A stretch of DNA of 42,893 bases from an uncultured Pseudomonadales bacterium (GTDB lineage Bacteria; Pseudomonadota; Gammaproteobacteria; Pseudomonadales; Azotimanducaceae). A model generated the notes under the pieces. It did not search any database. It was not told the DNA's origin and saw only the letters and a list, made by a program, of their open reading frames with translations. The position numbers were made by a program, and so were the translations under genes. This document shows, one piece after another, positions 1 through 42,893 of the stretch; within the stretch, counting starts at the first letter, position 1; the number at the start of each line of letters is the position of its first letter. Location: positions 1-42,893 of the forward strand of contig CAYGNA010000001.1 in the NCBI GenBank assembly GCA_964351065.1, written 5' to 3'.

Positions 1-23
1 ATAAAAATGAGGGATTGTTCCAT
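1..23 (-). CDS. atpE: F0F1 ATP synthase subunit c, 5' end only (runs off the left edge)
   Basis: Minus-strand ATG at 21-23 reads MEQSLIF... It follows a GGAG RBS (rc of 26-33) and lies 52 nt downstream of the atpB stop. The atpI-atpB-atpE order is expected. Only 7 codons are visible. Confidence 0.45.
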
Positions 24-75
24 GACTTACTCCTGCGGTTGCTAGTCAGATTGGTGAAAGTTAAATGTCTTTAGG

Positions 76-1189
<1,114 letters not shown>

Positions 1190-1383
1190 TCCGCCCAGAA
1201 ATACAGAGTAGGCGGCAACCCAGTCAAAAGGTACAAAAAGGGTTGTGGCGAGAATCGTCGCTATCAGTTGCGCCCGAAAAATTCGGTACGCTGGTCTTTG
1301 GCCTCGGTTATCGATTGAATCAGGCTCGCTGTTTCTCTCTTGAACGTCCCGTTACCAAAAACCCGGGTCCGTTGCGGTGGCAG

Positions 1384-1412
1384 AGTATAGTGATTTACGT
1401 GTGGCCAATCAA
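1384..1412 (-). promoter_or_regulatory. Candidate sigma70 promoter of the atp operon
   Basis: Minus strand reads TTGATT (1412-1407), a 17-nt spacer, then TATACT (1389-1384). It sits just upstream of the atpI frame and downstream of the parB stop. Confidence 0.5.
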
Positions 1413-1470
1413 CTTGAAACTATCGCATATACAAGGGTTTTCCGCAGTATTCATCGGAAAAACCTGCCTG

Positions 1471-2340
1471 TTAGTCCAGTTCACCAAAGTGGCTCAGAAT
1501 GCCGTCCAGTTCATCGAGGCTATTGTAATTGATCACCAGCTTGCCTTTGCCTTTTGTCGTGTGCTGAATCTGCACCGGCTGGCCTAGCTGGGAAGATATT
1601 CGCTGCTCCAGCGTTCGGGTATCAGCGTCAACATTGCGCGCTGGCATCTTTTCCTTCTTGCCAGCCGAGAGACTGCGAACCAGCGCCTCTGCCTGTCGAA
1701 CGTTCATCGACCTTGCGGCTATTTCGCGGGCTGCTGCTGCCTGTTGGTCATCGGGTAAGCCAAGCAGTGCCCGGGCATGGCCCATTTCGATATCACCGTT
1801 GCCCAGCATCTGGGCGACAGGCGGCGCCAGGTTAATTAACCGCAGATAGTTTGTCACCGCTGTCCGGCTTTTGCCCACAGCATCCGCGACTTGCTGATGC
1901 GTCAGCTCAAATTCCTGTATCAGGCGCTGCAGCGCATGCGCTTCTTCCATTGGATTAAGGTCTTCGCGCTGAATATTCTCGATAAGGGACATGGCGATGG
2001 CCGCTTCATCGTCTACTTCCCTGATTACCGCGGGTACCTTCGCCAGGCCAGCCAATTGGGCAGCGCGCCAGCGACGCTCGCCGGCGATAATTTCATACCG
2101 TTTTTCGCCAACACTTCGAAGCACAATCGGCTGCATGACACCCTGTGCACGAATCGATGCGGCCAGCTCCTGCAAGGTCGACTCATCCATCACCTTGCGG
2201 GGCTGGTATTTTCCGGGCCTGATCCATTCAACAGGGACTTCCTCAAGCAGCTGTCCACCCATCGGTGCCGCGGCGTCTGGCCGGACCTCGGCGCCCAGCA
2301 ACGCATCCAACCCACGGCCCAGTCTTCTCTTTCCTGCCAT
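1471..2340 (-). CDS. parB: Chromosome partitioning protein ParB
   Basis: The ORF contains MAGKRRLGRGLDALL, the GERRWRAA box and an HTH. The ATG at 2338-2340 gives 289 aa. The longer 374-aa ORF would overlap parA and has a non-ParB N-terminus. Confidence 0.92.
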   Translation of the reverse strand: MAGKRRLGRGLDALLGAEVRPDAAAPMGGQLLEEVPVEWIRPGKYQPRKVMDESTLQELAASIRAQGVMQPIVLRSVGEKRYEIIAGERRWRAAQLAGLAKVPAVIREVDDEAAIAMSLIENIQREDLNPMEEAHALQRLIQEFELTHQQVADAVGKSRTAVTNYLRLINLAPPVAQMLGNGDIEMGHARALLGLPDDQQAAAAREIAARSMNVRQAEALVRSLSAGKKEKMPARNVDADTRTLEQRISSQLGQPVQIQHTTKGKGKLVINYNSLDELDGILSHFGELD

Positions 2341-2404
2341 TACATTGTCCCTGACCAGTGTGCCTGGCGTATCCTGCATTACCTGGTATGTATTCCTGTA
2401 AGTT

Positions 2405-3196
2405 TTAAGCCCTTTCGGCTTCCTGCGAGCGAAGCTCGTATCGGCGCACCAGTTCACTGGCCAGCGCCAGGTAGGCCTTGGCTCCGCGAGACTGTTTATC
2501 ATAATACAACACCGGCAAACCATAGCTCGGCGCCTCGGCAAGCCGGACATTCCGGGGTACGACGGTCCGAAATACCTTGTCGCCGAAATGGTCAAGCAAC
2601 TGTCGGGATACGTCTATGGTCAGGCTGTTGCGGGGATCAAACATCGTACGCACAATGCCCTCTATCTCGAGTGAAGGATTCAGCTTACCGGTAATCCGTG
2701 AGACGGTATTCATCAGTGCAGACAACCCCTCCAGTGCATAATATTCGCATTGCATCGGTATGATGACCGCGTTTGCCGCCACCAGACCATTAATCGTCAA
2801 CAGGCTCAGCGAGGGGGGACAATCTATAACAACAAAATCATAACGGTCCTGCACCGCACCAAGCGCCGTCCGCAGCCGATATTCCCGCTGATCTGCGTCC
2901 ATCAGCGCAAGCTCAGCCGCGGTGAGGTCGACGTTGGACCCAAGAATCTCATAGCCTGCTGATTCTGCCTCTACGACGGCCGCCTCGACGGGCAACCCGT
3001 CAACCACGACATCATAAACACTGGTTTCAAGCTCACTCTTGTCGACGCCACTACCCATCGTGGCATTCCCCTGGGGGTCTAGGTCCACAACAAGCACCCG
3101 GCGACGCATGGCCGCAAGGGACGCCGCCAGGTTAACCGCGGTTGTCGTCTTGCCAACACCACCTTTTTGATTCGCTATTGCCAGGATAATCGCCAA
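2405..3196 (-). CDS. parA: Chromosome partitioning ATPase ParA/Soj
   Basis: Deviant Walker A (KGGVGKTT) and ParA-family length (263 aa). It lies upstream of parB. TTG start. Confidence 0.93.
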   Translation of the reverse strand: MAIILAIANQKGGVGKTTTAVNLAASLAAMRRRVLVVDLDPQGNATMGSGVDKSELETSVYDVVVDGLPVEAAVVEAESAGYEILGSNVDLTAAELALMDADQREYRLRTALGAVQDRYDFVVIDCPPSLSLLTINGLVAANAVIIPMQCEYYALEGLSALMNTVSRITGKLNPSLEIEGIVRTMFDPRNSLTIDVSRQLLDHFGDKVFRTVVPRNVRLAEAPSYGLPVLYYDKQSRGAKAYLALASELVRRYELRSQEAERA

Positions 3197-3206
3197 AACC
3201 GGCTCC

Positions 3207-3833
3207 TTACCTTTTTTCCATTACAATGAGCTGTCGTCTGCCTTGGATACCAGGTACCGCCAGGTTGTGGCTGCACTGGAACAAAAGCTCTCCGTAAGAC
3301 CGCTCAACTTCTGCCGTCTCCACTGCGCCTTTCATCGCCAGGATCTTTCCCCCCGGGGCGAGCAGGTGAGCCGTCAATTTGCAAATTTCAGGCAAGGGAG
3401 CAAAGGCCCGGCAGGTCACCATAGCAAAGCTGCCTTCAAAATCCTCTACCCGAGAATGCGCCACGCGGACATTGCGCAGACCCAGACTGATTCTGGCCTG
3501 CTCCAGAAAACGCACCTTTTTGCCGTTACTGTCGAGCAGCGTCACGGCAAGCCCCGGGTTGCAGATGGCAAGCGGTATACCGGGCTGACCGCCCCCACTG
3601 CCAACATCAATCAACGAGTCGCCCTCCAGGAACGGCTGGACGGCAAGTGAGTCGAGCAAATGATAGGCCGTGGACCTATCCTCCAGCACTCGCGTCAGGT
3701 TGTAGACCCGATTCCAACGCTGGAGCAAGCGATCATAGTCCAACAACAGACCAATCGCTTCTTCTCCAACCGGGATGCCAAGCGTTTCCAGTCCGGCACG
3801 AAGTTCCGTCAGCTCCGGTGGATCAATTGACAC
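3207..3833 (-). CDS. rsmG: 16S rRNA (guanine527-N7)-methyltransferase RsmG (GidB)
   Basis: 208 aa with the SAM motif DVGSGGGQPGIPLAI. Position is immediately downstream of mnmG. Confidence 0.9.
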   Translation of the reverse strand: MSIDPPELTELRAGLETLGIPVGEEAIGLLLDYDRLLQRWNRVYNLTRVLEDRSTAYHLLDSLAVQPFLEGDSLIDVGSGGGQPGIPLAICNPGLAVTLLDSNGKKVRFLEQARISLGLRNVRVAHSRVEDFEGSFAMVTCRAFAPLPEICKLTAHLLAPGGKILAMKGAVETAEVERSYGELLFQCSHNLAVPGIQGRRQLIVMEKR

Positions 3834-5707
3834 TAGGCAGTCCTTCTGTAGTGACCCGCCTTCTTCAGGTGGACAAGTAACAGAGATATTGCAGCTGGCG
3901 TCATCCCTGGTATACGTGACGCCTGGCCGACGGTGGCCGGCCTGACCTGGTCAAGTTTCTGCCGAACTTCATGCGACAACCCGCCAATGGATTGGTAATC
4001 AATCTCCTCCGGTATGGGGAGGCCATGCTGTGACTGAACCCGGTCAATCTCATCCTGTTGCCGTGTAATATATCCCTCATACTTGAGATCAATTTCCAAC
4101 TGTTCGTTAACTTCCTCATCTTCCCAATCAAGACCCACGCTCGATAGCATCGCTTCGATCGTGACGCCAGGTCGTTTCAACAGGTCTGCCAATGTGTACT
4201 CCCTGGCGAGAGGCTGACCTACCAGCGCTTCAATCTGCTCATCGCCAGGCCTGCCAAGACTTGCTTCCAGCACGTTGCGGCGAGTCGACAGCATTGCAGT
4301 TTTCTCGTTAAAGCGCGCCCAGCGTTCTTCGCCAACCAGGCCAAGTTCGCGCCCTTGCGGCGTCAGGCGGCGGTCCGCATTATCCTGCCGCAGTATCAGT
4401 CGATACTCTGCCCGGCTGGTAAACATCCGGTAAGGTTCTTTGGTGCCCATGGTAATCAAATCGTCAATCAGTACACCGATATAGGCCTCGCTGCGCGCTG
4501 GCGTCCAGGGCGATTCTCCAAACGCGAGCCGGGCTGCGTTGATACCCGCGATAAGGCCCTGTGCCCCCGCCTCTTCATAACCTGTTGTGCCATTAATCTG
4601 ACCGGCGAAGAAAAGGCCCTGCACATGTCGGGTTTCCAGCGAGGGTTTCAATTCCCTTGGTTCAAAAAAGTCATACTCTATAGCGTATCCAGGGCGAGTA
4701 ATGTGTGCGTGTTCAAAGCCCTTGATACTTCTTACCAGCGCTAATTGCACATCAAACGGCAGGCTGGTGGATATGCCATTGGGATAGAGCTCATTGGTAT
4801 CGAGGCCTTCCGGTTCAATGAAGATCTGGTGGGATGTCTTGTCCGCAAAACGGACTACCTTATCTTCGATAGAGGGGCAGTACCGGGGGCCAACGCCATC
4901 AATCTCACCGGTATACAAGGGGGAACGGTCCAGACCGGAACGGATAATGTCATGGGTCTGTTCACTGGTATGGGTAATGAAACATGAGACCTGGGCAGGG
5001 TGATCCGCACGATTTCCCATAAACGACATGACGGGACGTGGTTCGTCCCCGGGTTGTTCCTCGAGGCCGCTGTAGTCAACGGTGCTGCCATCAATACGCG
5101 GCGGCGTCCCGGTCTTCAGACGACCGACCGTAAAAGGCATCTCGCGCAAGCGGTCAGCGAGGCGGTTTGAAGGCGCGTCGCCTGCCCTGCCACCAGCCTG
5201 CTTATCCATGCCCACATGGATAATGCCACCGAGAAATGTACCTACCGTCAATACAACTGCGCTCCCCATAAAGCGAAGCCCAAGGTTCGTGACAACCCCG
5301 GTAACCCGATCGCCTGCACAAACGAGGTCATCAGCTGACTGCTGAAACACCAACAGGTTTTCCTGCGCTTCGATAAAACCCCGGATCGCTCGTCTGTACA
5401 GCATCCGGTCAGCCTGTGCACGCGTTGCACGCACTGCTGGTCCCTTACGGGCATTTAGCGTACGAAAGTGAATACCCGCTCGATCGGCGGCTTGTGCCAT
5501 AGCGCCACCGAGCGCGTCGATCTCTTTTACCAGGTGGCTCTTGCCAATCCCGCCTATTGCCGGATTGCAGGACATTTGACCAAGCGTTTCTATATTCTGT
5601 GTCAGCAGCAGGGTACGCGCGCCCATTCTGGCTGCAGCAAGGGCGGCCTCGGTGCCAGCGTGGCCACCGCCAATCACGATGACATCAAACTGTTCGGGGT
5701 AATCCAT
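3833..5707 (-). CDS. mnmG: tRNA uridine-5-carboxymethylaminomethyl synthesis enzyme MnmG (GidA)
   Basis: 624 aa with an N-terminal FAD motif ([15 protein letters not shown]) and conserved GidA blocks. Confidence 0.95.
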
Positions 5708-5842
5708 GTGTCACCCTCCTGTAGGGACGGGCAAGTATACGGATGATCAACTGGAAGTCCACGACTAGCTGGACGCGCCTGGTCTACCAGTGGATGAAGT
5801 TTGGGCTTCTAGCTAGAGTCGCAGGTCGTGGGCTTCTTCTGG

Positions 5843-7204
5843 CTATTTGCCGATACAGAAACTCGCAAATATTTCTCCCAGGAGGTCGTCGGAGCTGAAT
5901 TCGCCGGTAATCTCTGAGAGCGCCTCGTGCGCTAGTCGAAGTTCTTCGGCCAATAGTTCTCCCGCCATGTTCTGCGTAAGCTCGCGTTGCCCTGCCTCAA
6001 GACACAGATGAGCACGTCGCAGCGCTTCCAGGTGTCTGCGTCTTGCCGTAAATGCGCCTTCACCGGCGTTGTCGAAACCCGCGAGGTGTTTTATATGAGC
6101 CTTGAGCGAATCTATGCCTTCTCCGGTTTTTGCAGATACCAGTAGTGGCGTTGTCAGATTACTAGCCAGCGCCCTGTCTATCAGGTCCAGTTTATTGAGC
6201 ACCACTGTGATGTTGCCAGCCTTATCGAGTTCTGATCGCAACAACTCTGTCTCGGCCAGGTGATCACCAGCGTCTCCACTGGCATCAATCACAAGCAGCA
6301 CCTGATCAGCGGACTTGGCCTCTTGCAGCGCCCGCCTGATGCCTTCTGCCTCTACTTCATCAGGACTTGGCCTGAGCCCAGCCGTATCTACGAGCCGAAG
6401 CGGTATGCCATCAATATGGATATGTTCACGGACCAGGTCACGCGTTGTACCCGGCACGCTGGTAACAATAGAAGACTCATTGCCAGTTAACCGATTCATG
6501 AGACTGGACTTGCCGGCATTGGGCCTGCCAACAATCACAAGGCTGATGCCTTCTTTCAGCAAGGCACCCTGACGGGCTTCGGCTATTGTGGTGTCGAGTG
6601 CCTGCTGTATGCTGGTCAGCGAATTGCCGATCCGATCGTCTTCCAGAAAGTCTATTTCTTCTTCTGGAAAATCGATCGCGGCTTCCACATACATGCGAAG
6701 ACGAATCATCTGTTCAGACAGTTTTTCTATTCTCTGCCGAAACTCGCCGGCAAGGGACCGTACTGCCCCTCTAGCCGCTTGTTGGCTAACGCTGTCGATG
6801 AGGTCCGCGATGGCTTCAGCCTGGGTAAGATCAATTTTGTCGTTGAGATATGCGCGCTCACTGAACTCACCGGGCAGCGCTATGCGGGCACCGGCCCTAA
6901 CAACCTGTTCAAGGAGCATGTCCATCACTACAGGACCACCGTGTCCCTGTAGTTCCAGCACATCCTCTCCAGTAAAAGAATTTGGGGTGGGGAAAAAAAG
7001 GGCTATGCCACTATCGATGGTACTGCCGTCATCTGCCAGGAAGTTTGTGAGCCAGGCCAGCCGGGGCGGGGGTAATTTACCAAGTACCGCAGCAGCGATA
7101 GCCGACACACCAGATCCCGAGATTCTGACAATGCCGATTCCACCACGACCGGGCGGCGTCGCTATAGCAGCTATTGTATCTTTGCTGGAGACACCGCGGC
7201 TCAT
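5843..7204 (-). CDS. mnmE: tRNA modification GTPase MnmE (TrmE)
   Basis: 453 aa with the G-domain GRPNAGKSSL and the C-terminal FCIGK motif. Confidence 0.95.
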   Translation of the reverse strand: MSRGVSSKDTIAAIATPPGRGGIGIVRISGSGVSAIAAAVLGKLPPPRLAWLTNFLADDGSTIDSGIALFFPTPNSFTGEDVLELQGHGGPVVMDMLLEQVVRAGARIALPGEFSERAYLNDKIDLTQAEAIADLIDSVSQQAARGAVRSLAGEFRQRIEKLSEQMIRLRMYVEAAIDFPEEEIDFLEDDRIGNSLTSIQQALDTTIAEARQGALLKEGISLVIVGRPNAGKSSLMNRLTGNESSIVTSVPGTTRDLVREHIHIDGIPLRLVDTAGLRPSPDEVEAEGIRRALQEAKSADQVLLVIDASGDAGDHLAETELLRSELDKAGNITVVLNKLDLIDRALASNLTTPLLVSAKTGEGIDSLKAHIKHLAGFDNAGEGAFTARRRHLEALRRAHLCLEAGQRELTQNMAGELLAEELRLAHEALSEITGEFSSDDLLGEIFASFCIGK

Positions 7205-7213
7205 AACAGCTTG

Positions 7214-8896
7214 TCAGGTTTTCTTTTCGAGTTGCCTCGTTACGTACCACTGTTGAAGAATAGACAGCAGGTTGTTGACGAGCCAATAGAGCACTAATCC
7301 GGAAGGGAACCAGAGGAAGAAGAAGGTGAACATGATTGGCATCAGTTTGAATATTTTCGCCTGCATGGGGTCGGGCGGTTCTGGCTGAAGCATTTGGGTA
7401 ACATACATTGAGATGCCCATGAGAATCGGCAGGACAAAGTAGGGATCCATATCCGACAGGTCGTGAATCCATAGCATAAATGGCGCCTGTCTCAGTTCAA
7501 CGCTTTCCAGCAGGGTCCAGTAGAGGGCAAGAAAAACAGGCATCTGCAGCAAAACGGGGAAGCAGCCACCCAGAGGATTGGCGCCTTCCTTTTTGTAGAG
7601 TTCCATCATCGCCTGGGAAAACTGTTGTCGATCGTCACCATAACGCTCTTTCAGCCTGGCCATTTCTGGCTGTAGCTTCCTCATCTTGGCCATTGAGCGG
7701 AAACTGGCTGCTGACAGCGGATACAGCAACGTCTTTACAATTACGGTGAGCAAAATAATAGCGACACCCCAGTTATTGACCACACCATGTATCAGGTTGA
7801 GCAGGTCAAACAGAGGCTGGGCCAGCCACCAGAGGAATCCATAGTCAACGGTTAGATCAAGCCCCGGGGTTATCTGCTCCAATCGATACTGGTCCTTTGG
7901 ACCTGCATAAAATTGTGCACCTATTGTGCCCTTGTCACCGGGCGCGACCGACTGAAGCGGTGACGTAAACTCGAAGAGGTACACATCCTGACCGTTTAGT
8001 TTTCTGGCCGTATAGGTATGCGTTTTACCGGCTTCTGGTATCCATGCACTCAGAAAGTAGTGCTGGACCATGGCGATATAACCGCCCTCTATGTTCTGCT
8101 GGTACCGTTCTTCTTCTATATCGTCAAATTGCAGTTTGGTATACGGGGAACCAGGCTGGAAGGTCGCGGCACCAACATATGGTTTTAAACCCATGCCGTT
8201 TTCATCGCTGAACACCGGACTTTCGCCGTTTCGTTTTATCTGGCCAAACAGCGCTGCGGTCCAGGGCGTGGCAGAATTGTTTTCTACGAGATAGTCGACG
8301 TTGATCAGGTAGTCGCCCCGGAAGAAGGTAAACCGTTTGACAAGCTTTATGCCGTCGACTTCTGGCAGGGTTAGGTCAACAGTCAGTTCGTTGTCGTTGC
8401 CAAGTTCATACACAGACTGCCTGGTCTGGAAGAGCGGTCTGCCTTCTGGTTTGTCAGTGCCGTTGGGGCCAACAAGTCCACTTTGAGCCGCATAATTGTT
8501 TCGGGGATCAACCAGGGGAAACGGGACATCGGGTGTGTCGATATGTTCCGGGAAGGCCGGCAGGAGCACATGCTCTATGTCGCCGCCATTACGATCTATC
8601 CTGATGTTGAGTACGTCAGTTTTAACTTCAATAAAACGGCTCGTATCCATTGTGGTAACAGCCGTTGTTGCTGGCGCTGTTCTTGCCGGCAACATTTCCG
8701 CCGCGAGAGGTATTTCATCAGACGCAACCACAGTACCGTCATCAGAAATATCCGGGATCGTATCAGCAGACGGCGCGGCTATCGCTGCTGGCTGCGATGT
8801 GGCCCCCCTGTCACCGTAGTCTTCGTTCCATGCCAGTACCAGCATGTAGGATGTTACAGCGAGGCCCAGCAGGATTAGGATTCGTTGGATGTCCAC
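7214..8896 (-). CDS. yidC: Membrane protein insertase YidC
   Basis: 560 aa with an N-terminal TM, a large periplasmic domain and the conserved C-terminal 5-TM core. Conserved rnpA-yidD-yidC-mnmE order. Confidence 0.95.
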   Translation of the reverse strand: MDIQRILILLGLAVTSYMLVLAWNEDYGDRGATSQPAAIAAPSADTIPDISDDGTVVASDEIPLAAEMLPARTAPATTAVTTMDTSRFIEVKTDVLNIRIDRNGGDIEHVLLPAFPEHIDTPDVPFPLVDPRNNYAAQSGLVGPNGTDKPEGRPLFQTRQSVYELGNDNELTVDLTLPEVDGIKLVKRFTFFRGDYLINVDYLVENNSATPWTAALFGQIKRNGESPVFSDENGMGLKPYVGAATFQPGSPYTKLQFDDIEEERYQQNIEGGYIAMVQHYFLSAWIPEAGKTHTYTARKLNGQDVYLFEFTSPLQSVAPGDKGTIGAQFYAGPKDQYRLEQITPGLDLTVDYGFLWWLAQPLFDLLNLIHGVVNNWGVAIILLTVIVKTLLYPLSAASFRSMAKMRKLQPEMARLKERYGDDRQQFSQAMMELYKKEGANPLGGCFPVLLQMPVFLALYWTLLESVELRQAPFMLWIHDLSDMDPYFVLPILMGISMYVTQMLQPEPPDPMQAKIFKLMPIMFTFFFLWFPSGLVLYWLVNNLLSILQQWYVTRQLEKKT

Positions 8897-8898
8897 GG

Positions 8899-9153
8899 TT
8901 ACTCCGTTGCAGCCGGTTTGGAGGAGCAGGAGTGGTCAGGGACATGGTCCACGCCTCCAGGATGAAAAGGGTGGCATTTGCCAACACGTTTAATGGCAAG
9001 AAAAGAGCCACGCAGGACACCATGAAGGCTAATCGCTTCTATGGCGTAACTGGAACATGAAGGGTAGAAACGACAGCGCTGTCCTAGTACCAGGCTTAAC
9101 GTTAACTGGTAAATCTTGAGCAGGTTAATCAGGACTGACTGCGGGATATTCAT
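8899..9153 (-). CDS. yidD: Membrane protein insertion efficiency factor YidD
   Basis: Conserved YidD motif ([15 protein letters not shown]…HPFHPGG). The ATG at 9151-9153 forms an ATGA overlap with the rnpA stop. The longest ORF starts at 9189. Confidence 0.85.
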
Positions 9154-9524
9154 GAAGGTTTCCAGCGCTTTGCCGCTAAAGCTGTCCACATTGCTTCCAG
9201 CGCCAAAAACAATTCAGTATTTGCGGCGTGCCGTGCAGGTGGTCTGGCAATGATAACAATATCGATTTTTTTTTCATTGCACGTTCGCCGAAATGATTCT
9301 TTTATAACGCGGCGGATCCTGTTTCGGTTTACAGCGTTGCCCGCGACTTTTTTACTGACCACAGTACCCATTCGACCAGCAGAGACCGGATTTGATGTAG
9401 CAAGCAACAGAAAAGGCGGTTTGGAAAACCGGAACTCCGTTTTGGAGAAAACCTGATCAAAATCGGATTTAGTCAGGAGGCGGAAGTGCCTTGGGAATCC
9501 TTCAGGCTGATGACTGGTTATCAG
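9150..9524 (-). CDS. rnpA: RNase P protein component RnpA (5' boundary uncertain, no canonical start)
   Basis: RnpA signature (…[17 protein letters not shown]…[24 protein letters not shown]). The longest ORF with a canonical start (TTG at 9407) removes the conserved N-terminal third. The frame is open up to 9617. CTG 9524-9522 and ATA 9521-9519 are the only plausible starts. Confidence 0.8.
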
Positions 9525-9655
9525 GCCGAGAGTACCTTGCGACCTTTGGCCCGACGTCTTTTCAACACCATTCGACCGGCTTTGGTCGCCATTCGTGAGC
9601 GGAAACCATGAGTACGCTTACGCTTCAATACGCTGGGTTGAAATGTTCTTTTCAT
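9521..9655 (-). CDS. rpmH: 50S ribosomal protein L34
   Basis: My own translation gives [44 protein letters not shown] (44 aa), a textbook L34. It falls below the ORF-track length cutoff. Confidence 0.95.
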
Positions 9656-9690
9656 CTTTATACACCGGAGACCGGAAAACAGGAGGCGCG

Positions 9691-9719
9691 ATTCTAAAGA
9701 AGAAGAGGCGATAGGTCAA
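9691..9719 (-). promoter_or_regulatory. Candidate sigma70 promoter of rpmH-rnpA
   Basis: Minus strand reads TTGACC (9719-9714), a 17-nt spacer, then TAGAAT (9696-9691). The -10 ends about 35 nt upstream of the rpmH ATG. Confidence 0.55.
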
Positions 9720-9983
9720 TTTTGTTTAAGGCCATTTTTTGTTTCGTGCTGCGTTCGGTTCGGTCTGGCCTGAACTTTTTTTGTGGGTTATTTGGGCTAC
9801 TTCATTTTTCTACAGAGTTTTGGCTACAGATAATAGAAGAAGATTTATATATATAGAAACTTGTTACTACTACTCTTATTAAGAGGGCCTGGCCTGTGGG
9901 TAGTTTGTATTACCCAGTGCTTTATCAGTAGGTTAGGCGATTTGAAAGTCGGTGGTCTTTCGGTTGATTAAGGGCGTGGTTCC

Positions 9984-9992
9984 TGTGGACAA
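9984..9992 (-). promoter_or_regulatory. DnaA box (TTGTCCACA, 1 mismatch)
   Basis: The plus strand reads TGTGGACAA. Confidence 0.5.
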
Positions 9993-10012
9993 CCTATGGA
10001 TGGTTACAAGGC

Positions 10013-10021
10013 TTATCCCCA
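10013..10021 (+). promoter_or_regulatory. DnaA box (TTATCCCCA, 1 mismatch)
   Basis: Direct read of the sequence. Confidence 0.45.
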
Positions 10022-10051
10022 CCCTGGCCGTGATCAGATAAATGTGAAATT

Positions 10052-10060
10052 TTATCCACA
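10052..10060 (+). promoter_or_regulatory. DnaA box (TTATCCACA, perfect consensus)
   Basis: Direct read of the sequence. Confidence 0.65.
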
Positions 10061-10276
10061 GGTTACACACAGGTTAACCACTGCATACTGACCGGATGTT
10101 AGACATAACTTATTGAAAAATAAGAAAAAGTATTTCACTTTTTTTGTTGTTAACAGTTGGCTTGTGGTTATGTTTGGGGTTACTATGGCGATCGTCAGCA
10201 AGGCGCTCTTATTTGGTTCCTGTCTGGTTGAAATCTCCAACACTACACAATAATAACGCAGTCTACCGGAGGATCT

Positions 10277-11602
10277 GTGGGGGCTTTAGTCTGGGAAAAA
10301 TGTCTGGATAGTTTGGAAGGCGAACTGACGTCCAGACAGTTCAATACGCTGATTCGGCCCCTACAGGCAGAAGCGACTGAGAACGAAATAAGATTGCTGG
10401 CGCCGAATAAGTATATTCGTGATCAGGTTTCAGATCAGTTGCTGCAAAGAATTATCGAACTGGCCCAGCAGAATGGCTCCGGGTCGGTTTCACTGCAGAT
10501 TGGTACAACCCGTCAGCGACCGCGTCGCAGTGATGAAAAGACATCGGTACCCGACTTTGGGAATCGAGACAGTTTTTATCCATTGCTCGATCTCAACAAG
10601 GAATTCACCTTTGATACCTTCGTAGAAGGCAGGTCAAACGAACTGGCGCGGGCGGCGGCTTTTCAGGTTGCCGAGAATATGGGCGCAACCTACAAGTGTC
10701 TGCTGCTTTACGGTGGGGTGGGATTGGGCAAGACTCACCTGATGCATGCTGTTGGTAATGCAATTGTCGAAAAGCATCCTGGTATTCGGGTCGCTTACAT
10801 GTACTCGCAGCGGTTTATGGAAGATATGGTTCGTGCTATCGAGCGAGGGGCCATGTCAGAGTTTACGCAGTACTATCGGTCTGTTGACCTTCTGCTGATG
10901 GATGATATTCAGTTTCTGGCCAAGGGTATGAAGTCCCAGGAAGAGTTCTTCCATGTTTTCAATAGGTTACAGGAAGATGGGAGCCAGATAGTGCTGACAT
11001 CGGATCGGTATCCAAAAGAGATAGAGGGGCTGGAAGAGCGCCTCAAGAGCCGATTTGTCTGGGGCATGACAGCGCCAATGGAGCCACCAGAGTTGGAGAC
11101 GCGGGTGGCGATCCTGATGAAAAAGGCACAAATGGAGCAAGTTAACCTGGCTCATGATGTAGCTTTCTTTATTGCTGAACGAATCAGGTCGAACGTTCGT
11201 GAACTGGAAGGGGCATTAAAACGCGTCAAGGCAAATGCACTTTTTACTGGTCGCGAGATTACGATCGATCAGGTAAAGGACGCGCTAAAAGATCTGATCG
11301 CTATTTCGGACCGACAGGTAGGGATCGAGAATATCCAGCGTACCGTGGCAGATTATTACAATATTCGTGTTGCAGACATGCATTCGAAGAAGCGTTCCAG
11401 GTCGGTAGCGAGGCCCAGGCAGATGGCAATGGCCCTGGCAAAAGAGCTCACCAGCCGCAGTCTGCCAGAAATAGGCGATTCATTTGGTGGTCGTGATCAC
11501 ACGACGGTGCTGCATGCCTGCCGCAAGATTGAAGAGCTAAAGGAAAGCATGCGGGACATCCGGGAAGATTATAACAACCTGTTGCGAACGCTCACGGGCT
11601 GA
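10277..11602 (+). CDS. dnaA: Chromosomal replication initiator DnaA
   Basis: 441 aa with a GTG start after a GGAGG RBS. Walker [11 protein letters not shown] and the C-terminal DNA-binding block ([11 protein letters not shown]). Confidence 0.96.
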
Positions 11603-11627
11603 CACCTATGGCTATGGATCTGGCCAG

Positions 11628-12731
11628 ATGCGGTTAACAGTAAAACGGGAATCGCTTCTTGTGCCGCTGCAATTAGCGGCCGGGCTTGTAGGGCGCCGTC
11701 ACACGGTGCCGGTCCTGGGAAATCTGTTGCTTGATGTATCAGAGAACTCGTTGGTAATTACCGGCTCAGACAATGAGATAGAAATCAGCATCGCTACCCG
11801 GGATTTCTCCGCAGATGGTACTGATGCCACAACAGTACCAGCCCGTAAATTACTGGATCTCTGGCGAAATATGCCAGTGGGAGCAGAGGTAGAGCTCGAC
11901 TTTACTCAAGGGCATCTGGGGGTCAGCTTTGGCCGCTTTAAGTCCAGTCTCGCAACCATTCCCGCCTATGAGTTTCCTCTCGTTACGCCGTTATCTGCCG
12001 GTACACTTGTTTCCTTGCCTGCTGAGTCTCTGGGGTTACTACTGGATCGCTGTCGGTTTGCGATGGCGCAACAGGATGTCAGGTATTTTCTAAACGGCAT
12101 GCTCTTTGAGGTTATGGATAGCCAGCTTCGGGTCGTGGCTACAAATGGTCAACGTTTGGCCAGTACTTTTATTCCCGCTGAAGTATCGGTATCGGAGCCG
12201 AGGCAGTTTATAATTCCATCCAAGGGAGTAGCAGAGTTGGCGCGGGTATTTGCCAATGCAGAAGGGGATGTGACGCTTCATTTCTCCGAAAACCATCTGC
12301 GTGCCAAGGTGGGCGACGTTACCCTGACAACCAGTCTCATTGATGGCAAGTATCCCGATTACAGAAGAGCAATACCCACCACCGGCGTTGTAGATCTGCA
12401 GGGTAACAGACGAGAGCTTCGGGACGCGCTGGTGAGGACAGCAATTCTGTCAAATGAGATCTATCACCAGGTGGTCCTGGTATTGCGGCCAGGTGAATTG
12501 GTTTTCCGTGCGAGTAATCCCCTCCAGGAAGAGGCGGAAGAAGTGGTTGTTGTGGCGTACGAGGGTGAGGAGATGGAATTGGCTTTTAACCTTCGATATC
12601 TCCTTGATGTAATGGATGTGATGCATGGTGAAAAGATTCGACTTCAGGCTTCTGGCACCGCCGCGCCAGCGCTGTTGACGGATCCAGCTGACAACAGGTC
12701 ACTATTCGTTATCAGCCCAATGGTCTTATAG
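11628..12731 (+). CDS. Divergent DNA polymerase III beta sliding-clamp paralogue
   Basis: 367 aa, collinear over its full length with the neighbouring dnaN (roughly 45-50% identity by eye). It shares FAMAQQDVRYFLNGML exactly. It differs at pocket-region motifs (ATNGQRLA instead of ATDGHRLA; C-terminus SPMVL instead of MPMKL). Confidence 0.85.
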   Translation: MRLTVKRESLLVPLQLAAGLVGRRHTVPVLGNLLLDVSENSLVITGSDNEIEISIATRDFSADGTDATTVPARKLLDLWRNMPVGAEVELDFTQGHLGVSFGRFKSSLATIPAYEFPLVTPLSAGTLVSLPAESLGLLLDRCRFAMAQQDVRYFLNGMLFEVMDSQLRVVATNGQRLASTFIPAEVSVSEPRQFIIPSKGVAELARVFANAEGDVTLHFSENHLRAKVGDVTLTTSLIDGKYPDYRRAIPTTGVVDLQGNRRELRDALVRTAILSNEIYHQVVLVLRPGELVFRASNPLQEEAEEVVVVAYEGEEMELAFNLRYLLDVMDVMHGEKIRLQASGTAAPALLTDPADNRSLFVISPMVL

Positions 12732-12780
12732 CTTGCTATTACAGGATGTGAACACTTACTAACAAGGTTTGGTACCAAAA

Positions 12781-13877
12781 ATGAAATTGAAGCTTGATCG
12801 AGAAGCGTTGCTCCGTCCGCTCCAGCAGGTAGCAGGCGTCGTGGAGAGGCGACAGACGTTGCCCGTTCTTTCCAACGTTCTGCTGCAGGTAACAGCCGAA
12901 GGATTGTCGGTTACCGGCACCGATCTCGAAGTAGAGCTTATTGGGCGAGTAGTACTGGAGGCAGCCGAGCCTGGCGATGTGACAGTACCGGCTAGAAAGC
13001 TTCTGGATATTGTACGGGAATTACCCGACAAGGCAGAGGTTGAACTTGAATTTACAGATCAGCGATTGACGATCAAGTCGGGCCGGTTTCGCTCCGCGCT
13101 CTCAACGTTGCCCGCTGATGACTTTCCAACGGTAGATCGTTCTGCGACCGAAGTAACAACCAGCCTGAATGCAAAGGCGCTCAAGCGCCTTATAGACCGA
13201 ACCAGTTTTGCAATGGCGCAACAGGACGTCCGGTATTTCCTGAACGGTATGTTGCTTGAATTGGGTGGCGGCCATGTGAGAACAGTCGCAACGGACGGCC
13301 ACCGACTGGCAATGTCGAGCCTTGCCCTGGAAGGTGGAGCAGAAGAGGTGAGGCAGGTTATTGTACCTCGCAAGGGAGTTCTTGAACTGCAACGGTTGCT
13401 GAATGAACTCGATGGTGATGTAGAGGTAACCATTGGTTCCAATCACCTGTGTGCAAGTACCAGCGATTTTACGCTTACCACCAAATTGGTGGACGGTCGG
13501 TTCCCGGACTACGAACGTGTAGTTCCCAGAAACGGCGATAAAGTAGTGTTGGCGGATAAACAGGAGTTCAGGCAGGCACTTAGCAGGACGGCTATTCTGT
13601 CGAATGAGAAGTTTAGAGGGATTCGGGTGAATCTGTCATCAGGACAACTTCAATTGACAGCAAATAACCCTGAACAGGAAGAAGCTGAAGAAATCGTTTC
13701 GGTCGACTACGATGGTGGTGAGTTGGAGGTTGGTTTTAATGTTAGCTATATCCAGGATGTCCTGGGTGTTGTCGATGGTGATAAGGTTCGCATCACGTTG
13801 CACGACGGGAACAGTAGTGCGCTAATGGAAGAACCAGGCGACGACAATTCCGTGTTTGTTGTTATGCCAATGAAGCT

Positions 13878-13881
<4 letters not shown>
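12781..13881 (+). CDS. dnaN: DNA polymerase III subunit beta (orthologous dnaN)
   Basis: Very close to the E. coli and Pseudomonas beta subunit as I recall them (VVERRQTLPVLSNVLL, ATDGHRLA, AILSNEKFRG, NNPEQEEAEE, VVMPMKL). ATGA overlap with recF. ATG 12781 is preferred over the longest-ORF TTG at 12769. Confidence 0.95.
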
Positions 13882-17388
<3,507 letters not shown>

Positions 17389-17423
17389 CTGCGTAAAGTA
17401 GTTACGACTCCTCAGCCTTGATG

Positions 17424-17960
17424 TCATTCATTGAGAAGGTGGTCAACAAACCCGCTGAGGTTCGAATAAACCGCCTTAACATCGGGTCGTGATTCATGCG
17501 TTGCTTTGCCGTTACCCGTCAGGACCAGAATTGGGCTACAGCCAGCCGCCTCGGCTGCAACCAGGTCCTTTTCGGAATCACCCACAAAAACCGCGCTTTG
17601 CGGAGCAGTAAGTGAGCGTTCACATATCTCTAGAAGCATGCCTGGCAGGGGCTTTCGACAGGAGCAGGCGTCCATTGGGTGATGTGGACAAAAGACAATG
17701 CCGTCGATGACACCACCATGTTCGCGAACACTATCCAACATTTTCTGGTGGATAGCCGCCAGATCAGTCAGGGTAAACTTCTTGCGCGCAATACCCGCCT
17801 GGTTGGTTGCGACATAGACCAGGTAGCCAGCACGGTGCAGCCTCGCGATCGCTTCCAGACTGCCCGGTATCGCATGCCACTCGGCAGGTGATTTGATGTA
17901 GTCTGGCGAGTCAGTATTGATCACGCCGTCGCGATCAAGAATGACGAGTTTTCTGCCCAA
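17424..17960 (-). CDS. gmhB: D-glycero-beta-D-manno-heptose-1,7-bisphosphate 7-phosphatase (HAD-IIIA)
   Basis: 178 aa with DRDGVIN, TNQ and the CxHxxxxxCxCRKP zinc motif. It lies downstream of glyS as in Pseudomonas. Confidence 0.85.
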   Translation of the reverse strand: MGRKLVILDRDGVINTDSPDYIKSPAEWHAIPGSLEAIARLHRAGYLVYVATNQAGIARKKFTLTDLAAIHQKMLDSVREHGGVIDGIVFCPHHPMDACSCRKPLPGMLLEICERSLTAPQSAVFVGDSEKDLVAAEAAGCSPILVLTGNGKATHESRPDVKAVYSNLSGFVDHLLNE

Positions 17961-17962
17961 GA

Positions 17963-20035
17963 TCAGGTTTCGCTGGCCTGAATTTGCAGCAGCGAAACAT
18001 CAGCAACGTCGAGAAACAGGGATCGCAGTGCCGCCAGCGTTGCGATTCTATTTCGTTTGATATTCTCGTCGTTGTCCATCACCAGTACATCTTCAAAATA
18101 GGCATCGATAGGTTCCTGTAGATTGGCCAGGCCCAGCAATCGGGTTTCAAGCGTATCGGCAGCGGTGATATGCGACTCGTAGTCACCTATCGCTGTAAGC
18201 AACGTCTCTTCTGCCGGCAGTCTGAACAGCGTGGTATCAATTTCCGGCAGACTCGCGATATCCACCTGTTTGAGGAGATTGGCGACCCGCTTGTTAGCAG
18301 CAACAAGACTTGCGGCTTTAGGGTTATCACGAAACGCATTAATCGCGCGAATCTGTCGATCGAATGCTGTCATGTTCCATTCGCTTCGGCGAGCGTGACG
18401 GGCTGCGTTGAACGCGTCTATCTGGATGCCGCGATCCTGGTAGTACCCCGCCAGTCTTTCCAGCATGTATTCAAGCAGCGCCGATGATTCAAACCCCTTT
18501 TTATGGCCTTCCACCGCATCCTGGACCATTGTCGCCAGGTCGATATCCAGTTCACCTTCAATACATATGCGAAGAACACCCAGCGCCTGTCGCCTGAGCG
18601 CAAAAGGATCTCGTGAACCGGTAGGCGGCTGGCCAATGCCAAAAATACCCGCCAGCGTATCCAGCTTGTCTGCAAGCGCTACTACCTGACCAATGCGTGA
18701 AGCGGGAATAGGCCCCCCTGATTGCGTAGGTTGATAGTGTTCGCCTATCGCTACCGCGACTTCCTCTCTTTCCCCGTCATTTCGGGCATAGTAACTTCCC
18801 ATGAGTCCCTGGAGTTCAGGGAATTCACCGACCATGTTGGACACGAGGTCAGACTTTACCAACAGCCCCGCTCTCTCGCAGAGCGTCGCGTCGAGCGCCA
18901 GGTGTTCGCCGATCTTTTTTGCCAGTGCAGCAACCCGCTCTACCTTCTCGTGATACGAACCGAGACTGGACTGAAAAACGATATGCCGAAGTCGCTCGGC
19001 TTTTTCGGCCAGTGTGGTTTTGCTGTCCTGTTGATAAAAGAATAATGCGTCGGTCAGCCTTGGCGTAATAACACGCTCGTTGCCCGCGATCACGATAGCG
19101 GGATCTTTGCTGCTGATGTTAGAGATGGTGATGAAAAGGGGCATCAGCCGCGCCTCGTGGTCCAGCAGGTGAAAGTATCGCTGGTGAGACTTCATGGCGG
19201 AGATAAGCGCCTCTTCTGGTACCGAAAGAAAGCTTTGGTCAAACTTGCCGCAGAGCGCAACTGGCCACTCAACCAGTGAGGTAACCTCGTCGAGCAAAGC
19301 GGGATCAATTGCTACGTTGCCATCAAGCGCCTTGCCAAGTTCAAGCAACTGGTTTTCGATGTTGTTCCTGCGCTCGTTAAAGTCAACAACGACCTTGTGT
19401 TGTCGTAGCACCTCTACGTAATCGTTGGCTGACGTCAGCTCGAATTTGCCGGGTGACATAAACCGATGACCCAGTGATACCCTTCCGCTTTGTATCCCAA
19501 AAAGCGTCGCCGGTACGATTTCAGCGCCGTAAATCATGACAATCCAGTGTACGGGCCTGATAAAGGTCTCACGGCTTGCACCCCACCGCATAGGTCGCTC
19601 AATGGGTAGCGAAGCGAGGGCGCGCCTTAGAATATCCGGTAGCAGATCCCGGGTGGCTACGCCGGGTTTTTCTTCACGAAACACCAGCCACTCACCTTTG
19701 TCCGTTTCCAGTCGTTCCAGTTGAGATGGTTCTTCGAGTCCACAGGAGCGTGCGAAACCCAGAGCGGCTTTTGTTGGATTACCCTCGGCATCAAATGCTG
19801 CACTGACCGCAGGGCCACGGCGCTCTGTCTTTTGGTCCGGTTGGGTTTCCGCCAGGTCTGCTATATGGATTGCAAGACGTCTGGGTGTTGCGAAACTGCT
19901 AACGACACCAAAAGACAATTGCGCCTGCTCCAGCTCGTTGGAGAAATTTTTCGTGAAGCTGTCGATCAATGGCTTGAGGTTTTTTGGTGGTAGCTCTTCT
20001 GTGCCTACCTCGACGAGAAAATCAGCGGTCTTCAC
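17963..20035 (-). CDS. glyS: Glycine--tRNA ligase beta subunit
   Basis: N-terminus (V)[17 protein letters not shown], with a GTG at 20035-20033 after a GGAGG RBS. About 690 aa. It overlaps the glyQ stop by 14 nt. Confidence 0.95.
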
Positions 20036-20957
20036 GATCGACCTCCTCCAGGAAAAGCGTTCGAGTCTCTTCTTCTGCAAGTGGAAAACCCACTTTGCGG
20101 CGTGAAGCTAGGTAAGCTTTCGCGACACCTCTCGAAAGCGTGCGAACTCGCAGGATGTATTGCTGGCGCTCGGTGACGGATATTGCCTGGCGGGCATCCA
20201 GCAAATTGAAAGCATGGCTTGCTTTCATAACGAACTCGTAAGCGGGTAAAGGCAGTTCGGCTTCAAGTAGCCGCAGGGTCTCTGCTTCAAAAAGGTCGAA
20301 CTGCTGGAACAGCGCCGCAACGTTTGACTCGTCAAAATTGTAGGCTGACATTTCTACTTCGTATTGATGAAAGACATCTGCATAGGTAATCGCCCGGTCT
20401 CTGGTTCTGGTCCAGATAAGCTGCTGAAAGTCTTCAACCCCCTGCAGGTAAAGTGCCAGCCGTTCAAGGCCGTAAGTAATCTCCCCGGATACCGGAAAAC
20501 ACTCCAGACCACCTACCTGCTGGAAGTAGGTAAACTGTGTAATCTCCATACCATCCATCCACACTTCCCAGCCAAGACCCCAGGCACCCAGCGTTGGTGA
20601 CTCCCAGTTGTCCTCGACGAATCGTATGTCATGTACTTCCGGGTTGATCCCGAGGTGACGCAAAGACTCGAGATACAGTTCCTGGATATTGTCTGGTGAC
20701 GGTTTCAGGATGACCTGAAACTGGTAGTAATACTGGTAGCGATTAGGGTTTTCGCCATATCGACCATCGGTCGGGCGCCGGCAGGGTTGAACGTAGGCAC
20801 TGCGCCACGATTCCGGCCCGATAGAGCGTAGGAATGTTGCGGGATGAAAGGTACCGGCTCCCACCTCCATGTCATAAGGCTGCATGATAATGCAGCCCTG
20901 TTCTGCCCAGAATTGCTGCAGGGTGAATATAAGGTCCTGAAAAGTTCTACTGGTCAT
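20022..20957 (-). CDS. glyQ: Glycine--tRNA ligase alpha subunit
   Basis: [22 protein letters not shown]… from the ATG at 20957 (311 aa). The longer ORF extension is non-homologous. Confidence 0.95.
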
Positions 20958-21038
20958 TCGGCTCGCGGCCCAAAAAAAGTGCGAATTATACCTGAATGGC
21001 CACGTTATCATGTACGCATTGATCCAGGAGAAGTAAGA

Positions 21039-21614
21039 ATGAAGCAACGCTGTGCCTGGTGTGGTGAGGATCCTCTGTATGTGGCTTATCACGACGAGGA
21101 ATGGGGGGTGCCGCTTCGCGATGAGCAGGCACTGTTTGAGTTCCTTGTTCTTGAGGGCGCCCAAGCGGGACTCAGCTGGATTACCGTACTGCGCAAACGC
21201 GAGAATTACCGCCGCGCGATGGACAATTTTGACCCGGAGAAGATCGCCAGGTACGACGAGAACAAGCTAAATCAATTACTGGGCGATACCGGTATTATCC
21301 GCAACAGGCGTAAGCTGAGCAGCGCGGTTCAAAACGCGAGAGCCTGTCTTGCTTTGCAGCAAGCCGGTACTTCTCTGGGAGAGCATCTGTGGCAGTTTGT
21401 TGACGGCAGGCCCGAGACGCATTTCTACCAATCTACCAACGAAGTTCCGGCAGCAACAGCAACCTCAGATAAATTGAGCAAGTCCCTTAAAGCTCTTGGA
21501 TTCAACTTTGTTGGTTCAACAATCTGTTATGCCCTCATGCAGGCGACAGGCATGGTTAATGATCATCTGGTCTCGTGCTATCGCCATGCTGACTGCCGTA
21601 AAATGGCCCCATGA
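21039..21614 (+). CDS. tag: DNA-3-methyladenine glycosylase I
   Basis: [25 protein letters not shown]… with a GGAG RBS. 191 aa. Confidence 0.92.
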
Positions 21615-22537
21615 AATTAAGTCATAGAGTTGCCGGATTCCTGATCTTTACCCTGATGAAGCTGATTGCCTTTATGCCGCTGGCCGTCAGCCAATTCATC
21701 GGTCGGTGGATAGGCCGTATCAGCTATTGGTTCAACTCGCGTGGCGCCAGGGTGACTATGACCAACCTGTCGGTCTGTTGCCCTGCTCTGGATGAAACAG
21801 AACGTCGTAATCTGGCAAGGTCCAGCATGGAGCATACGGGCCAGATGTTGATGGAAACCCCGGCATCCTGGTTGGGCAGTAGCACCAGGATTCGCGGCTG
21901 GATTGCGCATGTTGAAAATGAGCACCTGCTGAAGAATGCAATTTCGAGCGGTCGTGGCAGCATTATCATTCTGCCTCATATCGGCAACTGGGAAGTGATG
22001 AATGCCTACATGAATTTTACGGGAAGCGCCCACACTGCTCTTTACGCGCCGCCGAATCAGGACTATATGAAGGTTCTGATGGCGCATGTCAGATCCAGGT
22101 TTGGCAACGAGATTGTGCCGACGACAGTGAAGGGTCTAGCCACCCTCTATCACCGGTTGAAAGAGGGGAAACTGGTTTTTGTGCTACCCGACCAGGTGCC
22201 GGCGAGTGGTCAATTTGCACCGTTTTTTGGCATTGAGGCGCTCACTGACGTGCTGATTACCCGATTGATTCGCCGAACACCGGAGGTTATTGTTCTGAGT
22301 GTCGTCGTCAAGCGCCTGCCGCAAGCGAGGGGTTTTGACGTGCTATTTAATGAGGCGCATCCTGACATCTATAGCAAGGACCCCGCGATCGCGCTTGGCG
22401 CGATGAACAAAACTGTTGAGGCATGTGTGAGCCAGGCACCTGAACAGTACCAGTGGGAATACAAGCGCTTCAAGGAGCGGCCCGCTGGAGAATTGCGGCT
22501 CTACAATTATGATAACGAGCCCTGGACGCACCACTAG
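21611..22537 (+). CDS. LpxL/HtrB-family lipid A (Kdo2-lipid IVA) acyltransferase
   Basis: 308 aa with an N-terminal TM and the HIGNWE (HX4D/E-type) acyltransferase motif. ATGA overlap with tag. Position matches htrB in Pseudomonas-like genomes. Confidence 0.8.
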   Translation: MKLSHRVAGFLIFTLMKLIAFMPLAVSQFIGRWIGRISYWFNSRGARVTMTNLSVCCPALDETERRNLARSSMEHTGQMLMETPASWLGSSTRIRGWIAHVENEHLLKNAISSGRGSIIILPHIGNWEVMNAYMNFTGSAHTALYAPPNQDYMKVLMAHVRSRFGNEIVPTTVKGLATLYHRLKEGKLVFVLPDQVPASGQFAPFFGIEALTDVLITRLIRRTPEVIVLSVVVKRLPQARGFDVLFNEAHPDIYSKDPAIALGAMNKTVEACVSQAPEQYQWEYKRFKERPAGELRLYNYDNEPWTHH

Positions 22538-22595
22538 CCAAATCCTGCTCCACAGGAGCATTCAGGCGCTAATCTTCAGCGCTGTTCAGTGCACT

Positions 22596-22679
22596 CTGCT
22601 CAGTAATCTGCTCAGTAATCTGCTCAGTAATCTGCTCAGTACTCTGCTCGGTACTCTGCTCAGTACTCTGCTCAGCACT
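22596..22679. repeat. Tandem 12-bp repeat, 7 units (CTGCTCAGTAAT x3, then CTGCTCAGTACT-type variants x4)
   Basis: Direct read of the sequence. It lies in the 140-bp gap between the convergent lpxL-like and trkH genes. The last unit overlaps the trkH stop codon. Confidence 0.95.
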
Positions 22680-24126
22680 ATTTTCGCCAAAACATTGGAG
22701 TAAACAGCACGAGCAGCGTGAAAATCTCCAATCGTCCGAGCATCATGGCGAAGCAAAGGATGATCTTGGCCGTGTCGCTGATGTCACCATAATGAAGAGT
22801 GACATCACCCAGGCCAGGGCCGAGGTTATTGATGGTTGCACCAACAGCTGAAAAAGCCGTCAGGAAATCCATACCGCACGCGACCATAGCCAGTAGCATG
22901 AACAGGAAGATGATGACGTAGATGGAAAAAAACCCCCATACGGCTTCAACAATCGAAGTTGAAACAGGTCTGCGATTTAGCTTGATGGGAAAGATGGCGT
23001 TGGGGTGAATCAGGCGATGAATCTCCCGGAGGCCCTGCTTGCAGATTAGCATCACGCGCATCACCTTCATCCCGCCTCCGGTAGAACCGGCACAAGCACC
23101 CGTAAAAGCACCAAGAAAGATAAGGTACGGCAACATGCTTGGCCACTCGGCAAAATTGTCAGTGGCAAACCCGGTTGTGGTAAAGATGGAGACGACAGTA
23201 AACGCGGCCATCCGGAGCGCTGTTGCAAGAGGATAGGTGCTGGTTGCGGTTAGCACGGCGGTAACAACCAAAATGGCAATACCCAGTATCATCAGGTAGA
23301 ACCTGACCTCATCGTCCTGCAGGTAGTGCAGCACAGTCCGCTCCTTCCAGGCGAAGAAATGAAGGCCAAAATTGATGCCTGCCAGCACCATAAAGAAAAT
23401 TGCTATGGCTTCTATAAGCGGCGAATCAAAGTAACCTATGCTGGCGTCATGGGTTGAGAAACCACCAATTGCCACAGTGGAAAATGAATGGCAGAGAGCA
23501 TCAAACCAGCTCATACCGGCCGCCCAGTATGCGAGACCACAGGCGATGGTAATGCCCACGTAGATTGACCAAAGCGCCAGCGCCGTTTGTTTGATGCGCG
23601 GTGTAAGCTTACTGTCCTTAACGGGTCCTGGCGTTTCAGCCCTGTATAACTGCATACCTCCAATTCCCAGCATTGGCAGCACTGCCACGGCAAGGACAAT
23701 AATTCCCATACCACCCAGCCACTGCAATTGCTGGCGGTAATACAGCACCGAGGCTGGCAGGCTATCGATATTGGTCAGTACGGTGGCACCCGTTGTTGTC
23801 AGCCCGGAAAAAGACTCAAACAGTGCATCAGCTATAGAGAGGTTGATACCCGCTGACTGAATGAGCGGCAGTCCACCAAAGGTGCCAAGTGCTGTGTAAA
23901 ACAGGAAGGTGATCAAAAACCCGTCCCGGGTTCGCATCTCTTCTTTATAACCCGCAAACAGGCCAAACAGAATGCCGCCCGAGACCAGCGTAATCAGAAA
24001 AGTGTCAATAAAGATAATGGCCACGCCGTCATCGAACAGCCAGGAGAAAAACAGTGGCGGTAACATGGTAACGCTGAACATCATCAGCAGAGCACCAAGT
24101 ATCCTGAGAGCGACGCGGAGATGCAT
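22678..24126 (-). CDS. trkH: Trk-system potassium uptake protein TrkH
   Basis: 482-aa polytopic protein with TrkH-type repeated M1-P-M2 segments (TTTG, GGFST). Adjacent to trkA. Confidence 0.92.
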   Translation of the reverse strand: MHLRVALRILGALLMMFSVTMLPPLFFSWLFDDGVAIIFIDTFLITLVSGGILFGLFAGYKEEMRTRDGFLITFLFYTALGTFGGLPLIQSAGINLSIADALFESFSGLTTTGATVLTNIDSLPASVLYYRQQLQWLGGMGIIVLAVAVLPMLGIGGMQLYRAETPGPVKDSKLTPRIKQTALALWSIYVGITIACGLAYWAAGMSWFDALCHSFSTVAIGGFSTHDASIGYFDSPLIEAIAIFFMVLAGINFGLHFFAWKERTVLHYLQDDEVRFYLMILGIAILVVTAVLTATSTYPLATALRMAAFTVVSIFTTTGFATDNFAEWPSMLPYLIFLGAFTGACAGSTGGGMKVMRVMLICKQGLREIHRLIHPNAIFPIKLNRRPVSTSIVEAVWGFFSIYVIIFLFMLLAMVACGMDFLTAFSAVGATINNLGPGLGDVTLHYGDISDTAKIILCFAMMLGRLEIFTLLVLFTPMFWRK

Positions 24127-24132
24127 GGGTCG

Positions 24133-25512
24133 CTAGAAGAACGAAAACGGCGCCTGAAACAGTTTCTCGACTTCCGGCACACGGCTTTTGTCGACAAGAA
24201 ACAGAATCAGGTGGTCGTCTGACAGCACCATCACATCGTCATGCGCGATGATGACGTCGTTGCCACGAACAATGGCACCAATGTTCGTACCCGGGGGTAA
24301 TTCGATTTGCCCCAGTGTCTTGCCGACGACCTTGGAACTTTTGCGATCACCGTGCGCTATAGCCTCGATAGCTTCAGCGGCACCGCGTCGCAGCGAATGA
24401 ACCCGCACTACATCCCCTCGACGAATATGTTGGAGGATACTGCCCAGCGTTGCCTGTTGCGGTGAAATCGCGATGTCAATTTCGCCCCCTTCAATCAGAT
24501 CAACATAGGCAGGATTGTTGATCAGCGTGATCACTTTTTTTGCGCCAAGGTTCTTGGCCAGCATTGATGACATGATATTGGCTTCATCATCATTGGTCAC
24601 GGCGCAGAAAACATCTGTCTCGGCAATGTTCTCTTCCAGCAACAGTTCGCGGTCAGACGCGTCGCCAGCCAGTACAATCGCCCTGTCCAGTGTTTCAGAA
24701 AGTTCGTAACATCGCTGCCTGGAGCGCTCGATGATGCGGACTCCGTACTTGTGCTCAACAGCGCTGGCAAGACCGGCGCCGATGTGACCACCACCGGCAA
24801 TGATAATGCGTCGATTGGGACGCTCGACACGGCGCATTTCGCTCATTACAGCCTGAATATCCGAGGCAGCGGCAATAAAAAACACCTCGTCTTCAGCTTC
24901 GATGATGGTATCGCCTTCCGGAATAATGGGTCTGTCGCCGCGGAAAATGGCTGCCACCCGGGTGTCTACGGTTGGCATGTGCTGGCGAATATTCTTCAGC
25001 TCCTGGTCGACAAGTGGTCCACCATAGTAAGCCTTTATACCGACCAGTTGGACCTGACCGTCAGCAAAATCCATCACCTGAAGCGCGCCCGGATTATCAA
25101 TAAGACGCTTGATATCCTGGGTAACAATCTGCTCCGGGTTAACAATGAAGTCGACTGGCATGGCTTCATTGCGGAAGATGCCGGCGTACTCGGGTTGGAC
25201 GTAAGCAGTGGTTCTGATTCGGGCTATCTTGGTGGGTGTATGGAATACGGTGTGGGCAATCTGGCAGGCAACCATATTGACCTCGTCACTGTTGGTGACG
25301 GCAATCAACATATCGGCGTCTTCTGCGCCGGCCTGGCGCATGATGTCTGGGTGTGACGCCATGCCCCTTACAGTGCGAATATCGAACCTGTCCTGAAGTT
25401 CGCGCAGTCGATCAGCATTGAGATCGACAACGGTGATGTCACTGGCCTCCTTCGTGAGGTTTTGAGCCAGATTACCGCCGACCTCGCCCGCACCGAGGAT
25501 GATGATTTTCAT
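24133..25512 (-). CDS. trkA: Trk-system NAD-binding protein TrkA
   Basis: 459 aa with two Rossmann RCK-N repeats ([13 protein letters not shown]…, [14 protein letters not shown]). Confidence 0.95.
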
Positions 25513-25515
25513 TTC

Positions 25516-26775
25516 TCAGGTTTTCCTCGATAGGCGTGCATAGAAGAAACCGTCGTTTCGATCCTGCGTCGGCAGTAGCTGGCGGCCATCACCAGCCGGT
25601 CGACCCCAGTTGCCGTCAATAGGCAGGACGCGGGCATCTGGTGTCTCTTCCAGGAAGCGCGCCACTACATGCTCGTTTTCCGCTGGAAAGATGGAACAGG
25701 TGGAGTACACGAGCTCCCCCCCCTTTTTTAGCAATTGCCAGGACCGGGTTAACAACTCAACTTGGGCGCTGGCAAGCTTAGCAATATCTGATTGCCTGCG
25801 CAGCAATTTAATGTCCGGGTGGCGGCGTATGATACCGGTGGCTGAGCAGGGTACGTCCAGCAAAATCCTGTCCATGCTCGCTTCATCGCTTTTCCAGGTC
25901 AGCAGATCGGAGACAATAACGCGACAGCTTTTACCAAGTCGTGCAAGGTTCTGCTCAATCTGGCGACACCGGCGCTGGTTGATATCAAGCGCGGTAAGAT
26001 TGAGCTCGCTCATGGTTTCCAGCATGTGACAGGTCTTGCCTCCGGGAGCGGCACAGGCATCCAGCACCCTCGCCCCCGGATACAGGTTCAGCAGTCCAGC
26101 AGCCAGCTGCGATGCTTCATCCTGCACGCTACAGAGACCTTCGCTGAAACCGGGCAGGCTGGTTGTTGGTACAGGCTCTGCCAGGTACAGGGCGGAATCT
26201 GATATCGCTCCTTCAGTTGATTCAATGCCAGCGCTGTTGAGCAGTAGCTGGTAGTTGGCTACTGTGGTCTTGCTTTGATTAACACGCAACGTCATGGGTG
26301 CGTGCTGGTTATTAGCGTCCATAATGGACGCGGCCTCCTCTCCCCATGCCTCCCGTAACACCCCGATAAGCCATGCCGGATGATTGGTTCTGGCTTCCTC
26401 GTTCGTCAAAACGCTACTATCGATCGATTCCCGGTTGCGAAGATAATTGCGAAGTACACCGTTAAGCAGCGCTTTGGCCCAGGGCTTGCCGATAGCAACA
26501 GCAGTCTCAACAACGGCATTGACGCTGGTATAGGCAGGACGCTTCAGCCGGGTTGCGCTATACAGACCGGCAAGCAAAAGTACCTGTAAGTCCATGTCTT
26601 TCTCGCCAAGCGGTTTGGAGACCAGTTTGTCGACCACGGCGTTCAGGTAGTAGTAATCCCGCAGCACACCATAGGCGATTTCCTTTGCGAGGGGGCTCGC
26701 TTCAACAAACTCCAGAGACTGGCCCGATTTGAGGACGGGTACCAGAGCATTGACTACATCAGTATATTCGCCCAT
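25516..26775 (-). CDS. rsmB: 16S rRNA (cytosine967-C5)-methyltransferase RsmB (Sun)
   Basis: 419 aa with a NusB-like N-domain, the SAM motif DACAAPGGKT, and the catalytic DVPCS / YSTCS motifs. It follows fmt. Confidence 0.92.
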   Translation of the reverse strand: MGEYTDVVNALVPVLKSGQSLEFVEASPLAKEIAYGVLRDYYYLNAVVDKLVSKPLGEKDMDLQVLLLAGLYSATRLKRPAYTSVNAVVETAVAIGKPWAKALLNGVLRNYLRNRESIDSSVLTNEEARTNHPAWLIGVLREAWGEEAASIMDANNQHAPMTLRVNQSKTTVANYQLLLNSAGIESTEGAISDSALYLAEPVPTTSLPGFSEGLCSVQDEASQLAAGLLNLYPGARVLDACAAPGGKTCHMLETMSELNLTALDINQRRCRQIEQNLARLGKSCRVIVSDLLTWKSDEASMDRILLDVPCSATGIIRRHPDIKLLRRQSDIAKLASAQVELLTRSWQLLKKGGELVYSTCSIFPAENEHVVARFLEETPDARVLPIDGNWGRPAGDGRQLLPTQDRNDGFFYARLSRKT

Positions 26776-27716
26776 TAAGTGTTCAGCCTTTTGCCTGGCG
26801 AGAAAGCCTCGCGCCGGGCGTTCAAAAGTTCTGCGGCGGAAAGGACTGTGCCCTTGCCGAGTGGGACCTGGAGTCTCAGAACTTTCAGTACGCCTTCTCC
26901 GCAGGCTATGTATATTCCCGTGTTGTCTGCGGCAAGAATGGTCCCCGCAGCCTCGCCGGACCGGTTCGGATATGCGTCAAGGGCACCCGCCTCCCAGATT
27001 CGAACCCTCAGGTTATCCAGGAACGCAAACGCAACCGGGTCAGGATTAAAGGCCTGGATGGTGCGCGCGAGTTCCCGGGCGGGCCTTGCAAAATCCAGCA
27101 GCGCCTCATCTTTCATGACCTTGTGAGCATAGGTGACGCCCGTTTCTTCCTGTACCCTGGCAACCGCCTGACCCAGAGCCAAATCATTGAGCGTTGACAG
27201 CAGCGCGTCACACCCGGCAGCAACAAGTTTGTCGGTCAGTGATGCGGCGTTGTCCTCCTGGGTGATTCCAACTTCATGCCGACGCAAGACCGGGCCGGTA
27301 TCCAGCCCTGCTTCCATCTGCATGATACAGACTCCCGTTGTCCGGTCCCCAGCCTGGATTGCGCGCTGTATGGGTGCGGCGCCGCGCCACCTGGGCAAGA
27401 GTGACGCATGTACATTTATGCAGCCGAGCCTTGGTCGGGCAAGCACATCCGGACGAAGAATCTGGCCGTAGGCGACGACCACCAGCACATCCAGATCTTT
27501 CTGGTCCAGATGGTCGACACCAATCTTTTCAGGTTGGATAACATCCAGCCCTGCTGCCAGGGCCACGTCCTTAACAGCACTCGCGACGGGTTTTTTGCCG
27601 CGTTTACCTGGTTTGTCAGGTTGCGTAACCACGCCGAGGACCTCGTGATCACTGGCGAGTAGAACGCGGAGATGAGCGGCGGCAAATGGTGGTGTGCCCG
27701 CAAAAACCAGTCTCAC
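26775..27716 (-). CDS. fmt: Methionyl-tRNA formyltransferase
   Basis: 313 aa (MRLVFAGTPPFAA…, HASLLPRWRGAAPIQ). GTG start. def-fmt pairing. Confidence 0.95.
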   Translation of the reverse strand: MRLVFAGTPPFAAAHLRVLLASDHEVLGVVTQPDKPGKRGKKPVASAVKDVALAAGLDVIQPEKIGVDHLDQKDLDVLVVVAYGQILRPDVLARPRLGCINVHASLLPRWRGAAPIQRAIQAGDRTTGVCIMQMEAGLDTGPVLRRHEVGITQEDNAASLTDKLVAAGCDALLSTLNDLALGQAVARVQEETGVTYAHKVMKDEALLDFARPARELARTIQAFNPDPVAFAFLDNLRVRIWEAGALDAYPNRSGEAAGTILAADNTGIYIACGEGVLKVLRLQVPLGKGTVLSAAELLNARREAFSPGKRLNT

Positions 27717-27811
27717 AATGGAATTCCTTTAGCTTGCTATGTTGGCTTGGTGTGTCGGTTTGCCATTTCGTATTGGTAAGTTGTATGGCCACGTCACAAC
27801 ACAAGGTCAGG

Positions 27812-28315
27812 CTAGGCCTGTTGTTTCTGCTGCTTTACCAGTTTTTTGCGGATGAGCTGGCGCTTTGTGCTCGAGATGTAATCAACAAACAGTTTACCAT
27901 CCAGATGATCCATTTCGTGTTGGATGCAGACCGCAAGAAGGTCACTCGCCTCCATGGTGAACGGATTTCCTTCCCTGTCGATGGCGTTCACCTGTATTTG
28001 TCTGGCGCGAAAAACGGGCTCATAGTACCCCGGAACTGACAGGCAACCCTCGCTGGTCTCTATTTCACCTTCAACTGCAACAATCTCGGGATTGATCAGC
28101 ACCAGGGGACGGTCTTTATCCTCTGAGACGTCGGTCACCAGCAGTCGCTGGTGGACGTTTACCTGGCTCGCAGCCAGTCCGATTCCTGGTGCCTGGTACA
28201 TGGTTTCCAGCATATCGTCGACCAGCTTTGCGAGCTTGCCTGTGACATTTTCCACGGGTCGGGCGACGGTTCGCAGACGAGGGTCAGGGAATTCCAAAAT
28301 CTCGAGTAACGCCAT
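27812..28315 (-). CDS. def: Peptide deformylase
   Basis: 167 aa with the GIGLAA, EGCLS and HEMDH motifs. Confidence 0.96.
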
Positions 28316-28458
28316 AAGGTTTAATCAGATACCTCTAGTAATAATGCAAGTTGTGCTGCTAAGATGATGATCAACTTGATAATTCAGTTGGTCGCCGTGT
28401 GCGTGTTACGCCTCGACGAACCTGCTATTGTACTATTTTTGGAGACGGGATTCGCCCC

Positions 28459-29529
28459 ATGAGGAAATTTCTTCTCGCGGTCGTTGTGGTTCTGGCCTGG
28501 GGTCAGTCGCTGGCTGCAGATTCAATCCTGAGGCCCAATCATCCTGACCGATACACGGTGCAGCAGGGCGACACGCTCTGGGATATCGCTTCCAAGTTTC
28601 TGACAGATGCCTGGCTCTGGCCAGAGATCTGGCATGTGAATCCCTCAATCGAGAATCCTCACCTTATTTATCCGGGAGACACTATTTCGCTGTCTTATGT
28701 TGATGGTGCCCCCCAACTTACGCTAGAACGCGGACTGGCGGGTAGAACCGAGAAACTGAGTCCCGGGCAGCCAGTGTTCAGCGGCGACAGAAATAAAAAA
28801 GTTGAGCCACGCGTGCGTAGCCAACCGCTTGCCAGCGCGATCCCTGCCATTCCACTCGATGCGATCGCCAGTTTGCTCACCACAGGTCGTATTGTCGAAG
28901 CAGATACCCTCGCTGCTGCGCCCCACATACTTGCGGGTACGGCAGACCGACTGATTTTTGGACCCGGCGACGGTTTTTACGCGAGGGGTGATTGGCAGGG
29001 AGAATCAACGGTCTATGGGATCTTCAGGGCAGGTGAGATTTACCGGGATCCGGAAACCCGGGAAATCCTGGGCTATGAAGCGATTGAAGTGGGTGCTGCG
29101 AGTGTTGAGGCACGCCACGGTGACGTTTACACCATGGCGCTGACCAGCGTAAAACAGGACGTCAGGATCGGTGACAGACTCTTGCCAACCGAAGAACGGC
29201 GAGTTGAATCCACTTTTTATCCATCTGCGCCAGCTGAAGATGTGAGCGGCGTGATTATGACAGTCCTGGGTGGCGTTACCCAGGTCGGACGTAACGATGT
29301 GGTGGCCATTAACCGCGGCACCAAAGACGGGCTTGAAGTTGGCCATGTGCTTGCCATCAGCAAGAGCGGCAATGTGGTTCGTGACCGAGTTTTTCGCGAT
29401 CAGGTAAAGCTGCCAATGGAGCGCGCGGGCCTGATGATGGTTTTCCGGACCTTTGAAAAGATGTCATATGGTCTGGTGCTGCAGACCGAGGAACCGCTCC
29501 GCGTGGGCGATGTCGTTCAGAAACCCTAG
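28459..29529 (+). CDS. LysM peptidoglycan-binding protein (TsaP-like, secreted)
   Basis: Signal peptide MRKFLLAVVVVLAWGQSLAA followed by a LysM domain (YTVQQGDTLWDIASKF…YPGDTISL). The position between def and dprA matches the Pseudomonas TsaP locus. Confidence 0.8.
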   Translation: MRKFLLAVVVVLAWGQSLAADSILRPNHPDRYTVQQGDTLWDIASKFLTDAWLWPEIWHVNPSIENPHLIYPGDTISLSYVDGAPQLTLERGLAGRTEKLSPGQPVFSGDRNKKVEPRVRSQPLASAIPAIPLDAIASLLTTGRIVEADTLAAAPHILAGTADRLIFGPGDGFYARGDWQGESTVYGIFRAGEIYRDPETREILGYEAIEVGAASVEARHGDVYTMALTSVKQDVRIGDRLLPTEERRVESTFYPSAPAEDVSGVIMTVLGGVTQVGRNDVVAINRGTKDGLEVGHVLAISKSGNVVRDRVFRDQVKLPMERAGLMMVFRTFEKMSYGLVLQTEEPLRVGDVVQKP

Positions 29530-29600
29530 CAAAACACCCCTGTTGCGATAGCTGGCAGTACCTTTAATCTCCCCCCGTCATACCGTCGCGGGGGGATCAA

Positions 29601-30719
29601 TTGCTGCAGAATTCAGAGAGACGTGCCCGTCTTCGCCTGCATCGCCAGATTGGCAATCGATGGCGCCTTCACAAACACTTGCTTGATGAGTTTGGCTCTG
29701 CCGTCGCGATTTATCACGCGGTGCTCGATGGGCATCCTATCGTCCAGCTGCTCCCGCCGCCGATAGCCGAACGGTTATCCCGTCGGCGCAATGTGGTGCT
29801 TGAGCGCAGGCTGGATGAAGATGAAGCCTGGCTGGCAGAACCTGGTCGAAGTCTGCTGGTTGCCGGCGAACCCGGATATCCCGCCAGGCTTGAGCAGATA
29901 TACGATCCGCCACACCTGTTATTTGTACATGGTGATGTCGGCCTGTTGGACAGCCTGCAGGTAGCGATCGTGGGCAGTCGTCGAATGTCTGCTTATGGTC
30001 GCCGAACTGCGCAGCGGCTGGCGGGTGATCTGGCGCGCGGCGGAATTACAGTCACCAGCGGCCTCGCGCTAGGTATCGATGCCGCCGCTCACCTTGGCGC
30101 GCTGACAGCAGGCGGTAACACCGTAGCGGTACTTGGTTCAGGGTGTGACGTTCATTATCCGCCAACCAATCGGCGCCTGGCCGAGCGAATCTCCACCGAG
30201 GGGACGATTGTCTCGGAATTGCCGCTGGGAACCCCTGCTCGCGCGCATCAATTTCCGAGTCGAAACCGCATCGTGACGGGGCTCTCGCAGGGTACCCTGG
30301 TTGTGGAGGCGGCGCAGCGCAGCGGTTCGCTCATTTCTGCCCGCCTTGCGCTTGAACAAGGACGGGATGTATTTGCCGTTCCGGGTTCTGTCGAGAGCCC
30401 CCAGAGTCGAGGCTGTCACGAATTGATCCGCAGCGGCGCACGACTGGTTGAAACCATCGACGACATCTACGAGGAGCTGGGTTATGTGGGCGCAAAAAAT
30501 GATATGACGCCTGCTGGTCCTGAACTATCGGGTGAACAGAAAGCGCTGCTTGCTCACCTCAGTGGCGAATCTCTTGTGGTCGACGCTCTTGCTGATGTGA
30601 CGGGAAAGCCTGTTGCAACCTTGCTGGGTTTGCTGACAGAACTCGAAATCGAGGGGTTGGTCGAGAAAGGTCCGGGCGGCTACCGGCTGGCAGCGCTTGC
30701 GCTTGAAAGCCTGCACTGA
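29601..30719 (+). CDS. dprA: DNA-processing protein DprA (Smf)
   Basis: 372 aa with the Rossmann-like core (AIVGSRRMSAYG…SGLALGIDAAAH…FPSRNRI) and a C-terminal winged helix. TTG start; the start is uncertain. Confidence 0.9.
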   Translation: MLQNSERRARLRLHRQIGNRWRLHKHLLDEFGSAVAIYHAVLDGHPIVQLLPPPIAERLSRRRNVVLERRLDEDEAWLAEPGRSLLVAGEPGYPARLEQIYDPPHLLFVHGDVGLLDSLQVAIVGSRRMSAYGRRTAQRLAGDLARGGITVTSGLALGIDAAAHLGALTAGGNTVAVLGSGCDVHYPPTNRRLAERISTEGTIVSELPLGTPARAHQFPSRNRIVTGLSQGTLVVEAAQRSGSLISARLALEQGRDVFAVPGSVESPQSRGCHELIRSGARLVETIDDIYEELGYVGAKNDMTPAGPELSGEQKALLAHLSGESLVVDALADVTGKPVATLLGLLTELEIEGLVEKGPGGYRLAALALESLH

Positions 30720-30774
30720 ACCAGTTAACTTGCGGCTCGCAAAGTTTCCCGGCCAAAACCGGCCCAGGTCGCCG

Positions 30775-31128
30775 ATGTTGATGTTCCCATGGCGTGCCCG
30801 CCTTATCGCACAACGTCTCAGCGCGGGCGCGGTTATCGCCTGCCCCACGGAGACCGTGTGGGGATGCGGCGAACATGACACTGTTGCACTGCGGGTCTCA
30901 ACTCACCCCATAATCCAGTCCATTTGTGCGGAACTGGGTGAGCCTATCGTGTCAACCTCGGCAAACCCGACGGGTAAGACGCCGGCACGGACCGCACTGC
31001 GACTTCGCCAGTATTTTCCCACCGGACTTGATCTCATTGTCAGCAGCGAAACCTGCAACGCTTCGGCTGCCAGTGAGATACGTAACCTGCGGACGGGTAA
31101 GGTTGTTAGAGAAGGAGATGGCTCTTGA
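30775..31128 (+). CDS. tsaC: Internally shortened TsaC/YrdC-family protein (threonylcarbamoyl-AMP synthase remnant?)
   Basis: 117 aa. The N-terminus (AVIACPTETVWGCG) joins directly to the C-terminal half (HDTVALRVSTHP…VSTSANPTG…EIRNLRTG). The roughly 70 residues normally between them, including the KxR motif, are absent. Confidence 0.7.
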   Translation: MLMFPWRARLIAQRLSAGAVIACPTETVWGCGEHDTVALRVSTHPIIQSICAELGEPIVSTSANPTGKTPARTALRLRQYFPTGLDLIVSSETCNASAASEIRNLRTGKVVREGDGS

Positions 31129-31931
31129 ACAGGTTGGCAGTGATCGGCAATCCGGTAGCGCACAGTCGCTCTCCCGAAATTCATCTGGCTTTTGGCCAGC
31201 AGACCGGCGTTTTATTGTCGTACGAAAAAGTGCTCGCTCCACTGGACAATTTTGCGGGGATAGCGCGAGGACTGGTAGGAGCAGGTATAGGTGGCTTCAA
31301 TGTGACCGTGCCGTTCAAGCATGATGCTTTCCTGCTGGTAGACAATAAGTCAGCCACTGCTGCTGCCAGCGAAGCCGTCAATACCGTCACGGTCGTGGAA
31401 GGCGGAAAACTCCTGGGTGACAATACGGATGGGGCAGGACTTGTCGCAGATATCACGCAAAACCTGGGTTGGAAAATTGAGGGAGCACGCATTCTGGTGC
31501 TTGGTGCTGGTGGCGCGGTGAGCGGCGTCTTGCCGGCACTGCTGGCAGAGCGACCCGCCTGCATTGAAATTATGAACCGAACCAGGGCAAAAGCGGATGC
31601 GCTGGCAGAACGATTTGACGTCGGGGTAGTCGATAATCCCGGCATGGCCTATGACCTGATCATCAGCGGTTCATCAGGCGGCTTGGCTGGTGCAGAGGTG
31701 CAACTGCCACAAAGTGCTGTATCCACCGCTACCTGCTGCTATGACATGATCTATGGGGCCAGTACGACGCCGTTTGTTTCCTGGGCCTCCCAGGCAGGTG
31801 CCAGCCGAACCAGCGATGGACTGGGCATGTTGGTGGAACAGGCGGCACTGGCGTTCAGTTGCTGGTTTGATGTTCTGCCAGAGACAAAACCTGTTATCGC
31901 CGCGCTGCGTAAAACTGTCGGAGGAAAATGA
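31125..31931 (+). CDS. aroE: Shikimate dehydrogenase
   Basis: 268 aa (LAVIGNPVAHSRSPEIH, NVTVPFK, GAGGA). TTG start overlapping the tsaC stop. Confidence 0.93.
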   Translation: MNRLAVIGNPVAHSRSPEIHLAFGQQTGVLLSYEKVLAPLDNFAGIARGLVGAGIGGFNVTVPFKHDAFLLVDNKSATAAASEAVNTVTVVEGGKLLGDNTDGAGLVADITQNLGWKIEGARILVLGAGGAVSGVLPALLAERPACIEIMNRTRAKADALAERFDVGVVDNPGMAYDLIISGSSGGLAGAEVQLPQSAVSTATCCYDMIYGASTTPFVSWASQAGASRTSDGLGMLVEQAALAFSCWFDVLPETKPVIAALRKTVGGK

Positions 31932-33976
31932 TGACAAACGCATTACTGGAATTCCATGAACTACCACCCTTTGGCAGGATTACGCCAGCCGATGTAGTGC
32001 CGGGAGTGGACGCCCTGCTAAGCGAGAACCGGGCAGCGCTCGCAGAGACGCTGGCGCGCGGTATTGCCACCTTTGAGGGGCTGGTAAAAGTGCAGGAAGA
32101 GAACGACGACAGGTTGACGGCTGCCTTTTCACCCGTGAGCCATCTCAACAGCGTCAAGAATTCTGCCGAATTACGTACTGCCTATGACGCCTGTGTGCCA
32201 AAGCTCAGCGACTATTACACTGAAGTGATGCAGAATCCTGCGCTGTTTGCGGCTTACGAAGAGATCAGGAGCAGTGCTGCTTTTGCGGATCTGGGCACGG
32301 CTGAACAAAAAGTCGTGGAGAATGCGATCCGTGATTTCAGGCTGGCGGGCATTGGTCTGCCAGAGGCCAAACAGCAGCAATTTGCAGCGATAAGTCGAAG
32401 GCTCTCCGAGTTGGCCAGCGAATTCAGCAACAATGTACTTGATGCCACTATGGCGTGGACCAGGGTCTTTGACTCCGCGGATGACCTCACTGGGCTACCA
32501 GCGAGCGCCCTGGCTCTGGCTGCGCAAAACGCGCGTCAGCGTGACCAGCAGGGCTACCTGTTTACGCTCGATGCACCTTGCTACTTGCCCGTTATGACCT
32601 ACTGCGAGAACCGGGATTTTCGGCGTGAAATCTATGAAGCCTATGTTACCCGGGCATCTGACCAGGGGCCGAATGCGGGCGAGTACGACAATAGTGAAAT
32701 CCTGCTGGAAATAATGACCCTGCGCCAGGACAAGGCCCGGCTGTTGGGTTATCAAAATTTCGCAGAACTCTCGCTGGCGACCAAAATGGCCAGGACGACC
32801 GAAGACGTGCTGTCGTTCCTCACAGAACTGGCGACTCATGCAAAGCCTAGGGCAGAAGAAGAATTTGCCGAAATCTGCGAGTTTGCCCGCGTCCAGTTCG
32901 GTGCGGACGTCGTAGAGCCCTGGGATGTAGCCTTTTATGCCGAGAAGCTGAAGCAGGAGCGTTTCCTCGTCTCGGACGAAGACCTGCGACCCTATTTCCC
33001 GGCTCCACAGGTCCTGCAGGGCATGTTTGAAGTCGTACGGCGGCTGTTTGATATTGAAGTGCGTGAAACCGAGGGCATCGAGACCTGGCATCCGGACGTC
33101 ACAACTTATGGCGTCTATCGCGAGGGGAAACTATTCGCCCGGTTCTACCTGGATCTTTACGCGCGGGCCAACAAGCGTGGTGGCGCGTGGATGGACGATT
33201 GCCGTGTTCGGCGGGTACGACTGGATGGCAGCCTGCAGCTTCCGGTCGCCTTTCTCACCTGCAATTTTAGTGCGCCAGTGGGCGACCAGCCGGCATTACT
33301 GACGCATACCGAGGTAGTGACGCTGTTCCACGAGTTCGGCCACGGCCTGCATCACATGCTGACCCGGGTGGATGCTGCAGCTGTTTCAGGCATTAATGGC
33401 GTTTCGTGGGATGCTGTGGAACTGCCGAGCCAGATTATGGAGAACTGGTGCTGGGAGGAAGAGGCGCTGCAGTTTATTTCATCCCATGTTGAGACAGGTG
33501 AACCCCTGCCGGCGGATTTGCTGGCGAAGATGCTGGCTGCCCGAAACTTCCAATCCGCGATGATGACAGTTCGACAACTGGAGTTTGCCCTGTTTGATTT
33601 CCGGCTCCACATGGCGTTTGACGACGCCTCCGGTTCAGCGCAGGTCCAGCAGATCCTCGATGAGGTTCGAAGTGAGGTCTCGGTTGTTCCCGTCCCTGCA
33701 TTTAATCGTTTCCAACAGGCTTTCAGTCATATTTTTGCTGGTGGCTATGCTGCAGGCTACTACAGCTACAAATGGGCAGAAGTACTTTCTGCTGACGCCT
33801 TCGCGTTATTCCAGAGACAGGGCATATTCAATCGCCAGACCGGCGAGAGGTTCCTGGATACGGTGCTCGAACAGGGCGGCAGCGTTGACGCGATGGATCT
33901 CTTTGTTGCCTTTCGGGGCCGGGAGCCGGATATCAACGCCCTGCTGCTTCAAGATGGGATTATCCAGGGTGGCTGA
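31928..33976 (+). CDS. prlC: Oligopeptidase A (M3 metallopeptidase)
   Basis: 682 aa with the HEFGH zinc motif and M3-family blocks. ATGA overlap with aroE. Confidence 0.93.
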   Translation: MMTNALLEFHELPPFGRITPADVVPGVDALLSENRAALAETLARGIATFEGLVKVQEENDDRLTAAFSPVSHLNSVKNSAELRTAYDACVPKLSDYYTEVMQNPALFAAYEEIRSSAAFADLGTAEQKVVENAIRDFRLAGIGLPEAKQQQFAAISRRLSELASEFSNNVLDATMAWTRVFDSADDLTGLPASALALAAQNARQRDQQGYLFTLDAPCYLPVMTYCENRDFRREIYEAYVTRASDQGPNAGEYDNSEILLEIMTLRQDKARLLGYQNFAELSLATKMARTTEDVLSFLTELATHAKPRAEEEFAEICEFARVQFGADVVEPWDVAFYAEKLKQERFLVSDEDLRPYFPAPQVLQGMFEVVRRLFDIEVRETEGIETWHPDVTTYGVYREGKLFARFYLDLYARANKRGGAWMDDCRVRRVRLDGSLQLPVAFLTCNFSAPVGDQPALLTHTEVVTLFHEFGHGLHHMLTRVDAAAVSGINGVSWDAVELPSQIMENWCWEEEALQFISSHVETGEPLPADLLAKMLAARNFQSAMMTVRQLEFALFDFRLHMAFDDASGSAQVQQILDEVRSEVSVVPVPAFNRFQQAFSHIFAGGYAAGYYSYKWAEVLSADAFALFQRQGIFNRQTGERFLDTVLEQGGSVDAMDLFVAFRGREPDINALLLQDGIIQGG

Positions 33977-34157
33977 GCCTGTAAAGCGGTTCATTGCCGG
34001 GGCGCGTTGTCCATCCTGTGGTGAGATGGACACTGTATTTATCCTTAAGGCGGCCGAGGGCGTGACTCGCCACTGTTCAAGGTGCAGCCTTGACGAAAAG
34101 CTGCCTGAGGCTCTCGCGCCTGCCTCGGATTGGACACCCGTTCGACTCAAGGACTAA
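33969..34157 (+). CDS. YheV-family zinc-ribbon protein
   Basis: A GTG start gives 62 aa: VAEPVKRFIAGARCPSCGEMD…CSRCS. It has two CxxC pairs and resembles E. coli YheV (…KRFIAGAKCPAC…, recalled from memory). Confidence 0.55.
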   Translation: MAEPVKRFIAGARCPSCGEMDTVFILKAAEGVTRHCSRCSLDEKLPEALAPASDWTPVRLKD

Positions 34158-34232
34158 TCGCCTGCTGGGAGTATGGTATTTGCCCCGTTTCTAGCAGGCT
34201 ATAAGAATCGCTGAAAGGCGCTGTTTGACTGG

Positions 34233-34260
34233 TTGAGAAAAGGATCGTCGCTGCTATAAT
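34233..34260 (+). promoter_or_regulatory. Candidate sigma70 promoter about 250 nt upstream of coxB
   Basis: TTGAGA (34233-34238), a 16-nt spacer, then TATAAT (34255-34260). Confidence 0.4.
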
Positions 34261-34509
34261 TGCCCGGCGCTGATACCCTCCCTGGTAAATGGTCTCTCCG
34301 CGTTAGCCTGCTTCAACATGAACGAAGTAGAACAATCTAAAAATAATAATTGGGAAATGTGGTCGTCTCGAATGGTACAAGTGCGGCTCCTGATATTGAC
34401 GCCTAACCAGCGCGATTGTCATTGGCCCGGCGAGATAACCAAACGCGCCTGCTGAACCTGTACAATCCCTGTTGTCAGGAAAATTGATTTAAAAAATTTG
34501 GAGTATCGG

Positions 34510-35649
34510 ATGGAAAGAGCGAAGCAGTTCGTATGGCCAGTTGCTTTGATGTCGCTGCTGTACAGTGGTGCAGCCACAGCAAGTTGGTCGGCGCTCAACA
34601 TGCGCGAAGGGGTTACTGAGATCAGTCGGCAGGTTTACTCACTGCACATGATCATCTTCCTGGTCTGCGTTGTAATCGGCGTAATCGTATTTGGCGTCAT
34701 GATTGTTTCAATGCTGATGCACAGGAAATCGCTCGGCGTTACCCCCGCCACATTTCATGACAATACCCGGCTCGAAATCCTCTGGACTGTCATCCCGATT
34801 GTCATCCTGTTGGTAATGGCAGTGCCCGCAACTACCACGCTGAATGCCATGTACGATGCTGGTGAACCTGACATCGACATTGAGGTGCGCGGATACCAGT
34901 GGAAATGGCAGTACACCTATCTGGACGATGACCCGATGAAGGAGGTCAAGTTCATGAGTGCGCTCCTCACGCCGCAGGAAGAAATTTACAACCAGGCAGC
35001 GAAACGAGAGCAATATCTGCTGGATGTCGACAACCCCCTGGTAATCCCTATCAACAAGAGAGTCCGTTTTCTGGTGACATCACAGGATGTCATTCACTCT
35101 TTCTGGGTTCCGGACTTCGCTGTCAAGCGCGATGCAATTCCCGGCTTTATTCATGAGGCATGGACGGTTGTTGAAAAGCCCGGTATTTACCGAGGCCAGT
35201 GTGCAGAGCTTTGTGGCAAGGATCATGGATTCATGCCGATTGTGGTTCGCGCCGTTGAACAAGCCGAATACGACGCCTGGATTGAGGAGAAGCGTGCTGA
35301 GGCTGCCGCCGTCTTCGAGATTGTTGGCAAGGAGTGGACCATGGAAGAACTCATGGTCAAGGGTGAAGAAGTTTACCTGCGCAACTGCGCAACCTGTCAC
35401 CAGGCGAACGGTCAGGGTATCCCACCTGCTTTCCCGACGCTGGTTGGTTCGGCAATCGCAACGGGTCCAATCGCAGGTCACATTGATATTATTCTGCATG
35501 GCAAGGCCGGTACCGCCATGCAGGCTTTTGCAGCGCAGTTGAATGCAGCAGAGATCGCCGCGGTGACCACGTATGAGCGAAATGCCTGGGGCAACAATGT
35601 GGGTGATATGGTTCAACCACGCGAAATCAACGCAATGATGGGCGAATAG
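34510..35649 (+). CDS. coxB: Cytochrome c oxidase subunit II with a fused C-terminal cytochrome c domain
   Basis: CuA motif HSFWVP…CAELCGKDHGFM and haem-c motif CATCH. The ATG at 34510 follows a GGAG RBS. The longest ORF starts at TTG 34498. Confidence 0.93.
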   Translation: MERAKQFVWPVALMSLLYSGAATASWSALNMREGVTEISRQVYSLHMIIFLVCVVIGVIVFGVMIVSMLMHRKSLGVTPATFHDNTRLEILWTVIPIVILLVMAVPATTTLNAMYDAGEPDIDIEVRGYQWKWQYTYLDDDPMKEVKFMSALLTPQEEIYNQAAKREQYLLDVDNPLVIPINKRVRFLVTSQDVIHSFWVPDFAVKRDAIPGFIHEAWTVVEKPGIYRGQCAELCGKDHGFMPIVVRAVEQAEYDAWIEEKRAEAAAVFEIVGKEWTMEELMVKGEEVYLRNCATCHQANGQGIPPAFPTLVGSAIATGPIAGHIDIILHGKAGTAMQAFAAQLNAAEIAAVTTYERNAWGNNVGDMVQPREINAMMGE

Positions 35650-36740
35650 GAGATTATCGATGAGCGCAGTAATTGAAGAACACCATCACGACGACCATCA
35701 TCATGGCCCGGACAAAGGCATTATGCGTTGGGTGCTGACAACCAACCATAAGGACATCGGTACCCTTTACCTGTGGTTCAGCTTTGCGATGTTCCTGACG
35801 GGTGGTTTGATGGCGCTGGTCATCCGCGCCGAGCTGTTCCAGCCTGGCCTGCAGATTGTTGAGCCAGCATTTTTTAACCAGATGACCACCATGCATGGTT
35901 TGATCATGGTGTTTGGGGCGGTCATGCCGGCTTTTGTTGGCCTTGCCAACTGGCTTGTACCAATGATGATTGGCGCACCTGATATGGCGCTGCCCCGCAT
36001 GAACAACTACAGCTTCTGGATTCTGCCGTTTGCGTTTGCCATGCTGCTTAGCACACTATTCATGCAAGGAGGCGCACCCAACTTCGGCTGGACATTCTAC
36101 GCACCACTCTCGACCGAATACGCACCCGCCATGCAGGCTTTTGCAGCGCAGTTGAATGCAGCAGAGATCGCCGCGGTGACCACGTATGAGCGAAATGCCT
36201 GGGGCAACAATGTGGGTGATATGGTTCAACCACGCGAAATCAACGCAATGATGGGCGAATAGGAGATTATCGATGAGCGCAGTAATTGAAGAACACCATC
36301 ACGACGACCATCATCATGGCCCGGACAAAGGCATTATGCGTTGGGTGCTGACAACCAACCATAAGGACATCGGTACCCTTTACCTGTGGTTCAGCTTTGC
36401 GATGTTCCTGACGGGTGGTTTGATGGCGCTGGTCATCCGCGCCGAGCTGTTCCAGCCTGGCCTGCAGATTGTTGAGCCAGCATTTTTTAACCAGATGACC
36501 ACCATGCATGGTTTGATCATGGTGTTTGGGGCGGTCATGCCGGCTTTTGTTGGCCTTGCCAACTGGCTTGTACCAATGATGATTGGCGCACCTGATATGG
36601 CGCTGCCCCGCATGAACAACTACAGCTTCTGGATTCTGCCGTTTGCGTTTGCCATGCTGCTTAGCACACTATTCATGCAAGGAGGCGCACCCAACTTCGG
36701 CTGGACATTCTACGCACCACTCTCGACCGAATACGCACCC
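35515..36740 (+). repeat. Direct tandem duplication, 2 x 613 bp (35515-36127 and 36128-36740)
   Basis: The two copies read identically base for base. The shadow ORFs at 35654-35896 / 36267-36509 and at 35767-36006 / 36380-36619 are identical. CC microhomology at the junction. Confidence 0.95.
35660..36262 (+). CDS. Chimeric ORF created by the duplication: CoxA residues 1-156 fused in frame to the last 44 residues of CoxB
   Basis: Its first 156 aa are identical to the 36273 ORF. The tail AMQAFAAQLNAAEIAAVTTYERNAWGNNVGDMVQPREINAMMGE is identical to the coxB C-terminus. It carries the native coxA RBS. Confidence 0.8.
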   Translation: MSAVIEEHHHDDHHHGPDKGIMRWVLTTNHKDIGTLYLWFSFAMFLTGGLMALVIRAELFQPGLQIVEPAFFNQMTTMHGLIMVFGAVMPAFVGLANWLVPMMIGAPDMALPRMNNYSFWILPFAFAMLLSTLFMQGGAPNFGWTFYAPLSTEYAPAMQAFAAQLNAAEIAAVTTYERNAWGNNVGDMVQPREINAMMGE

Positions 36741-37874
36741 CCCAGCGTCACCTTCTTTATCTTCGCTGTCCATATCATGGGCGCGTCTTCGATTATGGGT
36801 TCCATTAACGTCATCGTGACGATCCTGAACATGCGTGCCCCCGGCATGACGCTGATGAAAATGCCGCTGTTTGTCTGGACATGGCTGATTACCGCTTACC
36901 TGCTGATTGCTGTAATGCCAGTACTGGCCGGTGTTGTGACAATGATGCTGATGGATATTCACTTTGGCACAGCATTCTTTAGTGCGGCCGGCGGTGGTGA
37001 TCCTGTGCTGTTCCAGCACGTGTTCTGGTTCTTCGGTCACCCGGAAGTTTACATCATGATCCTGCCGGCGTTTGGCGTGGTTTCCGCCATCATCCCGACA
37101 TTCGCGCGCAAGCAACTGTTTGGCTATGCGTCGATGGTCTATGCAACCGCGTCGATTGCGTTTCTGTCCTTTATTGTTTGGGCACACCACATGTTTACAG
37201 TGGGTATGCCGCTGGCTGGTGAGCTTTACTTCATGTACGCCACGATGTTGATTGCTGTCCCAACCGGGGTAAAGGTGTTCAACTGGGTTGCGACCATGTG
37301 GCAAGGCGCCATGACGTTTGAAACACCCATGCTGTTTGCGATTGCCTTCGTGATTCTGTTCACCATTGGTGGCTTCTCCGGTCTCATGCTTGCCATGGCA
37401 CCTGCTGACTTCCAGTATCACGACACCTACTTTGTCGTGGCCCACTTCCACTACGTCCTGGTGCCTGGCTCTGTCTTCTCTATTATGGCGGCTGTGTATT
37501 ACTGGCTGCCCAAGTGGACCGGCAATATGTACGACGAGAAGCTTGGTAAGACACACTTCTGGCTTTCTTTCATTGGCGTGAACGTTACATTCTTCCCACA
37601 GCACTTCACCGGTCTTGCCGGTATGCCACGAAGGATTCCTGACTACGCGCTTCAGTTTGCCGACTACAACATGATTTCCAGCTGTGGGGCGTTCCTGTTT
37701 GGCTTTAGCCAGCTGCTCTTCCTCTTCATTATCATCAAGACGATCAGGGGCGGAAAGAAAGCCACGGATCGTGTTTGGGAAGGCGCGCATGGCCTTGAGT
37801 GGACACTGGCGTCACCAGCGCCTTATCACTCATTCAGTACCCCGCCAACTGATATGAAAGAGGCACATGGCTAA
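36273..37874 (+). CDS. coxA: Cytochrome c oxidase subunit I (aa3-type)
   Basis: 533 aa, 12-TM haem-copper oxidase with typical blocks (NHKDIGTLY, WFFGHPEVY, HHMF). Confidence 0.96.
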   Translation: MSAVIEEHHHDDHHHGPDKGIMRWVLTTNHKDIGTLYLWFSFAMFLTGGLMALVIRAELFQPGLQIVEPAFFNQMTTMHGLIMVFGAVMPAFVGLANWLVPMMIGAPDMALPRMNNYSFWILPFAFAMLLSTLFMQGGAPNFGWTFYAPLSTEYAPPSVTFFIFAVHIMGASSIMGSINVIVTILNMRAPGMTLMKMPLFVWTWLITAYLLIAVMPVLAGVVTMMLMDIHFGTAFFSAAGGGDPVLFQHVFWFFGHPEVYIMILPAFGVVSAIIPTFARKQLFGYASMVYATASIAFLSFIVWAHHMFTVGMPLAGELYFMYATMLIAVPTGVKVFNWVATMWQGAMTFETPMLFAIAFVILFTIGGFSGLMLAMAPADFQYHDTYFVVAHFHYVLVPGSVFSIMAAVYYWLPKWTGNMYDEKLGKTHFWLSFIGVNVTFFPQHFTGLAGMPRRIPDYALQFADYNMISSCGAFLFGFSQLLFLFIIIKTIRGGKKATDRVWEGAHGLEWTLASPAPYHSFSTPPTDMKEAHG

Positions 37875-37913
37875 CCCTTCGGGGTTAGCTCACCACTTTT
37901 TTACGAGGTAGTT

Positions 37914-38468
37914 ATGGACTCTGGTAATCAAGCGTCAACAAAGTCTGCCCTGAAACTGCTCCTGGTTGTGTTTGGGATGTTTGGCTTTGGTTTTGCACTG
38001 GTTCCTCTCTACGATGTGATTTGCGACATCACCGGGCTGAATGGCAAGACAGGCGACCAGTACGTTGTCGATGAGACGATAGAGGTTCAGGAAGACAGGG
38101 TGGTGACAATCCAGTTCCTGACAAACAACAACGACGGCATGCCCTGGGAGTTTCGCCCGGATATGCGTTCGCTGCAGGTCCACCCCGGAGATATGAACGT
38201 CGCAACCTTCTTTGCGAGGAACCCCGTGGATGGTGCAATGACTGCTCAGGCGATACCGAGTGTTACACCCGGCTATGCTGCCCAGTTCCTGCACAAGACC
38301 GAGTGTTTCTGCTTCGAACAGCAAAAACTTGCAGGTGGCGAGTCCATAGATATGCCGGTACGGTTTATCATCGATAAAGAACTGCCGGCTGATATCACCA
38401 GAATCACTTTAAGCTATACACTTTTTGATATAACGGATCACTCCAAAGGCGGGTCAGCCGCTGACTAG
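37914..38468 (+). CDS. ctaG: Cytochrome c oxidase assembly protein CtaG/Cox11
   Basis: 184 aa with an N-terminal TM and the Cox11 motif CFCF. Confidence 0.9.
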   Translation: MDSGNQASTKSALKLLLVVFGMFGFGFALVPLYDVICDITGLNGKTGDQYVVDETIEVQEDRVVTIQFLTNNNDGMPWEFRPDMRSLQVHPGDMNVATFFARNPVDGAMTAQAIPSVTPGYAAQFLHKTECFCFEQQKLAGGESIDMPVRFIIDKELPADITRITLSYTLFDITDHSKGGSAAD

Positions 38469-38514
38469 GGTTACTTTACGCCAGGGAATTTCCGGAAGGG
38501 AGAAATAAAAAACA

Positions 38515-39417
38515 ATGTCCACTCAAGACACTTACGAAAGCTATTACGTCCCTCATAACAGCAAGCTGCCGATTTTTGCATCCCTCGGTATATTTCTGAC
38601 CGTATACGGGATTGGCACTATTTTGAACCATATGACTGCCGGAGTGGAAAGCTCGCTCGGTGTCTGGATCCTGCTGTTTGGTGGCCTGATCATGGGCACA
38701 ACGCTGTTCTTCTGGTTTTCTGCGGTCATCGAGGAAAACCACAAGAAACTCTACAGTGACCAGATGCACAGGTCTTACGTCTGGGCAATGAGCTGGTTTA
38801 TCTTTTCAGAAGTCATGTTCTTTAGTGCCTTCTTTGGTGCCCTGTTCTACATTCGCATGTTCAACGTTGATTGGTTGGCCGGCGAAGGTAATCGTGGACC
38901 ATCCGACATGCTGTGGCCAGATTTCAAACCGGTATGGCCAATGATGGAGACACCCGATCCATCCAAGTTTCCAGGCCCAAAGGAACTTGTTAGTCCATGG
39001 GGGTTGCCGCTCCTGAATACAGTACTGCTGGTGACGTCGAGTGTGACGATCACGTTTGCCCACCATGGCGTAAAAGAAAACAACCGCAAGAAGCTTGTTA
39101 ACTGGCTGGGGCTAACGATTTTACTGGGTTTGATCTTTTTGGGTGTCCAGGCCTACGAGTACCACCATGCCTACACCGAGCTGGGCTTGACGCTTAACGC
39201 GGGTATTTACGGCACGACCTTCTTTATGCTGACGGGTTTCCACGGCGCGCACGTGACACTGGGCACGTTTATGCTGATCGTGATGTTCTTCAGGGCGTTA
39301 AAGGGGCACTTCTCTTCAGATGACTGTTTTGGCTTCGAAGCGTCGTCCTGGTATTGGCACTTCGTGGATGTAGTTTGGCTTGGTCTGTTTATTTTTGTGT
39401 ACGTGCTGGGCGGTTAG
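38515..39417 (+). CDS. coxC: Cytochrome c oxidase subunit III
   Basis: 300 aa, 7-TM, with the conserved C-terminal blocks (FHGAHV…, WYWHFVDVVW). Confidence 0.93.
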   Translation: MSTQDTYESYYVPHNSKLPIFASLGIFLTVYGIGTILNHMTAGVESSLGVWILLFGGLIMGTTLFFWFSAVIEENHKKLYSDQMHRSYVWAMSWFIFSEVMFFSAFFGALFYIRMFNVDWLAGEGNRGPSDMLWPDFKPVWPMMETPDPSKFPGPKELVSPWGLPLLNTVLLVTSSVTITFAHHGVKENNRKKLVNWLGLTILLGLIFLGVQAYEYHHAYTELGLTLNAGIYGTTFFMLTGFHGAHVTLGTFMLIVMFFRALKGHFSSDDCFGFEASSWYWHFVDVVWLGLFIFVYVLGG

Positions 39418-39435
39418 TCGTCACAGTAAATAGAT

Positions 39436-39460
39436 GGGGGTCGTTTCATAGACGACCCCC
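39436..39460. terminator. GC-rich hairpin between the convergent coxC and DUF2909 genes
   Basis: GGGGGTCGT (39436-39444), loop TTCATAG, then ACGACCCCC (39452-39460), a perfect 9-bp stem. Only a modest T-rich tail on the minus-strand side. Confidence 0.5.
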
Positions 39461-39515
39461 GACGCAGGTTCAGTTAATACAGCCTCTACAAGCCCAGGTC
39501 CTGGGGATCTGAGTT

Positions 39516-39728
39516 CTAATGCCAGGGGGCGGACACGCCCAGTTGCCCGCTCCAAACTCCAAATCCAACGACGAGCAACAGCGCTGCCGCCAGCGATACC
39601 CTGAGTAACAGCAGATTTGCTGTACGCTTTCCCCCCCTGCCCTGATCCACGAGTAACGTATAAAGTGCTGAACCCAGCGCACCCAGGTTCGCGATAAATA
39701 GTACGACGATGAGGACCTTTAACCACAT
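39516..39728 (-). CDS. Twin-transmembrane-helix small protein (DUF2909 family)
   Basis: 70 aa with two TM helices. It sits in the conserved opposite-strand position between coxC and SURF1 in proteobacterial aa3 clusters. Confidence 0.7.
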   Translation of the reverse strand: MWLKVLIVVLFIANLGALGSALYTLLVDQGRGGKRTANLLLLRVSLAAALLLVVGFGVWSGQLGVSAPWH

Positions 39729-39757
39729 ACTGCGATCTTACGATTGTGTGAAGCTAA

Positions 39758-40519
39758 ATGATACGACGGAGGCTGGTTCCCGGTTTGCGCACTAACTGGA
39801 AGGTGACAATCTTCAGCCTTGTCTGTCTCGCCCTGTTTATTCGGCTGGGCCTGTGGCAGCTTGATCGCGAGCAGGAGAAGATTGAGATGCTCGCAGCCAG
39901 TGCTGCACGAGAGAATGCGACGCCCGTTTCAGCGGCACAGCTGGATCTCACCCGACCACTCGATCTGCAGGGTGTACCACTCAGGACGACTGGGTCTTAT
40001 CTCGAAGAACAGATCTTTTTACTGGATAATCGCGTATTGAACGGCAAGGTAGGATTTGAAGTGCTGGTACCGTTCACTGAGCAGGATAGCGGTACCTCCT
40101 TTCTTGTCAATCGTGGGTTTATACCGATGGGCCGGACCAGGACTGCCATAGCTGATATACCTTTGCTTATGCCAACCGGTGAGGTGACTGGCAACGTGTA
40201 TATCGCTGACGAAGTGGCTGACGTTGTTAAGCAAAACCCGGCTGGTTATGCCACCCGTGGCGCCGGACACACCATTGTCCAAATGGCAGACCCGGGGCTG
40301 ATACAATCAGTTTCCGGCATTACACTGGCGCCCTACGTTATTCGCCTGCAGGCTGGCGACCAAAATGCACTGCCGCGCTATTGGCCAGTGACCGTGATGC
40401 AACCCGAAAAACATCGGGGATACGCCATTCAATGGTTCATGATGGCGTGTGCAGTTGTAATCGCGTGGATTGCTTTTAGCTTTCCAGCCCTATTCAGAAA
40501 ATCGGAAAGACCAGAATGA
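39758..40519 (+). CDS. SURF1-family cytochrome oxidase assembly protein
   Basis: 253 aa with N- and C-terminal TMs and SURF1 blocks (LGLWQLDR, GYAIQWF). Confidence 0.88.
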   Translation: MIRRRLVPGLRTNWKVTIFSLVCLALFIRLGLWQLDREQEKIEMLAASAARENATPVSAAQLDLTRPLDLQGVPLRTTGSYLEEQIFLLDNRVLNGKVGFEVLVPFTEQDSGTSFLVNRGFIPMGRTRTAIADIPLLMPTGEVTGNVYIADEVADVVKQNPAGYATRGAGHTIVQMADPGLIQSVSGITLAPYVIRLQAGDQNALPRYWPVTVMQPEKHRGYAIQWFMMACAVVIAWIAFSFPALFRKSERPE

Positions 40520-41118
40520 CAACAGAGACGATGGAAATTGACCTTGAGGCTCGGCGGCGTAGTCGAATCAGCCTGCTTGTAATGGCTTCGATAGGCATAG
40601 TACCCCTCCTTGCCGCCTATGCGCTCTTTTTCTTCTTCCCCCAGTATGCGCCCACCGGGACTACCAATGAGGGCACTTTGGTTGAGCCAATTTTCCAGGT
40701 CGAAGAACTTGGCCTAAGCGGTGCGCTGGCCGTTCCGCCGAAATGGACCTTGTTGATGTCCGGTCACTCAGCCTGCGAGCCAGGCTCCACCTGCGCTCAC
40801 GGCATCTACCTTGCCCGGCAGATCAATATAGCGCTTGGCAAAGACTCGGACAGACTGCAGCGTGCCTTTATTCTTGGAAACGAACCCGAGTTACGGCATC
40901 GGCTTGAGAGTGAATATCCTGAACTGTTGATCAGACAAATGGATAACGAACACCTGCTGCAGGTTCTGCAGGCACGGACCGGTCTTTCAGCCACTGACGG
41001 GCATCTGTTTCTGATCGACCCAAATGGTAATGTCATCATGTTTTATACGCCCACACAGGACGGAAAAGCCGTACTCAAGGATCTGAAACATTTGCTGAAG
41101 CTCTCTAACATCGGTTAG
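40516..41118 (+). CDS. Membrane-anchored hypothetical protein of the cox cluster
   Basis: 200 aa with one N-terminal TM and a soluble domain carrying CEPGSTC. ATGA-coupled to SURF1. It occupies the slot of the uncharacterised gene that follows SURF1 in Pseudomonas-type clusters. Confidence 0.6.
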   Translation: MTTETMEIDLEARRRSRISLLVMASIGIVPLLAAYALFFFFPQYAPTGTTNEGTLVEPIFQVEELGLSGALAVPPKWTLLMSGHSACEPGSTCAHGIYLARQINIALGKDSDRLQRAFILGNEPELRHRLESEYPELLIRQMDNEHLLQVLQARTGLSATDGHLFLIDPNGNVIMFYTPTQDGKAVLKDLKHLLKLSNIG

Positions 41119-41142
41119 GAATGCGCGGCAGATTTCGGTAAC

Positions 41143-42084
41143 ATGCGCGCCTACGAAAACAAAATCGACCCAATGTCCGAACAAATTCACACACAAAATG
41201 CCGTCAGCTGGCGGGACTACCTGGAAATGTGCAAGCCGCGGGTAGTGCTGCTGATGCTGCTATGCACCATGGTAGGCATGTTCCTCGCGACTCCCGGTAT
41301 GGTTAGCTGGGACGTGCTGCTTTTTGGCAATCTCGGCGTTGCCCTCGTCGCGGGATCCGCAGCCGCGCTGAACCATCTTGTTGATTTCCGAATCGATCAG
41401 GAAATGGCACGTACCCGTAACAGGCCAGTAGCTCGTGGACGCGTCACGCCGTTACAGGGATACATGTTTGTTGGCGTCACGGGCATTGTTGGTATTGCCA
41501 TACTCGCCCTGCTGATAAATCCGCTTACTGCCTGGCTTAATCTTGCCTCGTGGGTTGGGTACGGCATGATCTACAGTATGTACCTCAAGCGCGCGACACC
41601 GCAGAACATTGTTATTGGAGGTCTCTTTGGCGCGGCACCACCCCTCTTTGGCTGGACCGCTGTCACCGGTTCGATCGACAGTGGCGGTCTGCTGCTCGTG
41701 CTGATTATTTTTGCGTGGACGCCGCCACATTTCTGGGCGCTGGCTATCGATCGGGTAGAAGAATATCGGAAGGTTGACATTCCCATGCTTCCCGTAACCC
41801 ATGGTGAGCAATACACCAAATTCCACATACTGCTCTACACCATCATTATGGTACTGGTGACATTTCTACCCTATATCATCGGTATGAGTAACATTCTCTA
41901 TTTTGGTGCTGCCATCTGCCTTGGTGCTGGCTTCCTTTACTGGAGCATTGTGTTGCTTATTGGCAAGAATCGGCGAGCGCCCATGGAGACCTTCAGGTAC
42001 TCCATTGTGTACCTGATGGCACTCTTTATTGCACTGTTGCTCGATCACTGGTTACTGCCAGTCAATTACCTGGCCATGCACTGA
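41143..42084 (+). CDS. ctaB: Protohaem IX farnesyltransferase (haem O synthase)
   Basis: UbiA-family polytopic protein (NHLVDFRIDQEMARTRNRP). Alternative start at ATG 41173 (MSEQIH…). Confidence 0.92.
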   Translation: MRAYENKIDPMSEQIHTQNAVSWRDYLEMCKPRVVLLMLLCTMVGMFLATPGMVSWDVLLFGNLGVALVAGSAAALNHLVDFRIDQEMARTRNRPVARGRVTPLQGYMFVGVTGIVGIAILALLINPLTAWLNLASWVGYGMIYSMYLKRATPQNIVIGGLFGAAPPLFGWTAVTGSIDSGGLLLVLIIFAWTPPHFWALAIDRVEEYRKVDIPMLPVTHGEQYTKFHILLYTIIMVLVTFLPYIIGMSNILYFGAAICLGAGFLYWSIVLLIGKNRRAPMETFRYSIVYLMALFIALLLDHWLLPVNYLAMH

Positions 42085-42698
42085 TGAATACTGGCGTCAG
42101 AAATACCCTGGTTGGCATCGCGGCCTTTATCTCGCTGATCATGGGACTGTTCTTTTACTCTTTCTTCTCAACCCGTGGGCTGTCCGACGAGCAGTATGCT
42201 GCACTTGGCTTCTACCGGTTTGAGAAACCCAGAGTCATAGCGAATTTTGCACTACGGGATCAGGATAACCAGCCGGTCAGCATCGACAATTTGAAGGGCC
42301 AGTGGTCGCTGCTATTTTTTGGCTTTACGTTTTGTCCTGACATATGTCCGACTACCCTCGGCGTACTGTCTCGGGCAGTTGAAAAACTGGCAGTTGATCC
42401 ACAGGTAATCATGGTATCGGTCGACCCGGAACGTGATGGCCCGGCACAGTTAAAGCAGTATGTGCCCGCATTCAACCCATCGTTTATCGGCTATACCGGC
42501 GAATTTGATGAAATTGTTAAACTGGCAACACAGGTGAATATAGCGTTTGGAAAAGTCCCCGGACCAACCGCAGGAACTTACCTTGTTGATCACTCAGCGA
42601 GTATTGTTGTCGTAAATCCAGAAGGTCGCTACGCCGGTTTTATCAAGACGCCACATAGCGAGGCAAACATCGCCACTATCGTCCAGAGTCTCATGTAG
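42084..42698 (+). CDS. SCO1/SenC copper chaperone (thioredoxin fold)
   Basis: 204 aa with an N-terminal TM, the CPDIC (CxxxC) motif and the downstream H of the Sco copper site. Confidence 0.9.
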   Translation: MNTGVRNTLVGIAAFISLIMGLFFYSFFSTRGLSDEQYAALGFYRFEKPRVIANFALRDQDNQPVSIDNLKGQWSLLFFGFTFCPDICPTTLGVLSRAVEKLAVDPQVIMVSVDPERDGPAQLKQYVPAFNPSFIGYTGEFDEIVKLATQVNIAFGKVPGPTAGTYLVDHSASIVVVNPEGRYAGFIKTPHSEANIATIVQSLM

Positions 42699-42739
42699 CT
42701 TCCACGTCGAATTCCAACCAACATCGCCCAGGAGCAACA

Positions 42740-42893
42740 ATGCCGCGACAAAGTGAAAGCCTGGCGGAAACCTATCACCGGATACGGGCGCAAAGTGTAG
42801 CACTCTGCGAGCCGCTGGAAATCGAGGATTATGTTGTCCAGCCCATGGATGATGCCAGCCCTCCCAAGTGGCACCTGGCGCATGTGACCTGGT
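42740..42893 (+). CDS. 5' end of a DinB-like / EgtB-type (SUMF1/EgtB/PvdO family) gene; runs off the right edge
   Basis: An AGGAG RBS then MPRQSESLAETYHRIRAQSVALCEPLEIEDYVVQPMDDASPPKWHLAHVTW. The SPxKWHLAH.TW motif is typical of the N-terminal DinB_2 domain of EgtB-like sulfoxide synthases (recalled from memory). Confidence 0.35.
   Translation, partial: MPRQSESLAETYHRIRAQSVALCEPLEIEDYVVQPMDDASPPKWHLAHVTW

Follow-up and report, generated by a model that had tools for sequence, protein, structure and literature searches.

Few protein-protein interfaces in bacteria are as conserved as the peptide-binding pocket of the beta clamp. The replicase, the clamp loader, repair polymerases, the mismatch repair machinery and Hda all compete at this hub, which is also a target of antibiotics. 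The window, that is, the whole 42,893-nt stretch of DNA analysed here, from an uncultured, marine-type bacterium of the order Pseudomonadales, carries two clamp genes in tandem, the first of which (hereafter dnaN') is divergent and lies between dnaA and dnaN. This arrangement raises the question of where the additional clamp came from, whether its pocket still has the usual form, and what it may do beside DnaN. Automated annotation names both genes 'DNA polymerase III subunit beta', a shared label that masks the difference between them.

Two tandem beta clamp genes downstream of dnaA

The initial annotation had described two full-length tandem clamp genes, the second coupled to recF by an ATGA overlap. 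Both open reading frames (ORFs) and the overlap were found, and these two are the only clamp genes in the whole assembly. The features of the locus are as follows.

10277–11602, forward strand: dnaA, 441 aa, first gene of the cluster (ORF list; Pfam Bac_DnaA, Bac_DnaA_C and DnaA_N)
11628–12731, forward strand: dnaN', 367 aa, upstream divergent beta clamp paralogue (ORF list, Pfam, TIGR00663, AF2 model and tree)
12135–12161, forward strand: pocket hairpin VATNGQRLA of dnaN', bearing the clade-fixed D173N and H175Q (E. coli numbering)
12369–12371, forward strand: Ala248 codon of dnaN', equivalent by alignment to E. coli V247 at the floor of subsite 1
12705–12728, forward strand: C-terminal strand FVISPMVL of dnaN', with Ser for M362 at 12714–12716 and Val for R/K365 at 12723–12725
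12732–12780, forward strand: dnaN'–dnaN spacer, 49 nt, without a promoter-like or terminator-like site
12781–13881, forward strand: dnaN, 366 aa from the ATG at 12781, canonical beta clamp, orthologue of the single-copy dnaN of relatives
13878–14984, forward strand: recF, with an ATGA overlap with dnaN
14971–17388, forward strand: gyrB, start inferred at the ATG giving MSDDRTY... (ORF list)

The gap between dnaA and dnaN' is 25 nt (from the stop side of dnaA at 11602 to the dnaN' start at 11628). The window DnaA is 98% identical to that of the relative G002, and the same gene order up to gyrB is found in the closed genomes of relatives. dnaN' is probably co-transcribed with dnaA and dnaN. Inspection of the 49-nt spacer revealed no promoter or terminator between the two clamp genes, and the window dnaN' is preceded only by a weak GGA that resembles a Shine-Dalgarno sequence. 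Probable RNA contigs from a G330-like organism, which are short, of low depth and from a library whose kind was guessed, cross the dnaA–dnaN' junction and cover the 5' part of dnaN'; none of the RNA runs searched for the window's own dnaN' contains it.

A single ancient duplication within the family

The two proteins align over their full length with 47% identity, 65% positives and one gap (BLASTP, E 7e-116), in line with the 45–50% that had been estimated by eye. With this divergence and with the same tandem layout in three closed genomes, an assembly repeat or artefact is ruled out, and the earlier view of dnaN' as an old paralogue holds. Two clamp copies occur in about 79 species-level genomes from 12 genera, and virtually no second copy is seen in 55 other families of the order. 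In all 28 two-copy genomes inspected, the pair is in tandem, and the divergent copy is upstream, intact and free of stops. dnaN' always lies between dnaA and dnaN, with yidC/rnpA and recF/gyrB/gmhB/glyS on the flanks.

A tree of 66 clamps, 27 of them upstream copies, placed all 27 (including the window dnaN') in one clade with support of 100/99. Its sister group (99/94) is formed by the downstream and single copies of the same genomes; the clade is nested within the family, and the upstream and downstream subtrees have congruent topologies. The window dnaN groups in the downstream clade with the single-copy genes of G003 and G004 and has a canonical pocket, in agreement with its first identification as the orthologue. 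dnaN' stems from one ancient tandem duplication within the family (order Pseudomonadales, genus HKST-UBA223 and relatives), followed by vertical descent. Separate duplication in each genus is ruled out by the support of the upstream clade and by its common N173/Q175/A247/S362 signature, and recent insertion or horizontal acquisition by the congruent subtrees and by the duplication node within the family. Clean loss of dnaN' was observed in at least G003 and G004, and probable loss in G022, G289 and G336 as well. Because several lineages have lost it cleanly, dnaN' is dispensable in at least some backgrounds.

dnaN' is under purifying selection while evolving about 2.3 times faster than dnaN. 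The dN/dS values were 0.04–0.09 for dnaN' where dS was usable and 0.01–0.03 for dnaN, and the dnaN' subtree is 2.3 times the length of the dnaN subtree, a comparison of subtree lengths only, since the saved tree is unrooted and its root-to-tip distances are unreliable. Some upstream copies are very divergent, such as that of G339, with a dN/dS of 0.30 and an altered C-terminus. Our literature search found no publication describing dnaN', which appears to be undescribed so far; the initial annotation likewise knew of no described role. Its proviso that the paralogue might prove widespread and already characterised was right as to the first part (about 79 genomes) and not as to the second.

A clamp fold with a remodelled peptide-binding pocket

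DnaN' is a clamp by homology and fold, without the canonical pocket. The three Pfam clamp domains (PF00712, PF02767 and PF02768) match DnaN' and DnaN end to end, and both proteins pass the TIGR00663 cut-off of 137.65 bits, with 260.1 bits for DnaN' and 349 bits for DnaN. The AF2 model of DnaN' (pLDDT 90.4, pTM 0.86) displays the half-ring fold of three topologically identical domains and matches E. coli and P. aeruginosa clamps (6AMS, 6FVL and others) with TM 0.95–0.96 and rmsd 1.6–1.8 Å in Foldseek. Among the upstream copies, the DNA-contact residues are R24 in 24/27 (K in the other 3), Q149 in 26/27, R73 in 24/27 and K198 in 27/27, and all four are present in the window DnaN'. The dimer-interface residues are kept to a similar extent: K74 in 27/27, L108 in 24/27, I272 in 22/27, L273 in 23/27, E300 in 26/27 and E304 in 27/27. 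We take L108/I272/L273 to be the hydrophobic dimer core and the acidic helix E300–E304 to face K74, as in the E. coli structure. Judged by sequence, DnaN' appears to retain a head-to-tail dimer interface.

The pocket presents a different picture. Residues were scanned in the 27 upstream copies versus 39 canonical clamps in E. coli beta numbering, with the canonical pocket defined as subsite 1 (L155, T172, L177, P242, V247, V360 and M362), a gate (M362/S346) and subsite 2 with H175, R152, N320 and Y323. The scan, which was unbiased, identified six columns that are fixed and different in the upstream copies, and five of them lie in or adjoin the pocket: L155F, D173N, H175Q, V247A and M362S. Position 173 is N in 27/27 upstream copies and D in 39/39 canonical clamps; the corresponding counts are Q in 25/27 and H in 39/39 at position 175, A in 27/27 and V in 39/39 at position 247, and S or T in 27/27 and M in 39/39 at position 362. 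Further changes in the pocket region of the upstream copies are S346A/P and the replacement of R/K365 by the hydrophobic residues M, I or V. The window DnaN' carries V247A, M362S, H175Q, S346P, D173N and R365V, without L155F, and keeps T172, L177, P242, V360, R152, N320 and Y323; it does not have the canonical pocket so defined. In the window DnaN, every pocket residue is canonical. The N173/Q175/A247/S362 signature is common to 109 of the best 120 database matches. M362 is the conserved gate between the subsites, and H175 contacts the delta, MutL and Pol III peptides (PMC11621423).

The motifs quoted in the initial annotation are all present (ATNGQRLA and SPMVL in dnaN', ATDGHRLA and MPMKL, as part of VVMPMKL, in dnaN, and QDVRYFLNGML in the two alike), and the positions that it had named as lining the cleft (173, 175, 362 and 365), once aligned to E. 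coli beta, do line or adjoin it and carry changes fixed across the paralogue clade. That reading is therefore supported in part: the old paralogue, the orthologue and the pocket changes stand, and the insertion into the window genome gives way to one tandem duplication deep in the family. As we see it, the DnaN' pocket underwent one rebuilding, in which the gate Met became Ser, subsite 1 deepened and two charges disappeared, and has since been kept under purifying selection in about 80 species. The result is, in effect, a natural experiment on how the choice of clients depends on pocket chemistry, and clamp-targeting inhibitors might miss this variant pocket.

A specialised second clamp as the favoured explanation

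We consider it likely that DnaN' is a functional, specialised second sliding clamp with altered client preference, probably acting as a homodimer. In the proposed scheme, dnaN was duplicated in tandem once, in an ancestor of a subclade of the family, and the pair has been inherited vertically since. DnaN' has kept what a ring requires: its three domains still fold as a clamp, and the residues of the DNA contacts and of the hydrophobic dimer core are retained. Its pocket was remodelled a single time, immediately after the duplication, and has stayed fixed from then on. The remodelling comprises loss of the Met362 gate (Ser), a V247A change predicted to deepen subsite 1 and usually offset by L155F, the changes H175Q, D173N and S346A/P, and a position 365 that is no longer basic. 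DnaN' would then rank or select clients differently, and DnaN would go on serving the canonical ones. We infer that DnaN' is loaded on DNA, has altered client specificity and forms homodimers, the homodimer being its most likely quaternary form.

The pocket changes suggest that DnaN' probably serves different or differently ranked partners, and candidate clients were examined in this light. The window genome encodes a single dnaE and a single holA with canonical clamp-binding motifs, and the motifs of its alpha, delta, Pol II, Pol IV and MutL are all ordinary: HVDLF, SMSLF, QLGLF, QLALF and QPLLVP, respectively. An Hda gene is present too, and its motif reads QMSLTL. The N-terminal hexapeptide of Hda is canonical, QLxLx[LFIV], in 16 two-copy, 2 lost-copy and 12 one-copy genomes, and the lack of any systematic shift over these 30 genomes rules out a co-shifted client motif for Hda. 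The DnaE2 mutasome and Pol II were each rejected as a dedicated client, as neither is co-distributed with dnaN'. None of the three candidates checked (Hda, DnaE2 and Pol II) was linked to dnaN'.

With regard to the quaternary form, two sets of joint changes are seen inside the dnaN' of genus g59, L108F with I272V/L273M and R105E with E301Q, and the dnaN of the same genus retains L108, I272 and L273. The contact pairs behind this argument are those of the classical E. coli structure, and the covariation, a single lineage event, hints that DnaN' may pair with itself. The delta wrench also uses the clamp pocket, so the remodelled pocket could impair the loading of a pure DnaN' ring.

One canonical cleft would solve this loading problem if DnaN' were mainly one half of a DnaN'/DnaN heterodimer, with the canonical cleft serving the loader and Pol III and the remodelled cleft reserved for, or closed to, others. 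Such a ring, which the initial annotation had also suggested, would be the bacterial counterpart of heteromeric PCNA, and we regard it as rather unlikely. In its favour, a derived interface strand (S104F/F106S swap, F267L and A270T) is common to both copies and older than the duplication, and because these shared changes predate it, the DnaN' and DnaN interfaces would have started out compatible. K74, L108, I272, L273, E300 and E304 are retained in nearly all upstream copies, and the genes are adjacent and probably co-transcribed, which favours co-assembly. The betaC/beta159 heterodimer of E. coli shows that a single functional cleft per dimer suffices to keep cells viable and to let Pol III, IV and V work (PMC3022782). 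However, dnaN' alone has lost E298 and shows relaxation at R103 and R105, so that both sides of the interface drift within the same protein. The compensating changes of g59 lie within dnaN' and should clash with, or repel, DnaN surfaces that have stayed the same, and post-duplication DnaN has no interface change answering those of dnaN'.

We entertain only tentatively the broader proposal that the two-clamp system of these marine Pseudomonadales, DnaN'/DnaN, is the first natural asymmetric bacterial clamp, or else includes a second ring with private clients, much as 9-1-1 stands beside PCNA. In the asymmetric form, one cleft would serve replicase and loader, and the remodelled one would have a client of its own. 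If it is true, clamp partner traffic in bacteria would be partitioned genetically, beyond mere competition for one pocket; and if DnaN' has a client of its own or pairs with DnaN, polymerase traffic would be organised in a way unseen in model bacteria.

Other explanations for DnaN'

A GriR-like role as a resistant spare clamp is improbable. Here, DnaN' would escape a clamp-binding inhibitor (an antibiotic, the toxin of a toxin-antitoxin system or a phage protein), and replication would continue when DnaN is blocked. The DnaN' changes do fall exactly where natural and synthetic clamp inhibitors sit. A change of the gate methionine from M to L lowers griselimycin affinity, and in griR a dnaN paralogue with a self-resistance role is already on record (PMC11621423). 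However, dnaN' was never found in a biosynthetic or mobile context, in or beside an inhibitor biosynthetic cluster as a GriR-type gene would be; its vertical descent over 12 genera with a frozen pocket is not patchy, transferred or arms-race-like; a replacement for DnaN would still need to bind alpha and delta, whose motifs are canonical; and no inhibitor is known in the lineage.

We give little credence to a dedication of DnaN' to initiation control, either in the Hda-clamp complex that inactivates DnaA-ATP (RIDA) or in DnaA buffering, with DnaN freed for elongation. The 25-nt distance from the 3' end of dnaA with no terminator between, the probable RNA contigs across the junction in the relative and the Hda gene in the window genome are consistent with it. 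Yet the Hda hexapeptide is unshifted over 30 genomes, and the genomes that lost dnaN' keep the same motif. In most bacteria, canonical dnaN sits in the dnaA operon as well, so the position of dnaN' alone says little about a role in initiation.

It is very hard to see in dnaN' a redundant duplicate drifting to loss with no function of its own, a view compatible with its 2.3-fold rate, with the losses, with very divergent copies such as that of G339 and with the deletion of Bacillus DnaN-2, which has no visible phenotype (PMC3290774), but opposed by the intact gene in 28/28 genomes from 12 genera at dN/dS 0.04–0.09, by pocket substitutions that are fixed rather than random, by the conserved ring-forming and DNA-contact residues and by the confident structure model.

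Comparison with known clamp systems

DnaN' has in common with canonical DnaN (E. coli 1MMI/2POL, P. aeruginosa 6AMS) the length, the three-domain fold, the sequence family, the DNA-contact and dimer-core residues and the position in the dnaA operon. It differs in that seven pocket or pocket-adjacent positions that vary little or not at all among canonical clamps carry fixed replacements; L49 and the interface residue E298 are changed too, and DnaN' is always found alongside a canonical DnaN. Clamp paralogues with distinct client sets, in one ring or in a second ring, are known as Sulfolobus PCNA1-2-3 and the 9-1-1 complex; the archaeal and eukaryotic clamps are trimers of two-domain subunits with no homology-based link, and the analogy is functional only.

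Mycoplanecin gene clusters of Actinobacteria reportedly contain self-resistance DnaN paralogues related to GriR. The GriR-type paralogues of griselimycin clusters in Actinobacteria resemble DnaN' in being an extra dnaN with altered pocket interaction (PMC11621423). In contrast to dnaN', which is vertically inherited in the origin region, they sit inside biosynthetic clusters and protect the producer. Bacillus DnaN-2 (B. anthracis/cereus group) is a second chromosomal clamp, diverged (about 40%), beside DnaN-1; it is dispensable, and is described as capable of a part in replication but deficient in some repair functions (PMC3290774, review). It represents an independent duplication in another phylum, whereas dnaN' arose within one gammaproteobacterial family: the duplication node (99/94) lies within that family, above single-copy members and order-level outgroups, and dnaN' is not an orthologue of Firmicutes dnaN-2. 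Compared with Bacillus DnaN-2, dnaN' is distinguished by its location in tandem with dnaN beside dnaA and by a defined, clade-fixed pocket signature, as scored against the 39 canonical clamps of the scan.

A second clamp gene between dnaA and dnaN

The initial annotation had reported two tandem full-length sliding-clamp genes after dnaA, and open reading frames, alignment and domain searches bore this out; each motif that it had quoted was also found where it had been placed. We refer to the divergent upstream gene as dnaN' (protein DnaN'), to the canonical downstream gene as dnaN (DnaN), and to their counterparts in relatives as upstream and downstream copies.

Genes of the tandem clamp locus in the window
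10277-11602, + strand: dnaA, open reading frame
11628-12731, + strand: dnaN', 367-aa clamp; open reading frame, Pfam clamp domains, NCBIfam DnaN equivalog
12781-13881, + strand: dnaN, 366-aa clamp; open reading frame, Pfam clamp domains, NCBIfam DnaN equivalog
13878-14984, + strand: recF, ATGA overlap with dnaN
after recF, + strand: gyrB

Full-length alignment of DnaN' with DnaN gave 47% identity and 65% similarity with one gap. Each protein matched all three Pfam clamp domains over their full length and scored above the 137.65-bit threshold of the NCBIfam DnaN equivalog (dnaN', 260 bits; dnaN, 349 bits). There was no third clamp gene in the whole assembly (4.85 Mb, 803 contigs), and no break in GC content was seen across the pair.

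Distribution and origin of dnaN'

The genome closest to that of the window (G000) was G002, the closed MAG CP170502.1, which its authors assigned to GTDB genus HKST-UBA223, order Pseudomonadales (PMC11890096); this genus has been placed in family HTCC2089 (PMC13149616). The window's DNA was present in biofilm-metagenome runs. A clamp was detected in 365 of 400 family genomes, about 79 of them with two matches, concentrated in 12 genera. By our own count from the family scan, two-clamp genomes numbered 3/5 in genus g1, 7/7 in g11, 11/11 in g56, 21/27 in g58, 15/16 in g59 and 6/8 in g18, with 10 in g2, 2 in g44 and 1 each in g3, g15, g41 and g48. Loci were read in 28 two-copy genomes, and in every one the divergent copy lay upstream in tandem; closed genomes had the same synteny: yidC-rnpA / dnaA-dnaN'-dnaN-recF-gyrB / gmhB-glyS. 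Extra clamp matches in otherwise single-copy genera were rejected as true pairs, being fragments, frameshifts or distant non-tandem genes. Beyond the family, a second clamp was essentially absent: 401 high-quality genomes representing about 55 further families of the order gave two exceptions, one of them a fragment and the other in a MAG with 4% contamination.

In a maximum-likelihood phylogeny (LG+C20) of 66 clamps with E. coli as the root, all 27 upstream copies formed one clade (100/99). Its sister (100/94) comprised the 27 downstream copies and the single genes of genomes G003, G004 and G007, and the joint clade (99/94) left out the single-copy family members and the order-level outgroups. 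Since internal groupings were also identical in the two subtrees, these data indicate that dnaN' arose by a single tandem duplication with vertical inheritance afterwards. G007 still has its upstream copy, which is cut by a contig end. About 120 nt separate dnaA from dnaN in G003 and G004, with no dnaN' remnant, a clean secondary loss. Relative to the outgroups, S104F/F106S, F267L and A270T (E. coli clamp numbering throughout) were common to both paralogues and are therefore older than the duplication. The S104F and F106S swap, on the interface strand, marks upstream and downstream copies as well as the genomes that have returned to a single copy, and was absent in other family members; it is a compensated interface change predating the duplication.

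Constraint, fold and expression of dnaN'

None of the upstream copies at the inspected loci contained internal stops. Where synonymous divergence was unsaturated, dN/dS was 0.04-0.09 for dnaN' and 0.01-0.03 for dnaN, and the dnaN' subtree was 2.3 times as long as that of dnaN. Between the window and G002, identity was 98% for DnaA, 91% for DnaN and 75% for DnaN'. Thus dnaN' is faster evolving, yet clearly constrained. The AlphaFold2 model of the window's DnaN' was confident (pLDDT 90.4, pTM 0.86) and superposed on the E. coli and P. aeruginosa clamps with a TM score of 0.95-0.96 and an rmsd of 1.6-1.8 Å.

The dnaN' lineage of the window and G002 (L004:1501-2601) showed an extra burst of change: its stem in the tree measured 1.17 substitutions per site, and positions conserved elsewhere carried private replacements (G66D, R96H, L49N and S346P), with L155 retained. 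The E. coli dnaN159 allele has two mutated sites, of which G66 is presumably one. This lineage is now under purifying selection (dN/dS 0.088). In g58, the upstream copies L043 (genome G339) and L042 (G315) were far more divergent than others: FLITPLRETA and LFLITPIK replace the C-terminal V(V/I)SPM.., with T at 362, dN/dS was 0.30, and amino-acid composition was odd in G339. This could reflect renewed specialisation or incipient decay.

Between the genes, no promoter-like or terminator-like site was found above chance. Shine-Dalgarno sequences in the window (11603-11627; 12732-12780) were weak, with GGA 9 nt 5' of the dnaN' ATG and AAGG 13 nt 5' of the dnaN ATG; a clear GGGAG precedes dnaN' in the closed relative G330. 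The window's dnaN' had no match in RNA runs. Short contigs from two probable RNA runs matched the G330 locus at 98-100% identity, covering dnaA, the dnaA-dnaN' junction, the 5' part of dnaN' and a piece of dnaN. With the library kind guessed and DNA carry-over possible, these contigs hint that dnaN' may be transcribed together with dnaA.

The peptide-binding pocket of DnaN' is remodelled

With 39 canonical clamps and 27 upstream copies in one alignment, numbered as in E. coli, we scanned all columns without bias for positions with one residue in at least 90% of canonical clamps and another in at least 80% of the upstream clade. Six columns passed (L49, L155, D173, H175, V247 and M362), five of them in or beside the peptide-binding pocket. 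Further changes in the upstream clade were S346 to A/P, R/K365 to M/I/V and, at the dimer interface, E298 to L/Q/M. The window's DnaN' has N173, Q175, A248 (=247), P347 (=346), S363 (=362) and V366 (=365) and keeps L155. Pocket residues T172, G174, L177, P242, V360, R152, R176, N320, Y323, P363 and M364 were retained, as were the DNA-contact residues R24, Q149, R73 and K198 and the dimer core K74, L108, I272, L273, E300 and E304. The combination N173/Q175/A247/S362 occurred in 109 of the best 120 matches in a 5.8-billion-protein collection.

Met362 is a conserved gate between subsites 1 and 2, where M-to-L substitution reduces ligand affinity, and His175 is a contact residue for the delta subunit, MutL and the Pol III peptide (PMC11621423). 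The changed and retained residues together show that the pocket was rebuilt, not destroyed: judged from the substitutions, the gate is gone, the floor is deeper (usually refilled by F155) and there are two charges fewer. Homology and fold make DnaN' a clamp, but one that lacks the canonical-pocket feature.

The sole fixed-different column outside the pocket is L49 (window 11772-11774), a conserved Leu that is Q/N in the upstream clade. It sits on the tip of a beta hairpin in domain I, which may be a further contact surface, such as one for the clamp loader. In upstream copies L037/L038 (G296/G292), the C-terminus VVSSMKY also replaces the otherwise invariant P363.

Three candidate clients show no link to clamp number

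The window's genome has single dnaE, dnaQ, holA, hda, dinB, polB, mutS and mutL genes, with ordinary clamp-binding motifs in alpha (HVDLF), delta (SMSLF), Hda (QMSLTL), Pol IV (QLALF), Pol II (QLGLF) and MutL (QPLLVP). If DnaN' were the Hda (RIDA) clamp, the Hda motif might be expected to track the pocket; it did not shift with clamp number, being QLxLx[LFIV] in every one of 30 genomes (16 with two clamp genes, 2 that had lost dnaN' and 12 with one). DnaE2, present in 28 of 30 genomes whatever the clamp number, was rejected as a linked client, as was Pol II, which was uncorrelated with clamp number. G296 was the only two-copy genome tested without DnaE2. The DnaE2-type second Pol III alpha of G000, which shares 31% identity with E. 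coli DnaE, is broken across three contig ends (C713, C478 and C216) of this fragmented assembly; intact orthologues of about 1050 aa occur in nearly all relatives. An apparent fusion of dinB to an upstream enoyl-CoA-hydratase-like frame on G000 contig C71 proved to be an assembly gap (a short N stretch, XXXX in translation). The polB of two-copy genome G291 (G291:C39:21735-23711) is interrupted by a single in-frame TGA, and roughly 120 codons are missing from the start of the match; it is possibly a pseudogene or a sequencing error.

Dimerization and comparison with known second clamps

DnaN' is most likely a specialised clamp with altered client preference, and it probably forms a homodimer. 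A DnaN'/DnaN heterodimer, the first-ranked alternative, is made plausible by the ancestral interface common to both proteins. Because one functional cleft per dimer is enough in vivo in E. coli (PMC3022782), a heterodimer would also solve the loading of a ring with altered pockets. However, interface changes have built up on both sides of DnaN' alone (E298; relaxed R103 and R105). In genus g59, DnaN' combines L108F with I272V/L273M and R105E with E301Q, whereas DnaN keeps L108, I272 and L273; such paired changes, at what we take from the E. coli clamp structure to be contact pairs, are the pattern expected from self-pairing, weighed lightly as one lineage event.

Next to the heterodimer ranks a spare clamp for resistance. 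In griselimycin (PMC11621423) and mycoplanecin (PMC10817943) clusters, dnaN paralogues are documented as self-resistance genes; unlike these, dnaN' never occurs in a biosynthetic context. An initiation-control clamp comes third among the alternatives.

Literature searches turned up no account of a tandem dnaN paralogue in Gammaproteobacteria. Our results establish dnaN' as a real, ancient, selected and clade-wide second clamp whose partner pocket was remodelled and then frozen. In Bacillus, the second clamp DnaN-2 has about 40% similarity to DnaN-1, can be deleted without phenotype and is described as probably deficient in some repair functions (PMC3290774); in contrast to it, dnaN' originated inside this gammaproteobacterial family.

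Follow-up and report, generated by a model that had tools for sequence, protein, structure and literature searches.

The window analysed here, a stretch of 42,893 bp with 0 N, carries an operon for an aa3-type cytochrome c oxidase in the order coxB-coxA-ctaG-coxC (Table 1). The genes examined are all full length when compared with their family models, with no broken or frameshifted genes among them. CoxB scores 201 bits against TIGR02866 (cut-off 147.7) and contains the Pfam domains COX2_TM and COX2 and a cytochrome c domain at residues 283-355, with a CuA motif at residue 231 and a CATCH motif at residue 293. CoxA reaches 709.3 bits against TIGR02891 (CtaD_CoxA; cut-off 670.75) over profile positions 1-502 of 504. 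The promoter-like site listed 5′ of coxB should be read against a total number of such sites in the region that equals the shuffle expectation.

Table 1. Positions of the features discussed at the oxidase locus
Feature	Position	Strand	Basis or remark
Promoter-like site 5′ of coxB (TTGAGA, 16-nt spacer, TATAAT; 11/12 matches, with TG)	34233..34260	+	Consensus match only
Intact coxB, 379 aa (subunit II, cytochrome c domain at the C-terminus)	34510..35649	+	ATG start with GGAG RBS; alternative TTG start at 34498
Duplication unit, copy 1: last 44 codons and stop of coxB, 10-nt spacer, first 156 codons of coxA	35515..36127	+	String comparison, repeat search
CoxA′-CoxB′ chimera, 200 aa	35660..36262	+	CoxA residues 1-156 followed in the same frame by CoxB residues 336-379
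Novel junction, 2-nt CC microhomology; same CC at 35513-35514	36126..36127	+	Left extension 2, right 0
Duplication unit, copy 2, 613/613 identical to copy 1	36128..36740	+	String comparison, repeat search
Intact coxA, subunit I, 533 aa	36273..37874	+	TIGR02891, 709.3 bits
ctaG/cox11 assembly factor	37914..38468	+	NF003465, 229.7 bits
coxC, subunit III	38515..39417	+	Profile match

A perfect repeat across the coxB-coxA boundary

A 613-bp unit that runs from the end of coxB into coxA is present twice, as direct, head-to-tail copies that abut with nothing between them. The initial annotation had described this duplication as perfect and had proposed a check for base differences between the copies; an exact string comparison found 0 mismatches in 613 positions. 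A match of this length cannot be due to chance, and in a repeat search the 613-spaced pair was the sole long repeat within the window. The match extends 2 nt farther to the left (CC at 35513-35514 and again at 36126-36127) and 0 nt to the right, so that the repeat comes to 615 nt when the microhomology is included, and the CC microhomology first noticed at the junction is real.

The content of the unit is also as originally claimed, since the codon arithmetic adds up: 132 nt (44 coxB codons), 3 nt (the stop), 10 nt (the spacer), and 468 nt (156 coxA codons) make 613. The spacer itself is GAGATTATCG (10 nt), and the GGAG overlaps the coxB stop. Between the two copies the DNA reads GCACCC/GCCATG at 36127/36128; ACCGAATACGCACCCGCCATGCAGGCTTTTG is an example of a 31-mer that crosses this junction. 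The open reading frames confirm that coxB is intact upstream and coxA intact downstream. Both are kept because any tandem duplication with its ends in two adjacent genes does so.

The chimeric reading frame

The junction is in frame, and the 200-aa CoxA′-CoxB′ chimera predicted for this locus does exist as an open reading frame. Without a single difference, its residues 1-156 repeat CoxA and its residues 157-200 the C-terminal 44 residues of CoxB; the sequence at the fusion is STEYAP/AMQAFAAQ, and the peptide STEYAPAMQAFAAQ spans it. The native context is kept at both starts, with the 25 nt 5′ of intact coxA identical to the 25 nt 5′ of the chimera start. In the other two junction frames, the open reading frame would stop 8 or 19 codons past the junction.

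Subunit I has an established topology of 12 helices. The CoxA part of the chimera comprises the His-rich N-terminus and transmembrane helices I-III, with the breakpoint just before helix IV, so that the N-terminal helices first ascribed to it can be made precise as three. Its alignment to bovine COX1 stops at about residue 138. Against TIGR02891 it scores 161.8 bits, far under the cut-off of 670.75, and only profile positions 1-152 are covered. Histidines are confined to the N-terminal tract, His30, and His79, and the ligands of helices VI, VII, and X are absent; such a protein would keep the helix II histidine and be without the other ligands of haem a, haem a3, and CuB. The 44-aa tail contains no CXXCH haem-attachment motif, the CATCH of CoxB (residue 293) lying before the point at which the tail starts (residue 336), and when searched alone against Pfam it matched no family at E<=1, and so no class I cytochrome c domain (PF00034 / PF13442). 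The protein is predicted to have its N-terminus in the cytoplasm and its 44-aa tail in the periplasm, with three transmembrane helices between them.

In a collection of 5.8 billion protein clusters, the chimera stands as a singleton. Other hits that covered 87-90 % of it (P0028, P0063, and others) were considered as second chimeras and rejected, as they are CoxA alignments of low identity that continue into the tail.

Neither feature of the junction is remarkable, because an in-frame junction has a probability of 1/3 and a microhomology of at least 2 nt one of 0.16. As a sign of selection, the reading frame deserves little weight; coxA would retain its own RBS in any frame.

Single-copy relatives and independent contigs of the strain

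A comparison with related genomes had also been proposed at the outset. All of the related loci that retain the upstream region (79/79) carry coxB and coxA once each, separated by a short spacer, and none has the duplication; an internal repeat of 80 bp or more was found in 0 of the 80 related loci fetched. Judged from this distribution, the duplication is derived and not ancestral. Junction 27- to 36-mers gave 0 matches in GTDB representative genomes. They also gave 0 matches in JGI metagenome contigs, a collection that had 0 matches to a species-specific 24-mer (coxB stop, spacer, and coxA start) as well and therefore cannot speak to the junction question.

Public assemblies outside the window gave no exact match to the chimera, CoxA, CoxB, or CoxC; CtaG alone was matched. 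Its exact protein sequence links the window to two independent Logan contigs, L081 and L082. L081 (ERR3534985, short-read) is 100 % identical to window positions 36318-38623, a length of 2.3 kb. It starts inside the unit and crosses the 3′ boundary at 36740/36741 without a graph branch, although it is a low-coverage contig that covers one boundary only and possibly comes from another population. Logan contigs come from a de Bruijn graph with k=31, and no 31-mer occurs in them twice (PMC12424806). The unbranched course of L081 argues against a fixed duplication in the ERR3534985 population, and to judge by this contig, the duplication is apparently missing from same-strain reads obtained independently. 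No contig reaches from unique coxB into unique coxA. Gene products cut at the predicted branch points (35515-35649 and 36711-37874) are not on record, a weak negative; ERR3534985 is a low-coverage run, and the contigs of the strain there are only 1.4-2.3 kb. A literature search found no publications on runs ERR3534985 and ERR3534981.

Origin of the duplication

The initial annotation had offered three explanations, namely, a recent unstable duplication, population heterogeneity, and an artefact, and the same ones remain after testing. We favor a very recent, homology-independent tandem duplication of 613 bp, private or polymorphic and close to neutral, and we give this reading a probability of about 0.5. 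At the level of sequence, the copies are perfect and head to tail, share 2 nt of microhomology, and have no homology in their flanks, which is the signature of a homology-independent duplication. In one recent study, a lack of homology was defined as the absence of any stretch shared by the breakpoints that is at least 35 bp long at 92 % or above, with 0-4 nt of microhomology (preprint 10.64898/2026.05.22.727201). In the window, the copies are adjacent and direct, the relatives are single copy, and the 200 nt to each side of the ancestral breakpoints show no extended homology, with a best local match of 8 nt. An origin by homologous recombination between flanking repeats was rejected for this lack of breakpoint homology.

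We imagine that the duplication formed without homologous recombination, either during replication, by template switching or a slipped misalignment, or by illegitimate end joining, between two CC dinucleotides 613 bp apart. The sequenced clone, or a fraction of the source population, would carry it, and it would not be fixed in the lineage. Perfect repeats of 613 bp should be a substrate for RecA-dependent unequal exchange, and the duplication would probably be gone long before its copies diverge; the copies may be identical because loss comes before divergence is possible. While it lasts, the operon mRNA would be 613 nt longer with no new terminator, and no terminator-like site was found within the unit. 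Translation would proceed through coxB, then use the duplicated native RBS and start codon of coxA to make the 200-aa chimera, and then continue with intact coxA. Oxidase expression is likely to be near normal because the context upstream of intact coxA is unchanged (coxB-type stop, 10-nt spacer, and GGAG). The chimera seems to be a non-functional by-product, probably cleared by membrane quality control, and the event would be a nearly neutral passenger and not a regulatory device.

Events of this kind are already known. In Pseudomonas fluorescens SBW25, duplication junctions have 0-3 bp of microhomology and no recombination signature (preprint 10.64898/2026.05.22.727201), and duplications without endpoint homology are heterogeneous within populations (PMC7661048). 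The window is like these homology-independent bacterial duplications in its head-to-tail copies, a microhomology within 0-3 nt, and a lack of flanking repeats, and members of the class are expected to be unstable, identical, and heterogeneous in the population. Published cases, however, are mostly tens to hundreds of kb long, selected for dosage, and verified by reads and junction PCR, whereas the one described here is only 613 bp, has no complete gene and no obvious selectable benefit, and is known from contig sequence alone. Spontaneous tandem duplications with short junctions in Salmonella and E. coli are reportedly covered in a review by Reams and Roth. If real, the duplication would be a textbook case of a transient, homology-independent event caught before loss or divergence, showing that in-frame fusion by-products can arise while both parental genes stay intact. 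It would carry little weight for biology, and nothing suggests a new biological system or an evolved or functional feature.

Almost as likely, though a little under even odds, is that the genome is single copy at coxB-coxA and that the second copy was made in vitro or in silico. A chimeric molecule may have formed (e.g., by MDA or PCR template switching) and been amplified, so that it recurred in the reads; a few chimeric reads may have opened a graph loop that was traversed by a paired-end repeat resolver; or two contigs with a 613-bp overlap may have been joined end to end with the overlap left unmerged. A single-cell MDA library would make a chimera more probable, and unitig output of the MEGAHIT type cannot hold an exact 613-bp repeat. 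Perfect identity, an in-frame junction, and 2-nt microhomology are equally expected from an artefact. Copies that are 100 % identical fit such an origin, as does the confinement of junction and chimera to one deposited contig across GTDB representatives, JGI metagenome contigs, and 5.8 billion protein clusters. So, too, do the unbranched passage of L081, an independent assembly of the same strain, past the 3′ boundary of the unit, the lack of recorded contigs starting at the predicted branch points, and the position of the junction, which is biologically arbitrary, inside two essential-domain coding regions, in a unit without a complete gene.

Several considerations weigh against an artefact. 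De Bruijn graph assemblers cannot output a junction whose k-mers are missing from the reads; a contig made by one of them would mean that junction-bearing molecules existed in the library. K-mer graph assemblers moreover need junction k-mers in the reads at nontrivial depth, and it is rare for random chimeric reads to occur more than once. In other respects the contig is clean, with 0 N, no frameshifted genes, and no further long repeat, which is not the picture of a poor assembly. L081 comes from a low-coverage run, covers one boundary, and may not represent the source population of the contig. Finally, an in-frame junction with a native stop-spacer-start arrangement fits a selected duplication slightly better, yet this is a 1-in-3 coincidence.

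False duplications are said to be an error class discussed for vertebrate genome assemblies. The window resembles them in having a perfectly identical adjacent copy in one assembly only that is apparently absent from independent data. The classical forms, often found beside gaps, stem from haplotypes left unmerged or from contig ends that overlap. The contig has neither a gap nor an N, and its organism is haploid; here an artefact could only have come about by a chimeric-read loop or an unmerged overlap. In that case the finding becomes a data-quality matter, with a spurious 200-aa "cytochrome c oxidase subunit I" gene already in protein databases as a singleton cluster. Either way, the locus should not be read as encoding a new oxidase subunit or a regulatory device.

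It is very improbable that the lineage modulates how its aa3 oxidase is assembled or expressed by gaining and losing the 613-bp unit, with the CoxA′-CoxB′ fragment as an assembly modulator or dominant-negative subunit: the in-frame chimera with its native RBS, the predicted placing of the CoxB-derived tail in the periplasm, its normal location, the RecA reversibility expected of perfect 613-bp repeats, and the apparent presence/absence difference between the contig and L081, which is compatible with heterogeneity, are permissive only, while the duplication occurs in 0 of the 79 relatives retaining the upstream region, no flanking repeats could regenerate it at a useful frequency, formation at 2-nt microhomology would be rare and effectively unrepeatable, the unit has no complete gene and hence no dosage effect, the tail has neither CXXCH nor a domain match, and the fragment scores far under the subunit I cut-off. 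The suggestion of an amplification-type switch on oxidase expression thus finds no support, given the lack of a complete gene and of flanking homology, the absence from 79 relatives, and the apparent absence from the same-strain read set. In Burkholderia thailandensis, bet hedging depends on a RecA-dependent duplication of 208.6 kb and 157 genes between two IS2-like elements, with demonstrated phenotypes (PMC9946442). The window shares with that system a tandem duplication that would be resolvable by RecA and whose copy number could vary in a population, but it has none of the features of a phase-variable switch, namely, flanking repeats, complete genes in the unit, and conservation in relatives. 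Just as improbable is the proposal that the duplication is real and polymorphic in a natural population of marine Pseudomonadales and that the co-translated CoxA(1-156)-CoxB(336-379) membrane fragment measurably interferes with or tunes aa3 oxidase assembly; if it were true, a RecA-resolvable, reversible 613-bp duplication would be a natural source of respiratory heterogeneity.

Short CoxA N-terminal open reading frames also occur on long public contigs, and these were considered as analogous duplications and rejected. In L083 (Pseudomonas sp. MM221 OX352324.1) and L084 (JGI 3300050343), coxA is split into 180+354 aa and 235+310 aa, respectively, and neighboring genes are split too. These error-prone long-read assemblies are like the window in having a short CoxA N-terminal open reading frame directly 5′ of the remaining coxA. 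They are simple frameshift splits with no repeated DNA, whereas in the window the N-terminal part of CoxA is truly present twice.

The duplicated unit and its chimeric reading frame

By exact string comparison, the two copies of the 613-bp unit agree at 613/613 positions, the perfect tandem duplication that the initial annotation had described. Identity extends 2 nt leftward (CC, the junction microhomology it had also noted) and 0 nt rightward, and in a repeat scan of the 42,893-bp window the pair, at a spacing of 613, was the sole long repeat. Arithmetic likewise reproduces the proposed composition: 132 nt holding the last 44 coxB codons, the TAG stop, a 10-nt spacer, and 468 nt holding the first 156 coxA codons. 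The duplication is present in the deposited record and was accurately described.

Positions of features in the window
Feature	Positions	Strand	Remarks
yidC	7214-8896	-	
Lower-GC gap	~9000-10276		GC 0.46; between yidC and dnaA
dnaA	10277-11602	+	
dnaN pair (sliding clamp)	11628-12731 and 12769-13881		both full-length, tandem; between dnaA and recF
lpxL-like acyltransferase gene	21611-22537	+	
12-nt tandem array TCTGCTCAGTAA	22595-22675		6.8 copies, 95 % matches
trkH	22678-24126	-	
coxB, intact	34510-35649		
Unit, copy 1	35515-36127		
CoxA'-CoxB' chimera	35660-36262	+	
Unit, copy 2	36128-36740		
coxA, intact	36273-37874		

Since 613 mod 3 is 1, which equals the frame offset of coxB versus coxA, the first coxA start (35660) reads across the junction into the coxB frame. 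The predicted 200-aa chimera holds up: residues 1-156 match CoxA and 157-200 the CoxB C-terminus residue for residue, ending at the duplicated coxB stop. It scores 161.8 bits against the curated NCBIfam model of subunit I (cut-off, 670.75). The CoxA breakpoint aligns near residue 138 of bovine COX1. A hydropathy scan gives three transmembrane segments in the CoxA fragment (~36-60, 75-102, and 117-135), and the next one in intact CoxA begins at residue 158; the chimera therefore keeps helices I-III plus the P-side loop preceding helix IV. Its His79 corresponds to the histidine in helix II of bovine COX1, the haem a ligand, and every downstream ligand is missing. The tail, CoxB residues 336-379, starts just ahead of the conserved Met of GTAMQAF; it does not include the CATCH motif (CoxB residue 293) and matched no Pfam family when searched alone.

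The 25 nt upstream of the ATGs of the chimera and of intact coxA are identical and no terminator-like site was found within the unit, so intact coxA retains its native translational context. Until reads are checked, the 200-aa "subunit I" ORF is best regarded as a by-product of the duplication, or possibly as an artefact. At the CoxA N terminus (36273-36332, copied at 35660-35719), a His-rich extension, MSAVIEEHHHDDHHHGPDKG, precedes the conserved core; CoxA of the closest relatives aligns from residue 1, with EEHHHDDH used as search pattern. This extension may be a metal-binding tail.

Recent duplication or artefact

We put at about one-half the probability that the tandem duplication is real, very recent, and independent of homology. 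It would have formed at the CC, either where replication switched template or through illegitimate joining; the sequenced clone, or some of the population, would carry it, and it would be lost in a RecA-dependent manner, with the 613-bp perfect repeats as substrate. It would be expected to vanish long before a single substitution could arise in 1.2 kb; perfectly matching copies are then expected and hence uninformative.

RecA-mediated unequal exchange between repeats is excluded as the origin, because no extended homology was found within 200 nt either side of the two ancestral breakpoints (best local match, 8 nt). Chance alone would give a 2-nt microhomology in 16 % of random joins, and 1 join in 3 would fall in frame. 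In Pseudomonas, junctions that have 0-3 bp of microhomology and lack flanking repeats have been documented (10.64898/2026.05.22.727201), and PMC7661048 describes duplications whose endpoints share no homology and which vary within populations and are quickly lost.

The possibility of an artefact is a serious one, to which we give a little under even odds: a chimeric molecule may have been amplified, chimeric reads may have opened a loop in the graph, or two contigs overlapping by 613 bp may have been left unmerged. Graph assemblers cannot invent junction k-mers and the contig is otherwise clean, points that count for a real duplication and against an artefact. In favor of an artefact are the restriction of the junction to the deposited contig and the behavior of L081, one of two Logan contigs found through the exact CtaG protein. 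L081 (ERR3534985, 2,306 bp) and L082 (ERR3534981) align without a mismatch to window 36318-38623 and 37631-39031, respectively. Identity of 100 % over 2.3 kb and 1.4 kb places the same strain in the public raw data of two independent runs.

Logan contigs are built with k=31 from k-mers seen at least 2 times, with SPAdes-like graph simplification, and the 31-mers of one accession are all distinct by construction (PMC12424806). A junction at flank-like depth would make the graph fork at the last shared 30-mer, so that an end of L081 is expected at ~36711-36741. L081 does not end there; it begins 190 nt within the unit and crosses the 3' boundary (36740|36741) into unique coxA. Edge-truncated products of contigs starting at both predicted branch points were not on record. 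Given low strain coverage (contigs of 1.4-2.3 kb), a single boundary, and runs that may not be the contig's source, we take L081 to lower the odds of a fixed duplication in that population roughly ten-fold; a private or polymorphic duplication and an artefact are not separated by it.

The reversible, amplification-type switch suggested at first is very improbable, as is a functional duplication switch of any kind: the unit lacks flanking repeats and holds no complete gene, the duplication is not conserved among related loci, and none of the features that define known duplication-based phase variation (PMC9946442) is present. In biological terms this is either an ordinary, transient duplication or an error, and it does not represent a novel type of system.

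Relatives and public collections

The nearest genomes are MAGs of uncultured Pseudomonadales and "Ca. Azotimanducaceae" (CoxA identity, 92-94 %; DNA, ~77-78 %). The comparison with related genomes that the initial annotation had proposed gave coxB, a short spacer, and then a single coxA in 79 of 80 loci, the remaining locus having no upstream region; internal repeats of at least 80 bp occurred in 0/80. The junction sequence had no match in 185,579 species-representative genomes or in 241 million JGI metagenome records. A search of 5.8 billion protein clusters left the chimera as a singleton, with no second protein covering both halves. The duplication is neither ancestral, conserved, nor recurrent.

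Some long public contigs carry short ORFs for the CoxA N terminus; these were considered as analogous duplications and rejected as frameshift-split genes. On a Pseudomonas sp. MM221 contig (OX352324.1, 5001-6589) and a JGI contig (3300050343, 3812-6600), each of coxA, coxB, coxC, SURF1, and prlC is broken into a pair of neighboring ORFs, a pattern typical of uncorrected long-read indel errors. Such splitting accounts for many "partial" CoxA entries in the protein database.

Gene neighborhood

The window is one complete contig as deposited at NCBI, and the proteins it encodes are recorded on that single contig. It carries yidC, dnaA, two dnaN genes, recF, and gyrB; GC skew changes sign across 7214-11602, and this is the chromosomal origin region. 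About 20 kb downstream lie prlC, coxB-coxA-ctaG-coxC, a SURF1 gene, a PA0111-family gene, and ctaB (haem O synthase), in that order. CoxB, CoxA, and CtaG each exceed curated NCBIfam cut-offs in a profile search.

The two dnaN products share 47 % protein identity, the second being more canonical (TIGR00663, 349 versus 260 bits), and one 53-nt stretch is still 83 % identical in DNA. The pair stems from either an old duplication or the acquisition of a paralogue and has no relation to the cox duplication. The lpxL-like gene and trkH converge, and the TCTGCTCAGTAA array fills the space between their 3' ends.
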